Under the pieces are notes generated by a model, which worked only from the letters and a program-made list of their open reading frames with translations, searched no databases and was not told where the DNA came from. DNA of 64,000 bases from contig OZ219926.1 of the NCBI GenBank assembly GCA_964291405.2, positions 3,424,001 to 3,488,000 of the forward strand, given 5' to 3'. Shown piece after piece: positions 1 to 64,000 of the stretch. Both the position numbers and the translations under genes were made by a program. Numbering within the stretch: the first letter of the stretch is position 1; each line of letters begins with the position of its first letter. Source of the stretch: Thermodesulfobacteriota bacterium (GTDB taxonomy: Bacteria; Desulfobacterota; Binatia; Bin18).

Positions 1-1
1 C

Positions 2-295
2 CATCAGGCGGAAGAGCCGACGCCGTTTTTTGGGCCACAAACGCAGGACGCGGTAGCGCAATTCCAGAAAATGCAGCGCCTCGTCCCCGACGGGATCGTT
101 GGGCCACAGACCCTGATTCTCCTGTATCGTCGCCTTCCCGAGTATATGCCGCCGAGTCTGAGTCGAAGAGAGAGGGTGGAGGGTACATTTGCCGTTCAGC
201 TCCCAACGGGGGTACGGCAAGGAACAGACCTGCCTCTTCGTGGAGAGAGGGCCGAGCCCATTGAGCAACTGGAGCCTATGGGGAAGGATGCATGA
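2..295 (+). CDS. 3' end (partial) of a peptidoglycan-binding-domain protein, probably ExeA/GspA-like
   Basis: Frame is open from the window edge: FGPQTQDAVAQFQKMQRLVPDGIVGPQT is a PG_binding_1 signature. The stop overlaps the start of a GspB-like gene (ATGA). Confidence 0.7.
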   Translation, partial: HQAEEPTPFFGPQTQDAVAQFQKMQRLVPDGIVGPQTLILLYRRLPEYMPPSLSRRERVEGTFAVQLPTGVRQGTDLPLRGERAEPIEQLEPMGKDA

Positions 296-1206
296 GCACG
301 ATCCTTGACGCTCTCAGAAAAATTGAAGGAGAAAGACAAGGGCAGAGCGGCAAGGTCCGGGCCCGCATACTGGTGAGCCCTCCTCGACCTCTCTCTCCTA
401 CCCCTCCATACCGGTCTCGGCTATGGACAGCTGGTGTGAGTTTTCTTCTAGTGGGATTAATCGTAGGCGTATGGATGACTCGTCAGGAAGAAATCCCTCC
501 AGAAGAAGGGGAAATGCCTCATCGCCTCTCAAAAGAAGCGGAACACCGCTTTCCGCTACCGGTTGTATCTGAAAATTCTGGAGATCCCGAGAAAACAGCC
601 TCTGCCGTCACGGGGGGGCAAATCCAAGAAGAACGAAGCAGAATAGGGAGTGTCACTGCCCCCTTTCTGCCTGAGCATCCCCTTGTCCTCTCAGAGCCGC
701 CGCCTCTCCAGGATTCCCCCTTTGTCTCCTCGCCCCAAGTCGCGTTGCGCACGTCGCTTGTGGACGCCACTCCTCAGGGGTTTTCCGAGCTAACTGGAGA
801 GAAAGCTGACCAAGTACCTCGAAAGCGTGAAGACAGCGTCCAGCACGTTTCCGAGACGGCAGGTGAAAGGCTTGAGACCACCCTGGAGAGTGGACGCGAG
901 AAGCAGGATAGGGAGATGGAGCGTTCTGAACAAGAACAGCCGCTTGCGTCAGGGAAGCCGGCAGATATAGCAGAGCCGGACGAACCGGAAGATGTCTATG
1001 CCCCAGCTCCGGCCAATTCAGCGGTCAGCTTTCTTCAGTGGTCACCCGAGTCCGCGCGACGAAAGGCCTTTGTCAGGGTCGGGGGGAGCCCGTTAACCCT
1101 TGTCCACGAAGGCGATGCTATTGGCGGCTATAAGGTCGTCGAAATTCGGCCAGACGCGGTCGCCCTTCGGTCTAGTACGACCCGCTTTCAAATCCGCGTT
1201 CGCTAA
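292..1206 (+). CDS. ExeB/GspB-like type II secretion accessory protein
   Basis: N-terminus MSTILDALRKIEGER is typical of GspB. One TM helix, long Pro/Glu-rich linker, C-terminal small beta domain (VHEGDAIGGYKVVEIRPDAV). Confidence 0.6.
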   Translation: MSTILDALRKIEGERQGQSGKVRARILVSPPRPLSPTPPYRSRLWTAGVSFLLVGLIVGVWMTRQEEIPPEEGEMPHRLSKEAEHRFPLPVVSENSGDPEKTASAVTGGQIQEERSRIGSVTAPFLPEHPLVLSEPPPLQDSPFVSSPQVALRTSLVDATPQGFSELTGEKADQVPRKREDSVQHVSETAGERLETTLESGREKQDREMERSEQEQPLASGKPADIAEPDEPEDVYAPAPANSAVSFLQWSPESARRKAFVRVGGSPLTLVHEGDAIGGYKVVEIRPDAVALRSSTTRFQIRVR

Positions 1207-1248
1207 AGCCTTGACGTCTCTCTGTCTGGGACTGACGGAGGGGAAGAA

Positions 1249-1368
1249 TTACGAAGCTGCGGCCTTTCTGACCTTCGCCTCTGCCTTGAGCTCTTTGATG
1301 CGGCGCTTGAGTGCTTTTTCGCGACGTTTGCGGCGTCGACGAATCTCCTGATCTCTTTCTCTATGCAT
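1249..1368 (-). CDS. 39-aa highly basic small protein (MHRERDQEIRRRRKRREKALKRRIKELKAEAKVRKAAAS), DUF6800-like
   Basis: Read manually (below the ORF-track cutoff). CAGGAGAG RBS just upstream of the ATG; fills the gap between gspB and the minC upstream region. Confidence 0.65.
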   Translation of the reverse strand: MHRERDQEIRRRRKRREKALKRRIKELKAEAKVRKAAAS

Positions 1369-1594
1369 GGTCTCTCCTGGTCTTCTCTCCGATTGCTCTT
1401 ACGGGTGTTTCCGTAAACTTGAAGCGAACACTATACCCGTCTCAACACGGCCTGAAAACAGGGTTAAACTTTCTCGGTGGGAAAAAGGCGAGCTACTAGA
1501 TGTTGTAGACTATATATTTTTCTGCTACAGGGTATTGTGGGTGGTCTGGGATAATCATACCCGCATCCAAGTGAACGAGTGGGTGGAGTTGGTC

Positions 1595-2296
1595 GTGTCA
1601 CAGGGGGGAACCTCGTTATTTTCTATAAAAGGGCTCAAAGAAGGCCCGACCCTTCTCTTCGATGACCATGCTCCGTTTGCCGATGTAGTTGCAGCGGTTG
1701 AGGAAGAATTAGCGCGGGCGAACGGCTTCTTTCGTGGTTCACCTATTGTACTGCACTTTGGGGATCGTCCCCTGCAAAAAGAAGAATGGTGGCACCTGAA
1801 GGAGACCCTCCACCGAGAAGGGGTGGTGCTACGCTATGTGGTTTCAAACAATGCTGTCAGCAGGAAGATGTTATACAAAGAAGGATTATCCGTCCGGGAG
1901 AGTACACCGCCGCCCCGGAAAGAGAAAACGGATCAAGACACTATTCCGCCCGAAGGACAGCCGGCATCATATCTGCGCCACGGGATGCGGGGCGGACAGA
2001 AAGAAGTTTTTGATGGAGATGTGATCCTGGCTGGTGATGTGAACCAAGGGGCGGAAATCATCGCAGGTGGGGATGTGGTTGTGATAGGAACGCTACGCGG
2101 AGTCGTCCACGCCGGCTATCCCGATAACGACGGGGCTGTGGTTATCGCGCTCAACCTGACGCCGTTACAGCTCAGAATTGGACCCTTGATCGCCATTCCA
2201 GAAGAAGGGCAAAACCACCGCGGTGTACTCCACCCGGAAGTCGCCCGGGTTCTGGATGATCAGATCGTGATTGAACCGTATAACGGGAAGCTATAG
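1595..2296 (+). CDS. minC: Septum site-determining protein MinC
   Basis: IKGLKEG N-terminal motif and C-terminal MRGGQ..GDVNQGAEIIAGGDVVVIGTLRGVVHAG; upstream of minD. Start placed at GTG 1595 after GGAG (the track ORF begins at 1367). Confidence 0.9.
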   Translation: MSQGGTSLFSIKGLKEGPTLLFDDHAPFADVVAAVEEELARANGFFRGSPIVLHFGDRPLQKEEWWHLKETLHREGVVLRYVVSNNAVSRKMLYKEGLSVRESTPPPRKEKTDQDTIPPEGQPASYLRHGMRGGQKEVFDGDVILAGDVNQGAEIIAGGDVVVIGTLRGVVHAGYPDNDGAVVIALNLTPLQLRIGPLIAIPEEGQNHRGVLHPEVARVLDDQIVIEPYNGKL

Positions 2297-2308
2297 GAGA
2301 GGTGAGCC

Positions 2309-3103
2309 ATGAGTGGACGAGCTATCGTCGTTACCTCGGGCAAGGGGGGGGTCGGGAAAACGACCGCGACCGCAAATATCGGCCTGAGTCTTGCCAGCCG
2401 GGGGCAAAAGGTGGTGCTGATTGATGGGGATATCGGGTTGCGCAATCTTGACCTTATTCTGGGAGTCGAAAACCGGGTCGTTTACAATATCGTTGACGTG
2501 GTGAGCGGACGCTGTCAGCCGAGGCAGGCTCTGGTCAAGGACAAGCGGATTTCGAGCCTTTTTCTGATTCCAGCCTCGCAGATTGACCAGAAGGAGGCGA
2601 TTAATGCCGACCAGATGCGGGATTTGTCTGCGCAGTTGAAAGAGGAATTCGATTTTGTCCTCATAGACTGCCCGGCCGGGATTGAGCAGGGGTTCCGAAA
2701 CGCGGTGGCGGCGGCAGATGAGGCGATTGTGGTGACGACACCAGATGTCTCTCCGGTCCGTGATGCAGACCGCGTTATTGGTCTGCTGCAGAGCTCGCTC
2801 GGCGAACCGCAACTCATTATTAATCGTATGTCTATGGCTATGGTAAAGCGGGGGGACATGCTCGACCAACAAGATGTGTTAGACATCTTGGCCGTCCGCC
2901 TCCTTGGGATTGTCCCCGAAGATGAAGCAGTCGTGATTGCCGGTAACAAAGGAGCCCCGGTCGTCCTGAACGGCGGCTCGCCGTCTGGTGATGCCTACGG
3001 GCGTATCGCGCGCAGGATTCTTGGGGAAGACGTTCCGATTCCCGAGCTGAACGGCCACTCTAGTTTCGCCAAGCGGCTCGGCCAATTCATCTTTGGGAGA
3101 TAA
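2309..3103 (+). CDS. minD: Septum site-determining ATPase MinD
   Basis: SGKGGVGKTT deviant Walker A, DIGLRNLD, DCPAGIEQGF, C-terminal amphipathic helix. Confidence 0.97.
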   Translation: MSGRAIVVTSGKGGVGKTTATANIGLSLASRGQKVVLIDGDIGLRNLDLILGVENRVVYNIVDVVSGRCQPRQALVKDKRISSLFLIPASQIDQKEAINADQMRDLSAQLKEEFDFVLIDCPAGIEQGFRNAVAAADEAIVVTTPDVSPVRDADRVIGLLQSSLGEPQLIINRMSMAMVKRGDMLDQQDVLDILAVRLLGIVPEDEAVVIAGNKGAPVVLNGGSPSGDAYGRIARRILGEDVPIPELNGHSSFAKRLGQFIFGR

Positions 3104-3106
3104 GCT

Positions 3107-3394
3107 ATGACATTAACGGAACGCATCCAGCTTTTTTTTGGTAAGGGTGGAAGTGGAAGTAAGGACGCGGCAAAGAATCGTCTCCTCCTGGTTTTACAAG
3201 ACGACCGGCTTGGTTTGACTGGGGAAAAGAAGGAAGCCTTGCGGAAAGACATCCTTGCGGCAATTCGGAAGCATCTCGATATCGACGCGGAGGGCTTCAC
3301 CATGGAGTTTATGTCCAGCTCAGCAGATCAGAAGGAGATGCGGGTCACCGCCCCCGTACAGCTTGGCCGGGGGGCTGTGAATCTCTCAAAATAA
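3107..3394 (+). CDS. minE: Cell division topological specificity factor MinE
   Basis: SKDAAKNRLLLVLQDDR motif; follows minD. Confidence 0.9.
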   Translation: MTLTERIQLFFGKGGSGSKDAAKNRLLLVLQDDRLGLTGEKKEALRKDILAAIRKHLDIDAEGFTMEFMSSSADQKEMRVTAPVQLGRGAVNLSK

Positions 3395-3432
3395 GTACGG
3401 TTAAAAGCCGATTGGAGTAACAGGACGGACTG

Positions 3433-3459
3433 AAAAGGGCGGCGAGAGCCGCCCTTTTT
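3433..3459. terminator. Bidirectional intrinsic terminator between minE and hslU
   Basis: AAAA-GGGCGGC-GAGA-GCCGCCC-TTTTT between convergent genes. Confidence 0.8.
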
Positions 3460-3504
3460 CTTGTGTCTCCTCTTTTCTTCCAGGGAGAGGCGATTCTGTA
3501 ATGT

Positions 3505-4893
3505 CTATAGAATATAGCGGGACAAGTCTTGATCTTTGACAATCGCATCCAGCTTGTCCCGGACATAATTGGCATCAATCGGAAGCTCCCGCCCGCTCAA
3601 TTCTGGAGCGTCAAAGGAGAGGTCCTCGACCAGCCGTTCGACTACCGTATGCAGTCGCCGCGCCCCGATGTTCTCAGTCCGTTCATTCACGGTGGCGGCA
3701 ATCTGGGCAATCTGTTCTACGGCGTCGGTCGTAAAGTTGAGCCTGACGTCTTCTGTATCGAGTAAAGCGACATACTGGGTCAGTAACGCGTTTTTTGGTT
3801 CGGTCAGGATCCGAACAAAGTCTCCGTGCGTCAGAGATTCCAACTCCACACGAATCGGGAAACGCCCCTGAAATTCCGGAATCAGGTCTGAGGGTTTGGC
3901 GGTATGAAATGCGCCCGACGCAACGAAAAGGATGTGGTCGGTACGGACCATGCCATATTTAGTGTTAACGGTGCAGCCTTCGACTAGCGGCAGCAGGTCA
4001 CGCTGAACACCCTGGCGGGAGACATCTGCGCCGTGAGTGTTCTCTCGGCCGGCAATTTTATCGATTTCATCAATAAAGATGATGCCAGTCTGCTCGACCC
4101 GACGAATGGCCTCCTGGACAACCGCGTCCATATCAACCAGCTTATCGGCCTCTTCGACCGTCAGAATCTCGAGCGCTTCTGGGACCTTCACGCGGCGTTT
4201 CTTGGTTTGCTTGGGCATCATATTGGAGAACATCTCTTTGAGCTGATTCTCCATTTCTTCCATACCCTGAGGAGCCATAACTTCGACAAAGGGGGCGGCC
4301 GAGCGGGTAATTTCAAGCTCTACCTCTCGCTCGTCCAGCTTCCCTTCGTGGAGCATGCGGCGCATTTTTTCTCGGGTGCTATGTCTGGCGCTTGCGGCTC
4401 CCTCCTCACTCAGGCTGGACGCGGACGGAGTTGGAGGAAGCAGGAGGTCGAGGAGCTGCTCTTCTGCCTGGGCGTGGGCCTTGACTTGAATCCGTTCCTT
4501 TTCTTCCTGCTTGACCAGGCCGACGGCGAGTTCTGTCAGATCCCGCACCATAGATTCGACATCGCGTCCCACATAGCCGACCTCGGTAAACTTTGAGGCC
4601 TCCACTTTGATAAACGGAGCCTGTGCCAGACGCGCCAAACGACGAGCGATCTCGGTTTTGCCAACCCCGGTCGGACCGATCATTAAAATATTTTTCGGGG
4701 CGATCTCGTCACGCAAATCTTCCGGGACTTGCTGACGTCTCCAGCGATTCCGCAACGCAATCGCAACGGAACGTTTGGCTTTCGCTTGGCCAATAATATA
4801 CCGGTCCAGCTCAGAGACGATTTCTCGCGGGGTCATAACCGGGGGACCCGTGTCTTGAACGAGTACGGGTGCCCCGTCGACGACATCCGTCAT
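3505..4893 (-). CDS. hslU: ATP-dependent protease ATPase subunit HslU
   Basis: [47 protein letters not shown]-terminal DLSRYIL. Confidence 0.97.
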
Positions 4894-4894
4894 C

Positions 4895-5449
4895 TTATAG
4901 TTCCTCCACTACAATCTGATCGTTGGTGTATACGCAGATAGCTCCGGCGATGCGCATGGCCTCCTCAACAATCCGGACTGCATCCAGAGGCGTATGGGCG
5001 ACTAATGCGCGGGCCGCTGCCAGGGCATAATTGCCGCCCGACCCGATGGCGAGAACGCCGTCGTCGGGCTCAAGCACATCTCCGCTCCCGGAGATCAGCA
5101 GAGATGACTCATGATCGACGACCGCCATGAGCGCTTCAAGGCGCCGTAAGACCCGGTCCGCACGCCAGTCCCGTGCCAGTTCGACTGCGGCCCGTCGGAG
5201 GTTGCCATTATATTCTTCCAACTTGCCTTCGAATTTTTCGCACAGGGTAATGGCATCCGCCGTCCCGCCCGCAAAGCCCGCCAGAATGCGATCCTTATAT
5301 AAGCGGCGTACTTTCCGCGCGGCGTGCTTGACGACAGTGTCTCCGAGACTGACCTGCCCGTCTCCCGCCATGGCAACCTTGCCGTCACGGCGGACGGTGA
5401 GAATAGTTGTTCCATGCATGGGTGCGCTCACCGTATATCCTCCAACCAC
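4895..5449 (-). CDS. hslV: ATP-dependent protease peptidase subunit HslV
   Basis: [10 protein letters not shown] (catalytic N-terminal Thr after processing), [17 protein letters not shown]. The true start may be the Met at 5419. Confidence 0.95.
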
Positions 5450-5533
5450 CGGATACTCATAGCATAGGGTCTTGAATGAACTATTGCAGGCGACGTTATA
5501 GAGGATGCAGGGGGTGAGTCACAAGAGGCCAGC

Positions 5534-6478
5534 TCAGGCTCGCGGGTGTGCCTTGTCATACACTTGGGTGAGCCGGTCTAAATTGACGTGGGTGTAGCGC
5601 TGTGTGGTGGACAGGCTGGAATGCCCCAATAACTCCTGGATCGCCCGTAGGTCAGCTCCTGCATCAAGCAAATGGGTTGCAAAGGTGTGGCGCAGTGCGT
5701 GGGGACTGATCTTGTGAGCCAGACCGCACTGCTTGGCATAGCTGGCCACAAGTCGAGCTACACTCCGAGGAGTTAAGCGTCCACCGCGTTGGTTGAGAAA
5801 AACAGGCCTGGCGTCACCTGCCGACACGTCGTGGGACGTTGGTTGATAATTATTGCCGAGCAAGGCCGGGATCTCTGCCCGATACCGGTGTAGCGTGTCA
5901 AGCGCTGTGCGGCCGATCGGTACAATCCGTTCCTTCTGTCCCTTCCCCTTCACCCGCAGGACTTCGAGGTTGGGGTCGACATCCGCCCAGTTCAGGCCGG
6001 TTAATTCACTGACGCGGAGCCCGCACGAATAGAGCACTTCGAGTATGGCCCGGTCACGCAGCTCGGCGGGAGTATCCGGTGCAGGCGTGTCTAAGAGCCG
6101 AAACATATCGTCAACCGGGAGATAGGTGGGAAGGGGATGGTCTTGCTTGGGCGAACTCAGGTGCAGGGTCGGGTCTTGGTCAATCACGGCCTCGCGTAGC
6201 AAGAAGCGAAAAAAGCTCTTGAGTGCCGAGAGCTTCCGACTAATCGAGCTTTTCGTATGCTGTCGATACAAGGTAGACAAAAAAGCCTGAACGATGTGGT
6301 GGCTGATCTGGGTGACATCGACCTGATCAGGCTCCGCCTGTTCTGTCGGCTTTTCAACAAAAGCGAAGAATTGGTACAGATCGCTGCAATAGTTCCGCAG
6401 AGTATGGGTAGAGACATTTTTCTCTACCTCCAGATAGACGGTGTAGCGGTCAAACAATTCGTGGAGTTCTGGTGTCAT
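5534..6478 (-). CDS. xerC: Tyrosine recombinase XerC
   Basis: RDRAILEVLYSCGLRVSEL, GKGQKER, HALRHTFATHLL, LGHSSLSTTQRY; classic xerC-hslV-hslU order. Confidence 0.88.
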   Translation of the reverse strand: MTPELHELFDRYTVYLEVEKNVSTHTLRNYCSDLYQFFAFVEKPTEQAEPDQVDVTQISHHIVQAFLSTLYRQHTKSSISRKLSALKSFFRFLLREAVIDQDPTLHLSSPKQDHPLPTYLPVDDMFRLLDTPAPDTPAELRDRAILEVLYSCGLRVSELTGLNWADVDPNLEVLRVKGKGQKERIVPIGRTALDTLHRYRAEIPALLGNNYQPTSHDVSAGDARPVFLNQRGGRLTPRSVARLVASYAKQCGLAHKISPHALRHTFATHLLDAGADLRAIQELLGHSSLSTTQRYTHVNLDRLTQVYDKAHPRA

Positions 6479-6598
6479 TGGAATTTCAATTTACTGCCTC
6501 CAATGGTATCAACAAGTCCGGTTTGAAGAAAGTGAGGAGAGAGACGGCCTGCGATGAGAAAACGAATTGCGTGCCGGGTCGTATAGAGAAAGAGTAGA

Positions 6599-6901
6599 AT
6601 GGGGGCGGTTGTGCGAGTCTGTTATCACTGCCAGGCAGAAATATCCCTCGAAGAGCCCATTGGACGGCGCGACACGTGCGCGGGGTGCGGGGCTGACGTA
6701 CGCTGCTGTCTCAACTGTACCTTTTACGACGTGCGTTCTGCTGATGCGTGCCGTGAACCACAGGCCGATCTCGTCCAGCATAAGGACGCTGCGAATTTTT
6801 GCGAATTCTTTGCGCTCAGGAATACGCAGCCGAGTCAGGCTCGTCCATCCGCAGCAGACGCCCGGGCGCAACTGGATGCCTTATTCAAAAAAAAGTCCTG
6901 A
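6599..6901 (+). CDS. Cys-rich putative zinc-binding hypothetical protein
   Basis: CYHC, CAGC, CCLNC and two further Cys in 100 aa; C-terminal ARAQLDALFKK. Confidence 0.75.
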   Translation: MGAVVRVCYHCQAEISLEEPIGRRDTCAGCGADVRCCLNCTFYDVRSADACREPQADLVQHKDAANFCEFFALRNTQPSQARPSAADARAQLDALFKKKS

Positions 6902-6914
6902 CGGAGTTCCTGCC

Positions 6915-7328
6915 ATGACCGCTCGGCGTTGCTCTCCAATGCTTTTTTGCCTTGTCTGGCTCGTGCTGCTGGGCGCCTGTCAGCCCGACCCTCACACAGC
7001 CCAAGGGACGGCCGAACTCTTTCTTGACGCGCATTATGTACGTATTGACTTGCCGACTGCCAAAGCTTATTGCGCCGGCTTTGCCCGTAACCGGGTAGAG
7101 GAGGAAATTCGACTGACCGAGGGCCTGACCATCGATGCCGCAACGCGGCAACCGCGGGTGTACTATGAACTGCTTGAAGAAACACCGCGCGGCGAATCGA
7201 GTGTGTCTTTCCTGTATAAGGCAGATTTTGACGTTGACGGAGCCGGACGATTTACCAAGAATATTGTGTTGATCCTGCGCAATCAGGCCGAGGGTTGGCG
7301 GGTGATCAACTACCGCGAGTACGACTAA
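6915..7328 (+). CDS. Putative lipoprotein
   Basis: Lipobox LLGAC after a hydrophobic stretch; GGAG upstream of ATG 6915; C-terminal GWRVINY resembles NTF2-like folds. Confidence 0.7.
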   Translation: MTARRCSPMLFCLVWLVLLGACQPDPHTAQGTAELFLDAHYVRIDLPTAKAYCAGFARNRVEEEIRLTEGLTIDAATRQPRVYYELLEETPRGESSVSFLYKADFDVDGAGRFTKNIVLILRNQAEGWRVINYREYD

Positions 7329-7441
7329 AGCCCTCCTGTGGTTGACAGGCGGAGACCAGGGGCGAAGGATAGTGTGAAGGTGACAGAGCAAGAGAGGCAG
7401 AACGAGACTACGATGACAAGGGTCGGAAAGGAGGAAGTGAT

Positions 7442-7681
7442 ATGCAGGACAAAACCTATGTCATTACCGAGATCGTGGGCACCTCAGAGCAGTCGATCTC
7501 GGCGGCGGTAAGCAACGCGGTTGATCGCGCCAACAAGACGCTCAAGGCGCTCGACTGGTTTGAGGTCAAGGCGCTCCGCGGAACAGTCGTAGATGGCAAA
7601 GTGGGGCAGTATCAGGTCACGCTTGATGTGGGCTTCCGCTATTTGAGCGATGAAGAAATGAAAGCCTGGGCAGAAGGGTAA
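7442..7681 (+). CDS. Dodecin (flavin-binding), copy 1, with C-terminal extension
   Basis: TY..TEIVGTSEQSI..A...A.KTL..LDWFEV...RG....G....YQVTL.VGF pattern; GGAGG RBS. Confidence 0.92.
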   Translation: MQDKTYVITEIVGTSEQSISAAVSNAVDRANKTLKALDWFEVKALRGTVVDGKVGQYQVTLDVGFRYLSDEEMKAWAEG

Positions 7682-7723
7682 GCCATATATAAACCCTGGG
7701 TGTAGAGACGAAAGGGAGGAGCC

Positions 7724-7933
7724 ATGTCAGACAAAACGTATAAGCTCATTGAATTGGTTGGGGTATCGGAGAACTCGATTGAAGAAGCTATCCAGAATGC
7801 CGTCGCCCGGGCCAATCAAACCCTCAAGAATTTGGATTGGTTTGAGGTCGTTGAAGCGCGCGGTGTGATTCAGGATGGCAAAGTCAATCAGTTCCAGGTC
7901 AAGATCAAGGTTGGATTTCGGTTGAATATGTAA
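7724..7933 (+). CDS. Dodecin (flavin-binding), copy 2
   Basis: TYKLIELVGVSENSIEEAIQNA...LDWFEV..ARG...FQVKIKVGFRL; GGAGG RBS. Confidence 0.95.
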   Translation: MSDKTYKLIELVGVSENSIEEAIQNAVARANQTLKNLDWFEVVEARGVIQDGKVNQFQVKIKVGFRLNM

Positions 7934-8060
7934 GGCCAATCTGAACTGTGTCAGAGAGGGCAGAACTGCTTCCACTTTTCCGTGCAAGGCGCTATAAACG
8001 AATTGATCAGATCCGTGGGCGACTGGCAACCGTGAGAAGCACGAGCATTGAAGGAGACGA

Positions 8061-8723
8061 ATGATGGCGTTACACATTGGCGAGGAAGCTCCCAATTTTA
8101 CGGCGGAGACCACAGAGGGAACGATCGACTTTCATGAGTGGATCGGAGACGGTTGGGCCATTTTGTTTTCACATCCCAAAGATTTTACTCCGGTGTGTAC
8201 CACCGAGCTGGGCTATATGGCTGGTCTCAAGCCGGAATTTGACAAGCGTAACTGCAAGATCATCGGTCTGAGCATTGACCCGGTCTCCGACCACACCGAA
8301 TGGGTCAAAGACATTGAAGAAACGCAGGGGCATGCCGTCACCTACCCCTTGATTGGCGACACGGACCTCGCCGTTGCCAAGCTGTACGACATGATCCACC
8401 CGAATGCGAGCGGGTCTGCCAAGGGACGGACGGCGGTCGACAACGCAACCGTCCGCTCGGTGTTTGTGGTCGGGCCGGACAAGAAGATCAAGCTCATGAT
8501 TACCTATCCGATGAGCACCGGCCGGAACTTCGACGAGGTTCTGCGTGTGTTGGATTCCTGTCAGTTGACCGCTCAACACAAAGTCGCCACCCCGGTGAAT
8601 TGGAATCAGGGCGAGGATGTGATTATTGTTCCTGCGGTCTCGAACGAGGAGGCCAAGGAAAAATTCCCCGGCGGTTGGAAAGCGCCCAAGCCGTATCTGC
8701 GGATCGTACCGCAGCCGCAATAA
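8061..8723 (+). CDS. 1-Cys peroxiredoxin (Prx6 type)
   Basis: FSHPKDFTPVCTTE motif, YPMSTGRNFDEVLR, ATPVNW. Confidence 0.95.
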   Translation: MMALHIGEEAPNFTAETTEGTIDFHEWIGDGWAILFSHPKDFTPVCTTELGYMAGLKPEFDKRNCKIIGLSIDPVSDHTEWVKDIEETQGHAVTYPLIGDTDLAVAKLYDMIHPNASGSAKGRTAVDNATVRSVFVVGPDKKIKLMITYPMSTGRNFDEVLRVLDSCQLTAQHKVATPVNWNQGEDVIIVPAVSNEEAKEKFPGGWKAPKPYLRIVPQPQ

Positions 8724-8742
8724 GACCGCTCGTGCGAGCAGT

Positions 8743-8768
8743 GAGGGGTCGCTGCCCAGCGACCCCTC
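8743..8768. terminator. Hairpin between convergent genes
   Basis: GAGGGGTCGCT-GCCC-AGCGACCCCTC inverted repeat; weak U-tract. Confidence 0.55.
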
Positions 8769-8783
8769 CGTTCATTTCCGCTA

Positions 8784-9542
8784 TTAATACGTTTTCAAAA
8801 TGCGACCGTACGGCAGGTGCGCGTTAAAAAAGCCATAGCGGCACTGCACCACTTCTTTGACCGCTAACTGGTGCCAGGGGTCGGCTTCAGTCGGCGCGTT
8901 ATAGACCAGTGAGCCCGGCCCACTCCACACCTCGGCAATGCCGTCGGTTCCCACGACAGGAGTAACGGCAAAATTACACGAGACAAGTTGGGCCAAGGCC
9001 GGCTCCTCGCTTTCTTCCGCGCTGGGAATCACTTTGAGGGAAACAATGGGCGGAAATTTGAAGCTCTCGACCGGAGCGTTGCGAATCGCCCGCATGACGG
9101 CCGTCGCCAGCCGGTTACCCGTAGGCCGCTCAATGATGCCCATGAATTCTTCATGTTCCTGCGTCACGTCAACATGAGCCAGCTTTTTGCCATAGCCCCA
9201 GATCTCACGACCCGCGATTAGCGGTGCTTCCTGGGTGACGAAAAGGCTTGGCAGATAGGTCATGGGCTGACCTTCCCAGGTGCAGGCCAGGCCCAGAATC
9301 GCCTCGTTATACGGCCCGAAGGTCGAGAAGTGATATTTGGCAATAAGAAGGCTGGCGGTCGCCGGCTCAACCAGGGCCAATCCTTCCGGGAGGAGGCGCA
9401 GGGCCCCATCTTCATCGGTCTGGTAATCAACGATAATTATCTCCATATTGCGGTAATAGAAGGGTGGAGACTGGACTGCGGGCGCGGTCACCGGCATGGA
9501 GGGGCCAAACTGACTTTTTGTGAGCTGTCCATACTTTGCCAT
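8784..9542 (-). CDS. Acetoacetate decarboxylase family protein
   Basis: GPYNEA and AGREIWGYGKK (Schiff-base Lys) motifs; GGAGG RBS. Confidence 0.85.
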   Translation of the reverse strand: MAKYGQLTKSQFGPSMPVTAPAVQSPPFYYRNMEIIIVDYQTDEDGALRLLPEGLALVEPATASLLIAKYHFSTFGPYNEAILGLACTWEGQPMTYLPSLFVTQEAPLIAGREIWGYGKKLAHVDVTQEHEEFMGIIERPTGNRLATAVMRAIRNAPVESFKFPPIVSLKVIPSAEESEEPALAQLVSCNFAVTPVVGTDGIAEVWSGPGSLVYNAPTEADPWHQLAVKEVVQCRYGFFNAHLPYGRILKTY

Positions 9543-9586
9543 ACTGCTATCCTCCTTGTGGTCTGACTGTACTGTGACTGCGAATC

Positions 9587-9641
9587 AAAGAGTAAACGTG
9601 TCCTCCATCAATACAGACAAAGCTGGACACGTTTACTCTTT
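9587..9641. repeat. ~55-bp palindromic element, copy 1
   Basis: Perfect 17-bp inverted arms AAAGAGTAAACGTGTCC / GGACACGTTTACTCTTT; contains the TAA stop of the amidohydrolase gene. Confidence 0.85.
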
Positions 9642-10805
9642 CATGCCGTAGCACTTCAGCACGTTCTTTCCCAATATGCCCTCTCGGGCTGGCTCGGCCA
9701 TCAGGTTTGTGAGTTCAATCAAATTGGGAACATATTCGGGTGGATGGTCGGCATGCGGAAAATCGCTGGCCCAGAAAAATCGATCTTCTCCAACAAAGGG
9801 GATGACCCCGGCGAGTGAACGTTCATCCGGGTCGCCCGAGATCCAACACTGTCGGCGGAAATACTCGCTCGGTTTGTCTTTCAGCAGCACACTTTTGCCC
9901 AGCGGCGAGTCATAGACCGCATCCATACGTTCCAGCCAGTACCCGATCCAGCCCGCGCCCACTTCCAGGACAATGACTTTGAGCTGGGGAAATTTGTCGA
10001 ACACCCCATACTGAAAGAGCGAGACAAAGCCGCCTCGAATGGCATCTCCACCGGCGATGTTTTGGTAAAACGCAGTCGAAAAACTCGTCATCCGGCCAAA
10101 GCGGGTTGGGGCCGCCCAGTGTGGCTCAAACGACGGATGAATGCCAAACGGCAGACCGAGTTCCTGGGCCGCGGCAAACACGCGGTCATGATCGGGATGG
10201 CCATGGGCTTTGCGGCTCCAGATATACGGAGCCACAAAAAAGCCTTTCATCCCATCCTTGGCCGCCCGGCGCAGCTCTGCCTCAGCAAGCTCGGGGATAC
10301 TAATGGGGATATGGGCAATGGGGAGCAAGCGTCCATCCGAGTCTGAACAAAAGTCCACCAGCCAGCGATTATACGCCCGGGCATAGGCCATCGACAGCTC
10401 AAGGTCTTCACATTCGGGTTCCCATAACAGGCCAAGAGTGGGGTAGAGAAACACCCTCTCAATATTCTCAATGTCCAGACGTTGCAGGCGCTCTTTCGGG
10501 TCCATAGAGCCAAACGAGGCATTATCGACATAGCCAGACCCGGTCGGCTCGCGTTTATACTCAATACCCCCAAGCTGATCCATCACCCCAAGCCCCGACG
10601 GGGCGCCCTTACGAGTCATTTTGGATGGTTGACCGTTGACCTCAAGGTATTCCAGGCCGTCGTCGTCCTTACGAATACGGACCGCGCGGTCACGGTATTT
10701 AGGTTCCAAATATCTTTCCCAGAGATCGGGCGCTTCGAGTATATGACCGTCGGCATCGATCACACCTGACATGGGGAGACTCGGTAAGGCTTCAGGGCCG
10801 GGCAT
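9633..10805 (-). CDS. Amidohydrolase family 2 protein
   Basis: IDADGHILE, LEVGAGWI, FWASDFPHAD motifs; start chosen from AGGAGG spacing. Confidence 0.9.
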   Translation of the reverse strand: MPGPEALPSLPMSGVIDADGHILEAPDLWERYLEPKYRDRAVRIRKDDDGLEYLEVNGQPSKMTRKGAPSGLGVMDQLGGIEYKREPTGSGYVDNASFGSMDPKERLQRLDIENIERVFLYPTLGLLWEPECEDLELSMAYARAYNRWLVDFCSDSDGRLLPIAHIPISIPELAEAELRRAAKDGMKGFFVAPYIWSRKAHGHPDHDRVFAAAQELGLPFGIHPSFEPHWAAPTRFGRMTSFSTAFYQNIAGGDAIRGGFVSLFQYGVFDKFPQLKVIVLEVGAGWIGYWLERMDAVYDSPLGKSVLLKDKPSEYFRRQCWISGDPDERSLAGVIPFVGEDRFFWASDFPHADHPPEYVPNLIELTNLMAEPAREGILGKNVLKCYGMKE

Positions 10806-10909
10806 ACGCATCCTCCTTTTTTGGGCACTCAAGCCGATCTGGCTCCTGCCCTTGGACAGCGCAAGCGAAACGCTCGACTCAAGAGAAGGTTTCGCCTTGA
10901 GCGTGTCGG

Positions 10910-12148
10910 CTAGGTTCCAGAACTCGAACGTTGCCGCTTACGAAAGAGTTCTTCTCCTTCCTCAATCTGCTCAGGTTCCATAAGCTCAACAATATACTCG
11001 CGCACTTTGAGCACCTCATTCTTGTGCTCGCCCGAGGCATTTGTCTCCGCCAGACTGATCCACATATAGGCTTGGCCATAGTCCAGCGGCGTACCCTGGC
11101 CCCTGGCGTAGCGCAGTGCCAGATTATACTGTGCCTGGGCATCATCCTGATTTGCCGCCCGGCGATACCAATTCGCCGCTTGGGTGTCGTTCTGTTCGAG
11201 CCCTTGTCCAGTCGCATACATGAATCCCAGATTGATCTGTGCCTGGGCATGGCCCTGGTCGGCAGCTTGGCGATACCACTTGGCGGCCTCGGCCGCATCC
11301 TGTGCCACGCCTTGGCCGGTACGATACATGAGCCCCAAATTCCACTGGGCGTCGGCATGGCCCTGGTCGGCGGCTTGGCGATACCACTTGGCGGCCTCGG
11401 CCGCATCCTGTGCCACACCTTGACCCGTGTAATAGTGGAGCCCCATAAAATAGAGCGATTGCGGAGAGCCCTGCTCAGCGGCCTGGCGATGCCATTGCAG
11501 CGCTTGGGTCGCATCCTGGTCAACGCGTTGGCCCAGGCCGTAGAGTATGCCCAGTTCTGCCTGGGCATGCATGATTCCTTGCTCGGCCGCTTGGGTGAGC
11601 TGGACAATCGTCATCCGTGCAATCAGATTATCGCGGGCGCCAGCATATTTCGCAGCGGTTGCTTTGGCGGCATTGAACGAATCCCGGTCGCCTTTATAAA
11701 CCGCTAGCTTGGCCGCGCTATCGGCCGCCTGGTTGATCAAGAGCAATGACTGGACGTCATCTCGCTCAATTCCCTTGCCCGATGAATACAGGATGCCCAG
11801 GTCGTACTGGGCTGTCACATGGCCCTGTTCGGCGGCTTTGCGGTACCACGCTATCGATGTGTCCATATCCGCTGCCACGCCTAAACCGTTGGCGTACATG
11901 ACTCCCAAGTTCCACTGGGCCGTCGCATGGCCCTGCTCGGCGGCTTTGCGATACCACACCCCGGCTTCGGTATAGTCTTGTGCGACGCCGTAGCCATTAT
12001 CGTACAGGAACGCGAGGTCGTACTGCGCCTCAACGTCACCGGCCTCGGCCCGCGCTCGCAGTTCGGCAGTTCTGTCTGCCCGTGCCAGGCTCACGCCGCA
12101 AATACATATCCCAACACTCACGAGTATCCAGCGTGCTATTATCTGCAT
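10910..12148 (-). CDS. Secreted Sel1-like repeat protein
   Basis: Signal peptide (..GVSLARA) followed by multiple AQ.NLG.MY..G.GV.QD..EA..WYR.AA.QG 36-aa repeats. Confidence 0.92.
   Translation of the reverse strand: MQIIARWILVSVGICICGVSLARADRTAELRARAEAGDVEAQYDLAFLYDNGYGVAQDYTEAGVWYRKAAEQGHATAQWNLGVMYANGLGVAADMDTSIAWYRKAAEQGHVTAQYDLGILYSSGKGIERDDVQSLLLINQAADSAAKLAVYKGDRDSFNAAKATAAKYAGARDNLIARMTIVQLTQAAEQGIMHAQAELGILYGLGQRVDQDATQALQWHRQAAEQGSPQSLYFMGLHYYTGQGVAQDAAEAAKWYRQAADQGHADAQWNLGLMYRTGQGVAQDAAEAAKWYRQAADQGHAQAQINLGFMYATGQGLEQNDTQAANWYRRAANQDDAQAQYNLALRYARGQGTPLDYGQAYMWISLAETNASGEHKNEVLKVREYIVELMEPEQIEEGEELFRKRQRSSSGT
11246..11422. repeat. Near-identical intragenic duplication with 108-bp period in the Sel1 gene
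   Basis: 11246-11314 and 11354-11422 differ at 2 of 69 nt by eye. Confidence 0.8.
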
Positions 12149-12287
12149 AATAATTGTCCTACCGTACTCATTCTCAAATGAGAAGAGCGGGGAGTGCCTC
12201 CCCATCTTACTCTTTGGAGCGGACATTATTTAACGAGAGTAAGCAGAACCGGCGCTAAGCGTGTCGCCTATTGTAGACACCGTGTTG

Positions 12288-12488
12288 CTATCGGTCTTTC
12301 TGTATTGAGATGAATTGGCGACAACCGCACAGACTGATGCGACATCGGCCGGTCCAGGCGTGTTCATGTACCAGAGCAGGGTGGCCACAGGTACACTGGG
12401 AGAGACCCGTAATTGTCGGGTGTGGCGTGCCTTCAAGTTTCGCCCACTGCCGCTCCAAATCCTGCCGAATCTCTTCATCCCGCGTCAT
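12288..12488 (-). CDS. Small Cys/His-rich hypothetical protein
   Basis: CTCGH-x4-H...C-x4-CGC-x2-F pattern, same strand as its neighbours; RBS is weak. Confidence 0.5.
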   Translation of the reverse strand: MTRDEEIRQDLERQWAKLEGTPHPTITGLSQCTCGHPALVHEHAWTGRCRISLCGCRQFISIQKDR

Positions 12489-12592
12489 TATTATTGGATG
12501 CTTTCTTTCTGGCTTGCGTCGAGACTCTTCGACCGGGCTGACAGCTCAGTATGCCGTTTTTGCCCACTGTGAGAGATAGAGAAAGATTCGTA

Positions 12593-12892
12593 TCACGTGT
12601 GCAGCGCATCTATCCAGTCAGGTAAGGGTTGATCTGGCACGTCGGCGCTCTCGGGTAAGAGTTCAAGCACGTCGAGCGACATCCGGTAGCGAATGCGCCC
12701 GTGCCACAAATACGGTGTTCTCACAGAATTGCTTACCATACCGCCGTGGAGTGCCGGGTGTGTCCCCTGAGGGGGAGTGGCCTCCACCCATAACTCTGTC
12801 CCACGATGCTGGCGAACCCAGGCGTGCGAGTCCGGGTGGATACTGTCCCAACTCTCCGGCTCCACAATTCGGGCTTTTTGACAATACATCAT
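12593..12892 (-). CDS. Hypothetical protein
   Basis: 99-aa ORF with a purine-rich upstream sequence; no family recognised. Confidence 0.45.
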   Translation of the reverse strand: MMYCQKARIVEPESWDSIHPDSHAWVRQHRGTELWVEATPPQGTHPALHGGMVSNSVRTPYLWHGRIRYRMSLDVLELLPESADVPDQPLPDWIDALHT

Positions 12893-13043
12893 TCTTCCCC
12901 GTTTCCTTGTACCTCAAGAGGTACCCGTGAGAAAAGATTACCCTGTGTTCTTGATTGGACGCGCCCGTTCAGGTTACCCAGGGGGTCGTTGGACCTCTCT
13001 TCGAGGAGGCAGGAAAAAACGCAACACAGCGGGAGGAAGCGAT

Positions 13044-13805
13044 ATGGACACTTTTCAATATGAAACCGTTCTGAGCACGCCGGGCGACAGTGGGGTCCGC
13101 ACCATAGCCCTGAACCGGCCCGAGCGCCTTAACGCCATGAACGGGCAGCTCATGGTCGATATCGCGCGCGCGTTTGACGAAGCCAATGCCGATCCAGAGA
13201 CCCGCGCTATCATTTTTACCGGCCAGGGCCGAGCCTTTTGTGCTGGCGATGACCGTAAGGCACATCGCCAGCCTGAAAATGAAGGAGAGGCCAGAGATGC
13301 CGTGGACGCGGTCCAGCGGGCGACTCTGGCGATTGTCTTTGGTGGGAAGCCGGTTGTGGGAGCCATCAACGGCTGGGCAGTCGGGGGTGGGTTTGAGTTG
13401 GCGATCAATTGTGATTTCCCGATCTGGGCGGAAAGCGCCCGAGGATTTTTCCCTGAAGTGTCGCTCAACGCCTTTGTGACTGGGGCCGTCTCATCGCTTT
13501 TACCGGCCCTGGTTGGTCTGAACAAAGCCCGGGAAATGCTGTTTCTGTGCGAACAGTATGACGCCCGTACCCTGCTGGACCTAGGCGTGGCGTGGCGCGT
13601 CGTCGACGATGATCATCTGCTCACAGAGGCGCATAGTGTGGCGGAGAAATTGAGTGTCCTGCCGCCTCTTGCCGTCCGAGCGATGAAGCGTGTGCTCAAT
13701 CAGTGCGCAGCCAGCGATATCCACACCGCACTTCGACTGGAGACAGAGGCGACCGTTGCCAGCTTTCTCGATCCGGAAACAACCGAACGGCTCTCGAATT
13801 TCTAG
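13044..13805 (+). CDS. Enoyl-CoA hydratase/isomerase family protein
   Basis: LNRPERLNAM, GRAFCAGDD, AINGWAVGGGFELA; GGAGG RBS before ATG 13044. Confidence 0.92.
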   Translation: MDTFQYETVLSTPGDSGVRTIALNRPERLNAMNGQLMVDIARAFDEANADPETRAIIFTGQGRAFCAGDDRKAHRQPENEGEARDAVDAVQRATLAIVFGGKPVVGAINGWAVGGGFELAINCDFPIWAESARGFFPEVSLNAFVTGAVSSLLPALVGLNKAREMLFLCEQYDARTLLDLGVAWRVVDDDHLLTEAHSVAEKLSVLPPLAVRAMKRVLNQCAASDIHTALRLETEATVASFLDPETTERLSNF

Positions 13806-13858
13806 ACTAGGACGCAGTAACAGCCACCCGCCGGCTACGGATGACAGCTCGACTATTC

Positions 13859-14566
13859 CTAGTCCTTTCCCTTCTCAGGGTTGGACACCATCTTGCCGTG
13901 ACCGGGGATAATCCAGTCGGCGAGCTGTAAAACCCTCTCTCGACTCGCGTTGAGTGCCTCCTGGTTCCAGGTCAGTGGAGCGTCTCCGGGCGTGATGTCC
14001 GGAAATGCCCAAGTATGGGTCAGGACATAGGTCCCCTGTGCCGTCTCGACGACCAGCGACGCGTCTTCTTCAGTATGTCCTGGGGTTTGCAGCACACGTA
14101 TGCCGGGCGCAATGGCGTACTCATCTCCATGATCTTCCCACAGGTCGCCTGTATACGTCGCCCAAAAGTCGACCAGTTGAGCGTTGGGGAAGAGGGCTAT
14201 ATTTACGGTATGGTCGGGATGGTGATGGCTGATAAAGACATGGGTGACATCCTCAGCTGAGACGCCTTCTTTTTTCAGCGCATCAAGGATGAGAGCCCGC
14301 TCTGCAACCATGCCGGGATCGGCGACCAGCGTGACTCCCTCGCCCCGGACCAGGGCAACCGTACCTGCCACGTGTCTGGCCCCGTCATCAGCCACACCGG
14401 GCATGGGCTGCCGCCCTTCTATCGGCTTGACATAGCCTTCAAGCAGAACGGTGACGGTGTTCGTGTTTTGCGCTTCTTGTCCCTGTACTCCGAGGGGCGT
14501 ACAAACAAACATAGCCCCCATGAGTCCGGCCACGACGACGAATCGGTACCTTTTGGTCTGCATCAT
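13859..14566 (-). CDS. Secreted MBL-fold metallo-hydrolase
   Basis: SHHHPDH, TPGHT, IIPGHG motifs; N-terminal signal peptide. Confidence 0.85.
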   Translation of the reverse strand: MMQTKRYRFVVVAGLMGAMFVCTPLGVQGQEAQNTNTVTVLLEGYVKPIEGRQPMPGVADDGARHVAGTVALVRGEGVTLVADPGMVAERALILDALKKEGVSAEDVTHVFISHHHPDHTVNIALFPNAQLVDFWATYTGDLWEDHGDEYAIAPGIRVLQTPGHTEEDASLVVETAQGTYVLTHTWAFPDITPGDAPLTWNQEALNASRERVLQLADWIIPGHGKMVSNPEKGKD

Positions 14567-14725
14567 ATTTCCCTCCTGTCTGCTCTCTTGCATAGCACTC
14601 CGGTCTGTGGGGGACTAGTTGTCTCGTTTCTCGCTTTTTTTGTTCGGTGTGGCTATTATCATTGGCATCGGGACGATGACGAATGTAGCGTGACGAGTAG
14701 AAACAGAAGAATACAGGAGACGCAT

Positions 14726-16066
14726 ATGAGCGATCTCTCCTCTGCCGAGATTTTACGCCTGACTCGAGAGTACGGCCTCTACGAATGGGCGGCGCAGAAG
14801 GCGGTGAAGCCACTCAGCGTTGACCGCGCTCAGGGCGTCTACTTCTGGACGGTCGACGGCAAACGCTTTCTCGACTTCAACTCCCAGCTGATGTGCGTCA
14901 ATATCGGCCACGGCGATGAGCGTGTCCTGACCGCCATTCGGGAGCAATCCGAGAAGCTGACCTATGTGATGCCGCATCTCGTGACCGAGCCGCGGGCCAG
15001 GCTGCACCAACTCCTGGCCGAGGTTAGCCCCGGTACCCTCAAACGATCTTTTTTGACGTTGAGCGGAGCGGAGGCGAATGAGCATGCTGTACGGATTGCT
15101 CGCTTGGCCACTCGACGGCAGAAAATTCTTGTCCGCTATCGTTCCTATCACGGCGCGACAGCCGGGGCCGTCAGCCTGACCGGAGAGCCGCGCCGCTGGG
15201 GAGCTGAACCCGGTATCCCTGGCGTTGTGCGGGCTATGGACCCCTACCGCTATCGGTGCCGCTGGTGTCAGGAGCAGTCAGCCTGCAACCTCGACTGCTT
15301 GAATCATGTCGAAGATGTCATCCAGTTTGAGGGGGCGCACACGATTGCTGCCGTGCTGATTGAGACCGTGACCGGCACGAACGGCATCATCATTCCACCC
15401 GACGGCTATCTGCAGGGGCTGCGCACCTTGTGTGATAAATATGGCATCCTGTTGATCGCCGATGAGGTCATGAGCGGCTTTGGCCGGACGGGCGAGTGGT
15501 TTGCGGTCGATCACTGGGATGTCGTGCCTGATATTATGACGGTGGCAAAGGGCTTAACGAGCGCCTACCTGCCGCTTGGGGCCATTATGGTGAACGACGA
15601 GATCGCGGCCCATTTTGAAGACAACTTCCTGTATTCCGGATTGACCTATGGGGCGCATCCGGTCTCCTGTGCCGCTGCGGTTGCCACCATCAAGGTGTAC
15701 CAGGAAGACGGTCTGATCGAGCATGCCAAAAAGATGGGGACCGTTCTGGCGCACGAGATGGAACGCTTACGGAATAAGCATCCCTCGGTTGGAGAAACCC
15801 GCTCCATCGGCCTGTTTGGCCTGTTCGAACTGGTCAAAAACCGCCAGACGCGCGAGCCTCTGGCCCCCTTTAATGCGACGGCCGCCGAGATGGGACCTAT
15901 GGCCCAACTCGGCGCGTTTTTTCGAGAGAACGGGCTTTTTACCCTCGTTCGCTGGAACACTTTTTTTGTGAATCCGCCTCTGTGTATTAGCGAAGAACAA
16001 CTCCGCGAGGGATTGGCGATTATCGACCAGGCGCTCGACATTACCGACGCGGCCGTCTCGGCTTGA
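14726..16066 (+). CDS. Class III PLP-dependent aminotransferase
   Basis: SGAEANE, SYHG, LLIADEVMSGFGRTG, TVAKGLTS (PLP Lys); AGGAG RBS. Confidence 0.93.
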   Translation: MSDLSSAEILRLTREYGLYEWAAQKAVKPLSVDRAQGVYFWTVDGKRFLDFNSQLMCVNIGHGDERVLTAIREQSEKLTYVMPHLVTEPRARLHQLLAEVSPGTLKRSFLTLSGAEANEHAVRIARLATRRQKILVRYRSYHGATAGAVSLTGEPRRWGAEPGIPGVVRAMDPYRYRCRWCQEQSACNLDCLNHVEDVIQFEGAHTIAAVLIETVTGTNGIIIPPDGYLQGLRTLCDKYGILLIADEVMSGFGRTGEWFAVDHWDVVPDIMTVAKGLTSAYLPLGAIMVNDEIAAHFEDNFLYSGLTYGAHPVSCAAAVATIKVYQEDGLIEHAKKMGTVLAHEMERLRNKHPSVGETRSIGLFGLFELVKNRQTREPLAPFNATAAEMGPMAQLGAFFRENGLFTLVRWNTFFVNPPLCISEEQLREGLAIIDQALDITDAAVSA

Positions 16067-16145
16067 TGGCTCTTCTTGAGAGCGGGCACACATTAGCACC
16101 AAATCCTCTGTACCGATTATAACCTGAGCGAGAGACGAGGATAGC

Positions 16146-17453
16146 ATGAAAACAATAACGAGGAGATCGCTACTCCGTTCCGGTCTTGCCTGGTGCGCGG
16201 TCGCCCCCTGGTTGAAGCCCCTGAGGGCGGCCGCTGACGCAGACCAACCTGCCCCGCAGATGGCGCCCGGCGTGACCGACACCGAGATTGTGCTCGGCAT
16301 GTCTGCGGCCTTCTCCGGACCCTCCCGGGGTTTGGGTATTGAACTGTATCGTGGCGCCACCGCCTACTTCGACCATGTGAATGAGCAGGGAGGAATCGCA
16401 GGCCGCAACGTAATTCTCAAGACGTATGACGATGGCTACCAACCCGCCCCTTCTGTGAAGAATACCCTGAAGCTGATGCTGCAAGACCAGGTGTTTCTGC
16501 TCTTCGGTTACGTTGGAACCCCAACGGTTACGCGTGTCCTTCCCATGCTCAAGAAGTTCCAGGACAGAGACATCTTTTTGTTTTTTCCCTTCACCGGTGC
16601 CCAGCCGCAGCGGGAACCCCCCTATGGCGACTTTGCGTTCAATCTGCGCTCCTCCTATCGCCAGGAGACCGCCGGTCTCGTCGATAATTTCGTTCGCATC
16701 AACCGGAAACGCATCGCCGTATTCTATCAAGCCGATGCCTATGGGCGCAGCGGGTGGGCCGGTGTCAGGCGCGCCCTGAAGCACTACGGAAGACAGATTG
16801 TGGGTGAGGCAACCTACCGGCGCGGCACAAAGTTCACCGCCAGCATGCGTAGACAGGTCGAAATCCTCAAGGCGTCACAGCCCGAAGCGGTGATCTGTAT
16901 CGGTTCCTACGCGGCCTGTGCGGCCTTTGTCCGCGATGCCGTCAACCTCGGCCTGCAAGTCCCGATTGCCAACCTGTCCTTTGTTGGTAGCGAAAACCTG
17001 CTGAAACTCCTCACTCACTGGGCGCTGACTGAGGAGCGTGGCGATAGCGAGCAGTATACGCGGCTGCTCGTCAACTCCCAAGTGGTTCCGAGTTACGAAG
17101 AAGCCTCCATGCCCGCCGTCCAAGAGTATCGCGACTTGATGCGACGCTATAACCCGCAGCCGCCCATAGAATTGCTGAAAGAACCCTACCTGCCCTCTGA
17201 GCATAGCTTCGTCAGCCTCGAAGGATTTATCGACGCCAAGTTGATGGTTGAAATTCTGCGCCGGCTTGGGGACAGGCCGGAACGGAGTCAGCTCCAGCAG
17301 GCAGTCTTCACCGTTCAGGATTTCGATCTGGGCATTGACGAGCGGGCCTCCTTCGGTCCTGACCGTCGTCAGGGGCTCCAGCAAGTCTACTACACCGTTG
17401 TTGACGAGGGCCGTTTTGTCATGCTGGACAACTGGGAGGGCAGGTTTGCCTGA
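16146..17453 (+). CDS. Tat-exported LivJ-like periplasmic binding protein
   Basis: TRRSLL twin-arginine signal; GVTDTEIVLGMSAAFSGP, DDGYQP, GYVGTPT. Confidence 0.88.
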   Translation: MKTITRRSLLRSGLAWCAVAPWLKPLRAAADADQPAPQMAPGVTDTEIVLGMSAAFSGPSRGLGIELYRGATAYFDHVNEQGGIAGRNVILKTYDDGYQPAPSVKNTLKLMLQDQVFLLFGYVGTPTVTRVLPMLKKFQDRDIFLFFPFTGAQPQREPPYGDFAFNLRSSYRQETAGLVDNFVRINRKRIAVFYQADAYGRSGWAGVRRALKHYGRQIVGEATYRRGTKFTASMRRQVEILKASQPEAVICIGSYAACAAFVRDAVNLGLQVPIANLSFVGSENLLKLLTHWALTEERGDSEQYTRLLVNSQVVPSYEEASMPAVQEYRDLMRRYNPQPPIELLKEPYLPSEHSFVSLEGFIDAKLMVEILRRLGDRPERSQLQQAVFTVQDFDLGIDERASFGPDRRQGLQQVYYTVVDEGRFVMLDNWEGRFA

Positions 17454-17454
17454 C

Positions 17455-18192
17455 ATGAAAATCCAAAAGCTTTTTCAGAAAACACTGTTCGGCGTTTTCT
17501 CTCTGTTTGGTCTGATTAGCCTGTCCACCTCCGTGCTGTGTATTTATACCGTCGATACGCACTTGTCTGAGGAATACGAGAGCAACAGCAAAGACATTGC
17601 CAAGACCATTGCCGATTCCAGTGTGGACATCCTCTTGAATAGGGACCTGTCGGCGCTGCAATCGCTCATCGATCAATTTGTCGAAATTCAGAGTATACGC
17701 TATATCTACATCACGGACGAAGAGGGCGAGTTTGTCGCCCATACGTTTGTTCCCGGTGTGCCTGAAGAAATTCGAACCGGAGACCGGAATAATACGGCGA
17801 CTGTAGAGCGCAGCCTGCCGGGGATGGGTGATTTTGTGGAAGTGGGCAGTCCGATTCTGGCCGGCGTTGCCGGCACCGTTCATGTCGGCATGGACACCGA
17901 TCTGATTGCGCTGAAGATTCAGAGAGCCATCGGTCGCCAAGTCTACCTCATCTCCATCATTCTTGTCGTTGGTGTTCTGGCTGCCATCTGGTTTGTCAAC
18001 TTGGCAGCGAAGCCACTGGGCGACCTCCTCGCCTACGCCGTTGCCCTCGCGCGTGACCGGGACAACGGAGCAGACGACACGCTACTGGCACGCGACGATG
18101 AGGTTGGACAGCTTGCCCGACTTTTTCTCTATTTTTCGGAGGGTGTGCATGCCGAAGATGAACAGCGCGTATCGTCTGGAAGCGATGGATAG
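17455..18192 (+). CDS. Two-TM sensor-like protein ending after a HAMP-like segment
   Basis: TM, periplasmic domain, TM, then KPLGDL...RDDEVGQLARLF; stops about 20 aa later. Confidence 0.75.
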   Translation: MKIQKLFQKTLFGVFSLFGLISLSTSVLCIYTVDTHLSEEYESNSKDIAKTIADSSVDILLNRDLSALQSLIDQFVEIQSIRYIYITDEEGEFVAHTFVPGVPEEIRTGDRNNTATVERSLPGMGDFVEVGSPILAGVAGTVHVGMDTDLIALKIQRAIGRQVYLISIILVVGVLAAIWFVNLAAKPLGDLLAYAVALARDRDNGADDTLLARDDEVGQLARLFLYFSEGVHAEDEQRVSSGSDG

Positions 18193-18263
18193 GGTTTGAC
18201 CTTGGAGGGTTTCCGAACAGTGTCCGGACCGCACGGGCGGCTGGCTCGTCCGCTCCAGACAAC

Positions 18264-18317
18264 AAAGAGTAAACTGCCCTCCAATAGACATGCAGATGCT
18301 AGACACGTTTACTCTTT
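18264..18317. repeat. ~55-bp palindromic element, copy 2
   Basis: AAAGAGTAAACTGCCCTCCAATAGACATGCAGATGCTAGACACGTTTACTCTTT. Confidence 0.8.
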
Positions 18318-18363
18318 ATCTCGCTAGTGGTTGCGGTTGATTGGTGATTGAGGGTTCTTGGAA

Positions 18364-19668
18364 ATGGCGAAACAAAAACAGATGCCGCGTGCGATGATCG
18401 CCCTGTTATGTACGCTCCTGCAAACCTGTTTCGGGACCGTCTATGCGTGGAGTTTCTTTCAGACGCTACTGGTCAGGCAGCTTGGCTGGTCGTTCACGGA
18501 AACGGCCTGGGCCTTTAGCCTTGCGATTTTTTCCCTGGGCATCGCGGCAGCCTGGGCCGGCACAATGTTGCCGCGATTCGGCCCGCGCAAATTGGCCGTG
18601 GCCGGCAGCCTCATGTTTTCGGGCGGCTATGTGCTCGCCAGCCTTGCCCTGCACCTGGATATTATCGAGCTCTTTTATCTCGGCTATGGGGTGATCGGTG
18701 GTGCGGGTATCGGGTTTGGCTATGTGACGCCGGTCGCCACCGTGGCGAAATGGTTCCCGGACCACAAGGGCTTAGTAACCGGGATCGTCGTGATGGGGTT
18801 TGGTGTAGGCGCGTTTCTTTTGAGTAAGGTGCTGGCCCCGCTGCTCGTGCTACAAGCGGAGGGCGACCTGGCCCTCGTTTTCTTGTGGCTTGGGGTTGTC
18901 TTTGCCTGCATTTTATTGCCTTCCAGCTTTGCCTTGAGCGACCCCCCAACCGCTGTAGCCGCTGTGGCAGACGGTCAGCGGAGCGACGAACCCGACTCTG
19001 CTGCTCCCTATCTCCGGTCTTCGGCGTTCATCTTCATGTGGGTTGTCTTTTTCTTTAATATCGCCGCGGGCATCTCCGTTATCAGCTTTCAGTCGGAACT
19101 CATGCAGGAAGTGTGGGGCTTCGCCGACCCGTCCTTAGAACCGGCAATACTGGTCGAATACGGGGCGACCCTGATCGCCGTCAGTTCGTTGTGTAACGGG
19201 GTCGGGCGGCTGTTCTGGGGGCTCCTCTCGGACCGCATCGGTCGCGTCCGGGTCTTCAGGATTCTGCTCGCCAGTCAGATGATCGTCTTCGGTATCCTGA
19301 TGACCGAACGGAATCCCTGGATATTTGCGGCTCTCGTTTGCTACGTCCTCTTATGCTTCGGTGGTGGCTTTGCCACCATGCCTTCTTTCGTGCTCGACGT
19401 TTTCGGGACGAAGAAGATGTCTACAATTTACGGAACAATTCTGACCGCATGGGCGGCGGCAGGGATCTGCGGTCCTCTCTATGTAGGACATTTGAAAGAC
19501 CAATATCCAGACCGGGCCGTCATGTATTGCTTTTTGATCGGAATTTTTATGCTGGGTCTTGGGTATGTCTTCTCGTATTTGCTCAATGATGATCGTATTC
19601 GCCTGCAGCGTCCGACCTTGGAAGGGACGCTCCGGCAGTACGGCATCGCGTACCCTCGGCGCGCGTAG
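18364..19668 (+). CDS. OFA family MFS transporter (oxalate/formate antiporter-like)
   Basis: GTVYAWSFF, KWFPDHKGLVTG, NGVGRLFWGLLSDRIGR, CFGGGFATMP; about 12 TM segments. Confidence 0.88.
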   Translation: MAKQKQMPRAMIALLCTLLQTCFGTVYAWSFFQTLLVRQLGWSFTETAWAFSLAIFSLGIAAAWAGTMLPRFGPRKLAVAGSLMFSGGYVLASLALHLDIIELFYLGYGVIGGAGIGFGYVTPVATVAKWFPDHKGLVTGIVVMGFGVGAFLLSKVLAPLLVLQAEGDLALVFLWLGVVFACILLPSSFALSDPPTAVAAVADGQRSDEPDSAAPYLRSSAFIFMWVVFFFNIAAGISVISFQSELMQEVWGFADPSLEPAILVEYGATLIAVSSLCNGVGRLFWGLLSDRIGRVRVFRILLASQMIVFGILMTERNPWIFAALVCYVLLCFGGGFATMPSFVLDVFGTKKMSTIYGTILTAWAAAGICGPLYVGHLKDQYPDRAVMYCFLIGIFMLGLGYVFSYLLNDDRIRLQRPTLEGTLRQYGIAYPRRA

Positions 19669-20028
19669 AGCCCTCTCCCCAATAGCCGAGTGGACAGCGC
19701 TGCCACTTATACCATACACTCGGCGTATGGAGTATGCGTGTTCGCCTGACGACGGTTTCGAAGATGAGGATGATGAGGACGAACGCTGTCCGTGCGTTGT
19801 CCTCATTCGATGGCCACGGCCACCCGTAGTGAAGCCATTCCAGCTCAAATAATCGAGGACCCGGACTGCCTGATCCTGATAACCAAGTCACATGCCCGAC
19901 TTGCCTTCCAGGTCTGTTCTCTCTATACAAAGGCGAGGAAAGTAACCCACGCGGTCAGGGGCATACCTGCGGAGGATGTAGTCTGGTTGTATAGCCGTGC
20001 CTGCGTAAATAATTGAAGGAGAGATGCC

Positions 20029-21762
20029 ATGGCTGAGTTTGATGTCCATATTAAAGGGGGAACGGTTGTTGATGGGACACGCGTCCCGCGCTTTCAGGCT
20101 GATGTCTGGATCAAAGATGGAAAAATCGCTCAGGTTGGCGGTCGGGCGGCCGGTGGAGCGAAAAAGGTCATTGATGCGGACGGACTGATCGTTGCCCCCG
20201 GATTTGTTGACCTGCATACCCATTACGACGCACAGATTCGCTGGGACCCCTGGTGCACGATTTCCGGCTGGCACGGCGTGACCTCAGTGGTTCTCGGTAA
20301 CTGCGGCTTCGGCTTTGCTCCGGTCAAACCCGAGTTTCAGGAACGCTCCATGCTCACCATGACGCGTACGGAAGCCATCCCGTATGATTCCATGAAAGAA
20401 GGCATGACCTGGGACTGGGAAACCATCCCTGAATATCTGGACTCGTTGGACCGCTCAGCCAAAGGCGTCAACTGTATCCAGTATATGCCTACCGCGTCGC
20501 TCATGACCTATGTGATGGGACTGGAGGCCGCCAAGTCCCGTACGGCCACACCCGTGGAAAAGCAAGAGATGCAGCGACTCTTGCATGAAGGTATGGATGC
20601 CGGGCTGTGTGGCTTCTCCATTCAGCGGCTCGGTCCCGACTCAACGCAAGCCGATTATGATGGCTCCCCGATGGTGACGGACATCATGGCGGATGAGGAT
20701 ATTCTGAACCTGGCCGAAGTCCTGCGGGAACGAGACGAAGGGTTTATCCAGATCACTCAATCAACCGGACATATTAAGGCTGACTTGACCTTTCTGGAGA
20801 AGCTGGCGGAAACCGCACGCCGACCTATTCTGCACAACGTCATTGTCGCGGCCCGCAAGGACCCGAAAGTCCATCGCCGGAGTTTAGACTGGCTGGAGCG
20901 CTGCCGGGAGAGAGACCTGCCGATCTATGGTCAGACGGGAACGCATCGGACGGGTTTTGCATTCACGCTGGAACACTGGAATCTGTACGATGCCAGTCCG
21001 GCCTGGCGTGAGCTGACGACCGGAACCAAAAGTGACAAGCTGGTGAAGATGAAAAACCCGGCCCTGCGTGCCGCAGTCAAGCGCGAGACTGAAGAAGCGG
21101 ACCGGAAGCTGCAAGTCATCCAGGCCGGTGTTGGCGGCCCGATTCCAAGACTGGTCGTCCAGACGGCCAATAATCAAGCCGATCTGGAACCCTATGTGGG
21201 GAAATCCGTTGGTCAGATTGCAGAAGAAGAGGGCAAAGACCCTATCGACGTCATGCTCGACCTGTCGGTTGCCGGTGATCTGAATGTCGAATTCCTGGGA
21301 CCGGATCGTGGGTTTAATGCCCAGCATACGGCGGAGATGATCAACGACTCGTATTTCACCGTTCCGGGTGCCTCGGACGGTGGTGCGCATACCAAGTTTT
21401 TCACGGGCGGCGCTTTTACGACCGACTTCCTGCGCTGGTTAGTCCGGGAGGAACAACTGATCAGCCTGGAAGAGGCGCATTATCGGCTCTCCGCCCTGCC
21501 TGCGCATGCGGCCGGCTTCCGTGACCGCGGGGTGTTGCGCGAGGGTGCGGCCGCCGATGTGGTGATCTATAACTTGGACGAGCTGGACATTGAGCCGAAT
21601 TGGATCGGCGAGATTGTGCACGACTTCCCTGGGAATGAATGGCGCCGGATTCAGCGGGCCAAAGGCTATCACGCTATTCTGGTAAACGGAGTCCAGACGT
21701 TTGAAGATGGCGAATGTACCGGGGAAACACCTGGCCTCCTGCTTCGCAACGGGCGAGGCTAA
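20029..21762 (+). CDS. N-acyl-D-amino-acid deacylase-like amidohydrolase
   Basis: APGFVDLHTHYDAQ, HGVTSVVLGNCGFG, SDGGAH, DRGVLREGAAAD. Confidence 0.9.
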   Translation: MAEFDVHIKGGTVVDGTRVPRFQADVWIKDGKIAQVGGRAAGGAKKVIDADGLIVAPGFVDLHTHYDAQIRWDPWCTISGWHGVTSVVLGNCGFGFAPVKPEFQERSMLTMTRTEAIPYDSMKEGMTWDWETIPEYLDSLDRSAKGVNCIQYMPTASLMTYVMGLEAAKSRTATPVEKQEMQRLLHEGMDAGLCGFSIQRLGPDSTQADYDGSPMVTDIMADEDILNLAEVLRERDEGFIQITQSTGHIKADLTFLEKLAETARRPILHNVIVAARKDPKVHRRSLDWLERCRERDLPIYGQTGTHRTGFAFTLEHWNLYDASPAWRELTTGTKSDKLVKMKNPALRAAVKRETEEADRKLQVIQAGVGGPIPRLVVQTANNQADLEPYVGKSVGQIAEEEGKDPIDVMLDLSVAGDLNVEFLGPDRGFNAQHTAEMINDSYFTVPGASDGGAHTKFFTGGAFTTDFLRWLVREEQLISLEEAHYRLSALPAHAAGFRDRGVLREGAAADVVIYNLDELDIEPNWIGEIVHDFPGNEWRRIQRAKGYHAILVNGVQTFEDGECTGETPGLLLRNGRG

Positions 21763-21832
21763 GCACCGTTTCCCTTGCGTTTCTCACAACGACGACGTGG
21801 TCGTCTGTTGTTTTCCCATGATTTATAGAGGG

Positions 21833-21861
21833 GTCGGGGCGGGTTTCAAACCCGCCCCGAC
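21833..21861. repeat. REP-like palindrome (GTAG-family-like variant)
   Basis: GTCGGGGCGGGTTT-C-AAACCCGCCCCGAC, downstream of a gene end. Confidence 0.75.
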
Positions 21862-21957
21862 TCTGTTCAGCCTACGTTCAGCCTGGTATACTTAGACTGC
21901 CTTCATAAGAAAAACACATCCCCGCGAAGGAGGTGAAGAGCATTGAGAGATGAGGCG

Positions 21958-22455
21958 ATGAGTTCGCTTCCCGCAGTTGTTCGACCAGGGGCTGAGCAAC
22001 TGTCCCCCGCACCTCCTTGCCTCCTGTGCCCAGCCTGTTTCTGGAGCGGTCGGCCGCAGTCCCGTCTCCGCGGTTCTTTTGTCGTTGAGAGCCTCCTATG
22101 GGCACTCGGCATGACGAGTATGGGCCTACTGCTATTGGCGGGACAGCTCGTTCAGCTCCTAGTTGCGCTATCGTATCTGCCTGGTTTGGGATACTCAGTC
22201 TGGAGACGGTATCGCCGTTCTGCCGTCTGCCCTCAGTGCGGGAGCGGACCGCTGCTCCCTGAGGATGCCGTGTATCCCCCGACCTGCTCCCATTTTCTTT
22301 TTAGTACGGAGCCGAGGCGTGTGCCGGATGAAAACCGCGGGTGGTCGGCCGCCAGCAAAGGCCCGGCCCATCCTCCAATGCCGCTTCTTGAGTCAGTACC
22401 AAAGAGCAGACGGGCGCCAGGACGAGAGTCAGAGTCATGCGCCCAGGGAAGGTAA
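21958..22455 (+). CDS. Hypothetical membrane protein with two CxxC motifs flanking two TM helices
   Basis: CPAC...hydrophobic hairpin...CPQCGS; the C-terminal third is low complexity. Confidence 0.5.
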   Translation: MSSLPAVVRPGAEQLSPAPPCLLCPACFWSGRPQSRLRGSFVVESLLWALGMTSMGLLLLAGQLVQLLVALSYLPGLGYSVWRRYRRSAVCPQCGSGPLLPEDAVYPPTCSHFLFSTEPRRVPDENRGWSAASKGPAHPPMPLLESVPKSRRAPGRESESCAQGR

Positions 22456-22575
22456 GCAGCCACTCCAAAAGGGGACATACCGTGCTTACCGTCCGGTGTT
22501 CGGGAGAGCGGAGCATGCGGAACCCCATTGCCGTGCGCGATCTCTGCTCCCTCCTCTTAACGAAAAGAGGCTCTT

Positions 22576-24426
22576 ATGTGGACCAACGTGACACACGCAA
22601 CGAAGGACGTGACCGATTATCAGTTCCGACGGCTCATTGTCGATCTCGGACACGAGCACATTCAGCAGCAGGTCGTTCCCTGCCGCGATCTGGACGACTT
22701 CCTGGGCGGTATGGGGCGTGCGTTTCGCGTGCTCGAACACTATGACGTTGAGGACGCCTATGCCCCGGACGCGCCGCTGGTGATGAACCTGGGAGTGTTC
22801 TCCGGTACGCCGCTGATGACGGGCTTGCGCGTGTTCTTCTCCGCCTACAGTCCGCTTAAAGTCGCCAATAACGGCAAGCCCTTTGCCATGTGGGCGACGG
22901 CGTCCGGGAAATTCGCCACAAAAGTGCTGGCTGCCACTGTTGATGAAGTCATTTTTCTCGGACGGGCGACGCGTCCAGTGTTGCTGTTGATACGCCATAC
23001 CAACGACGCTGGTCTGTCCCTCTCGCTCGAAGATGCGCGGAGCATCACCGGCATGACCACTCATGATAAAATTCTCTCCCTGACCGATCGGTACCAGGAT
23101 GCGCACGTTGCCGTAATCGGACCCGCCGGAGAACAGTGGCAACAGAACTGCTACGCGTCTATTGCCTGCAGTACGGTGAATCAAATCCACTCCCGTGAAT
23201 GTAAGCCGCGATTTGCCGGTCGAGGTGGCATGGGCAGTATCATGGGATCTAAAAACCTGATCGCTATTGTCGCCCAGGCTCCAGACCGGACACGCGGCAA
23301 GCTCTCTCCCGCCTTGCTCACGGCGAATAAAGAGATCAGTCGAGGCCCGGGATCAGTCAACTATCGCGATACCAGGAAGGGCGGTAACGGCGGGACCTGG
23401 CGTAATGTCGCTGGCCTGCATCCGGTCGGGGCGTTACCCGAGAAGAACTTTTGGCCACAAGGCACCGAACAGCCTGTGCCCCTGTATCGGGACTCGATGG
23501 AAGACACTTACTGTATTAAAGACGAGTCGTGTTTTCAGTGCGGCATTGCCTGCCATAAAAATATTTACTCCGTGCACAAAGAGAACGGACGGCGCAAGCC
23601 TGGAAAATTTTATACAAAGTTTGACTATGAACCACTGGACCTGCTGACGGTGAACCTCGGCATATATGATCCGGAGCAGTCTCTCGAACTTGTTGAGCTG
23701 GTCGATCAGGTTGGCTTTGATGCGATTAGTCTGGGCGTTACCTTAGGGTATATTATGGACTACAACGCCCGTCATCCTGAGCAACCGATTGTGGGTGGCC
23801 TAGCGTTTGGCGATTTCGCAGCCACACGTCGCGTGATTGTTCAGGCCGCGGCCGGTGGGGTGCCTGAGATCGGACGCGGAGTGAAACGCCTGTCCGAGCG
23901 GTTGGGCGAACCTGCCTATGCCATGCACTGCAAGGGCCTGGAACTGCCGGCCTACCTGCCAGAAACAAACCCGGGCTATCCGTTCGCTATTGCGGGCGGC
24001 CATATGGGGATGCGGACCTTTCTCCTGCTCGTGACCGAAGGGAAGACCGACCTTGATTACTGGGTCGATGCCATTGTGAGACGTGGCATTTACTACACCC
24101 GGGATGATGTCATTGGACTCTGTAAATTTGCCGGAACGCCAGATGAGATAATTGAACCCGTTTTCCAGGACCTGTACGGAGTGACGGTCACGCGTGAGGA
24201 TATGCAGCATGCAACCCAGCGTGCCTATCTTCGGGGGCTCTTATTAGAACGGAAGCAGGGCGCAACTCTGGACGATTACATGTTGCCCGCTCGGGTCTAT
24301 GAGCAGAATCTGCATGTCCAGTTACCACATTTTCTGACGCCAGACTTTTGGGACCAATTACGCGCGCGCGTTCTCCAGGCGTTTGATGAACAAATTGTCT
24401 CCTATGGTCTGCGCCCGGCCGCCTGA
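22576..24426 (+). CDS. Aldehyde:ferredoxin oxidoreductase (AOR/WOR) family protein
   Basis: IGPAGE, AGRGGMGSIMGSKNL, CFQCGIAC (4Fe-4S), KGLELPAY. Confidence 0.9.
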   Translation: MWTNVTHATKDVTDYQFRRLIVDLGHEHIQQQVVPCRDLDDFLGGMGRAFRVLEHYDVEDAYAPDAPLVMNLGVFSGTPLMTGLRVFFSAYSPLKVANNGKPFAMWATASGKFATKVLAATVDEVIFLGRATRPVLLLIRHTNDAGLSLSLEDARSITGMTTHDKILSLTDRYQDAHVAVIGPAGEQWQQNCYASIACSTVNQIHSRECKPRFAGRGGMGSIMGSKNLIAIVAQAPDRTRGKLSPALLTANKEISRGPGSVNYRDTRKGGNGGTWRNVAGLHPVGALPEKNFWPQGTEQPVPLYRDSMEDTYCIKDESCFQCGIACHKNIYSVHKENGRRKPGKFYTKFDYEPLDLLTVNLGIYDPEQSLELVELVDQVGFDAISLGVTLGYIMDYNARHPEQPIVGGLAFGDFAATRRVIVQAAAGGVPEIGRGVKRLSERLGEPAYAMHCKGLELPAYLPETNPGYPFAIAGGHMGMRTFLLLVTEGKTDLDYWVDAIVRRGIYYTRDDVIGLCKFAGTPDEIIEPVFQDLYGVTVTREDMQHATQRAYLRGLLLERKQGATLDDYMLPARVYEQNLHVQLPHFLTPDFWDQLRARVLQAFDEQIVSYGLRPAA

Positions 24427-24436
24427 ATATGACGTT

Positions 24437-25054
24437 GTGACGCACTTTATCCGGTTGTTCAAGTCGCATACGGACCGTCGTCCTGTACGGGCTATTGCCT
24501 TTGACCTCGACAGCACGCTCACACGGCCCTATCTGGACTTCACCCGGCTCAGAGCCCAGCTCGACCTGCCCGAGGGCGATATCCTCCACTGGGCCGACTC
24601 CCTCCCGCCTCGCCAACGGGCTGAAGCCTTTGCTACTATTGAGGCATTTGAACAAGACGGGGTCGATCATGTCGCCTGGAACGACGGGGCGCAGGAGACA
24701 TTAGCGGCGCTCCAGGCCTGCGGTCTGCCTGTCGCCATTATTACCCGCAACAGTCGGACTTCACTCACCGCCGTATGTGCGCACTTGGATATCCGCGTCG
24801 ACGCTCTGATTGCCCGAGAGGACGCAACTCCCAAGCCGGACCCGGCCTGTGTCCGTCTGGCAAGCGCCCGCCTGGGTGTTCGCGTAGAGACCTTACTCAT
24901 GGTAGGGGACTTTCGGCACGATACCGAGGCCGGACGTGCGGCTGGTGCCATGACGGTCCTCCTGACCAACGGCAAAACGCCGACCTGGACGGTTGAGGCC
25001 GACCTGGTGATTCGCCGTCTGCCCGAACTCTTGGCCTATATGGAAAAAGAGTAA
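24437..25054 (+). CDS. HAD family hydrolase
   Basis: FDLDSTL, ITRN, KPDP, MVGDFRHD motifs; start codon uncertain. Confidence 0.85.
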   Translation: MTHFIRLFKSHTDRRPVRAIAFDLDSTLTRPYLDFTRLRAQLDLPEGDILHWADSLPPRQRAEAFATIEAFEQDGVDHVAWNDGAQETLAALQACGLPVAIITRNSRTSLTAVCAHLDIRVDALIAREDATPKPDPACVRLASARLGVRVETLLMVGDFRHDTEAGRAAGAMTVLLTNGKTPTWTVEADLVIRRLPELLAYMEKE

Positions 25055-25100
25055 ACGTGTCCGCCGGTAGACATGCAGATGTTGACACGTTTACTCTTTT
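25045..25100. repeat. ~55-bp palindromic element, copy 3
   Basis: AAAAGAGTAAACGTGTC...TAGACATGCAGATGTT...GACACGTTTACTCTTTT; contains the TAA stop of the HAD gene. Confidence 0.85.
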
Positions 25101-25132
25101 CTGGACTCTCAACATAATGCAGGAGGACACCC

Positions 25133-26206
25133 ATGGAGTTTGCCATTGCCTACCCGGCTAAACCAGATGCGTGGAAAGACATTGTTGTGGCTGAAGACAA
25201 CGGCTTCAGCCATGCCTGGCTGTACGACTCACAGATGATCTATAGCGATGTGTATGCGTGCATGGCGCTTGCCGCGGAGCATACCACTACGATTGTTCTA
25301 GGGACTGGCGTTGCCATCCCGAGTAATCGTATCGCTCCGGTGACCGCCCACTCCATTGCTACCATCAATCAACTCGCGCCCGGTCGGGTCATCCTCGGGT
25401 TGGGAACCGGATTCACCGGACGCAATACCATGGGTCTCCCGCCGGTCTCGCTCAAAGGCATACGCCACTATATCGAGCAGTGCCGCAGCCTGCTCAAGGG
25501 AGAAGAGGTGCTCTTTCAAGACAACGAAGGCAATAGGTCTCGCCAACGCTGGATTCGCTTCCTGCACCAAGACCACGGCTATATTAATCTGAGAGACCCG
25601 ATTCCAATTCACTTTGCGGCCAACGGGCCAAAGGCCCTGGAACTGACCGGAGAGATCGCAGACGGTTGGATTACGACTATCTCTTCCCCGGACACCTTAC
25701 GCAAAAACCTGGCGGTAGTCGAAAAGGGCGCGACTCGTGTTGGACGGTCAGCCCAAGACCTGCCCAATGTCGCCCTGACCTCAGCTTGTGTGCTGCAACC
25801 GGGTGAGTCGGCGACCGCACAGCGCGTCATGGACCGAGTTGGTCCATTTGCCATTGTGGCCCTCCACGCCTTGTGGGAGCAGTCTGCGGTCACGGCTAAT
25901 ATGCCGCCCGCCATGGAGCCACTCTATCAGGGCTTTGCCGACTATGTCGCGCAGATGCGCACGCCTGAGGATCGTCGCTATCTCGAAGTCCACGAGGGCC
26001 ACCTGATCTACCTCAAGCCGGGGGAAGAGCGCTACTGTAATGAAGACCTGATTCGCGGCATGACGCTGACGGGGACGGGCGAAGAGATCATTGCCCGGCT
26101 CAAGGCGCTCGAAGCGGCCGGTCTCAAGCAGGTTGCGGTTCAGGTCGTGAACAATGGGCGCGAAATGATCGAAGAATTCAGTCGCGAGGTCATTGCGAAA
26201 TACTAG
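25133..26206 (+). CDS. LLM class (luciferase-like) flavin/F420-dependent oxidoreductase
   Basis: AEDNGFSHAWLYDS, LGTGV, GRVILGLGTG, AANGPKALELTGEIADG. Confidence 0.9.
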   Translation: MEFAIAYPAKPDAWKDIVVAEDNGFSHAWLYDSQMIYSDVYACMALAAEHTTTIVLGTGVAIPSNRIAPVTAHSIATINQLAPGRVILGLGTGFTGRNTMGLPPVSLKGIRHYIEQCRSLLKGEEVLFQDNEGNRSRQRWIRFLHQDHGYINLRDPIPIHFAANGPKALELTGEIADGWITTISSPDTLRKNLAVVEKGATRVGRSAQDLPNVALTSACVLQPGESATAQRVMDRVGPFAIVALHALWEQSAVTANMPPAMEPLYQGFADYVAQMRTPEDRRYLEVHEGHLIYLKPGEERYCNEDLIRGMTLTGTGEEIIARLKALEAAGLKQVAVQVVNNGREMIEEFSREVIAKY

Positions 26207-26213
26207 GTGGACT

Positions 26214-27356
26214 ATGACACGAGACTCCATCACGCTTGGTATCGCTATTTCTCTGAGTGGCCGCTATGCCCTGCTCGGACGTCAGGTCCTTGAAGGACTG
26301 GAATGCTATATCCGCGATGTGAACGCCACCGGTGGGATGCGGTTCGGGGCCGAAAATCGAAGACTCCCCGTCTCTCTGATTATCGAAGACGACGAAAGTG
26401 ACGAGACGAAAGTCCGCAGCCTGATCGAGAAGTTGATCACCCACGATAAGGTTGATCTGCTGATGGGGCCCTACGGTAGCGGGCTGACCCTGGCCGCCGC
26501 AGAGACGGCCGAGGCTGCCCAGCAGGTGCTGTGGAACCATAGCGGGTCGGCCGACGAAATCTTCGAGTGTAACCTCTCCTGGGTCGTGGGCCTGTTGAGT
26601 CCGGCGTCCCAATACCTCTGCGCCATTCTCGAACTGCTGCGCACGCTCGACCCTGAGGCAAAACGGGTGGCCTTACTGAGTGCCAAAACCGGCTTTGCCA
26701 CCGATATGGCCAGCGGCGCGCTGGCCTGGATTCAACGCCACGGACTGACGCTTACCAGCCATCAACTGTACCGGTCCGGTCTCGACGATTTCAGCCCGTT
26801 GCTCAACCCGCTTAAGGACGACCCGCCGGACTGGCTGCTCAGCGTTGGCCGCGTCGAGGACGACCTGCGGCTGGGTCGGCAGTTGTGTGACCTGCGGCCC
26901 CGGCTTAAGGCCGCCGGGCTGGTCGTTGCCGCCATCAGCCGCTTTAAGGCCGAGCTCGGTGAGCGGGCTGACGGGTTTCTGGCTCCAAGCCAGTGGGAGC
27001 CGCAAGTGGAGTACGGGGTGGACTGTGGCCCGTCAGAAAACGAGTTTCTGACCCATTACCTCAAAGGCGCAACTGTACCTATCGACTACCCGGCCGCCCA
27101 AGGCTATACCGCCGGCGTCATTGCCCAGCGCTGCGTCGAAGAAGTCGGTGGCGTGGACCAAGACGCCCTGCGCGCGGCTGCGAGTCGTCTGCGGTGTACG
27201 ACCTTCTACGGCCCGTATGCCATTGACGCGCAGACCGGCCGCCAGACCGCTCATCCCATGCTGGTCACCCAGTGGCAGAAGGGCCGTAAGGAAATCGTAT
27301 GGCCGCGCACGGTGGCCGAGGCTCAGCCGGTCTATCCGGGGCCGTTGTGGGAGTAG
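26214..27356 (+). CDS. LivJ-like amino acid binding protein without an evident signal peptide
   Basis: SLSGRYA, DDESD, GPYGSG, TQWQKG..IVWP; the N-terminus begins directly at the mature fold. Confidence 0.85.
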   Translation: MTRDSITLGIAISLSGRYALLGRQVLEGLECYIRDVNATGGMRFGAENRRLPVSLIIEDDESDETKVRSLIEKLITHDKVDLLMGPYGSGLTLAAAETAEAAQQVLWNHSGSADEIFECNLSWVVGLLSPASQYLCAILELLRTLDPEAKRVALLSAKTGFATDMASGALAWIQRHGLTLTSHQLYRSGLDDFSPLLNPLKDDPPDWLLSVGRVEDDLRLGRQLCDLRPRLKAAGLVVAAISRFKAELGERADGFLAPSQWEPQVEYGVDCGPSENEFLTHYLKGATVPIDYPAAQGYTAGVIAQRCVEEVGGVDQDALRAAASRLRCTTFYGPYAIDAQTGRQTAHPMLVTQWQKGRKEIVWPRTVAEAQPVYPGPLWE

Positions 27357-27511
27357 ATGGATGAGGGAGCAATGTTCCGGGATGTGAACCCGTCCAATAA
27401 TTGAACTTACTCTCTACCTTGGTTACACTGCCGTAGAGTTGGGATAGGAAGAGCATATAACTATCAGTTACCTATTTCAGCGAGAACATTTTTAAGAAAG
27501 GGGCAAGCGAA

Positions 27512-28522
27512 ATGAGTCTCATCAGAGCCGAGTATATTTGGATAGACGGCAACAAACCGACTGCTACATTGCGCTCAAAAACGAAAATACTTGACGGACC
27601 CATTAGCAGCCTCGAAGACGTTCCCCTATGGGGATTCGACGGTTCAAGCACTATGCAGGCTGAAGGGCATGACAGCGATCGCCTGCTCCGCCCCATTTAT
27701 TATGTGCCTGACCCCATCCGCCGCGGCGACAATATCCTGGTCATGAACGAGGTGCGGCTCCCGGATGGATCGGTACATGAGTCCAACACACGGGCTCACT
27801 TGGTCAAGCTGCAAGAAAAGTATAAAGACCATGAGCCCTGGTTCGGCATTGAGCAGGAGTATACCTTTTTTCGAGGCCGCTCGCCCTTGGGTTGGCCGGA
27901 GGGAGGCTATCCCGCGCCCCAGGGACCGTTCTATTGCGGTGTTGGTGCCGATGAGGTCTTTGGCCGGGAAATAGTTGAGGCCCATATGAATGCCTGTCTG
28001 GAAGCCGGGCTGGCCCTGTCCGGCATCAATGCCGAGGTCATGCCCGGACAGTGGGAATTTCAGATCGGCCCAATAGGGATTCCTGAGGTGGCGGATCAAT
28101 TATGGATCGCCCGCTGGTTGCTGTATCGCATCGCCGAGGATTCTGGCGTCAATGCCACCCTGCATCCAAAACCGGTCAAAGGTGATTGGAACGGCGCCGG
28201 CGCCCACACAAATTTCAGCACCAAAGCCATGCGTGAGGAGGGGGGCCTGCGGGTGGTGAGAGCCGCCTGCGAGGCGCTGGAAAAGCGGCACGAGGAACAC
28301 ATTGCCGTATACGGCGCCCACAACGAAGAGCGCCTCACCGGCCTGCATGAGACGTGCAGCATCCACGAATTCCGCTACGGTATCAGTGACCGGGGAGCCT
28401 CGGTCCGCATTCCGATGGCCACGGCCAACGAGGGACGCGGCTATCTGGAAGATCGTCGTCCGGCCGCCAATATGGACCCCTATCAGGTCTGTGCCGCGCT
28501 GCTCGAAACCACATGTGGTTGA
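27512..28522 (+). CDS. glnII: Glutamine synthetase type II
   Basis: AEYIWIDG, LRSKT, WGFDGSST, FGIEQEY, NAEVMPGQWEFQ, GDWNGAGAHTNFST, GYLEDRRPAANMDPY; 336 aa. Confidence 0.93.
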   Translation: MSLIRAEYIWIDGNKPTATLRSKTKILDGPISSLEDVPLWGFDGSSTMQAEGHDSDRLLRPIYYVPDPIRRGDNILVMNEVRLPDGSVHESNTRAHLVKLQEKYKDHEPWFGIEQEYTFFRGRSPLGWPEGGYPAPQGPFYCGVGADEVFGREIVEAHMNACLEAGLALSGINAEVMPGQWEFQIGPIGIPEVADQLWIARWLLYRIAEDSGVNATLHPKPVKGDWNGAGAHTNFSTKAMREEGGLRVVRAACEALEKRHEEHIAVYGAHNEERLTGLHETCSIHEFRYGISDRGASVRIPMATANEGRGYLEDRRPAANMDPYQVCAALLETTCG

Positions 28523-28558
28523 GCCCGGCACATATCGCCTCTCCCGCGGAGGATCGTC

Positions 28559-29560
28559 ATGCTACACACACCAATCTGCCAGGACCTCGGAATCACCTAT
28601 CCAATTTTTTCCGTGGGTATGGGCGGTGGGATGGCCGGGCCGAAACTCACGGCCGCGGTGTCCAACGCCGGCGGATGTGGCGTCTTGGGCATGGGCGGTT
28701 TGCCCGCGCCCTATATCCGGGAACAAATCCGGCAGGTCCGCGCGCTGACCAATCAGCCTTTTGGCGTCAATATCATTCTCCCCCTGCTGCAAGAGGGACA
28801 GATTGAAACCTGCTTCGCCGAAGCCGTTCCCCTGCTCGTCCTCTTCTGGGGTGACCCTGAACCCTACGTCAAAGAGGCCCATCGCGTCGGGACCAAGGTC
28901 TTCCTCCAGGTTGGCTCAGTTGAAGAAGCCGTGACCGCGGTGAACGTCGGGGTTGACGGCATTATCGCCCAAGGTGTTGAAGCGGGCGGGCATGTCAAAA
29001 GCACCACCTCGCTGTCAACCATCGTCCCGGCCGTAGTCGAAGCCGTTGGACCCGTGCCGGTTATTGCCGCGGGCGGTATTGCTACCGGACGTGGGGTTGC
29101 GGCGGCCTTAACCCTGGGTGCTCAGGCCGTGTCCATGGGCACGCGCTTTGTGGCCAGTGAAGAAATCCAGGTCATCCAGGCATACAAACAGCGCATTGTT
29201 GACAGCACGGCCGAAGATACGGTGCATACCAAACTCTTTGATGTAGGCTGGCCAGATGCCGCTCATCGGGTGTTACGCACTACGGCGATGGACGAATGGG
29301 AAGCCGCGGGTTGCCCGGCCAGCGGTCAGCGGCCCGGAGAAGGCCGCGTCATCGGGACGATGCCCATGGCCGGCACGCCCATAGAGCTGCTCAAATACGG
29401 CATCTTCCCGCCCATGCCCGGCTTTGAGGGCGACCTGGAACAAGCCGCACTGTACGCGGGCGAATCGTGTCGGTTGATTCATGACATCAAGCCGGCCGGT
29501 CGAATCGTGCACGACATCGTGTCCGAAGCTGAAAAGATACTGAACCATCTGCACGCCTGA
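28559..29560 (+). CDS. Nitronate monooxygenase/FabK-like flavoprotein
   Basis: AAVSNAGG, AQGVEAGGH, VIAAGGI, MGTRF. Confidence 0.9.
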   Translation: MLHTPICQDLGITYPIFSVGMGGGMAGPKLTAAVSNAGGCGVLGMGGLPAPYIREQIRQVRALTNQPFGVNIILPLLQEGQIETCFAEAVPLLVLFWGDPEPYVKEAHRVGTKVFLQVGSVEEAVTAVNVGVDGIIAQGVEAGGHVKSTTSLSTIVPAVVEAVGPVPVIAAGGIATGRGVAAALTLGAQAVSMGTRFVASEEIQVIQAYKQRIVDSTAEDTVHTKLFDVGWPDAAHRVLRTTAMDEWEAAGCPASGQRPGEGRVIGTMPMAGTPIELLKYGIFPPMPGFEGDLEQAALYAGESCRLIHDIKPAGRIVHDIVSEAEKILNHLHA

Positions 29561-29684
29561 ATACCGCACTACAGACGCTCCCAAGACCCAGCCCTCACCC
29601 CGGCGACGGCGGAGAGCCGGTCTATGACGGATTCTCCGGCCTTCATTGTTGACGGGAGATAGACAGCACGTTAGTGGAGACGGG

Positions 29685-30377
29685 ATGAAAGAATCGTTTA
29701 TCCTCCTGCTGTGGTGGGTACTGTTCGGTGGCTCACATATGCTCATGTCCGCGCCCAGTTGGCGACCGAAACTGGTTGCCCGGCTTGGTGAGTGGGGTTT
29801 CTTCGGAGTCTATTCTCTGATTGCCATCGTCACCATCGTGCCACTGTGCATGTACTACGGCGCGCACAAGCACACCGGTCCGCAGCTCTGGGTCACGCTG
29901 CTGCCCTACCTGATAGCGCGTGATGTGAATGTCCTGCTCATGGGGCTGGCCTTTATCCTCTTCGTCAGCGGCCTGGCGGCCCTTACGCCCAGCTCCATAC
30001 TGGCCAGCACAGCGCCCCAGGCGTATGGCATCACTCGGATTACCCGCCATCCGGTGTTTGCCTCGTTCTTTTTGTTTGGTGTGGCGCACTGCCTGATGAA
30101 TGGTGCCCTGAGCGACATCGTCTTCTTTGGCGGCTTTGTCGTCCACTCCTGGCTTGGCGCGTGGCGTCAGGATCAACGCAAAGCCGACGAGCTGCCCGGC
30201 TATACGGAATTCCGGCTGTCCACCTCCTTCCTGCCCTTCGGAGCCATTGTCAGCCAACGGCAGCCGTTTCCTCTTGGAGAGCTACGTTGGGGGGCAATCA
30301 TCCTGGGCGTGGTTGTATTCTACCTGGTGCGGACCTTTCACCCTAATATATTTGGCGGGATTTTGATGACGCTCTAG
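29685..30377 (+). CDS. NnrU family membrane protein
   Basis: LFGGSH, GITRITRHP, TSFLPFGAI; multiple TM segments. Confidence 0.85.
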   Translation: MKESFILLLWWVLFGGSHMLMSAPSWRPKLVARLGEWGFFGVYSLIAIVTIVPLCMYYGAHKHTGPQLWVTLLPYLIARDVNVLLMGLAFILFVSGLAALTPSSILASTAPQAYGITRITRHPVFASFFLFGVAHCLMNGALSDIVFFGGFVVHSWLGAWRQDQRKADELPGYTEFRLSTSFLPFGAIVSQRQPFPLGELRWGAIILGVVVFYLVRTFHPNIFGGILMTL

Positions 30378-30389
30378 GATAGTCAGGCT

Positions 30390-30632
30390 ATGCTCCCAGA
30401 GATGTTTACCGAGGCCTGGAACTGGCTCCTCAGCCTGTCCAAGGTCCAATTGATTCTTTTGGGTGGCGCTATCGCCCTGCTCGTTGCGATCAGCAAAGTG
30501 CTTCGCTTGCTGTTCCTGGTGATTGTCCTACTCTTCTTTCTGGTCGTGATTCTGCCGCAGTTGCTGACGCGCTATGCCGAGTATCCGCTCCCAGAACTCG
30601 CGCCGGGCGAGCGCGTTGTTCCTCAAGACTGA
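30390..30632 (+). CDS. Small membrane protein
   Basis: 80 aa, two hydrophobic helices, operon-like spacing. Confidence 0.65.
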   Translation: MLPEMFTEAWNWLLSLSKVQLILLGGAIALLVAISKVLRLLFLVIVLLFFLVVILPQLLTRYAEYPLPELAPGERVVPQD

Positions 30633-30651
30633 AGTACGAAAGGAGACAGTA

Positions 30652-31122
30652 ATGGAAGCTGAAAAGAAACTCGAAGAACTCGGGCTAACCCTGCCACCCA
30701 TTCCCACTCCAGTGGCCAACTATCTGCCCCTGGTGCGAACCGGCAACCTCCTGTTTGTCTCCGGCCATGGGCCAGGCATCCTCAAGGATGGCAGCGTGTC
30801 GTTCATCCAGGGTAAGCTCGGCAAAGACCTGGACGTTGAGCAGGGGTATGATGCGGCCAAACAGGTTATGCTCAACATCCTGCAATCCTTGAAGCAGGAA
30901 CTGGGGGATTTGGATAAAGTCCGCAAAGTGGTCAAGCTGCTCGGCTTTGTCAACTGCACGCCCGACTTCCCCGATCAACCCAAAGTGATCAACGGTGCGT
31001 CCGATTTGCTCGTCGCCCTGTTTGGCGACCGTGGCCGTCACGCCCGCTCGGCCGTGGGCATGAACCAGCTCCCGTTCGGCATCGCCGTTGAGATTGAGAT
31101 GGTCGTGGAAGTCGAGGACTAA
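30652..31122 (+). CDS. RidA/YjgF family protein
   Basis: PVANYLP, FVSGHGP, VINGASDL, GRHARSAVG, AVEIE; AGGAG RBS. Confidence 0.92.
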   Translation: MEAEKKLEELGLTLPPIPTPVANYLPLVRTGNLLFVSGHGPGILKDGSVSFIQGKLGKDLDVEQGYDAAKQVMLNILQSLKQELGDLDKVRKVVKLLGFVNCTPDFPDQPKVINGASDLLVALFGDRGRHARSAVGMNQLPFGIAVEIEMVVEVED

Positions 31123-31155
31123 CGCGGAGACCCGCGCGTACCTTTGGGTACGGGA

Positions 31156-32163
31156 TTAAACCGCGGCAAACTGGGCCACCAGCGCGGCGTTGGATTCCGC
31201 TTTCTCAAAGGCGGTCAATACCGCCTGGGTTGCCTCCACGGTCGGCAGCGCGGCAACCTGACGGCGTAGTAGGTGGGCCATTTTGAGCGTATCGGGGTCG
31301 AGCAGTTGTTCCTCTTTGCGGGTGCCTGAGGCTGCAATATCAATAGCCGGGAACAGCCGCCGGTCGGCCAGGCGCCGATCGAGCAGTAGCTCCATATTGC
31401 CTGTCCCCTTGAATTCCTGGGCAATGACCTCATCCATGCGACTGCCCGTGTCAATCAGGCAGGTCGCTACGATGGTCAGTGAGCCGCCTTCTTCAAGCTG
31501 CCGGGCCGCCCCAAACAACCGTTTGGGGATTTCCAGCGCATTGGCGTCAATACCGCCGCTCATCGTCCGTCCAGTGGCCGTATTGAGATTATGAGCGCGG
31601 CCCAGACGGGTCAGCGAGTCCAGGACAACGATCACATCCTTATCCTGCAAGGCGCTCTCAACCGCCTGCTCCAGACATGTTGCGGCGGTCTCCAGATGTT
31701 CTTCCAGCGAACGATCATTCGAGGACGCAAACACCTCAGCCGGGACGGCCCGGCGAAAATCGGTTACCTCCTCGGGCCGCTCGTCAATCAGCAGGCTATA
31801 TAAGATGGCTTGTGGAGCCCCGGCCGCAGCCGCCACGCACAAGTCTTTTAAGAAGGTCGTCTTACCGGTTTTGGGCGGTGCGAGGATAATGGCTCGCTGG
31901 CCAAATCCAATCGGGCAGAACACATCCAGAATACGGATAGTCAGGGGCGTATCCGGCCCAACAAGCTGAATCTTCCGGTTGGGTGCAATCGGGACCCGAC
32001 TTTGAAATTCTTGCAGAGCGGCCGACGGTCCGGGTGGTCCGTTTCGTCGTCCCCGCTGCCTCTTGTGGGCCTGATGATTCTGCTCACCAGGCTGTGCTCT
32101 CCTGCCTCTCCCCCGCTGCCGCCTGTTCTTACGCATGATATTTCTATTGTTCCTGATCTCCAT
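31156..32163 (-). CDS. rho: Transcription termination factor Rho, short form (ATPase domain with Arg-rich N-terminus)
   Basis: [53 protein letters not shown]; only 335 aa. Confidence 0.88.
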
Positions 32164-32248
32164 GCTACCTACAATCTCGATAGACTACAAAATGAAAGTT
32201 GCAATCGGCCGCCTGAGCCCCCTGTTTCTTGGGTGACGGCGAGGTGGG

Positions 32249-33073
32249 CTAGCGTGTCCCTGCCCGTCGGCGCAGCCATTCTACACTCAGCATGAACAGC
32301 AGGGAAAAAGCAATCAGCAGGGTCGCCACAGCCAGAATCGCCGGACTGATCTGCTCACGGATACCGGTCCACATCTGGCGCGGCACCGTCCGTTGTTCCA
32401 GACCACCCATGAACAGTACCGTCACCACTTCGTCGAACGAGGTGGCAAACGCAAACAAGGCCCCGGAAATCACGCCTGGGGCGATCAGCGGCAGCACGAC
32501 GCGCCGGAACGTCCGCAGCGGTCCGGCGCCCAGACTGGCCGCTGCGCGATACAGGTTGGGGTCGAAACCGGACAGCGTTGCGGTCACCGTGATAACGACA
32601 AACGGTGTGCCCAGTGTGGCGTGGGCCAGGATGAGCCCCAGGTGGGTCTGAGTCAGACCTAGGTTTGAGTAGAAGAAGAACATACCCGCGGCCGAGATAA
32701 TCACCGGAGTGATCATAGGCGAGATCAACAGACCCATGATCGCCGAGCGGCCCGGCAGGGCGGGATGCGTCAGTCCCAGGGCCGCAAGCGTACCAAGCGT
32801 GGTCGCGAGCGCGGTGGCCGCCAGACCGATAAACAGGCTGTTGAGGAGCGCGTGTCTCCACTCCGGGTCGCCCACCACATTCTGGTACCAGCGGAGCGAA
32901 TAGGCGGAGGACTCCAGACGCAGCATCCCTTCGGTAAAGGTAAAATAGGGTTCGGCGTTAAAACTGAGCGGGACGATGACCACAATCGGCGCAATCAGAA
33001 ACACGAACACCGCAGTGCAGAAGGCCAGGTAGGCAGTCCGGCCGACGCGCTCCCAGGCTCCTCTCGGCGTCAT
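32249..33073 (-). CDS. ABC transporter permease, PotC-like
   Basis: SLRWY, AAASLGA loop, TSFDEVV. Confidence 0.92.
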   Translation of the reverse strand: MTPRGAWERVGRTAYLAFCTAVFVFLIAPIVVIVPLSFNAEPYFTFTEGMLRLESSAYSLRWYQNVVGDPEWRHALLNSLFIGLAATALATTLGTLAALGLTHPALPGRSAIMGLLISPMITPVIISAAGMFFFYSNLGLTQTHLGLILAHATLGTPFVVITVTATLSGFDPNLYRAAASLGAGPLRTFRRVVLPLIAPGVISGALFAFATSFDEVVTVLFMGGLEQRTVPRQMWTGIREQISPAILAVATLLIAFSLLFMLSVEWLRRRAGTR

Positions 33074-33074
33074 C

Positions 33075-34298
33075 TCAACCTAACCTCATCCGTTCGATTC
33101 CCACCAGGCGGTCGTACACCAGATACAGCACCAGGACGAAGGCCAGCAGCAGACCGCCTATTGCTGCGGCCAGCCCCCAGTTCAAGGAAGTCTGCATATG
33201 GTAGGCGATCATATTGGAAATGAGCTGGCCGCTCTGGCCGCCGACCAGGGCGGGCGTGATGTAATAGCCAATCGCCAGGATAAAAACCAGCAGCGAGCCG
33301 GCACCAACACCAGGCAAAGTTTGCGGCCAATAGACCCGCCAAAATGCCTGGACCGCACTCGCGCCCAGCGAAGCTGCCGCGCTCATATGCAGCTGCGGGA
33401 TGGTACGCATGACCGCGTACAGCGGCAGCACCATGAAAGGCAGCAGGACGTGGGTCATGGCGACTATAGTGCCGGTCATATTGTAGATCATGGCGAGGCG
33501 GCTATTGTCGGCGATCAGGCCGAGCGCGACGAACGTGCTGTTGATCACTCCCTGGGTCTGGAGCAGGACGATCCAGGCGGTCGTGCGCACCAGCAAGGAG
33601 GTCCAGAACGGCACCAGCACCAACAGCAGCAGGAGATTCGCCCGTTGCGGTGGGGCATGGGCGATCAGATAGGCGATCGGATAACCGAGGAGCAGGCACA
33701 GCCCGGTCAGGCTCAGGCTTACGACCAGGGTACGCCACAGCAGCGGCAGATAGACGCGATACTCGTCCGGTCGCGGAGCGATGTGGCCATCGCTGCGGCG
33801 TTCCAGGTCCAGAGCGTGCAAATAGTGGCGTGCAGTGAAGCGCTCGCCGGCGTAACGAATCGCGTGCCAGGTTTGTACATCGTCCCAGGCCGCGTGGATG
33901 CCGATCAGCGTGTCACGCCACGATGGACCTTCCGCGTCGCGCATGCGTCGCGCCGTGCGAGTGATGACGCTCCGCAGGCCACCATGCACGCGGTTGATAC
34001 GGGTAGCGACCCGCCCCAGGGTGCGCTCCTGACGCGCTCTGCGCAGTTCGCGTGCGACCGTCTCGAACACCGGCTCAGGCGGAATGTGCACGCCGTCCCA
34101 ATCTTGCAACAGACCCAATGTTTCGGGCAGCGCATCAGCCACCACCGGGTCATACACGCTGCGCGACAGCATGGTCGCCAGCGGCGCCATGAAGGTCAGC
34201 CCGATAAAGGCGACCAGCGGCAGCACCAGCCCTATGGCACGAAGCTGTGGACCGAAAAGGATAAACGTGCCAACACCTGCATGTCTACTGGAGGACAC
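33075..34298 (-). CDS. ABC transporter permease, PotB-like, with long N-terminal soluble insert
   Basis: LLGYPIAY, VPFWTSLLVRT, AAASLGAS, YYITPALVGG; start uncertain because it lies inside repeat copy 4. Confidence 0.9.
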   Translation of the reverse strand: MSSSRHAGVGTFILFGPQLRAIGLVLPLVAFIGLTFMAPLATMLSRSVYDPVVADALPETLGLLQDWDGVHIPPEPVFETVARELRRARQERTLGRVATRINRVHGGLRSVITRTARRMRDAEGPSWRDTLIGIHAAWDDVQTWHAIRYAGERFTARHYLHALDLERRSDGHIAPRPDEYRVYLPLLWRTLVVSLSLTGLCLLLGYPIAYLIAHAPPQRANLLLLLVLVPFWTSLLVRTTAWIVLLQTQGVINSTFVALGLIADNSRLAMIYNMTGTIVAMTHVLLPFMVLPLYAVMRTIPQLHMSAAASLGASAVQAFWRVYWPQTLPGVGAGSLLVFILAIGYYITPALVGGQSGQLISNMIAYHMQTSLNWGLAAAIGGLLLAFVLVLYLVYDRLVGIERMRLG

Positions 34299-34310
34299 GT
34301 TTACTCTTTT
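34255..34310. repeat. ~55-bp palindromic element, copy 4 (reverse orientation, one degenerate arm)
   Basis: Minus strand reads AAAAGAGTAAACGTGTCCTCCAGTAGACATGCAGGTGTTGGCACGTTTATCCTTTT; abuts the SBP stop codon. Confidence 0.8.
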
Positions 34311-35426
34311 TCAGCGAGCCAGCCATGCGCTGAAGCGCTCGTTCATCTCGTCGCCGTGATCTCTCCACCACCGCCAGTCGTGGATCAGAGCGTGGGCGAC
34401 GTTTGCGGGGCTGTTCGGCATATGCGGTTTCATGTCCACCCCGGTTACGAGATGGGTGGCGATCAGGGCCGCTCCCGACTTCCGGGCGGGACTATAGGCG
34501 ATATAGCGCCCGACCGCGGCCAGGGACTCGGTCCGCGTTGCAAAGGTGAGGAACTTCCGGGCCGCTTCCAACCTTGGCGTACCGGCAACAATACCGAGGA
34601 TGCCGTGGTCCAGCACTTGGCCGTCCCAGACAATCACAAAGGGCTGATTTTCCAAGACTTGGGCGTTAAAGATGCGGCCGTTATAGGCTGTGCTCATCAC
34701 GACCTCGCCGTCGGCCAGCATCTGCGGCGGCTGCGCCCCGGCTTCCCACCAGACGATGTGCTCCTTGATCGTGTCAAGCTTACGGAATGCCCGGCCCACG
34801 CCCTCCGGCGTGTCCAGCGTCGCATACACCTGATCCACGGGCACGCCGTCGGCCATCAGCGCGAACTCCAGATTAACCAGCGGACTGCGGCGCATGCCGC
34901 GGCGGCCGGGGAATTTCTCCAGATTGAAAAAGTCCCGGAGCGTCGTCGGTTTGGGGCCGGGAAGGTGGGTCGGGTTATAGGCGTACACCGTGGAGTAGAA
35001 CAGCATGCCGACGCCGCATTCGGTGATCATATCGGGGAAGAAATCGTCCACCGCAGGGGTCCCGTCCGGCGCCGGAGGCAGGTCGGCGGCGGCGATGGGT
35101 TCGAGCAGTCCCTCATCACAGCCCCGCGCCGCGTCGGCCATCTCCAGATCAACCAGGTCCCAGTAGACCTTGCCGGTCTCCACCTGAGCGCGGATTTGGG
35201 CCAGACCGCCGTTATAGGATTCCAGGCGAACTTCAATACCCGTTTCCGCAGTGAAGGGCTCGTTATACGCCTTCTGGCAGGCACGAGCGTAGGAGCCTCC
35301 CCAAGAGACCAAGGTGAGCGATTCGTTGCCAACAGCCGGACGGCTCCAACTCAGGCTGGCCAGCAAAACGAGTGCTGCGGCAGAGACTCCCGAGTGGATT
35401 CGGCTGCGATATAGGCGGGCTGTCAT
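34311..35426 (-). CDS. ABC transporter substrate-binding protein (polyamine/PotD-like)
   Basis: Signal peptide, LVSWGGSY, DFFNLEKFPGRRG, EFALMADGV, AYNGRI. Confidence 0.9.
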   Translation of the reverse strand: MTARLYRSRIHSGVSAAALVLLASLSWSRPAVGNESLTLVSWGGSYARACQKAYNEPFTAETGIEVRLESYNGGLAQIRAQVETGKVYWDLVDLEMADAARGCDEGLLEPIAAADLPPAPDGTPAVDDFFPDMITECGVGMLFYSTVYAYNPTHLPGPKPTTLRDFFNLEKFPGRRGMRRSPLVNLEFALMADGVPVDQVYATLDTPEGVGRAFRKLDTIKEHIVWWEAGAQPPQMLADGEVVMSTAYNGRIFNAQVLENQPFVIVWDGQVLDHGILGIVAGTPRLEAARKFLTFATRTESLAAVGRYIAYSPARKSGAALIATHLVTGVDMKPHMPNSPANVAHALIHDWRWWRDHGDEMNERFSAWLAR

Positions 35427-35431
35427 GCTGT

Positions 35432-36532
35432 CTACTCCTCCTCGTCCGGTATCAGGGCCCGGCAATCGATCGGCGTCCAGCCGATCTGGACCCGGTCGCC
35501 CGCCAGCACGGCACCGTGACCGACGATATTCGGGATCTTGATGATGAAGTCCGTGCTGCCACACACGGCCACCCGCAGGCGTAAGTGGTCTCCCAGGAAG
35601 GTAATATCCTGAATATCGGCCTCAAACCGATTGCTGTACAGCTCTGGCTTGGGCGCGAGGCAGACTCGTTCCGGACGGATGGCCAGGGTGACCGGGTCAC
35701 CAGGTTTGCACGGCCCGACCTGGAAGGCCTGGACGATCTGGCCACCGGTCTCCACCCGCGAGATCTCGTGCTCAACACTGAGGACCCGTCCGTGCAGCAG
35801 ATTGTTTTCACCAATGAAGCTGGCAACGAACGGGCGTTCCGGCTCTTCGTACAGCGTTTCCGGCAGGGCGACCTGCTCAATACGGCCGCGGCGAAAGACG
35901 GCAACCCGATCCGACAGCACCATCGCCTCCTGCTGGTCGTGGGTGACGTAGACGACCGTGACTCCCAGGCCGCGCTGGATACGCCGAATCTCATACTGCA
36001 TTTCCTCACGCAAACGACGGTCAAGGGCACCAAGCGGTTCGTCCATCAGCACTAGGCTGGGCTCAAACACCAGCGCCCGGGCAATGGCCACGCGTTGCTG
36101 CTGACCACCGGACAACTCGGTGGACCGGCGATCCTCAAGACCCTCCAGGCGGACGAGTTGCAGCGCCCGCCGGACGCGCTCGCGACGCTGCTGCGGGTCG
36201 ATCCCGCGCACTTCGAGCGGAAACGCCAGATTGCCACCAACCGTCATATGCGGAAACAGCGCATAGTTCTGAAAAACCACGCCAATACCTCGTTTGCGCG
36301 GCGGTAGATCGCGCATTGAACGCCCACGAATGCGAATGATCCCCGAAGTGGGTGCTTCAAAGCCGGCCAGCATCATCAGGCAGGTGGTCTTGCCCGAGCC
36401 GGAGGCCCCCAGCAGGGTCAGAAACTCCCCTTCATGCACGGTCAGGTCCAGGTCGCGCACGACTTGGACCTGACCGTCATAGCTCTTACACACGCGCTCG
36501 AATTCAACGTGGGCATTATGGGTTGAAGCCAT
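35432..36532 (-). CDS. ABC transporter ATP-binding protein, PotA-like
   Basis: GASGSGKT, FQNYALFPHM, LSGGQQQR, MDEPLGALD, TOBE-like tail. Confidence 0.95.
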   Translation of the reverse strand: MASTHNAHVEFERVCKSYDGQVQVVRDLDLTVHEGEFLTLLGASGSGKTTCLMMLAGFEAPTSGIIRIRGRSMRDLPPRKRGIGVVFQNYALFPHMTVGGNLAFPLEVRGIDPQQRRERVRRALQLVRLEGLEDRRSTELSGGQQQRVAIARALVFEPSLVLMDEPLGALDRRLREEMQYEIRRIQRGLGVTVVYVTHDQQEAMVLSDRVAVFRRGRIEQVALPETLYEEPERPFVASFIGENNLLHGRVLSVEHEISRVETGGQIVQAFQVGPCKPGDPVTLAIRPERVCLAPKPELYSNRFEADIQDITFLGDHLRLRVAVCGSTDFIIKIPNIVGHGAVLAGDRVQIGWTPIDCRALIPDEEE

Positions 36533-36622
36533 GTTGATCCTGTACGGCTGTCCGGGCCTGCGGATATGGGCGACCCGTCCCTTCTAAATGGCAGGTATCC
36601 TGACGTATTCGAGCGAGTAGTG

Positions 36623-37954
36623 TCAAGTTCGGTCCGATGAGGCGTCGCCGGGCGGTTCCATCTGCTGGCCCGTTCTGATGCCGCGTCGTTCGTTCACTGT
36701 GAGCAGCAGCAAGCCGCCAAGAACGAAAAATCCGACCACCGTGGCCACACCCAGGCGTTGGCTGCCCGTCGCCTCGGTCACTATGCCCAGCAGCAGAGGG
36801 CCGGCAAAAGTGGTAATCTTACCGGAAAAGGCGAACAGGCCGAAAAAGGCGGCGGAGTGCTGCTCCGGTACGAAGCGGGACATCAGCGTACGGCTGGCCG
36901 ACTGATTCGGCCCCACAAACAGCCCCAGGCTCAGGCCGGCCAGCCACAGCCAGCCGACGCTGGGCGCCCATACCGCCAGCAGGCTGAACACCGTCAGCGC
37001 TACCAGCGTAACCAGGATGGTGCGCTTTCCGCCCAACCGGTCATCCACAACGCCGAACACGCCGGCGCCGATGCCGGCCGCGACGTTGAGGGCAATACCG
37101 AACTGGATAACCTCTGGCAGACTCATCCCGAACGTGCCGGCCGCGTAGATGCCGCCGAAGGCGAAAATGGTGATCAGCCCGTCATTATACAAGAGCCGGG
37201 CGGCCAGCAGACGAGTGATGTCCGGATAATGACGCAACTGCTCGAACGTGTGCCTCAGCTCGCGGTAGGCCCCCATACGGGGTTGTAGGGGCAATTCATG
37301 AATTGCCCCTACGGATGGTCGGCGCGGAGCGAACACGAACAGCGGCAGGCTGAACAGCGCGAACCAGCCGGCTGCCAGCAGGCAGACCGCCCGGTAGTTG
37401 AATCCGGCCTCGGTACTGATGCCGAACAAGGGCTGCTCACGCGCCAGCACGGCCAGGGCCAGAACCAAGCTCAGCAGGCCCCCAGCATAGCCCAGTCCCC
37501 AGGCCCAGCCCGACAACCGGCCGACCCGTTCGGCTGGGACCAACTCGGGCAGAAAGGCGTTGTAAAATACGGTGCTCAGCTCGAATGCGACATTGGCGAC
37601 CACGAACAGAGACAATGCTATCAGCCCGGCCCAGACCCAGTCCGGGTGCACGCCGGTCAGGCCCGCACTGGCGACGCAGCACACCAGGGTACAGACCCCC
37701 AGATAGGTCAGCCGCTGGCCGTTACGGTCAGCCAGTGAGCCGAGCGGTGGGGCCAAAACCGCTACCAGTATGCCGCTCAGGCCGACCGCGCGTGACCACT
37801 GCACCGTACCGGTCACTTCGTCCGCGGCAATGGCGGTCGTGAAATAGGTGGAATAGACAAAAGTCACCACCAGGGTGGCGAACGCCGAGTTGGCCCAGTC
37901 GAACATCGCCCAGGCGGCTAATGTCCTGCGGGGCTGGGCGCGAGTGGCTTGCAT
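36623..37954 (-). CDS. MFS transporter (UMF1/Atg22-like)
   Basis: WAMFDWANSAF, FYNAFLP, GWGLGYAGG, GPNQSASR, FAFSGK. Confidence 0.88.
   Translation of the reverse strand: MQATRAQPRRTLAAWAMFDWANSAFATLVVTFVYSTYFTTAIAADEVTGTVQWSRAVGLSGILVAVLAPPLGSLADRNGQRLTYLGVCTLVCCVASAGLTGVHPDWVWAGLIALSLFVVANVAFELSTVFYNAFLPELVPAERVGRLSGWAWGLGYAGGLLSLVLALAVLAREQPLFGISTEAGFNYRAVCLLAAGWFALFSLPLFVFAPRRPSVGAIHELPLQPRMGAYRELRHTFEQLRHYPDITRLLAARLLYNDGLITIFAFGGIYAAGTFGMSLPEVIQFGIALNVAAGIGAGVFGVVDDRLGGKRTILVTLVALTVFSLLAVWAPSVGWLWLAGLSLGLFVGPNQSASRTLMSRFVPEQHSAAFFGLFAFSGKITTFAGPLLLGIVTEATGSQRLGVATVVGFFVLGGLLLLTVNERRGIRTGQQMEPPGDASSDRT
37285..37312. repeat. Perfect 28-bp GTAG-type REP palindrome inside the MFS coding sequence
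   Basis: GTAGGGGCAATTCA|TGAATTGCCCCTAC, translated as VGAIHELPL. Confidence 0.85.
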
Positions 37955-38065
37955 GACCGGTCACATAGCAGGGAGCCGGCGCTGTGGCGAGACTGATGAA
38001 CGACTCGACCTTATGACAAATTCCGACTAGTCTACCAATAGTCTGAAGTTCTGAAGGTCTGTTTC

Positions 38066-38308
38066 ATGCCTAGAATCGGCGCTTCTGAAGCAAAAACTCA
38101 CCTGCCGCAACTGTTACGGCGCGTTCAGGTGGGAGAACGATTCATCATTACCAAGCATAATCGCCCTGTGGCCGAGCTGATTCCTTTTCCGCCGCGCGAT
38201 TCCGACAAGGTACGCGCGGCGATTGCCAGGCTGAAGACGTTTCAGGAAACGCACAGTCTGGAAGGACTGTCGGTTCGCCAGATGATCGAGGAAGGGCGCA
38301 AGTACTGA
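38066..38308 (+). CDS. Phd/YefM family antitoxin (no adjacent toxin)
   Basis: IGASEAKTHLPQLLRRVQVGERFIITKHNRPVAELIP; C-terminal MIEEGR. Confidence 0.9.
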   Translation: MPRIGASEAKTHLPQLLRRVQVGERFIITKHNRPVAELIPFPPRDSDKVRAAIARLKTFQETHSLEGLSVRQMIEEGRKY

Positions 38309-38356
38309 TGACCCTCTCCCTGCAGGGGCGAGGGAATATCAAGGCTCGCCTGCGTA

Positions 38357-38677
38357 TCAGGCTCCCGGGGGCCGGTAGGGTACGCTTTTGCCTATGGCCT
38401 CGTCCACGGTCTCGGGTGTCACGAGTACGGTGATACCGATGTTGAGGGCTCCGGCGGCGCCGATCGTCAAGGACACGGCCGATGCCGTTGCATCGTCGGG
38501 CAGATCGGCAATGATGTACAGGTCGGGCTCTCCGAAGGCGTAGTACAGCACCTCCACGCTCCCACCCATGCCCTCAATGGTCTGGGTTAATGCCTCCCGC
38601 CGCCGTGTGCCGCCTTCCTTCAACAAACCGGTCAATCCCGACTGCGTGTACGTTGCGTGAAACATGTATTTACCCAT
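38357..38677 (-). CDS. GYD domain protein
   Basis: YTQSGLTGLLKEGGT.R, GGSVE..YYAFGE.D, YRPPG; GGAGG RBS. Confidence 0.88.
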   Translation of the reverse strand: MGKYMFHATYTQSGLTGLLKEGGTRRREALTQTIEGMGGSVEVLYYAFGEPDLYIIADLPDDATASAVSLTIGAAGALNIGITVLVTPETVDEAIGKSVPYRPPGA

Positions 38678-38858
38678 TGGCTTCCCTCCAAATGTCGTGG
38701 TTTTTGATCATCGCGCTCCCGTTGCCTGAATGCAAGCGTCGGGCCGATATTCCGCTTAACGCGCTTAGCTGTCGTCATCGAGTTCCGTCGGAACCGCGTC
38801 TCATTTGCATTCGCGTGATGGGGTGCCGTATGATTCCGAAAAAAGAAGGAGGCTACCC

Positions 38859-40361
38859 ATGCCTGTGCGTATGCCCACCCCTCAGGATTTGCGCGACGCC
38901 GGTCGGCGCTTCGGTTTTGACGTACATGACGAGGAGGTTGACGGCTTCTCGCAGTATATCCGCGAGATGCTGCCGGCCTACCGGCGCCTTGACGAGTTGG
39001 TTGCCCCCACCGTCCCGGTCAAGTATCCGCGGCGGGATTTCGGGGCACGACCGGCGACCGAGGACAACCGGGACAACGGCTGGGCGTGGCGGTGCTCCAT
39101 CCCCGGTGCGCCCGACGGCCCGCTGGCCGGTAAGACGGTGGGGCTGAAGGACCATGTGCGCGTTGCGGGTGTTCCCATGATGAACAGCTCCAGCCTCATG
39201 GAAGGCTATGTGCCGACCGAAGACGCGACGATAGTCACCCGCCTGCTCGATGCCGGCGCCGAGATCATCGGCAAGGTGGTGAATGGCTCGCACTGTTTCG
39301 ACGCAATCGGGCTCAGCATCTATCCTGGGCCGCAGCCGATCAACCCGGCCACGGGCCGCCATTGCGCCGGCGGGTCGTCAAACGGCAGCGCGGTCGTGGT
39401 CGCCAACGGCGATGCGGATATCACCATGGGCGGTGACCAGGGTGGCTCGATTCGTATTCCGGCGGCCTGGTGCGGCATTGTGGGACTCAAACCGACCTTC
39501 GGCCTGGTGCCGCATACCGGGTTGGCCGGCCTCGATCCTACGGTCGATCATACTGGGCCGATGACGAAAACGGTGCGCGACTGCGCGCTGGCCTTGCAGG
39601 CCGTGGCCGGTGCGGACAGTCTGGACCCGCGCCAGAAAGACGTCCAGGTCAAGGATTACACCACCCACCTCGAAGAGGGTGTCGACGGCCTGCGGATAGG
39701 CGTCCTCACCCAGGGTTTCGGTCACGCCCAATCCATGCCTGAGGTGGACGCGGCTGTGCGCGAGGCCGCGCGGGTGTTGGAGCGTGTCGGGGCGACGCTG
39801 GCTGACGTTTCGGTCCCGATGCACCTGGACGGCAACGCGATTCTGTGGCCGCTCATGATTCAGGGCGGGAACGAGACCAATAAGCAGGATGGCTGGGGAC
39901 ACGGCTGGTCGGGCCACTACGCCCTGGATCACGTGAACTTCATGCACCGGGCCGTCAAGGCGCGTGCAAACGATCTGCCGCTGGGCCTGAAGCTCGTGCT
40001 GCTGCTCGGTGAATACACCTACCAACGCTACGGTATGCACTATTATGCCAAGGCGCAGAACCTGACGCGCGCGCTGCGGGCCGCCTACGAGCGGGCCTTC
40101 GAGGACGTCGATGTATTGCTCATGCCGACGATCCCGTTTACCGCCCCGCCCATGCCCGAAGCGGAACTCTCGCCGTACGAGTTTCTGTCGATTTTTGCCA
40201 ACATGATCCACAATACCGGGTCGTTCAACGCGACCGGCCATCCGGCGCTCACTGTTCCCTGCGGCGAGCACGGGGGGCTGCCGGTCGGCCTGCAACTGGT
40301 CGGCCGGCACTTTGAAGACGACGTGCTGCTGCGGGCCGCGTATGCCTATGAGCAGAGCTGA
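38859..40361 (+). CDS. Amidase signature family enzyme
   Basis: GLKD, GGSSNGS, GDQGGSIRIPA (Lys-Ser-Ser triad), GLKPTFG. Confidence 0.93.
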   Translation: MPVRMPTPQDLRDAGRRFGFDVHDEEVDGFSQYIREMLPAYRRLDELVAPTVPVKYPRRDFGARPATEDNRDNGWAWRCSIPGAPDGPLAGKTVGLKDHVRVAGVPMMNSSSLMEGYVPTEDATIVTRLLDAGAEIIGKVVNGSHCFDAIGLSIYPGPQPINPATGRHCAGGSSNGSAVVVANGDADITMGGDQGGSIRIPAAWCGIVGLKPTFGLVPHTGLAGLDPTVDHTGPMTKTVRDCALALQAVAGADSLDPRQKDVQVKDYTTHLEEGVDGLRIGVLTQGFGHAQSMPEVDAAVREAARVLERVGATLADVSVPMHLDGNAILWPLMIQGGNETNKQDGWGHGWSGHYALDHVNFMHRAVKARANDLPLGLKLVLLLGEYTYQRYGMHYYAKAQNLTRALRAAYERAFEDVDVLLMPTIPFTAPPMPEAELSPYEFLSIFANMIHNTGSFNATGHPALTVPCGEHGGLPVGLQLVGRHFEDDVLLRAAYAYEQS

Positions 40362-40376
40362 GGTTCTGGCGGCGAA

Positions 40377-41543
40377 TCAGGGGGGTCCTGGCTGGCCGAC
40401 GAGTTCCCGGGCGAGCCAGCGGTAGAACTGGGCAATGGTTTGCTCGAACGGGCTCAGCGGCCCGCGCGCCGCCTTGCTCGAATGCATAGCCTTGGCGAGT
40501 TCGGTGGTCGCCAGCTTGTCCTGTTCGTTGACGCGTTCCATGATCTCGCGACGCTGCTCGCCGATATCCGGGGCGACTTCGAGCAGGTCCGGCGACGCCA
40601 GATAGCCGCCCAGAATCCCGGTGCGCTCGGGTCCCTGTGGGTGGAAGCTCAACCAGTTGTTGCCGTTGGGCCGCATCGCCATGGTAAACGCCGGCCAGAT
40701 ATAGACCATATACCCGGTGGTGAGGTCCTCTTCGGTGAAGGTGTCCAGACGTCCTCTGGGTGACATGGTGTGGCCACTGGATTTGAGCGCCTCGTTCATG
40801 CGGCAGCGCATATGGGTGAAGGACAAATCCGCGGGCGGCGGCGGGGTATAGGAATTCTGGCCCGGCATATAGTCCTGCACCGTGTCGCTGTGCAGCCCCA
40901 TGTGGTGGTAGTACTCCATCGAGTTCTCGGCCGAGAGCTTCCAGTTGCCGTCCCAGACGGATTCGTAATGAAAAATCTCTTTTTGCTCGGCCACGCGATA
41001 GTTGGCGATATAGCCTTCGAGGGTTTGCATTTGGGCGGCGAGTGGAGGCGCATCTTCATTCAGATTGACAAACAAGAAGCCGAACCATTCTTCGAGTCGG
41101 TAGCGCGGCAAGCCGCATGCATCGCGGTCGAAGCGGCCCACGCCTTCCATATGCGGCGCGGATAGCAGGCGGCCGTCGGTCGCATACGTCCAGGCGTGGT
41201 AGGGACAGACAAACCGGCGCGTGCTGCCCGAGTCCTGCACGAGCGGCATGAAACGGTGCCGGCAGATGTTTGACAACGCCCGAACCTGGCCATCGCCGCC
41301 ACGCACGATGATGAGCATGTCACCCAGGACATCGAAGGCGTAATAGTCGCCCGGATTGGGGGTATATTCTGCGCGCCCGACACAGATCCAGGCGTGCTTG
41401 AAAATTTTCTCGATCTCCAATGCGTACAGCTCGGACGACCGGTAGGCTGCGGGCGGCAGGCTGAGGCAGTCAGTGTCGTCGAGCGAGAGATACTCGCCGA
41501 GCACTGCGAGCAGTTGGGCCAGCGTCGGCTGGGGCGAGACCAT
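40377..41543 (-). CDS. Rieske non-heme iron oxygenase alpha subunit (choline monooxygenase-like)
   Basis: CRHR...CPYHAW Rieske motif; NWK..ENSMEYYH...H iron site. Confidence 0.9.
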   Translation of the reverse strand: MVSPQPTLAQLLAVLGEYLSLDDTDCLSLPPAAYRSSELYALEIEKIFKHAWICVGRAEYTPNPGDYYAFDVLGDMLIIVRGGDGQVRALSNICRHRFMPLVQDSGSTRRFVCPYHAWTYATDGRLLSAPHMEGVGRFDRDACGLPRYRLEEWFGFLFVNLNEDAPPLAAQMQTLEGYIANYRVAEQKEIFHYESVWDGNWKLSAENSMEYYHHMGLHSDTVQDYMPGQNSYTPPPPADLSFTHMRCRMNEALKSSGHTMSPRGRLDTFTEEDLTTGYMVYIWPAFTMAMRPNGNNWLSFHPQGPERTGILGGYLASPDLLEVAPDIGEQRREIMERVNEQDKLATTELAKAMHSSKAARGPLSPFEQTIAQFYRWLARELVGQPGPP

Positions 41544-41598
41544 GTGGATATTCAATCACGAAATCAGCCCCAGGAGAAGGTCTCGTGGACTCGGTATG

Positions 41599-43431
41599 TT
41601 ACCGACTGCGTTGATAGAAAAACAGCAGCGCGGCCAGCACGGCAAGAATGCTCAGCCCGGTTTGCAGGCCGTCCGGCAGGCCAAGCTCAAGGCGGCTGAA
41701 GCCCAGGCTGGCGGCTAGTGCAATACCGACACCGGTCAGGGCCTCGCCGGCAATGGCCCCCGAGGCTAACAGCACGCCGGGCTGAGAGGCAGCGGTCTCT
41801 GAGGATGGGGGTCGCTTGCGGTGCAGGAGGGCGGACAGCAGGCCACCCAGAAAAATCGGAACGCTCAGCCCGAACGGCAGATACATACCGACCGCAACCG
41901 GCATGAGGTGGAGCCGGAAAGCTACTCCCCGTCGGGCGAGTAGCCGGTCCACCCCAACCAGCACGAGACCGATCATGGCTCCAGTCCCGACCAGATGCCA
42001 AGGCAGCTGACCGTCGCCGAAAAAACCGCGTGCCAGACTGGCAAACAGTTGCGCCTGGGGGGCGGCGAGTTCCTTGCCGCCAATGCCGCCGGGCGTGTAA
42101 TCGTGCAGCAGTTGCAGGACGGGTGCCATAATCAGCGCGGCCACGGCCACGCCGCCGATCTGCATGATTTGCTGGCGGCGGGGCGAGGCGCCGACCAACT
42201 GACCGGTCTTGAGATCGTTGCACACATCACCGGCTGTGCAGGCTGTACAGCACACTACCGCGGCCACGCCCAGGATGGCCAGCATGCCGGTCGTGCCCGT
42301 AAAGCCGAATAGGACGAGCATCAGTCCGGTAACCAGTACGGTCGTGATGGTCATGCCCGAGACCGGGCTGTTGGAGTTGCCAACCAGGCCCACGATATAA
42401 CTGGCCACTGCGGTAAAAAAGAGGGCCATGACGAACATGATCGTGGTGGCCGTCAGGGTCACATCCATCCGCCCGGTAAACAGAAAATACACACTACCGG
42501 TGAGGGCCAGGCAGCCCAGAGTCAGGGCGCCGATCCAGGTCAGCGGCATATCCTGAGACACGTCCCGAGTTCCTGTCCGGGCAGCCGGCAGCAGCGACCG
42601 GATGGCCTCACCCAAGCCGCTCCATACCTGCCCAATGGTCACCACACCACCCACGACCATGGCGCCGACCCCAATATAGCGCACCTGCTGTGACCATACC
42701 GTGTAGGCGCGTTCAACCGGATTTTCGGGGCCGGAGACGTACGCACCCAAGATGGGTAGGGTCAGCAGCCAACCCAGCCCGCCTCCCAGAAATACGAGGG
42801 CCGCGATGTTGAGCCGGACGATCATGCCCACACCCAATAGAGCAACTGACAGATCGCTACCCAGATAGACCACGCTCTTGCCCACCACCCAGGCCCCTTC
42901 GAGCGTTCCCCTGAGTACGCCGACAAAGCTCACCAGCGCCTTGAAGACAAAGCCAAACAGGGCTCCCTGGATGATCTGGCGGGCGTCCTGGTCACCAGAT
43001 TGTTGACCGGTTTTCAGTACCGCGGCACACGCCACGCCTTCGGGAAAGGGCAGGGTGTCGGCGGTGACAAACACCCGGCGCATTGGAATCATGAGCACAA
43101 TACCCAGCAGGCCACCGGCCAGGGCAACCAGCGTGGTCAACAGCATGTCAAACTCGTGCCACACACCGACCAGAACCAGGGCTGGCATAGTAAAAATAAT
43201 GCCGGCGGCCAGAGACTCGCCCGCGGACGCTGCGGTCTGGGCCTGGTTGGCTTCAAGCACCGACTGTCTGCCCAGCAGGACGCGTAAGATCAGCAGGGAG
43301 ACCACCGCGGCCGGAATGGAGGCCGACACCGTCATGCCGACCTTGAGGCCCAGATAGACGTTTGCCGCGCCCATGATCACAGCGAGGGCCAGCCCTATGG
43401 AGATGGAGTAGACCGTCAGTTCCTGCCGCAT
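41599..43431 (-). CDS. OPT family oligopeptide transporter
   Basis: YLGLKVGMTVSASIPAAV, ASAGES, FPEG.A, NSPVSG, DLKTG, APQA. Confidence 0.92.
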   Translation of the reverse strand: MRQELTVYSISIGLALAVIMGAANVYLGLKVGMTVSASIPAAVVSLLILRVLLGRQSVLEANQAQTAASAGESLAAGIIFTMPALVLVGVWHEFDMLLTTLVALAGGLLGIVLMIPMRRVFVTADTLPFPEGVACAAVLKTGQQSGDQDARQIIQGALFGFVFKALVSFVGVLRGTLEGAWVVGKSVVYLGSDLSVALLGVGMIVRLNIAALVFLGGGLGWLLTLPILGAYVSGPENPVERAYTVWSQQVRYIGVGAMVVGGVVTIGQVWSGLGEAIRSLLPAARTGTRDVSQDMPLTWIGALTLGCLALTGSVYFLFTGRMDVTLTATTIMFVMALFFTAVASYIVGLVGNSNSPVSGMTITTVLVTGLMLVLFGFTGTTGMLAILGVAAVVCCTACTAGDVCNDLKTGQLVGASPRRQQIMQIGGVAVAALIMAPVLQLLHDYTPGGIGGKELAAPQAQLFASLARGFFGDGQLPWHLVGTGAMIGLVLVGVDRLLARRGVAFRLHLMPVAVGMYLPFGLSVPIFLGGLLSALLHRKRPPSSETAASQPGVLLASGAIAGEALTGVGIALAASLGFSRLELGLPDGLQTGLSILAVLAALLFFYQRSR

Positions 43432-43583
43432 GAGCTGTTACTTAGCCTGTTCTGGGTGGCATCGAAAGATTAGCCACGAACAGATGCTGCCCCCTGTTAG
43501 ATGTCTTGCCAGCGCGAGGGAAAGCTTCTACAAGCATTTCCAGGGAGCACTGGCCCGTTATGGCCAGGGAGTATTGAAACCTG

Positions 43584-45638
43584 ATGTCCTATCGTCTTGG
43601 TGTTGATGTGGGCGGTACTTTTACCGACTGCCTGCTGATTGACGAAGAACGTGGCAGTGCCGTCACGGCCAAGGTACTGTCAACGCCGACCGATCCGTCT
43701 GTGGGCGTACTCAACGGGATTGTGCTGGTATGCGAACGGGCCGGGGCGGATGCTCGCGATATCGCTCATGTGCTGCACGGCACCACCGTTGCAACCAATG
43801 CGATCTTAACCGGCAGTGGGGCCCGGGTTGGCTTGGTGACAACCCAGGGCTACCGCCAGGTGTTACAGATTGCGCGCTCTTTTGTGCCCGGCGCGCTGAG
43901 CGGCTGGGTGTTGTATAATAAAAGCGAACCTCTGGCCGCGCTGGAATGTACGGTTGAGGTGTCCGAACGCATCAGTGCCACGGGCGAGGTCGTGGACCCC
44001 TTGGATGAGGCTCAAGCCCGCCAAGCGTTGCGAAGCCTGCACGCCCGGCAGATCGAATCCCTGACCATTTCTCTTATCAATGCCTATGCCAACGGTACGC
44101 ACGAACAACGCCTGCGTACGCTGGCGGCGGAAGAGTTGCCCGGCCTGCCGGTCTCCCTGTCGTCCGAAGTCATTCCGGAAATGCAGGAGTATGAGCGGAC
44201 TATTACCACGGTGGCGAATTCCTACGTCCGGCCCGTGGTCGAAACCTATGTGCGCAATATCAAGACCGAACTGGCCAAAACCATGCGGGACCCCAAGCTC
44301 CACATCCTGCGCTCGGACGGTGGGCTGGCCTCGGCCCAGGCTGCCGGGCACTATCCGGTGAATTTACTGATGAGCGGGCCCGCCGGCGGAGTCTCGGGAG
44401 CTATTTGGGTGGCCGGCCAGGCCGGATATCAGAACCTGCTGACGTTTGACATGGGTGGCACCTCGACCGACGTGGCCCTGGTTCAAGACGGCAAGGCCCA
44501 GCTCCGGCGTGAGACCACGGTCGGAGATGTGACGGTCCGGGCGTCCTCGGTTGACGTGCGCTCAGTTGGGGCGGGCGGTGGCTCGATTGCCCACGTACCG
44601 GAGCTGACCGCGGCGCTGCGGGTTGGCCCGCATAGTGCCGGCGCCGACCCCGGCCCGGCCTGCTATGGTAAAGGCGGCGATGAGCCTACCGTCACAGATG
44701 CCAATCTCGTGCTTGGCTATCTGCCTGCGGCGACCCGGCTAGGTGGAGAAATGGTGCTTGATCTCGCCGCGGCCGAGCAGGCCGTTGATACAGTCGCGCG
44801 CGGTCTGGGTATGTCGGTCAAACAGGCTGCGGCCGGCATCATCGATATTGTGAATGAAAAAATGTTCAGCGCCCTGCGGCTGATCTCGGTCCAGCAGGGT
44901 ATTGATCCGCGCGACTACGCGCTGACTGCCTTTGGCGGGGCGGGTCCTTTGCACGCCAACGCCCTGGCCAGGCTGCTCGGTGCCTGGCCGGTGATTATTC
45001 CCAGAGGGCCGGGTGTGCTGTGTGCCTATGGGGACGCCACAACACGCTTGCGGAACGAAACCTCTCGTACCCTGTTGCGCCCGTTCTCGCAGCTTGAGAC
45101 GGCCGATGTGATTACGGTATGCGACGAACTCGCCCAGGCTGCGGCCCGCGCCCTTGACGCCGAAAACGTGCCGCGCGCAGACCAGATGACCAGCTTTGAG
45201 ATCGATCTCCGTTACCACGGTCAGGGCACGCTGCTTACCCTGGAGCTGGAGCGGCAGGAATTACAGCATGGGGGTTTGGCGGCAGTTGGGGAGCGATTTG
45301 ATCGCCTGCACGAGCAGTTGTACACCTTTGCGCTCGACTCCGACCGTGAACTGGTCAATATCCGGGCCGTTGTGCAGGGTACGGCCACTACGGTGACGCC
45401 CTATCGCGCCGAGCCGGGAGACGGTAACCCGGCCCGCGCGGCAATGGGGGAACAGCCGGTGTTTCTCGACAATACGGACCGGCCGGCCGTGATCTATGAC
45501 CGGACGCGGTTGTGTGCCCAAGACGTCATCAGCGGTCCAGCTATTGTCATGGAAATGGACTCGACCAGCTTGATTCTGTCCGACCATATCGGTCGGGTCG
45601 ATACGTATGGTAATATTCTGATCACCCCGGAGGCCTGA
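43584..45638 (+). CDS. Hydantoinase A/oxoprolinase family subunit
   Basis: GVDVGGTFTD, HGTTVATN, SGPAGG, DMGGTSTD, GAGGGS, SAGADPGPACY. Confidence 0.95.
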   Translation: MSYRLGVDVGGTFTDCLLIDEERGSAVTAKVLSTPTDPSVGVLNGIVLVCERAGADARDIAHVLHGTTVATNAILTGSGARVGLVTTQGYRQVLQIARSFVPGALSGWVLYNKSEPLAALECTVEVSERISATGEVVDPLDEAQARQALRSLHARQIESLTISLINAYANGTHEQRLRTLAAEELPGLPVSLSSEVIPEMQEYERTITTVANSYVRPVVETYVRNIKTELAKTMRDPKLHILRSDGGLASAQAAGHYPVNLLMSGPAGGVSGAIWVAGQAGYQNLLTFDMGGTSTDVALVQDGKAQLRRETTVGDVTVRASSVDVRSVGAGGGSIAHVPELTAALRVGPHSAGADPGPACYGKGGDEPTVTDANLVLGYLPAATRLGGEMVLDLAAAEQAVDTVARGLGMSVKQAAAGIIDIVNEKMFSALRLISVQQGIDPRDYALTAFGGAGPLHANALARLLGAWPVIIPRGPGVLCAYGDATTRLRNETSRTLLRPFSQLETADVITVCDELAQAAARALDAENVPRADQMTSFEIDLRYHGQGTLLTLELERQELQHGGLAAVGERFDRLHEQLYTFALDSDRELVNIRAVVQGTATTVTPYRAEPGDGNPARAAMGEQPVFLDNTDRPAVIYDRTRLCAQDVISGPAIVMEMDSTSLILSDHIGRVDTYGNILITPEA

Positions 45639-45676
45639 ATGTCGGAGGGGATAAGCCCAAAGAAGGAGCAGCGACT

Positions 45677-47668
45677 ATGCCGGCCACGATTATTGAGACC
45701 CATCCGCAAGCGCATACTCCCCTCCCTCGCGTTCCGGTCGATCCGATTACGCTTGATCTGATTGAAAACGGCCTAGTGGCCGCACGGGAACAGATGGACG
45801 CCCTGCTGTTCCGGACTGCCATGTCGCCGATCATCCGCGACCAGCGCGACGGCTTTCCGGTCATTACCAGCCGGGACGGCAAACTGTTAGCCGGACAGTT
45901 TGGCTCGCCCGTACACGGTTTTACCGAGCGGTATGACGGAACGATTGAAGAGGGCGATATCTTCCTGACCTCAGACCCCTATGAATGTGACGGTGCTATC
46001 AGCCACGCCAATGACTGGTTGGTCTGCATGCCCGTGTTCAAGGACGGCCGGCTGATCAACTGGTCCGCCATGTTCGGGCATATGGCCGATATTGGTGGCA
46101 AGGTGCCGGGTAGCATACCGATCGATTCCGAACAGATCTTTGAGGAGGGGATTTGTATTCCGCCGGTCAAAATTTTCAGCAAAGGAGTCCTCCAGGAAGA
46201 AATCCTGCGTGTCATCCTGCATAACTGCCGCATTCCCGAGTGGAACCGGGGTGATTTTCATTCCATTGTGGCAGCCTGTCGGATGGCTGCCAGCCGCTGT
46301 GTTGAAATGGCCGAGCGGTTCGGCGAAGCGGTCTATGTCTCCGCCCTGCACGATCTCCTCGACCGCAACCGGCGCGCCATGCAGAAGCTCATCAGCGAGA
46401 CCATTACCGAAGAGAAGCGCCACTTTGAGGACTATATCTGTGATGACGGCATGGGTATGGGACCGTACAAAATTGCCTGTAGCCTGTGGCGTGAGGGCGA
46501 GCGGATCGTTTTTGACTTTAGCGACACCGACCCGCAGTCGGTCGGCGCGATCAATTTTCTCCTGAGCGAGCAGATGTTCCGGATGTTCTGCGGCCAGTTC
46601 ATGATCAATTTCTTCGATCCCCAGATTCTTCTTAACGACGGATTTTTTGACTTGGTGGATGTCCGTATTCCCGAAGGCTGTTTGCTCAAGCCGCTCAAGC
46701 CTGCGGCCCTGTCGAGTCGCACCCACGCCCTGGCCCGCATCTTTGACGTGCTGAGCGGTCTGCTAGGCCAGTCCAACCCTGACTATATGTGCGCGGCCGG
46801 ATTCTCAGACAGCCCGCATTTGATGTACTCGGGTTACGACCAGGATGGGGACTGGTTTCTGCTCTTCCAAATCGGTTTTGGCGGTATTCCCGGCAAGCCA
46901 GGCGGCGACGGGCCGGACGGCCACTCCTTATGGCCAAAATTCATGAACGTCCCGAACGAATTTATTGAAAGCTATTTCCCGGTGCGGATTGAATGTTATG
47001 AGACCATACCGGATAGCGGCGGTCCAGGGCTGCATCGGGGTGGCAATGCCATGAATGTGGGCTATCGGTTCCTGGCCCCCGGTGTGCTTTCTCTACACGA
47101 CGATCGCTGGTTGACCTATCCCTGGGGGGTGCGGGGCGGCCTGCCGGGCGGTCGAAGTACGAAAATCATCGAACGCACGGACGGCCGGCGTGAGCTGTTG
47201 CCGTCCAAATGTGACCGGGTGCGGGTCGAGGTCGGAGACAAGCTGCTGTTCAAGACCTGGGGCGGCGGCGGCTGGGGTAATCCGCTGGAGCGCCCAGCCC
47301 ATAAAGTCGCGGCCGATGTGGACCGGGGGCTGGTGACGCGGGAAGGGGCCAAACGCTACGGGGTGGTCCTGCGGGACGACCTGAGTGTGGATGAGCCGGC
47401 CACAACCGCGCTGCGCGCCGAGCTGGCACGGCAACGCGGTCCAGCCGAGTTGTTCGATTTCGGTGGCAATATTGCCGAACTGAAAGCGCGCTGCAAAGCG
47501 GAGACCGGTTTCGACCCCCCTCAGCCGCCAACCTTTGCCGCTTGGGTCCGGGCGCGGCAGGGGAAGACCCAAGTTGTGAGTCACGTCAACGGCGGACAAC
47601 CCGTCTCCGCATCAACGGAAGCGGAATATACGGGCGAGATTCCCTTGCCGGAGCCACGAGCGAAGTAG
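45677..47668 (+). CDS. Hydantoinase B/oxoprolinase family subunit
   Basis: SHAND, GHMADIGG, IFEEG, DSGGPG.HRGG, GGGGWGNP. Confidence 0.95.
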   Translation: MPATIIETHPQAHTPLPRVPVDPITLDLIENGLVAAREQMDALLFRTAMSPIIRDQRDGFPVITSRDGKLLAGQFGSPVHGFTERYDGTIEEGDIFLTSDPYECDGAISHANDWLVCMPVFKDGRLINWSAMFGHMADIGGKVPGSIPIDSEQIFEEGICIPPVKIFSKGVLQEEILRVILHNCRIPEWNRGDFHSIVAACRMAASRCVEMAERFGEAVYVSALHDLLDRNRRAMQKLISETITEEKRHFEDYICDDGMGMGPYKIACSLWREGERIVFDFSDTDPQSVGAINFLLSEQMFRMFCGQFMINFFDPQILLNDGFFDLVDVRIPEGCLLKPLKPAALSSRTHALARIFDVLSGLLGQSNPDYMCAAGFSDSPHLMYSGYDQDGDWFLLFQIGFGGIPGKPGGDGPDGHSLWPKFMNVPNEFIESYFPVRIECYETIPDSGGPGLHRGGNAMNVGYRFLAPGVLSLHDDRWLTYPWGVRGGLPGGRSTKIIERTDGRRELLPSKCDRVRVEVGDKLLFKTWGGGGWGNPLERPAHKVAADVDRGLVTREGAKRYGVVLRDDLSVDEPATTALRAELARQRGPAELFDFGGNIAELKARCKAETGFDPPQPPTFAAWVRARQGKTQVVSHVNGGQPVSASTEAEYTGEIPLPEPRAK

Positions 47669-47683
47669 CGAGATGGTCCCTTC

Positions 47684-47758
47684 CGTCATTCCGGCGAAAG
47701 CCGGAACCCAGGTCTCGACTTCAGCCTCTGGATGTCGGATCACGCCCGGGGCATGACG
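47684..47758. repeat. Degenerate GTCATTCCGGCGAAAGCCGG-type palindromic element between convergent genes
   Basis: CGTCATTCCGGCGAAAGCCGGAACCCAG...CTGGAT...GCATGACG. Confidence 0.65.
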
Positions 47759-47784
47759 AGAGCGGAACGGCACGCCTACAACCG

Positions 47785-48663
47785 TCACTCATGCACATAT
47801 GAAGGCTGGTTGAGATTCCAGTCGTACTCGTAGTCCACTGACCCGGCAAAGTCCTTGAGACGGGCCGCGAGTCCTGCCTCGGCGTACTGGATGAGGTGGG
47901 CCAGCACGGACGTTTGGTTACCGCCGAAGTCCTCCACATACCAGTCATAGATGCTCGAAATCACCAGGAAGTCGTCGTCCACGAAATCCACTCCGCGCGG
48001 ATGATTGACATAGGCGCGCGCACCAGCGTCAAGCAGTTCCTCGGTGTTGGCCGCGGTAAAGACCGTTGGCGACTGATTCGGGCAGCCGTAGCTGGCACAG
48101 TTCACGGCGTAGTGGATCCGGTTGTCGCGCCAGATGGGCCGCAGGATGCCGTGTTCGATATTGTTGAGCGTCAACTCCTGGCCGGCGACCTGAGCGTGGA
48201 CGTCGTCCCAGGGGCCGGATAAGGGGATCCAACTCTCGTGGATGCCGCGGATGGAATCCACGGGATAGGCGTTGACGACGACCTGCACGGTGAGCGCGTT
48301 ATAGAAGTTGATCCAGTAGGCTTTCTGTTCGGCCCTGGCATAGGCTCGCGGATCGTGGGCCTGCAAATGCGCCAGGTAACCGGCCAGCTTGGCCCTATCC
48401 TCGTCGCTGGCCTTGAGCGCGGCATAGTCGAAGCGGTTGACGCCCGACGGGTGAGAACTGAGGTAGGTGGTCAGGAGATTCTGCCAGGCGCTGTGATCGA
48501 TGGTTGCGGTATTGGTCTCGTCGCTCGTGTCCCAGACCTCGAGCAGGGCCGATGAAGGTGCGGCCAGGACGAAGCTGGGAACGACGAGTAGGGCCGTTAC
48601 GACCAGACCCAGTACCAGCCGACCGTGATAGATCGCCCGTTCAGTGGGGTGGAGCTGCTTCAT
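47785..48663 (-). CDS. DUF547 domain secreted protein
   Basis: AYWINFYNALT, LNNIEHGILR, RIHYAVNCASYGCP, SSIYDWY..DF, YDWNLN. Confidence 0.92.
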   Translation of the reverse strand: MKQLHPTERAIYHGRLVLGLVVTALLVVPSFVLAAPSSALLEVWDTSDETNTATIDHSAWQNLLTTYLSSHPSGVNRFDYAALKASDEDRAKLAGYLAHLQAHDPRAYARAEQKAYWINFYNALTVQVVVNAYPVDSIRGIHESWIPLSGPWDDVHAQVAGQELTLNNIEHGILRPIWRDNRIHYAVNCASYGCPNQSPTVFTAANTEELLDAGARAYVNHPRGVDFVDDDFLVISSIYDWYVEDFGGNQTSVLAHLIQYAEAGLAARLKDFAGSVDYEYDWNLNQPSYVHE

Positions 48664-49005
48664 AGTTAGTTCTCTCCTCAACACTCATGTACTATCTGAT
48701 TCTTTGCAGAACGAAAGGCCCGTGACCAGGGCCGGTGGGCTGACTGTGCGCCTGTATCCTACGCATCCGCCAATACTGACAAGGGGGGCTTGCACTCTCT
48801 CTCAGATTCGCATTATATTGCGCAATTATTAAATTATACAGTCTGTATGCATGGAAAATAGTCAAATAGAGCCTTGTACTCATTTCCAGTCCACATTATG
48901 GTCGTCAACAGGATTCTTCATTATCCCCCATCCTTCGATTCTCCGAAGCCTATCCTGCCCCTCAGGTCTATAGAAACGCACAACACTTTTATAGGAGGAA
49001 ACCAT

Positions 49006-49374
49006 ATGAAAGCGGTAATCGGTATAGTGGCCCTCGTTGTTCTCGGAGCCCTGTGGCAGGTGTCCGCGTCCGCATCGGGCTCCATTTCGATAGGCGGCGG
49101 CATAAGCCCCCGAGACGCGTACACGCAGGGCAAGAAGCTCACCTTCAAGAAGCTTGTATGCTCCTCCTGCCCAATCCAGCGGGGCGAGCTGGACCAAACT
49201 CGGGCTCAGAGCCTGAAGAACAGCCTTGAGGCGCGCGATGCGGAAACCAAGCCGGGCACGCCGGACGACGAACATATCCAGTTGCTGTGTCCGGGCAGCC
49301 AGGGGACTGATTGCGGTAGTGTGGACGAACAGGAACTCGTCCATTATTACCTGACCCGCCGCTACAAGCTGTAA
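49006..49374 (+). CDS. Small secreted protein with CxxCP motif
   Basis: AGGAGG RBS, signal peptide ending SASA, AYTQGKKL....VCSSCP, C-terminal LVHYYLTRRYKL. Confidence 0.8.
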   Translation: MKAVIGIVALVVLGALWQVSASASGSISIGGGISPRDAYTQGKKLTFKKLVCSSCPIQRGELDQTRAQSLKNSLEARDAETKPGTPDDEHIQLLCPGSQGTDCGSVDEQELVHYYLTRRYKL

Positions 49375-49441
49375 CTGTTTGATCCTGCGGTCACGCCACG
49401 CGCCTTAGCCGTCTTACCGACGAAGTAGAGAGGTCTATATT

Positions 49442-50344
49442 ATGCGACTAGCCTGTATTCCGGCCTTTGTTATAGCAACTTTGGCCATTTTTCTTTTTAC
49501 TGCTGCACCAGCACGCGCGGGTTCGCCCTGGCTCCCCGCACCAGGGGCCGGAGACGTCAACCTGTCTTACACCTACCAGACTGCGGACGAATTTTATCGC
49601 AACACCACAAAAGTCCCGACACCAGGAAACGTCGGAGAAGATCTCGTACAGCACACGACGTATGTAGAAGCGCGCTACGGATTGTTGGATAACCTCGCCC
49701 TAGACGGTCGTATCGGCTATGCGCAAGGCCACTATAGCTTCGACCCTTCCCGCGGCGCAGGCGCGATCAGTGAGAAGAGTCCTGACGGTTTGGCCGATGT
49801 GAACCTGGGCATCACCTATCGTCTCCTTGACGAGACGATCACCGAGAGCCCACTACTACCCACTCTCGCCATACGTTTCGGCGGGATCATCGCCGGAGAC
49901 TACGAGAGCGGCGACATCAATTCGATTGGTGATGGCGGTGACGGGTTTGAGGTCTCAGGCATGGCAGGTAAGTTTATCGGCGATATGTTCGTTCTGTCCT
50001 CGGAGTTCGGATACCGTAACCGCACCAACGATATACCGGACAATCTCTTTTTGAACCTGTCCGGTGGGATCATCCTTTTCAACCGCGTAAGCCTGAACAT
50101 CAGCTACTATCGCGTTGACACCCCGTGGTCCAGCTTCGACATTGGCGACCCCGGCTTCTCTCCGATCGGAAATGTTTTTCCCGAACTGAAAGAGGAGATG
50201 GAACTCATCGGTGGCGGATTCAATGTTGCGGTCACGGACAGCATTAACCTCGGGTTTCAGTATGCGTCGGTCATCGAGGGCCGGAATACCGCGGCGTCCG
50301 ATGTTTTCAGTGTATCGCTCGGCTACTCGTTTGACGCCTATTGA
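49442..50344 (+). CDS. Putative outer-membrane beta-barrel protein
   Basis: Signal peptide (APARA), alternating amphipathic strands, G.ADV.LG..YR, C-terminal VSLGYSF. Confidence 0.75.
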   Translation: MRLACIPAFVIATLAIFLFTAAPARAGSPWLPAPGAGDVNLSYTYQTADEFYRNTTKVPTPGNVGEDLVQHTTYVEARYGLLDNLALDGRIGYAQGHYSFDPSRGAGAISEKSPDGLADVNLGITYRLLDETITESPLLPTLAIRFGGIIAGDYESGDINSIGDGGDGFEVSGMAGKFIGDMFVLSSEFGYRNRTNDIPDNLFLNLSGGIILFNRVSLNISYYRVDTPWSSFDIGDPGFSPIGNVFPELKEEMELIGGGFNVAVTDSINLGFQYASVIEGRNTAASDVFSVSLGYSFDAY

Positions 50345-50418
50345 TCCTTCCTATTCCACCTGATGAGCTTGCTTGAGGCCTGCTGCAAGACGTGACGGAA
50401 GGGAAGTCATGGGATACG

Positions 50419-50943
50419 ATGACTGAAATACGGCTTCCCCATAATTCTCATTCGGTGGACCACCGCTTCGGCGTCTCTTTGGAGCATCTGACCCGGACGG
50501 TCGCGATGGCAGGCGGCCTGCTACTGATCGGGGTCATGGCGATGACCGTGATCAGTGTTCTCGGACGCTATCTCTTCAATGCGCCGATCCCAGGCGATTA
50601 CGAGATGACCGAGCTTGCCTGTGGGATCGCCGTGTTTGCCTTCTTCCCCTATGGCCACCTGAAGAACGCCAACATCGTTGTTGAGTTCTTCACCGCTCGA
50701 CTGCATCCGCGTCTCAAGACGGCGTTGGACACGGTGCACAGTTTCGCCTTTACGGTGGTCTCAGGTCTCGTCGCTTGGCGCCTCTTCGTCGGTGGAATGC
50801 ACAAACTGAGGGATGGCGAGACCACACTGTTTCTCGCCATCCCGATCCATTGGGGTTACTTCCTGGCGCTACTGGGAGCAGGATTGTTGACCGCGGTCTG
50901 CGTCTGGGTGTTCTCCCGTCATCTGCACGCACTCAGGCAATGA
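50419..50943 (+). CDS. TRAP transporter small permease (DctQ)
   Basis: SVLGRYLFNAPIPGDYEMTE, NIVVEFF; 4 TM segments. Confidence 0.9.
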   Translation: MTEIRLPHNSHSVDHRFGVSLEHLTRTVAMAGGLLLIGVMAMTVISVLGRYLFNAPIPGDYEMTELACGIAVFAFFPYGHLKNANIVVEFFTARLHPRLKTALDTVHSFAFTVVSGLVAWRLFVGGMHKLRDGETTLFLAIPIHWGYFLALLGAGLLTAVCVWVFSRHLHALRQ

Positions 50944-52256
50944 CCAATATCGAGTTCGGCGGGCTCTTGTTCGGCATCTGCGTGGTGTTGATCGCTTTCC
51001 GGATGCCCGTTGGGGTCGCAATGTTCGTGGTCGGCGGTTTCGGCTTCGCCTCGTTGGCGGGATGGTCGGCGTTTCTCAACCTCCTCAACACTGCCCCGTT
51101 CAGTCGGGTGTCGAGCTATACCCTTTCGGTGCTGCCGCTATTCCTGCTGATGGGTCAGTTTGCGACCCGGGCGGGGCTCACCCGCTCGCTGTTCACAGCA
51201 GCTCGCGCGTGGGTGGGACACTATCGCGGCGGGCTCGCCATCTCGACTATCTGTGGATGTGCGGCGTTCGGGGCTGTCTGTGGCTCGTCGATCGCGACCG
51301 GAGCGACGATGGCCTCGGTGGCGCTGCCCGAGATGAAACGCTCCGGCTATTCCGGGGCGCTGGCTACCGGTACGCTGGCCGGCGGCGGTACGCTCGGTAT
51401 TCTGATCCCTCCTTCGATCATCCTGGTGATCTACGCGATCATTACCGAACAGTCGGTCGGCAAGCTGTTTCTCGCCGCGCTCATCCCCGGTCTCATCACG
51501 GTGCTTGGTTATTCGATCGCGATCAGCCTGTATGTCCGGCTCAAGCCCGAATCGGCCCCGGTCGCGCCGGCCGTGCCGTTCAGTGAACGCGTGCGCAGCC
51601 TGGGCGCGGTGCTGCCGGTCGCGGCGATCTTTCTGCTGGTCATCGGCGGCATCTATCTCGGCGTGTTCACCCCGACCGAGGGCGCTGCCATCGGGGCTGC
51701 GGCCACCGCCTTGGTCGCCGTTGCCTCTGGCCGGATGAGTTGGGCGAGCCTTGTATCGAGTCTGCTCGATACCGCGCAAGCCACCGCGATGGTCTTCATT
51801 ATTTTAATTGGTGCCGATATCTACAGCGCCTTTCTCGCGCTGTCCCAGATTCCGGTCGAACTGGCGGACGCGCTCACGACATCGGGACTGGCGCCAATGC
51901 CGATCCTGATCGGTATTTTGGTCGTCTATTTGCTCCTCGGCTGCGTGATGGACAGCATGGCCATGATCCTTCTCACAGTGCCGGTATTCTTCCCGCTGGT
52001 CACCGGGCTTGATTTCGGCTTCACCGAGGAGGAGATGGCGCTCTGGTTCGGAATTCTGACGCTGATCGTCGTCGAGATCGGGCTGATCACCCCGCCGATC
52101 GGCCTCAACGTCTACATTATCAATTCGCTGGCCGAGGGCGTCCGACTTGGCGAATCGTTCCGGGGCATCGTCCCGTTCCTGCTGAGCGACTTTGTCCGAG
52201 TCGCGATCATTCTGGCCCTGCCCGCAACCTGCCTCTGGCTCCCGGGGTTGCTCTAG
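50940..52256 (+). CDS. TRAP transporter large permease (DctM)
   Basis: LPLFLLMG, FGAVCGSS, GTLGILIPPS, FTPTE, GLITPPIGLN. Confidence 0.95.
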   Translation: MTNIEFGGLLFGICVVLIAFRMPVGVAMFVVGGFGFASLAGWSAFLNLLNTAPFSRVSSYTLSVLPLFLLMGQFATRAGLTRSLFTAARAWVGHYRGGLAISTICGCAAFGAVCGSSIATGATMASVALPEMKRSGYSGALATGTLAGGGTLGILIPPSIILVIYAIITEQSVGKLFLAALIPGLITVLGYSIAISLYVRLKPESAPVAPAVPFSERVRSLGAVLPVAAIFLLVIGGIYLGVFTPTEGAAIGAAATALVAVASGRMSWASLVSSLLDTAQATAMVFIILIGADIYSAFLALSQIPVELADALTTSGLAPMPILIGILVVYLLLGCVMDSMAMILLTVPVFFPLVTGLDFGFTEEEMALWFGILTLIVVEIGLITPPIGLNVYIINSLAEGVRLGESFRGIVPFLLSDFVRVAIILALPATCLWLPGLL

Positions 52257-53290
52257 TCGCTATACTTAGCGACCAAGCGCCTCGCATCAGCGATCAGAGC
52301 CTGTCCATCATACCCCATAGCGCTGACCTTCTCGATCCAGCTATCAACAACCGTCTGGGTCACCCTCTCCCAGCGCGCCCTCTCCACTTCGGAGAGCGAC
52401 AGAATCGGATCGTCTCGCTTGACCGCAATGGCGCGACCCGGCTTCTCGTCGTCCTTCCATATCCGTCCGAGTCGTTTGGACAATGCCATCCCCGTGCTGT
52501 CGTCGATTATGGCTCTGATATCCTGCGGGAGCTGATCGTAGCGCTGTTTGTTCATTGTCATCACGAACACGGCGCAGGAGAGGAAGACCTCAGTGTGGTA
52601 TTTCGTCACTTCGTGCAGGCGGAGGGGGCGCAGGATGGTCCAAGGCATCCAGGTTCCGTCGACCACGCCCAGGGACAGCGCTTCATAGACTTTGGGGGCC
52701 GGCATACCGACCGGGATGGCGCCGAGCGCCCTGAGCATAGCCGCGCTAGCCTGCGATGGGACGCGCATCTTCAACCCCTTGAGGTCCTCCAAGGTGCGAA
52801 CCTGTTTCCCGGTGGTGTGGAGGTGGCTGCGTGCGGTGGTATGAAAGACCAACGGTTGAGTGTCCTTATATTCGTCCCGCATCCACTTCCGATAGAACTC
52901 GGTCAATGCTTGGCTGGTCGCTACTGCGTCGCCGGCAACGGAAGGCAGTTCGAATATCTCCGTCAGCGGAAAACGCCCCGGCGAGTAGCCGGGCAGGGTC
53001 CAGACAATATCAACCACCCCGTCACGCGCTTGGCCATAGAGATCAGACGGCTTGCCGCCGAGCTGCATGGCCGGAAACACTTGGATCTCGACTCGATTCT
53101 CGGACCTCTCCTCAATTGCCTGAGCCCAGGGCTGTATGAACAACCGATAGGCGATCGCCTTAGGCGCGCTGAAAGTGTGCAGCCGAAGCGTGATCTGCTC
53201 CGCGTATACACTGCTCGAAGGCGTGCAGACTATGCCCGCGCAGAGCGCGGCAAATGTCGCCCATCCCGTGACCCCTCGGAGCATAGTCAT
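52253..53290 (-). CDS. TRAP transporter substrate-binding protein (DctP)
   Basis: Signal peptide, FPAMQLGG, DGVVDI, PGRFP, DLKGLKMR, YEALSLGVVDG. Confidence 0.92.
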   Translation of the reverse strand: MTMLRGVTGWATFAALCAGIVCTPSSSVYAEQITLRLHTFSAPKAIAYRLFIQPWAQAIEERSENRVEIQVFPAMQLGGKPSDLYGQARDGVVDIVWTLPGYSPGRFPLTEIFELPSVAGDAVATSQALTEFYRKWMRDEYKDTQPLVFHTTARSHLHTTGKQVRTLEDLKGLKMRVPSQASAAMLRALGAIPVGMPAPKVYEALSLGVVDGTWMPWTILRPLRLHEVTKYHTEVFLSCAVFVMTMNKQRYDQLPQDIRAIIDDSTGMALSKRLGRIWKDDEKPGRAIAVKRDDPILSLSEVERARWERVTQTVVDSWIEKVSAMGYDGQALIADARRLVAKYSD

Positions 53291-53686
53291 CTGTTCCCTT
53301 TCTGATATTGACCTGAATGAATATCGGCTCTGTAGAGGATGTTCGTGAACTCTCCTGCCCACGCTTTGGCTGATCGCGGCTGTTTGAGCATGAGCTGCGT
53401 TATTGCGAGATACATAAAGGTCTCAGAGGTGACAGACAAGCGCAGTACGCCCTGGAGATATCGGCGTCCCCGAGTGACAAGCCGCCCCCGCGCATACGTG
53501 TTGTCCGCTCAGATCAACACCAACTGCCCGAAGCGATCGTTGAAAGGGCACAAACGCGGTGCTAGGCTCCTAGGCCATGCCATCGAGAGGAGATGTTCCT
53601 ATCGTTGCATTCCTCCGCACTAAGCCCAATATAACAACATCGGCCCGCAATGGCCGCCTCGTCCGCTGGAACATAAGGGGGCTGGT

Positions 53687-55435
53687 ATGAGTACCCACGC
53701 GTCCAAGCCTGGTTCCAGCATTCGCTACCAGCCCGACGAGAAACTTCCGGCGGCGCTTGCCCTCGGCCTCGCTCTGCAACTCGCCGCTCTCCTTTTGCCC
53801 GGTATCGTGCTGATTCCGACGACCATGTTCCAGGCCGTCGGCGCGACCGATGTCTTCCTGTTGTGGGCCGTATCTGCCTCCGTCATAGCCTGTGGTGTCA
53901 CCACGCTGCTGCAAGCGGTTCGGGTCGGCCCGGTCGGTGCAGGCTATATCCTGACGACAGGACCACCCGGAATCGCTATCGCGGTCAGCGCCATGGCGGT
54001 CGCCGCGGGCGGTCCGGCCTTGCTCGCCACCATGGTCTTCATCATGGCTCTCTTCCAGTTTGTGTTCTCCGCGCGTCTTTCGCTGTTCCGGCGGCTCCTG
54101 ACTCCGACCATCACGGGAACGGTGTTCATGCTGACGCCGGTTACGGTCATGCCGATTATCTTCAATCAGTTGAAGAACGTGCCGGACGGAACCCCGGCAT
54201 TGGCCGCTCCTCTGAGTGCTCTGGCGACCCTCCTCGTCGCTGTTGGCATCATGCTGAAGGCGACGGGGTCGCTGCGCCTCTGGGCGCCGGGCATCGGTAT
54301 TGCCGCCGGCTCAGCGATCGCCGGGGTTTTCGGTCTCTACGACATCGACCGCGTCGCTGAGGCTTCGTGGATTGGCCTCCCGAGGGCCGAATGGCCGGGC
54401 TTCGATCTCAACTTCGGGACGGCTTTCTGGGGGCTTCTTCCGGCGTTTCTGTTCATCGCCCTGCTCTGCACGGTCCAAACGATCAGCAGTGCCGTTTCCA
54501 TTCAGCGCCTATCCTGGCGTCAGCCCCGGGCGGTGGATTTCCGAGCGGTGCAAGGGGCGGTAGCCGCAGACGGCGTCGGCAATCTCCTGTCCGGCCTCGC
54601 GGGAACAATGCCGAACGGGTTCCGTCCGACGGGCGCGGCGATGGCTGAGCTGACCGGAATCAACTCCCCCAGTGTCGGAGTCGTCCTCGGGGCATTGCTC
54701 ATCACGCTCGCCTTCCTGCCGAAAGTGCTCGCCGTATTTCTGGCGATACCGAGCCCGGTTATCGCCGCTTTTATTACCATAACGATGGCAACGATTTTCA
54801 TCCTGGGTATAAAGGTCGTCGTTCAGGATGGGCTCGACTATCGCAGGGGCTTAATCGTCGGCGTCGCGTTCTGGCTTGGAGTCGGCTTTCAGAATGGCGT
54901 GATATTTCCCGAGTATGTATTGGAGTTCGCGGGAGGTCTGCTGCGGAACGGGATGATAGCCGGCGGCCTCGTCGCCATTGTCGTGACCCTCTTCGTGGAG
55001 CTGACGAAGCCGCGCCGCAGTCGGCTTGAGGTGGAGTTCGGCCTCTCGGCCCTGCAGAAGATCAGAGATTTTCTCGGCGTATTCGCGTCCCGCAACGGTT
55101 GGGACACAACCATGGCGGACCGCCTCGACGCCGTCGGCGAGGAGGCGTTGCTGACGCTCCTCGGGCAAGATGAAGCTGAAGAAGAGCGTCAGCGGCGGCG
55201 CTTGCTCCTGGTTGCGCATAAAGAAGACGGTGCGGCGATCCTCGAATTCGTCGCCTCGATGGGCGATGAGAACCTTCAGGATCAGATCGCGTTGCTCAGC
55301 GAGCAGCCCGCCGAAGATTTGATCGAGCGGGAAGTCTCACTTCGGCTATTGCGGCACCTCGCGTCCTCGGTTCGTCATCAACAATACCATGACGTTGACA
55401 TCGTGACCGTTCGTGTGGCAAGTCCAGACGGGTAG
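53687..55435 (+). CDS. NCS2 (xanthine/uracil permease) family protein with extra C-terminal cytoplasmic domain
   Basis: Y.PDEK..., GVTTLLQ, ADGVGNLLSG, PKV..., followed by about 140 soluble residues. Confidence 0.85.
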   Translation: MSTHASKPGSSIRYQPDEKLPAALALGLALQLAALLLPGIVLIPTTMFQAVGATDVFLLWAVSASVIACGVTTLLQAVRVGPVGAGYILTTGPPGIAIAVSAMAVAAGGPALLATMVFIMALFQFVFSARLSLFRRLLTPTITGTVFMLTPVTVMPIIFNQLKNVPDGTPALAAPLSALATLLVAVGIMLKATGSLRLWAPGIGIAAGSAIAGVFGLYDIDRVAEASWIGLPRAEWPGFDLNFGTAFWGLLPAFLFIALLCTVQTISSAVSIQRLSWRQPRAVDFRAVQGAVAADGVGNLLSGLAGTMPNGFRPTGAAMAELTGINSPSVGVVLGALLITLAFLPKVLAVFLAIPSPVIAAFITITMATIFILGIKVVVQDGLDYRRGLIVGVAFWLGVGFQNGVIFPEYVLEFAGGLLRNGMIAGGLVAIVVTLFVELTKPRRSRLEVEFGLSALQKIRDFLGVFASRNGWDTTMADRLDAVGEEALLTLLGQDEAEEERQRRRLLLVAHKEDGAAILEFVASMGDENLQDQIALLSEQPAEDLIEREVSLRLLRHLASSVRHQQYHDVDIVTVRVASPDG

Positions 55436-55486
55436 ACGTGAGGCGACCACGACTTCACCAATTTCTCAATGAAGGAGGATACGTTG

Positions 55487-55786
55487 ATGTATTTCGTGAT
55501 TTTCATAACCGACAAACCAGGTGCGGAACAGACGCGGATTGATATGATGGACACCATTCGTACCTATCTGCATGATCACCCTGATCATCCCAGCGTCAGC
55601 CTTCATCACGCCGGCCCGACGCTGGCCGAGAACGGAGAGACCATAAACGGCTCTCTCCTGGTGGTCGAAGCGCCTTCGCTTGAGGCGGTGCGGGCTTTTG
55701 TTGCGGACCATCCTCTCAACAAGGCGGGTCGCCTCGCCGAATGTCAGGTGCGTCAGTGGGACTGGCGGACGGGCTGCCCCACCTAG
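55487..55786 (+). CDS. YciI family protein
   Basis: DKPG, AGPTL, GSLLVVEA, DHPL.KAG; AGGAGG RBS. Confidence 0.85.
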   Translation: MYFVIFITDKPGAEQTRIDMMDTIRTYLHDHPDHPSVSLHHAGPTLAENGETINGSLLVVEAPSLEAVRAFVADHPLNKAGRLAECQVRQWDWRTGCPT

Positions 55787-55931
55787 GGTCCGGTCATAAC
55801 CAACGCTCCGGGCGGTACTCCGCCGCCCTCCTCAATTCGGCCCTTCTTCTGTAGTGCTGACTTGGAACTGGTGGCTGCAACTACGTCATCCGCCGGTCAG
55901 TATGACTTCCACCGGAGATACGGGGGAATGT

Positions 55932-57263
55932 GTGGAGATCAAAGACCTGATTATCGATGACCGTGAGAGAGGAATTTTCAGGGTCCACAGGTCGACCATG
56001 ACCTCCAGAGATTTGTTTCGGCGGGAACAGGCACGTATCTTCAACCGCTGCTGGATATATCTGGGACACGAGTCGGAAGTGGAAAACCCCGGAGACTACC
56101 GGCGCCGCACAGTAGCGGGCCGCCCGCTTTTCTTTATCCGTGGGAAAGACGGTCAGGTCCGGGTGTTCCTCAATTCCTGTCCCCACCGGGGTGCGTTGAT
56201 CTGCCGCCGCGACGAGGGAAACGCCGAAGTCCTGCGATGCTTCTATCACGCCTGGTCTTTCAACACCTCCGGGGAGTTGATCGGCCTCCCCGGGGAAGAC
56301 GCCTACGGCCCTTCCTTCGACCGGAGCGAACTGAGCCTGAAGGAACCACCGAGGGTCGACAGCTACCGGGGTTTTTACTTCGTGAGTTTCAACCCCGCTG
56401 TCGAAGACCTGCTCTCCTACTTGGCAGGAGCCAGAGACTACCTTGACCTGATCGTGGATCAGGCCGAGGCAGGGATGCAGGTAGTTTCCGGTTCCAACAT
56501 GTACACGATAAAGGCCAACTGGAAGCTCCTGGCCGAAAACAGCCTGGATGGATATCACCTGATCCCGACCCATCGGACTTACGTGGATTATATCGCCGGT
56601 CTGGGGACAGACGACAGCGGGGACACGATGGCGGCCCGCCCCCCCGGCGTAGCGAGAGCCTTGGGCAACGGCCATTGTGTGTCGGAGAACATCGCCCGGA
56701 GCGGCCGCCCCATCGCCCACTGGCACCCCTTATTCGGCGAAGAGGCGCGGGAACCGCTGGCGCGAGTCCGCCGGCGGTTGGTGGGAAAATACGGAGAAGA
56801 GCGCGCCTACCGGATGGCCGATACCTCTCGCAATCTGCTCATCTATCCCAACCTGATCATCCTGGACTTCGTGGCCATCACCATCAGGTATATCGAACCC
56901 CTGGCACCCGACAGCATGGAAGTCACGGCATGGCACTTGGCCCCCAGGGAGGAATCAGGCGCCAGGCTGGTCACCCGACTCGACAGTTTCCTGACGTTCC
57001 TCGGACCGGGCGGCTTTGCCACCCCGGATGATGTGGAAGCCTTGGAATCGTGTCAGACCGGCTTTCGTGCCACCGAAACCGAGTGGTCCGACCTCTCCAG
57101 GGGCATGCTCAAGCCCACCCCGGGAACGGCGGATGAGCTCCAGATGCGAGGATTCTGGCGACAATGGCACGCTCATATGCAAGGTCTGAGCAAGACCGAC
57201 GTACAGGACGGGCTCCCCACCGTCAGGGAAGCCGCGGTGGCTTCCGGATCAGGGGAACGATGA
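55932..57263 (+). CDS. Aromatic ring-hydroxylating dioxygenase alpha subunit (p-cumate dioxygenase-like)
   Basis: CPHRG...CFYHAW Rieske motif, NWKLLAENSLDGYH...H, FLGPGGFATPDD; start uncertain. Confidence 0.92.
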   Translation: MEIKDLIIDDRERGIFRVHRSTMTSRDLFRREQARIFNRCWIYLGHESEVENPGDYRRRTVAGRPLFFIRGKDGQVRVFLNSCPHRGALICRRDEGNAEVLRCFYHAWSFNTSGELIGLPGEDAYGPSFDRSELSLKEPPRVDSYRGFYFVSFNPAVEDLLSYLAGARDYLDLIVDQAEAGMQVVSGSNMYTIKANWKLLAENSLDGYHLIPTHRTYVDYIAGLGTDDSGDTMAARPPGVARALGNGHCVSENIARSGRPIAHWHPLFGEEAREPLARVRRRLVGKYGEERAYRMADTSRNLLIYPNLIILDFVAITIRYIEPLAPDSMEVTAWHLAPREESGARLVTRLDSFLTFLGPGGFATPDDVEALESCQTGFRATETEWSDLSRGMLKPTPGTADELQMRGFWRQWHAHMQGLSKTDVQDGLPTVREAAVASGSGER

Positions 57264-57754
57264 TGGCCGCTCACCCGCCGACATTGCGCGAACTGGTAGA
57301 GGATTTCCTGTTTCAGGAAGCCGCGATGCTGGATGAATGGCGCCTGGACGACTGGGTCAAGCTTTTTACCGAAGACGCCCGGTACGTGGTCCCCACCACT
57401 GATTTGCCGGAAGGGGACCCCAAACGCGACCTGGTGTTCATCAATGACGACATCACCCGGTTGCACGCCCGGGTGGCGCGGTTAACCAGCCGTCATGCGC
57501 ACCGCGAGTATCCGTGGTCGCGGACCCGCCGGTTTGTTTCCAACGTGCGGGTTGAAGAAAGCAACGATGCCGAGCTGTCGGTCACGGCAAACGTCCTGGT
57601 TTACCGGTTTCGGAGCGGGGAGGGAGCGCCTTACGTTGGCAGCATTGACTATGTCCTGCGGCGGGATGGCGGAGACTTGAGAATAGCCTATCGGCGTGCA
57701 GTGCTGGACTTGGAAGCGCTCTCGTGGCACGGGGCGGTCAGCATCATCTTTTGA
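57260..57754 (+). CDS. Aromatic ring-hydroxylating dioxygenase beta subunit
   Basis: FLFQEAAMLDEWRLDDW, HREYPWSRTRRFVSNV; ATGA overlap with the alpha gene. Confidence 0.92.
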   Translation: MMAAHPPTLRELVEDFLFQEAAMLDEWRLDDWVKLFTEDARYVVPTTDLPEGDPKRDLVFINDDITRLHARVARLTSRHAHREYPWSRTRRFVSNVRVEESNDAELSVTANVLVYRFRSGEGAPYVGSIDYVLRRDGGDLRIAYRRAVLDLEALSWHGAVSIIF

Positions 57755-57805
57755 ACCCCGGGGCAATGTGATTCGTCGAAGCCTACGGGGCCATCAGGAT
57801 GAAGG

Positions 57806-57835
57806 TTGAATACATAAAAGCAACAAGTATACAAT
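57806..57835 (+). promoter_or_regulatory. Possible sigma70 promoter of the precursor gene
   Basis: TTGAAT-N18-TACAAT in an AT-rich patch, upstream of an AGGAGGT RBS. Confidence 0.4.
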
Positions 57836-57860
57836 GCACTCAACCCATAGGAGGTGACTC

Positions 57861-58058
57861 ATGGAAGACCCGAAGGTAGGCAAGCTCCGCGAGAAGTTGG
57901 GGCTCTCTGCCAAGGACCAGCAGGAGACGGCAGGTAAGGCGATCAGCCCCAATCTGCGGAAGAAGATCTCCACCGATCCGAAACCAGGGGGGAATTTCCT
58001 TTCCGCGACCACCGATCCGAAATCAGGGGGGAATTTCCTTTCCGCGATTGGCTCGTGA
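57861..58058 (+). CDS. Putative RiPP precursor peptide with two repeated core cassettes
   Basis: AGGAGGTGA RBS; 65 aa with a Lys-rich leader then TDPKPGGNFLSAT/TDPKSGGNFLSAI; co-oriented upstream of a radical SAM peptide maturase. Confidence 0.85.
   Translation: MEDPKVGKLREKLGLSAKDQQETAGKAISPNLRKKISTDPKPGGNFLSATTDPKSGGNFLSAIGS
57970..58047. repeat. Tandem 39-bp direct repeat (2 copies) within the precursor gene
   Basis: CCACCGATCCGAAA(C/T)CAGGGGGGAATTTCCTTTCCGCGA at 57970-58008 and 58009-58047; one mismatch. Confidence 0.95.
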
Positions 58059-58120
58059 CCGATACGGCGATGCCGCTAAGCAGTCCACGTTAAGCGCGTC
58101 ATCGCCCCCTCCCCGAAGGC

Positions 58121-58144
58121 GGGCAGCTCTGAGAAGAGCTGCCC
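58121..58144 (+). other. Stable hairpin downstream of the precursor gene
   Basis: GGGCAGCTCT-GAGA-AGAGCTGCCC: 10-bp stem, GNRA loop, no U-tract. Confidence 0.7.
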
Positions 58145-58450
58145 CGTGTTGTGACGGGCCGTTATCTCGATTACGGCGTGGGGTGGTCGGTCGGAGTCAT
58201 GACCCAAACATCCGCACTTGTCCCATCGCCTGGAACCGATTAACCTACACTTCCAACGAAGCGCGGTTACTTCCTGGAGACGGACGCCGGCAAGCTGGAG
58301 TACTGTCACGTCGCCGGGGGAGGCCATTGGCTAATCTCAATCGACAAGCGTCGACGACCAGACTATCTCGGCAAAGAGGTCGTTCAAGCACGCCAGCAAC
58401 GTAATGCGAGTTCGACTCTACCAAGGCCAACCATAATACGGGTAACGAGC

Positions 58451-59626
58451 ATGCTTACCGCCACTGACAGAAGAGCAGTGAGTTTCCGCAAGCTCCGAAC
58501 GCTGGAAGTCGTATTGAAGGTCACCGAACGGTGTAACCTGGATTGCGACTATTGCTATTTCTTCAACGCGGGGGACGACAGCTACAAGAATCATGCGGCG
58601 TTTATTTCCAAGGACACGGTCGCGCTGCTCGTGCGGCGGCTTACGGAATTCTCCAAAGAGCGCAAACTTGAACGAATAGCGATTCACCTACATGGCGGCG
58701 AGCCTCTACTCATGTCAAAAGCCCAACTGGACAGCATCTGCGATGAGATTCGATCAAATCTGGCACCTGTTGTCGATCTGTCGATTACCATCCAGACCAA
58801 CGGAATGTTGATTGACCTTGAGTGGATAGAGATTTTTAACAGACACGGCGTCGCGGTGGGTATCAGCCTTGACGGGACGCAGGAGGACAACGACGCCCAT
58901 CGACTCGATCATCGTGGCAGGTCCTCATATCAGGCGACCGTTCGCGGTCTGGAGCTGTGCCAGCGACACCTGAGTCAGCCGCCCGGCGTCTTGGCCGTGA
59001 TTGCCGAGAACTCCGACCCTAAGGCAATCTACGAACACTTCCGACACGGTCTTGGCCTCGGGCGCCTCGACTTTCTCCTCCCCGACCTGAATCACGACAA
59101 CTTCGACGGCGACGCAGAGGCATATGGTGAATTCCTGATCCAGATCTTCGACATGATGGTGAATGACGAGGAGCCCGTCAGTGTCAGAATCATCGATCAT
59201 TTTCTCGCGAGCATCTACGGATACGGAAACTTCCTCTTCGGTGCCGGGCGTGGTGACCCCGAATATCTGCTCATCACCGTTTCGTCCGATGGCGGAGTCG
59301 GGCCTGACGACACCCTGAGATCCACGAAGTTTTGGAGTGGATATGAATACAGGGACTTAAGGAGTTACCGCATTGAGGAGATAATCCACGATCCGTTGTT
59401 TCAAGAATTTGAGCTTGCCAAGAAGACGACCGCATCCGCATGTTCAGGTTGCTGTTGGCGTAATATCTGTGGCAGTGGCCAGCCGGTCCACCGGTATGCG
59501 ACGCGCAATGGATTCGACAACCCGACCGTCTATTGCAAGGGACTGGATGGGTTCTACACCCATGTTTTGAGGTATTTGGCCTTACACGGAGAGCCTTTGG
59601 AGAAGATCAGTGCAAACTTGGTCTGA
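58451..59626 (+). CDS. Radical SAM/SPASM peptide maturase, XyeB/FxsB-like (cyclophane-forming)
   Basis: LKVTERCNLDCDYCY (Cx3Cx2C), HGGEPLL, IQTNG, GISLDG, DFLLPDLNHD, DDTLRST, C-terminal Cx2Cx5Cx21C. Confidence 0.88.
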   Translation: MLTATDRRAVSFRKLRTLEVVLKVTERCNLDCDYCYFFNAGDDSYKNHAAFISKDTVALLVRRLTEFSKERKLERIAIHLHGGEPLLMSKAQLDSICDEIRSNLAPVVDLSITIQTNGMLIDLEWIEIFNRHGVAVGISLDGTQEDNDAHRLDHRGRSSYQATVRGLELCQRHLSQPPGVLAVIAENSDPKAIYEHFRHGLGLGRLDFLLPDLNHDNFDGDAEAYGEFLIQIFDMMVNDEEPVSVRIIDHFLASIYGYGNFLFGAGRGDPEYLLITVSSDGGVGPDDTLRSTKFWSGYEYRDLRSYRIEEIIHDPLFQEFELAKKTTASACSGCCWRNICGSGQPVHRYATRNGFDNPTVYCKGLDGFYTHVLRYLALHGEPLEKISANLV

Positions 59627-59667
59627 GACGACCGTAATGCGTCGTGGTTGGAAACGCGCATCGACAG

Positions 59668-61023
59668 TCAGGTCTGAGGTCCCTGATCGGTTGGCGGCGC
59701 GCCTTGTTGGCAGATACGCCCGAACACGGGCCAGGCCAGCGCCAGCCCGATCAGTCCGAATTCCAGCAGACGGGCCCAGAGCGGCTGCTGATAGGCTTGC
59801 AACTCGTAGTCGTTCACATTGAGCCCGGTAATATAAGAGATGAGGACGGCCATGGAGGCCGTCCAGGTCCATACGCTGGGAAAGATCGCCGCAAAGGGCA
59901 GCAGCCAGAGCAGATACCACGGATTGATGACCGGAGACGCCGCCAGCAGCACCCCGTAGACCCAGTCGCCGCGCGGAACGGACCGCCCCGCGTCCCGGCA
60001 ATACTGCCAGTAGTACCAGCCACAGAACAGGGCGCAGGCCAGTCCCAAAACGAGCTTGGCCTCAAAGGCCGGCAGCACCAGCGTCAACAGCCCAAAGGCC
60101 GCGGAGTTGAACTCCCACTCTCGGGCGAAGACCAGCAGCGAGTGCAGGTCCGTGCCGCCACCCAGGGCGAACGGCGCGTATAGGGCCGTCAGCGTAGCGC
60201 CGAACAGGACCCAGTGCCGGATTGAGGCGCCGACCAGCACGAACGGCACCAGCACCAGAGCGAATATCTTGGCCCCGCAGGCCAGACCCAGACACACCGC
60301 TGTGCTCTGCCAGCGGTAGTTCCGGGCCAGGACAAGCGCGGCCAGCAGCAGGCCGACGCCGATGCCGTCCGGGTGAGCGGTAAAGGCAATTTCTTTGACC
60401 ACTAGCGGACACCAGGCGTAGAGCATGACGTTCCGCGCCGGCGCCAGGCGTAGCAGCAGGACCACAGTGGCAAGGTCAATGCTAATCAGCAGAACCTGCA
60501 AGGCCGCGATGCTGCCCGGTCGCAGCCAGTAGCCGAGCAGGAAAACGAACTGTGTCGTCGGAGCGTAGATGGTCGGCAACTCGGGATGGTTGATCCCATC
60601 CAGCACGCTGTGAAACGTGGAGGGAACGGTAGGGTCGGTGAAAAACGCTTCCGGGACGGCGGCGTAGGGCGTACCGGCGGTGGCAAAACGATAACCGTCC
60701 CACAGGTAGCGATAGAAGTCGTCTTCAAACAGTGGCCCGCCGACCAGCCCGCAGATTCTGAAGGCTACGGCCCAGAAGAGCAGGCAGTCGAGCGGGAACG
60801 GTTCGTCACGCCGGTGACAGTACAGGAAGAGGCCGAATACCGGCAGGCCGGTCCAGGCCATCAGGATGAAGAAGGCGACCAGGTCGGGTTCACCAAGGGG
60901 ACGTGCCAAAAAGGCGAGGGCGGCGTAGCCCAGGGTACAGCCAAGACCGACCGCGTCCACCAGCCGACGCGTCTCCACGCTCGGTTGCCCACGCGCGTTT
61001 GCGCCGGCTATCGTCTCAAGCAT
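59668..61023 (-). CDS. Polytopic GT-C (GT87-like) membrane glycosyltransferase
   Basis: EDDFYRYLWDG, INHP..PTIY.P, YAWCPL, WEFN, PWYLLW. Confidence 0.75.
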   Translation of the reverse strand: MLETIAGANARGQPSVETRRLVDAVGLGCTLGYAALAFLARPLGEPDLVAFFILMAWTGLPVFGLFLYCHRRDEPFPLDCLLFWAVAFRICGLVGGPLFEDDFYRYLWDGYRFATAGTPYAAVPEAFFTDPTVPSTFHSVLDGINHPELPTIYAPTTQFVFLLGYWLRPGSIAALQVLLISIDLATVVLLLRLAPARNVMLYAWCPLVVKEIAFTAHPDGIGVGLLLAALVLARNYRWQSTAVCLGLACGAKIFALVLVPFVLVGASIRHWVLFGATLTALYAPFALGGGTDLHSLLVFAREWEFNSAAFGLLTLVLPAFEAKLVLGLACALFCGWYYWQYCRDAGRSVPRGDWVYGVLLAASPVINPWYLLWLLPFAAIFPSVWTWTASMAVLISYITGLNVNDYELQAYQQPLWARLLEFGLIGLALAWPVFGRICQQGAPPTDQGPQT

Positions 61024-61054
61024 ATCCCGCCCGGCACGACAGGTCGTTACCTGC

Positions 61055-61726
61055 TCATGACCCGTCTCGTTTCTGTCCCCAGGTATCCCAATGGGTCAGT
61101 TCGGTAGCCGGAATACGCCGGGCCGCCTTGAAATCCGTGCCTGTATAATAGGCCACGGGCAAGAGCACGCCTTGTGTCACCGAGTCCGGAATATTGAGCA
61201 GCTTGGCCGCTTCGTCGGCGTGTTTGAGATGCACGGTGGTCCAACAGCAGCCCAGGCCCCGCGCACGGGCGGCCAGCATAAATGACCAGGCCGCCGGCAG
61301 AATGGAGCCGTAGGCCGTAGCCTGATCAAAAAGCGGTACGTCGCGGACCTGATCCTCGATGCAGAACAGCACATGGACCGGAACCTCATGCAGATGATCG
61401 ACCAGATAGACGGCGGAGTCGATCATGCGCTGGGTTTCGGTTGATGCGGGTCCTGTGGTCCCATACGTCGCGTCGTCGGCCTGCTCCCAGTAGGACTCAA
61501 ACGCCTGTTTGTAGAGTCGCGCGATGCCAGCCCGTTTTTCGGCGTCGTGAATCACCACAAAGCGCCATTTCTGGGTATTAGTGGCTGAGGGGCTCTGCAC
61601 CGCCACTTCCAGACATTCTTCGATCAATGCCGGTGGGACCGGACGGGTCAGATCGAGGCGCTTCCGTATGGAGCGTGTGGTGGTTAAGAGCGTGTCACAT
61701 GTACTCAGGTCCAAATCCGTATTCAT
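61055..61726 (-). CDS. Nitroreductase family protein
   Basis: LLTTTRSIRKRLD, SPSATN.Q.W.F, SILPAAWSFMLAARARGLG. Confidence 0.92.
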   Translation of the reverse strand: MNTDLDLSTCDTLLTTTRSIRKRLDLTRPVPPALIEECLEVAVQSPSATNTQKWRFVVIHDAEKRAGIARLYKQAFESYWEQADDATYGTTGPASTETQRMIDSAVYLVDHLHEVPVHVLFCIEDQVRDVPLFDQATAYGSILPAAWSFMLAARARGLGCCWTTVHLKHADEAAKLLNIPDSVTQGVLLPVAYYTGTDFKAARRIPATELTHWDTWGQKRDGS

Positions 61727-61813
61727 AGCTCACCTCTGTCAGAAAAAATCACAAAGCGCGGGTGAGAACAACTCGCACGCCTGCTGTAATGACGTGCCAA
61801 TGGTGTTGACAAA

Positions 61814-61840
61814 TGAAATTGATAATGATTCTCAATTTCA
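61814..61840. promoter_or_regulatory. Fur-box-like palindrome
   Basis: TGAAATTGATAAT-G-ATTCTCAATTTCA (12 of 13 arm positions match), containing GATAATGATTCTCA; TTGACA at 61806. Confidence 0.8.
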
Positions 61841-61969
61841 ACAAAATAATTTTGACAGGAGGAGGTGAGGTAGCAGCAGACCTGTCGGCAATCGATTATG
61901 AGGCACACACGAGTGGCCCGAGGACCTGATCCCAGCGCCCATCAAAGGACAGAGAGGAGACAGACCATA

Positions 61970-63443
61970 ATGCGGAAAAGCGTATGGATTTTGAGCGCGC
62001 TGGCTCTCGTACTGGGCATTCCCGTGAGCGGCCATGCCGCCGATGAAGAGCGGATGCAGCAACTTGAACAGCAATTGCAGGCCATGCAGAACGCGATGTC
62101 GTCGATGCAGGGCGAGTTGGAAAGCCTGCGGACCGAACACAAGCAGGAACAGGAGCGGGAGGCAGAACAGACCCGCCGCCAGGACGTCCTGGCCGAGGAA
62201 GTGGACAACCTGCGCACCAGCCTGACCCTGCCCGACTTCAAACCCCTGACCATGGAAGACAGCCGTATACGGCCTGGGACCGTCGGCCTCCAAAGTTTAC
62301 GGCGTCGAGCAGGGCTTGTCGATCGGCGGTTATGGCGAGGCCTATTACCGCAAGGACGTGAGCGACAAGTCGCGGAGCGACCGCGACTTTGCGGACAACC
62401 TGCGTTTCGTGCTGTACACCGGCTTTAAGTTCACCGACCGCATCATCCTCAATGCCGAGCTGGAGTTCGAGCACGCCGGAACGGGCGCTGGCGGTTCGGT
62501 GTCGGTCGAGTTTGCCTACATCGATTTCCTGATGTGGGAATGGGCCAATTTCCGGGCCGGTATGTTGCTCGCCCCGCTGGGCATCGTCAACGAGTTGCAT
62601 GAGCCCGTGTTCTTCAACGGCGTGGAGCGACCCGAGGTTGAGCGGCGCATCATCCCCTCGACTTGGCGCGAGAACGGCATTGGCATATTCGGTGAGCTGC
62701 TGCCCGGCCTCGAATACCGCATCTACGGCATGAACGCGCTTGAAGGCGTGGCAAGCAACACGTCCAAGTGTTCGCCTAACGATGACGGCAACTGTTTGAC
62801 CAAGCCCTCGTTCAAACTGAAGGAGCACTTCCGCAGTACGCGCCAGAAGGGCGGTAATGCCGTGGCCGAGGATATCGGGCTTGCGGCGCGGCTGGACTAT
62901 ACGCCCATGCTGAACCTCAAGTTTGGCGGCTCGGTCTACACCGGCAAGTCCTCCCACGATAGTCAGTACTACGAGTGTGTGGACGGGAAGTGTGGCCCGG
63001 TCAATGTGCCCGGCGCGCGGCTGACCATCTGGGAGCTGCACTCCATGTACAGTTGGCAGGGGCTGGACCTGCGGGCGCTGTTCGCCATGTCCCATCTCAA
63101 GGACTCGGACGAACTCAACCGCATCGGTGGTGGCGGGAAGATCGCCAAGGAGATGTACGGCTTCTACGCCGAGGCGGCCTACGACATCATGCCGTGGGTG
63201 CTGGGGAATACCATACAGCAACTGTCGCCCTTTGTGCGTTTTTCCTATATTGACCAGCACGCCGAGATGGCTGGTGACTGGGACGCCAAGGGTCGGTATG
63301 AGCACCGCATCTGGACCACCGGTGTCAGCTATAAACCCCACCCGAACGTGGTGCTCAAGGTGGATTACCGCAACTTCGATACCGTGGATAACGACAACGA
63401 GCGTGAAGACGAGGTCAACTTTGGCATTGGCTTTGTTTTCTAG
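61970..63443 (+). pseudogene. Outer-membrane porin (coiled-coil N-terminus plus beta-barrel) split by a +1 frameshift near 62263; pseudogene or sequencing error
   Basis: Frame 1 gives signal peptide and coiled coil up to ..MEDS. The +1 frame continues YGLGPSASKVYG..SIGGYGE..ELEFEH..VEFAYIDF..HEP..ending GIGFVF. Confidence 0.75.
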
Positions 63444-63471
63444 AGCCCGTGTCGTTCAGTACGTTCTGGGC

Positions 63472-63987
63472 ATGGTGGCACTGCTGGGCAGTGCCACCAT
63501 TGCCGAGGCCGAGGTTTTTTATTCCAAGGCAGAGGCGTTACAGGTGGCATTTCCCCAGGCAGACCGCGTCGAGACGCAAACCTTCTTCCTCACCCCGCAG
63601 CAGATCGAACGGGTTGAGACCTTGGCGCAGGCCCCGGTCGATTCCAAGCTGGCCACCTTTCACGTCGGCCATGCGGCCGACATCGTGCAGGGCTACGCCT
63701 TTATTGAGACACATATTGTGCGGACCTTTCCGGAAACATTTCTGATGGTGGTGTCCCCCGACGGCATACTACAGAAACTCCTGGTGCTGGCCTTTTATGA
63801 GCCGCTCGACTATCTGCCGTCGGATCTCTGGCTGGAGCAGTTTGATCGGAAGCGACTGACGCCCTCGTTGCGCCTGCGGCGCGATATCCACGGTATCATG
63901 GGCTCAACGCTGACCGCCCAGGCCGCGACCCAAGGCGTGCGCAAAGTCCTGGCCCTTTTTCAGGTCTTGATTCAGGAGAAACAATAG
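63472..63987 (+). CDS. FMN-binding domain protein (secreted)
   Basis: EALQVAFP, HIVRT, FYEP.DY.P...WL.QF, IMGSTLT flavinylation-like motif; start uncertain. Confidence 0.8.
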   Translation: MVALLGSATIAEAEVFYSKAEALQVAFPQADRVETQTFFLTPQQIERVETLAQAPVDSKLATFHVGHAADIVQGYAFIETHIVRTFPETFLMVVSPDGILQKLLVLAFYEPLDYLPSDLWLEQFDRKRLTPSLRLRRDIHGIMGSTLTAQAATQGVRKVLALFQVLIQEKQ

Positions 63988-64000
63988 CGTGCGCTTTGTG

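What the first reader, a model, noticed from the sequence alone, without database searches (positions are those of the whole stretch)
57806..59626. Candidate new triceptide-like RiPP system: cassette precursor plus XyeB/FxsB-like radical SAM cyclophane synthase
Seen: a 65-aa ORF with a strong RBS lies about 390 bp upstream of a co-oriented 391-aa radical SAM protein, between unrelated catabolic and membrane genes. Known: cyclophane-forming rSAM enzymes (XyeB, FxsB, GrrM) crosslink an aromatic residue to the residue at +2 (Omega-X-X). From memory of the family, LK..ERCN..C.YCY.FN, HGGEPL, DFL.PD..HD and DDTLRST are XyeB-like. The precursor's only aromatic residues are two Phe, each in F-L-S, an FxS motif. 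Inference: the product is a Phe-to-Ser crosslinked peptide from a precursor that does not look like XyeA, FxSxx-COOH or GrrA precursors to me.
Basis: partly seen in the sequence, partly recalled or inferred. Interest (0 to 1): 0.9.

Follow-up and report, generated by a model that had tools for sequence, protein, structure and literature searches.

The report
Two-gene Phe–Ser cyclophane peptide module
A small peptide gene with two copies of the motif GGNFLSA sits next to a radical SAM enzyme of the cyclophane-forming "triceptide" kind, forming a compact, uncharacterised but unsurprising member of a known class of modified peptides.

Summary
A 65-aa ORF (57861-58058, AGGAGG 6 nt upstream) precedes by 392 bp a 391-aa radical SAM protein (58451-59626).

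The enzyme is full-length homologous to cyclophane ("triceptide") synthases, but scores below every curated cutoff: YhhB 302/445, XyeB 278/450, FxsB 272/370. Its best solved relative is ChlB (E 5e-55).

The peptide matches no family model. All 20 orthologous loci found nevertheless keep it upstream on the same strand. It has a conserved leader (MEDxKxxKLREKLGIS...) and 1-4 cassettes of GGNF(V/I/L)SA. The 50 cassettes counted (18 precursors) occur in 40 DNA versions that all encode this motif. Leader dN/dS is 0.18.

A complex model places the leader on the enzyme's C-terminal helices and the first cassette in the barrel (0.77 against 0.09 for the best control).

The two genes are a discrete 1,844-bp indel (57805-59648) relative to a close relative.

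Eighteen of the 20 orthologous loci add a MicC-like alpha-KG/Fe oxygenase directly downstream. This genome lacks it.

My reading is that the enzyme links Phe to Ser-C-beta, giving two cyclophanes and a loss of 4 Da. The chemistry is inferred, not shown. This is a new member of a known kind, of moderate interest.

The parts
57805..59648 (+). The whole module as a discrete indel: promoter-like site, precursor gene, spacer and rSAM gene.
   Evidence: The same-genus genome G025 (L040) is collinear with window 55001-57804 (96.8% identity) and 59649-61500 (91.7%). In place of 57805-59648 it holds 303 bp of unrelated sequence. Module GC is 0.55 against 0.60 in both flanks.
57806..57835 (+). Promoter-like site TTGAAT-18-TACAAT.
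   Evidence: a consensus match only, 1 found against 0.8 expected in shuffles.
57849..57854 (+). Ribosome-binding site AGGAGG, 6 nt before the ATG.
   Evidence: GAGG-type sites stand at the same place in most orthologues.
57861..58058 (+). Precursor peptide gene, 65 aa: a leader of about residues 1-38 followed by a core with two cassettes.
   Evidence: It is conserved in 20 of 20 orthologous loci. Invariant residues are M1 E2 D3 L9 R10 K12 L13 G14 N31 L32 K35 G43 G44 N45 F46 S48 A49. Median leader dN/dS is 0.175.
57987..58007 (+). Cassette 1, GGNFLSA (residues 43-49). F46-L47-S48 is the proposed cyclophane.
   Evidence: In the complex model, residues 43 and 46-50 touch the enzyme barrel.
58026..58046 (+). 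Cassette 2, GGNFLSA (residues 56-62). F59-L60-S61 is the proposed cyclophane.
57970..58047 (+). Tandem 39-nt duplication (97% identical) that produces the two cassettes.
   Evidence: family D1.
58121..58144 (+). Perfect 10-bp stem with a 4-nt loop, 63 nt after the precursor stop. It may be an intercistronic stem-loop.
   Evidence: For 58059-58200, z = -2.5, and 4 of 200 shuffles fold at least as well. Stable hairpins of unrelated sequence occur in the spacers of the other loci (no shuffle control). This is weak evidence.
58451..59626 (+). Radical SAM cyclophane (triceptide) synthase homologue, 391 aa. CX3CX2C at C28/C32/C35; C-terminal C331-x2-C334-x5-C340...C362.

Best explanation
This is a minimal two-gene RiPP module. 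The 65-aa peptide is the substrate. Its conserved leader (residues about 2-15, then N31-L32-x-x-K35) docks on the C-terminal helices of the radical SAM enzyme, and a GGNFLSA cassette enters the barrel. The enzyme cleaves SAM reductively, and the 5'-deoxyadenosyl radical abstracts H from C-beta of Ser (position 3 of the motif). That carbon radical attacks the ring of Phe (position 1), and one electron leaves through the single C-terminal auxiliary cluster. The result is a three-residue Phe-x-Ser cyclophane in each cassette, twice in this peptide (minus 4 Da). In most relatives a third gene follows, encoding a MicC-like alpha-KG/Fe(II) oxygenase. It probably acts on the invariant Gly-Gly before each cyclophane. 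That gene is absent here, so in this genome the product either stays uncut or is trimmed by unlinked peptidases. What is shown: gene anatomy, family placement, co-conservation, selection, the indel and the modelled docking. What is inferred: the crosslink type and atoms, the order of steps, processing, and any activity.
For: Family placement: YhhB 301.6 bits, XyeB 278.3, FxsB 272.3, all full length; anSME only 154. ChlB, a cyclophane synthase, is the best PDB match (E 5e-55, residues 21-374 on 11-366). A same-genus paralogue passes the YhhB cutoff (507.5 against 445) and has a YhhA precursor (56.7 against 36), so the models discriminate.

Co-conservation: the precursor is found upstream on the same strand in 20 of 20 orthologous loci at 64-99% enzyme identity.

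Selection: 50 cassettes from 18 precursors occur in 40 DNA versions, and all encode GGNF(V/I/L)SA. Leader dN/dS has a median of 0.175 over 124 pairs.

Complex model: score 0.77, best of 3 controls 0.09. That mark was reached by 58 of 80 solved complexes and 2 of 110 mismatched pairs. The runs share at least 39% of their contacts and the partner's pLDDT is at least 61. Leader residues 2-15 contact enzyme residues 370-391, and residues 43 and 46-50 contact the barrel.

Precedent: Ser as the third residue is established for His-Ala-Ser in minviopeptin (PMC12912966). Triceptide synthases are reported to turn Phe motifs into paracyclophanes (PMC11499958).

Expression, a weak hint: contigs from 4 of 4 RNA libraries (3 studies), 90-99% alike, cover the precursor and parts of the enzyme gene.
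Against: There is no biochemical evidence. The enzyme falls below every curated family cutoff, so its chemistry cannot be transferred by equivalence. The MicC-like partner that 18 of 20 relatives keep is missing here. Only 2 of 28 genomes of the genus carry the pair. The complex score may reflect the model's memory of solved ChlB structures. RNA-library contigs do not prove transcription, and they come from relatives rather than from this strain. No protease or exporter is linked to the module.
Confidence: 0.62

Rival explanations
1. The peptide and enzyme are a true pair, but the chemistry differs. Possibilities after H-abstraction at the invariant Ser, Asn or Ala include oxidation of Ser (as sulfatase maturases do), an ether or C-N link, epimerisation, or a crosslink that does not use Ser C-beta.
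For: The enzyme is below all curated cutoffs. N45 and A49 are as invariant as F46 and S48. Relatives in this superfamily make C-C, C-N and C-O links (PMC11499958 abstract). anSME is a detectable homologue at 154 bits.
Against: The three best-scoring families and the best solved structure are all cyclophane formers. The only variable core position is the middle residue of F-x-S, which is the signature of an aromatic-X-X motif. The peptide has no Cys or Trp.
Confidence: 0.17
2. The module in this genome is a stranded remnant. It was acquired or retained without its MicC-like partner, and it no longer yields a mature product.
For: The oxygenase gene is absent from the window and from the 97.5%-complete genome (the positive control gave 5 of 5). 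It is present in 18 of 20 orthologous loci. The pair is patchy within the genus, and one close relative has an empty site.
Against: Both ORFs are intact and keep all family-invariant residues. The RBS and a promoter-like site are present. The same two-gene form is kept at 99% (enzyme) and 97% (peptide) identity in G004, and five further protein clusters lie at 92-98% identity. L023 also lacks the oxygenase and still has intact genes.
Confidence: 0.13
3. The small ORF is not the substrate. The enzyme matures some other protein, and the ORF is incidental.
For: The peptide matches no known family. A 392-bp gap separates the two genes.
Against: Co-occurrence is 20 of 20, the cassettes are under peptide-level selection, and the complex model passes its controls. 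The two genes are gained or lost together as a single 1.84-kb indel.
Confidence: 0.03

Closest known systems
ChlB/ChlA (multiple cyclophane synthase; PDB 9gm3, 9gmc)
   Same: It is the best solved relative (E 5e-55, near full length). It has the same CX3CX2C motif and the same C-terminal Cx2Cx5C...C pattern. Neither protein has Cys at the three positions where anSME has Cys in the stretch before that.
   Different: The PDB entry is named the radical SAM domain of ChlB. According to a reference title seen in PMC12912966 (the paper itself was not read), ChlB proteins are fused to an alpha-KG-HExxH domain. The native ChlB motif is YDR (PMC11499958). Here the enzyme stands alone and the motif is F-x-S.
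YhhB/YhhA (His-Asn-Arg cyclophanes)
   Same: It is the best NCBIfam hit (301.6 bits over the full-length profile). The layout is also precursor followed by enzyme.
   Different: The score is below the 445-bit cutoff. The precursor does not match the YhhA model. A true YhhA/YhhB pair, followed by a 2OG-oxygenase-like gene, exists as a separate system in same-genus genomes at 33-35% identity.
FxsB/FxsA (FxSxx-COOH system) and XyeB/XyeA
   Same: The enzymes are homologous over their full length (272 and 278 bits). The F-x-S motif resembles the motif that names the Fxs precursors.
   Different: The scores are below the cutoffs of 370 and 450. The peptide ends ...FLSAIGS, so F-x-S is followed by four residues rather than two. 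The motif is repeated internally 1-4 times, and no precursor model matches.
Minviopeptin pathway MicA/B/C/D (PMC12912966)
   Same: It is a triceptide system with a Ser-containing cyclophane (HAS). MicC is an alpha-KG/Fe oxygenase that cuts the N-C-alpha bond of the first Gly in ...S|GG-FTK, which is a Gly-Gly just before a Phe cyclophane. The third gene of this family's relatives is a MicC homologue: profile E 1e-5, with the triad H124/D126/H213 and R152 aligned to MicC H160/D162/H253 and R188.
   Different: The window has no MicC-like gene, no ADP-ribosyltransferase and no transporter. MicB was found with a daropeptide synthase as query, so it is a different enzyme clade. The cassettes here carry an extra invariant Asn between GG and Phe.

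Membership tests
Radical SAM / SPASM-type peptide maturase | CX3CX2C SAM-cluster motif plus a C-terminal Cys-rich auxiliary-cluster domain | tested here: met
   C28-x3-C32-x2-C35. Pfam Radical_SAM scores 59.5 bits against a cutoff of 29.5. C331, C334, C340 and C362 are invariant in 26 sequences. Pfam SPASM scores only 16.7 against 21.5. Three of the Cys positions of anSME upstream of this motif, and a fourth just after it, are not Cys here. The assignment of those positions to the first auxiliary cluster is recalled, not taken from a call.
Triceptide synthases (three-residue cyclophane-forming enzymes), broad group | Full-length homology to characterised members, closer than to non-cyclophane SPASM enzymes | tested here: met
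   YhhB, XyeB and FxsB score 272-302 bits, against anSME at 154 and all others at 126 or less. ChlB E 5e-55.
Triceptide synthases, broad group | An adjacent precursor with a conserved aromatic-X-X motif | tested here: met
   F-(V/I/L)-S lies within GGNFxSA in 50 of 50 cassettes, and the precursor is present at 20 of 20 loci.
Triceptide synthases, broad group | Formation of a C-C bond from the aromatic ring to C-beta of residue 3 (minus 2 Da per motif) | not testable with these tools
   This needs co-expression with MS/MS and NMR.
YhhB (NF041707) | Score at or above the curated cutoff of 445 bits | tested here: not met
   301.6 bits. The control, L006, scores 507.5.
XyeB (TIGR04496) | Score at or above the curated cutoff of 450 bits | tested here: not met
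   278.3 bits.
FxsB (TIGR04269) | Score at or above the curated cutoff of 370 bits | tested here: not met
   272.3 bits.
GrrM/OscB (TIGR04261) | Score at or above the curated cutoff of 310 bits | tested here: not met
   116.6 bits.
FxSxx-COOH precursors (FxsA) | F-x-S followed by exactly two residues at the C terminus (the feature is recalled from the family's name) | tested here: not met
   The peptide ends F-L-S-A-I-G-S. The orthologues end in other tails. No NCBIfam hit at E<=10.
Anaerobic sulfatase maturase (TIGR03942) | Score at or above the curated cutoff of 349 bits | tested here: not met
   154.4 bits.
MicC-like alpha-KG/Fe oxygenase as a third gene of the system | Presence of the gene in this locus or genome | tested here: not met
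   There is no match in the window or in the genome with a single protein or a profile. The profile found it in 5 of 5 control genomes.

The most novel reading that the evidence does not exclude
In the wider GGNFxSA family, the invariant Gly-Gly before each Phe-x-Ser cyclophane is the cut site of the MicC-like oxygenase. Precursors with 1-4 cassettes would then be diced oxidatively, with no protease, into several copies of a short cyclophane peptide carrying an amidated C terminus and an oxidised N-terminal Gly. The window's lineage has lost the dicer and makes a leader-attached bis-cyclophane, or depends on unlinked peptidases. It would be a natural 'before processing' form of the pathway, moving as a 1.84-kb two-gene unit.
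Probability: 0.22. Interest if true: 0.7.

Novelty: new member of a known kind. Interest (0 to 1): 0.45.

Why it matters
The finding defines an uncharacterised clade of cyclophane synthases together with its own precursor family. That family has a conserved leader and 1-4 GGNF(V/I/L)SA cassettes, and no curated model or searchable paper names it. The DNA runs holding this stretch whose organism label was shown uncoded are all labelled sponge metagenome, and all 20 orthologous loci come from uncultured MAGs. The pair is small enough (65 + 391 aa) for a direct co-expression test. The family also offers a clean test of whether MicC-type oxygenases excise repeated cores at Gly-Gly. It does not change how these systems are understood: the enzyme class, the motif logic and Ser as a crosslink partner are all already known.

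Tried and rejected

2. The first AF2 model of the downstream oxygenase, from 17 sequences, was poor (pLDDT 48) and was not used. A 105-sequence alignment gave pLDDT 94.4.

3. My ORF clustering missed the oxygenase gene in L018 and undercounted it at 17 loci. tblastn corrected the count to 18 of 20.

4. Rfam found nothing in 57500-58600 at E<=1.

5. The terminator scan found no terminator between the two genes. Its one hit lies inside the enzyme gene and is below what shuffles give.

6. The 118-aa ORF in the spacer (58048-58404) is rejected as a gene. It is Arg-rich. The spacer is 392 bp here against 328 bp in L017, a difference that is not a multiple of three, and it ranges from 73 to 559 bp in the other loci.

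7. A phylum-wide sample of 400 genomes gave no further homologue at E<=1e-50, so no loci of the 37-42% identity neighbours could be fetched. Their precursors were therefore not examined.

8. L037-L039 (24-33% identity over 138 residues or fewer) were dropped as unrelated radical SAM proteins.

9. In the RNA-library contigs, the spacer (58192-58413) and both flanks have no cover. Nothing is concluded from that. Contig word depths were higher for the precursor than for the enzyme pieces in three runs, but the tool says such depths cannot rank genes.

11. The literature string search for the cassette and leader motifs returned 0 papers. The 9GM3 search returned only unrelated papers.
Full report
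**Observation**

The ORFs are as described.
- A 65-aa ORF lies at 57861-58058 on the + strand. AGGAGG sits at 57849-57854, 6 nt before the ATG.
- A 391-aa ORF lies at 58451-59626 on the same strand, 392 bp downstream.
- The peptide reads M1...S37 T D P K P G G N F L S A T T D P K S G G N F L S A I G S. Its only aromatic residues are F46 and F59, each in F-L-S.
- The two cassettes come from a 39-nt tandem duplication that is 97% identical (57970-58047).
- A sigma-70-like site (TTGAAT-18-TACAAT, 57806-57835) precedes the gene. One such site in 2.2 kb is what shuffles also give.

**The enzyme**

Pfam sees a Radical_SAM domain (59.5 bits) and a sub-threshold SPASM domain (16.7 against 21.5).

NCBIfam gives three near-equal, full-length best hits, all cyclophane formers and all below their curated cutoffs:

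| Family | Score (bits) | Cutoff (bits) |
|---|---|---|
| YhhB | 301.6 | 445 |
| XyeB | 278.3 | 450 |
| FxsB | 272.3 | 370 |
| Anaerobic sulfatase maturase | 154.4 | 349 |
| GrrM/OscB | 116.6 | 310 |

The best solved relative is the radical SAM domain of ChlB (9gm3, E 5e-55, residues 21-374 on 11-366).

The thresholds discriminate. A 33-35% identical paralogue in same-genus genomes scores 507.5 on YhhB. It is preceded by a 66-aa peptide rich in H-N-R that passes the YhhA model (56.7 against 36), and it is followed by a gene with an H-x-D motif.

The nearest non-orthologous homologues (37-42% identity, 8 tested) are themselves sub-threshold XyeB-like proteins at 290-336 bits. The enzyme therefore sits in an uncurated part of triceptide-synthase space.

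In a 26-sequence alignment the invariant Cys are C28, C32, C35, C97, C331, C334, C340 and C362. The last four align with Cx2Cx5C...C of ChlB and of the sulfatase maturase. Three upstream Cys positions of the sulfatase maturase, and the Cys just after the Cx5C, are not Cys here or in ChlB. This suggests a single auxiliary cluster. Which cluster those Cys bind in the sulfatase maturase is recalled, not taken from a call.

**The peptide is a real, conserved precursor**

It has no Pfam or NCBIfam match, even at E<=10.

A scan of one genome per species found 23 loci. Twenty of them (L017-L036) encode orthologues at 64-99% identity, and 3 weak partial matches were dropped. L017 is the same-genus genome G004.

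All 20 carry a homologous ORF upstream on the same strand. In L022 it is interrupted by a run of N.

These ORFs share a leader, MEDxKxxKLREKLGIS...NLxKK(I/V)S, followed by one to four copies of GGNF(V/I/L)SA separated by variable spacers.

In the window plus 17 loci (L017, L022 and L034 left out as near-identical or masked), 50 cassettes occur in 40 different DNA versions. Every one encodes GGNF(V/I/L)SA.

For the first 37 codons the median dN/dS is 0.175, over 124 of 171 pairs with usable dS.

The only variable core position is the middle residue of F-x-S. That is what an aromatic-X-X cyclophane motif predicts.

**Docking model**

The enzyme alignment, the peptide alignment, SAM and two 4Fe-4S clusters were folded together.
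- The score was 0.77, against 0.09 for the best of 3 controls.
- That mark was reached by 58 of 80 solved complexes and 2 of 110 mismatched pairs. These counts hold only roughly here, because my own alignments and riding ligands were used.
- The runs share at least 39% of their contacts, and the partner's pLDDT is at least 61.
- Leader residues 2-15 lie on enzyme residues 370-391 and 335. Residues G43 and F46-T50 touch barrel residues 19-21, 75-81, 111-115, 135-137, 179-181 and 237-258.
- ChlB structures exist, so the pass may partly be from memory. It shows likeness to that family, not binding.

**A discrete module**

The same-genus genome G025 has the Rieske dioxygenase alpha gene (98% identical) only 873 bp from the 451-aa membrane protein gene.

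The aligned DNA is collinear with window 55001-57804 (96.8%) and 59649-61500 (91.7%). In place of 57805-59648 there are 303 unrelated bases.

The 1,844-bp difference is exactly promoter-like site, precursor, spacer and enzyme. No flanking repeats were seen. Module GC is 0.55 against 0.60 on both sides.

Within the genus, the orthologue was found in 2 of the 28 genomes searched, G000 and G004. None was found in an even sample of 400 genomes of the phylum. Whether this reflects a gain or a loss is open.

**The third gene that this genome lacks**

In 18 of the 20 orthologous loci, a gene of about 236 aa follows the enzyme directly on the same strand. L017 and L023 lack it (which corrects).

It has no Pfam or NCBIfam match. 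A profile of 17 members hits PDB 9vkm, 'alpha-ketoglutarate-dependent non-heme iron oxygenase MicC', at E 1e-5.

Counting along that alignment, the invariant H124, D126, H213 and R152 fall on MicC H160, D162, H253 (its facial triad) and R188 (its alpha-KG ligand), allowing for the chain's 20-residue offset.

With a 105-sequence alignment, AlphaFold gives pLDDT 94.4. Foldseek's best hits are the alpha-KG dioxygenase KdoO (E 1.8e-4, TM 0.39), followed by other alpha-KG oxygenases. A language-model search had also pointed to Kdo hydroxylase at 0.86, which counts as a lead only.

A search of all representatives found 963 relatives at E<=1e-3. The homologous C-terminal half is also fused to longer proteins. 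Four of 4 such proteins tested pass the GrrM/OscB cyclophane-synthase cutoff. This independently links the domain to cyclophane synthases.

MicC cuts the N-C-alpha bond of the first Gly in ...HAS|GG-FTK of a triceptide precursor. The upstream peptide is left amidated, and the cut strictly needs Gly (PMC12912966, sections 7, 9 and 11 read).

The cassettes here begin with an invariant Gly-Gly. That makes oxidative excision of cassettes a natural hypothesis for the family.

The gene is absent from the window and from the 97.5%-complete genome, with both a single protein and the profile. The profile found it in 5 of 5 control genomes.

**Expression**

Sixteen runs hold half or more of the stretch's sampled words. 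Those shown with an uncoded organism label are sponge metagenomes.

Contigs from four RNA libraries (3 studies), 90-99% alike, cover the precursor in 4 of 4 runs and parts of the enzyme gene in 4 of 4 runs. One 1,331-nt contig runs from 57849 to 59119 with a different spacer.

These are contigs of relatives from RNA libraries. They neither prove transcription nor show a single transcript, so I count them as a weak hint.

A stem-loop at 58121-58144 follows the precursor (z = -2.5 for 58059-58200). Other loci have stable hairpins of unrelated sequence in the spacer (no control).

**Mechanism, rivals and comparison**

The best reading is the standard triceptide mechanism acting on F46-L47-S48 and F59-L60-S61, with probability about 0.6.

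The main rivals are:
- a different chemistry on the same pair (0.17);
- a stranded module that makes no mature product (0.13);
- a peptide that is not the substrate (0.03).

The module is not a member of YhhB, XyeB, FxsB or GrrM by their own thresholds. The peptide is not an FxSxx-COOH, YhhA or other modelled precursor.

**Novelty**

Triceptides are an established class. About 3,900 putative pathways have been reported and ten maturases characterised (PMC11499958, whole text). [quoted passage not shown]

A full-text search for the cassette and leader strings found no paper. Searches for 'triceptide', and for cyclophane with sponge, found nothing on this family.

The key survey papers (Nguyen 2020, Sugiyama 2022, Phan & Morinaka 2024) and all supplements were not available to me. 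They may already list this cluster as predicted.

Verdict: a real, well-supported, uncharacterised member of a known kind, of moderate interest.

Noticed in passing
L006:1259-3206 (same-genus genome G011); also L005 and L007-L011: Seven genomes (six same-genus, one same-order, L008) carry a homologue at 31-35% identity. L006 was examined and is a canonical YhhA/YhhB triceptide system: a 66-aa precursor ending ...HAYNRTHNRHNRGR (YhhA model 56.7 bits), a YhhB enzyme (507.5 bits) and a 197-aa downstream ORF with an H-x-D motif. The window's own genome has no such paralogue; its only other hit is a weak one at E 6.5e-10.
   Followed up: partly
L018-L022 and L024-L036, about 5170-5985: A MicC-like alpha-KG/Fe oxygenase gene of about 236 aa follows the enzyme in 18 of 20 orthologous loci and matches no Pfam or NCBIfam model. 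Its C-terminal half is also found fused to GrrM/OscB-type cyclophane synthases (P0130, P0172, P0250, P0260).
   Followed up: yes
window 53687-57754: A xanthine/uracil-type permease (582 aa), a YCII protein (105 aa) and Rieske dioxygenase alpha/beta genes recur within 4 kb of the peptide/enzyme pair in many orthologous loci, in shuffled order and orientation. The Rieske alpha gene recurs in 12 of the 20 loci at 73-98% identity. In the genus, this Rieske alpha orthologue is found only in G000, G004 and G025. Shared ancestry or a functional link cannot be told apart.
   Followed up: partly
L036:4001-5174: In this chromosome-level MAG the orthologous enzyme gene is split into two ORFs (134 and 280 aa). 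This is either a frameshift or an assembly error. Its precursor and oxygenase genes are intact.
   Followed up: no
window 59668-61023 (- strand): The 451-aa membrane protein has no Pfam match. It is conserved in 23 of 28 genomes of the genus, with a second copy at about 35% identity in most. In four genomes the match is reported with one in-frame TAG, which was not examined.
   Followed up: no
window 58059-58450: The spacer between the precursor and the enzyme differs in length even from the 99%-identical relative (392 against 328 bp). It ranges from 73 to 559 bp across the other loci, with no conserved sequence.
   Followed up: partly
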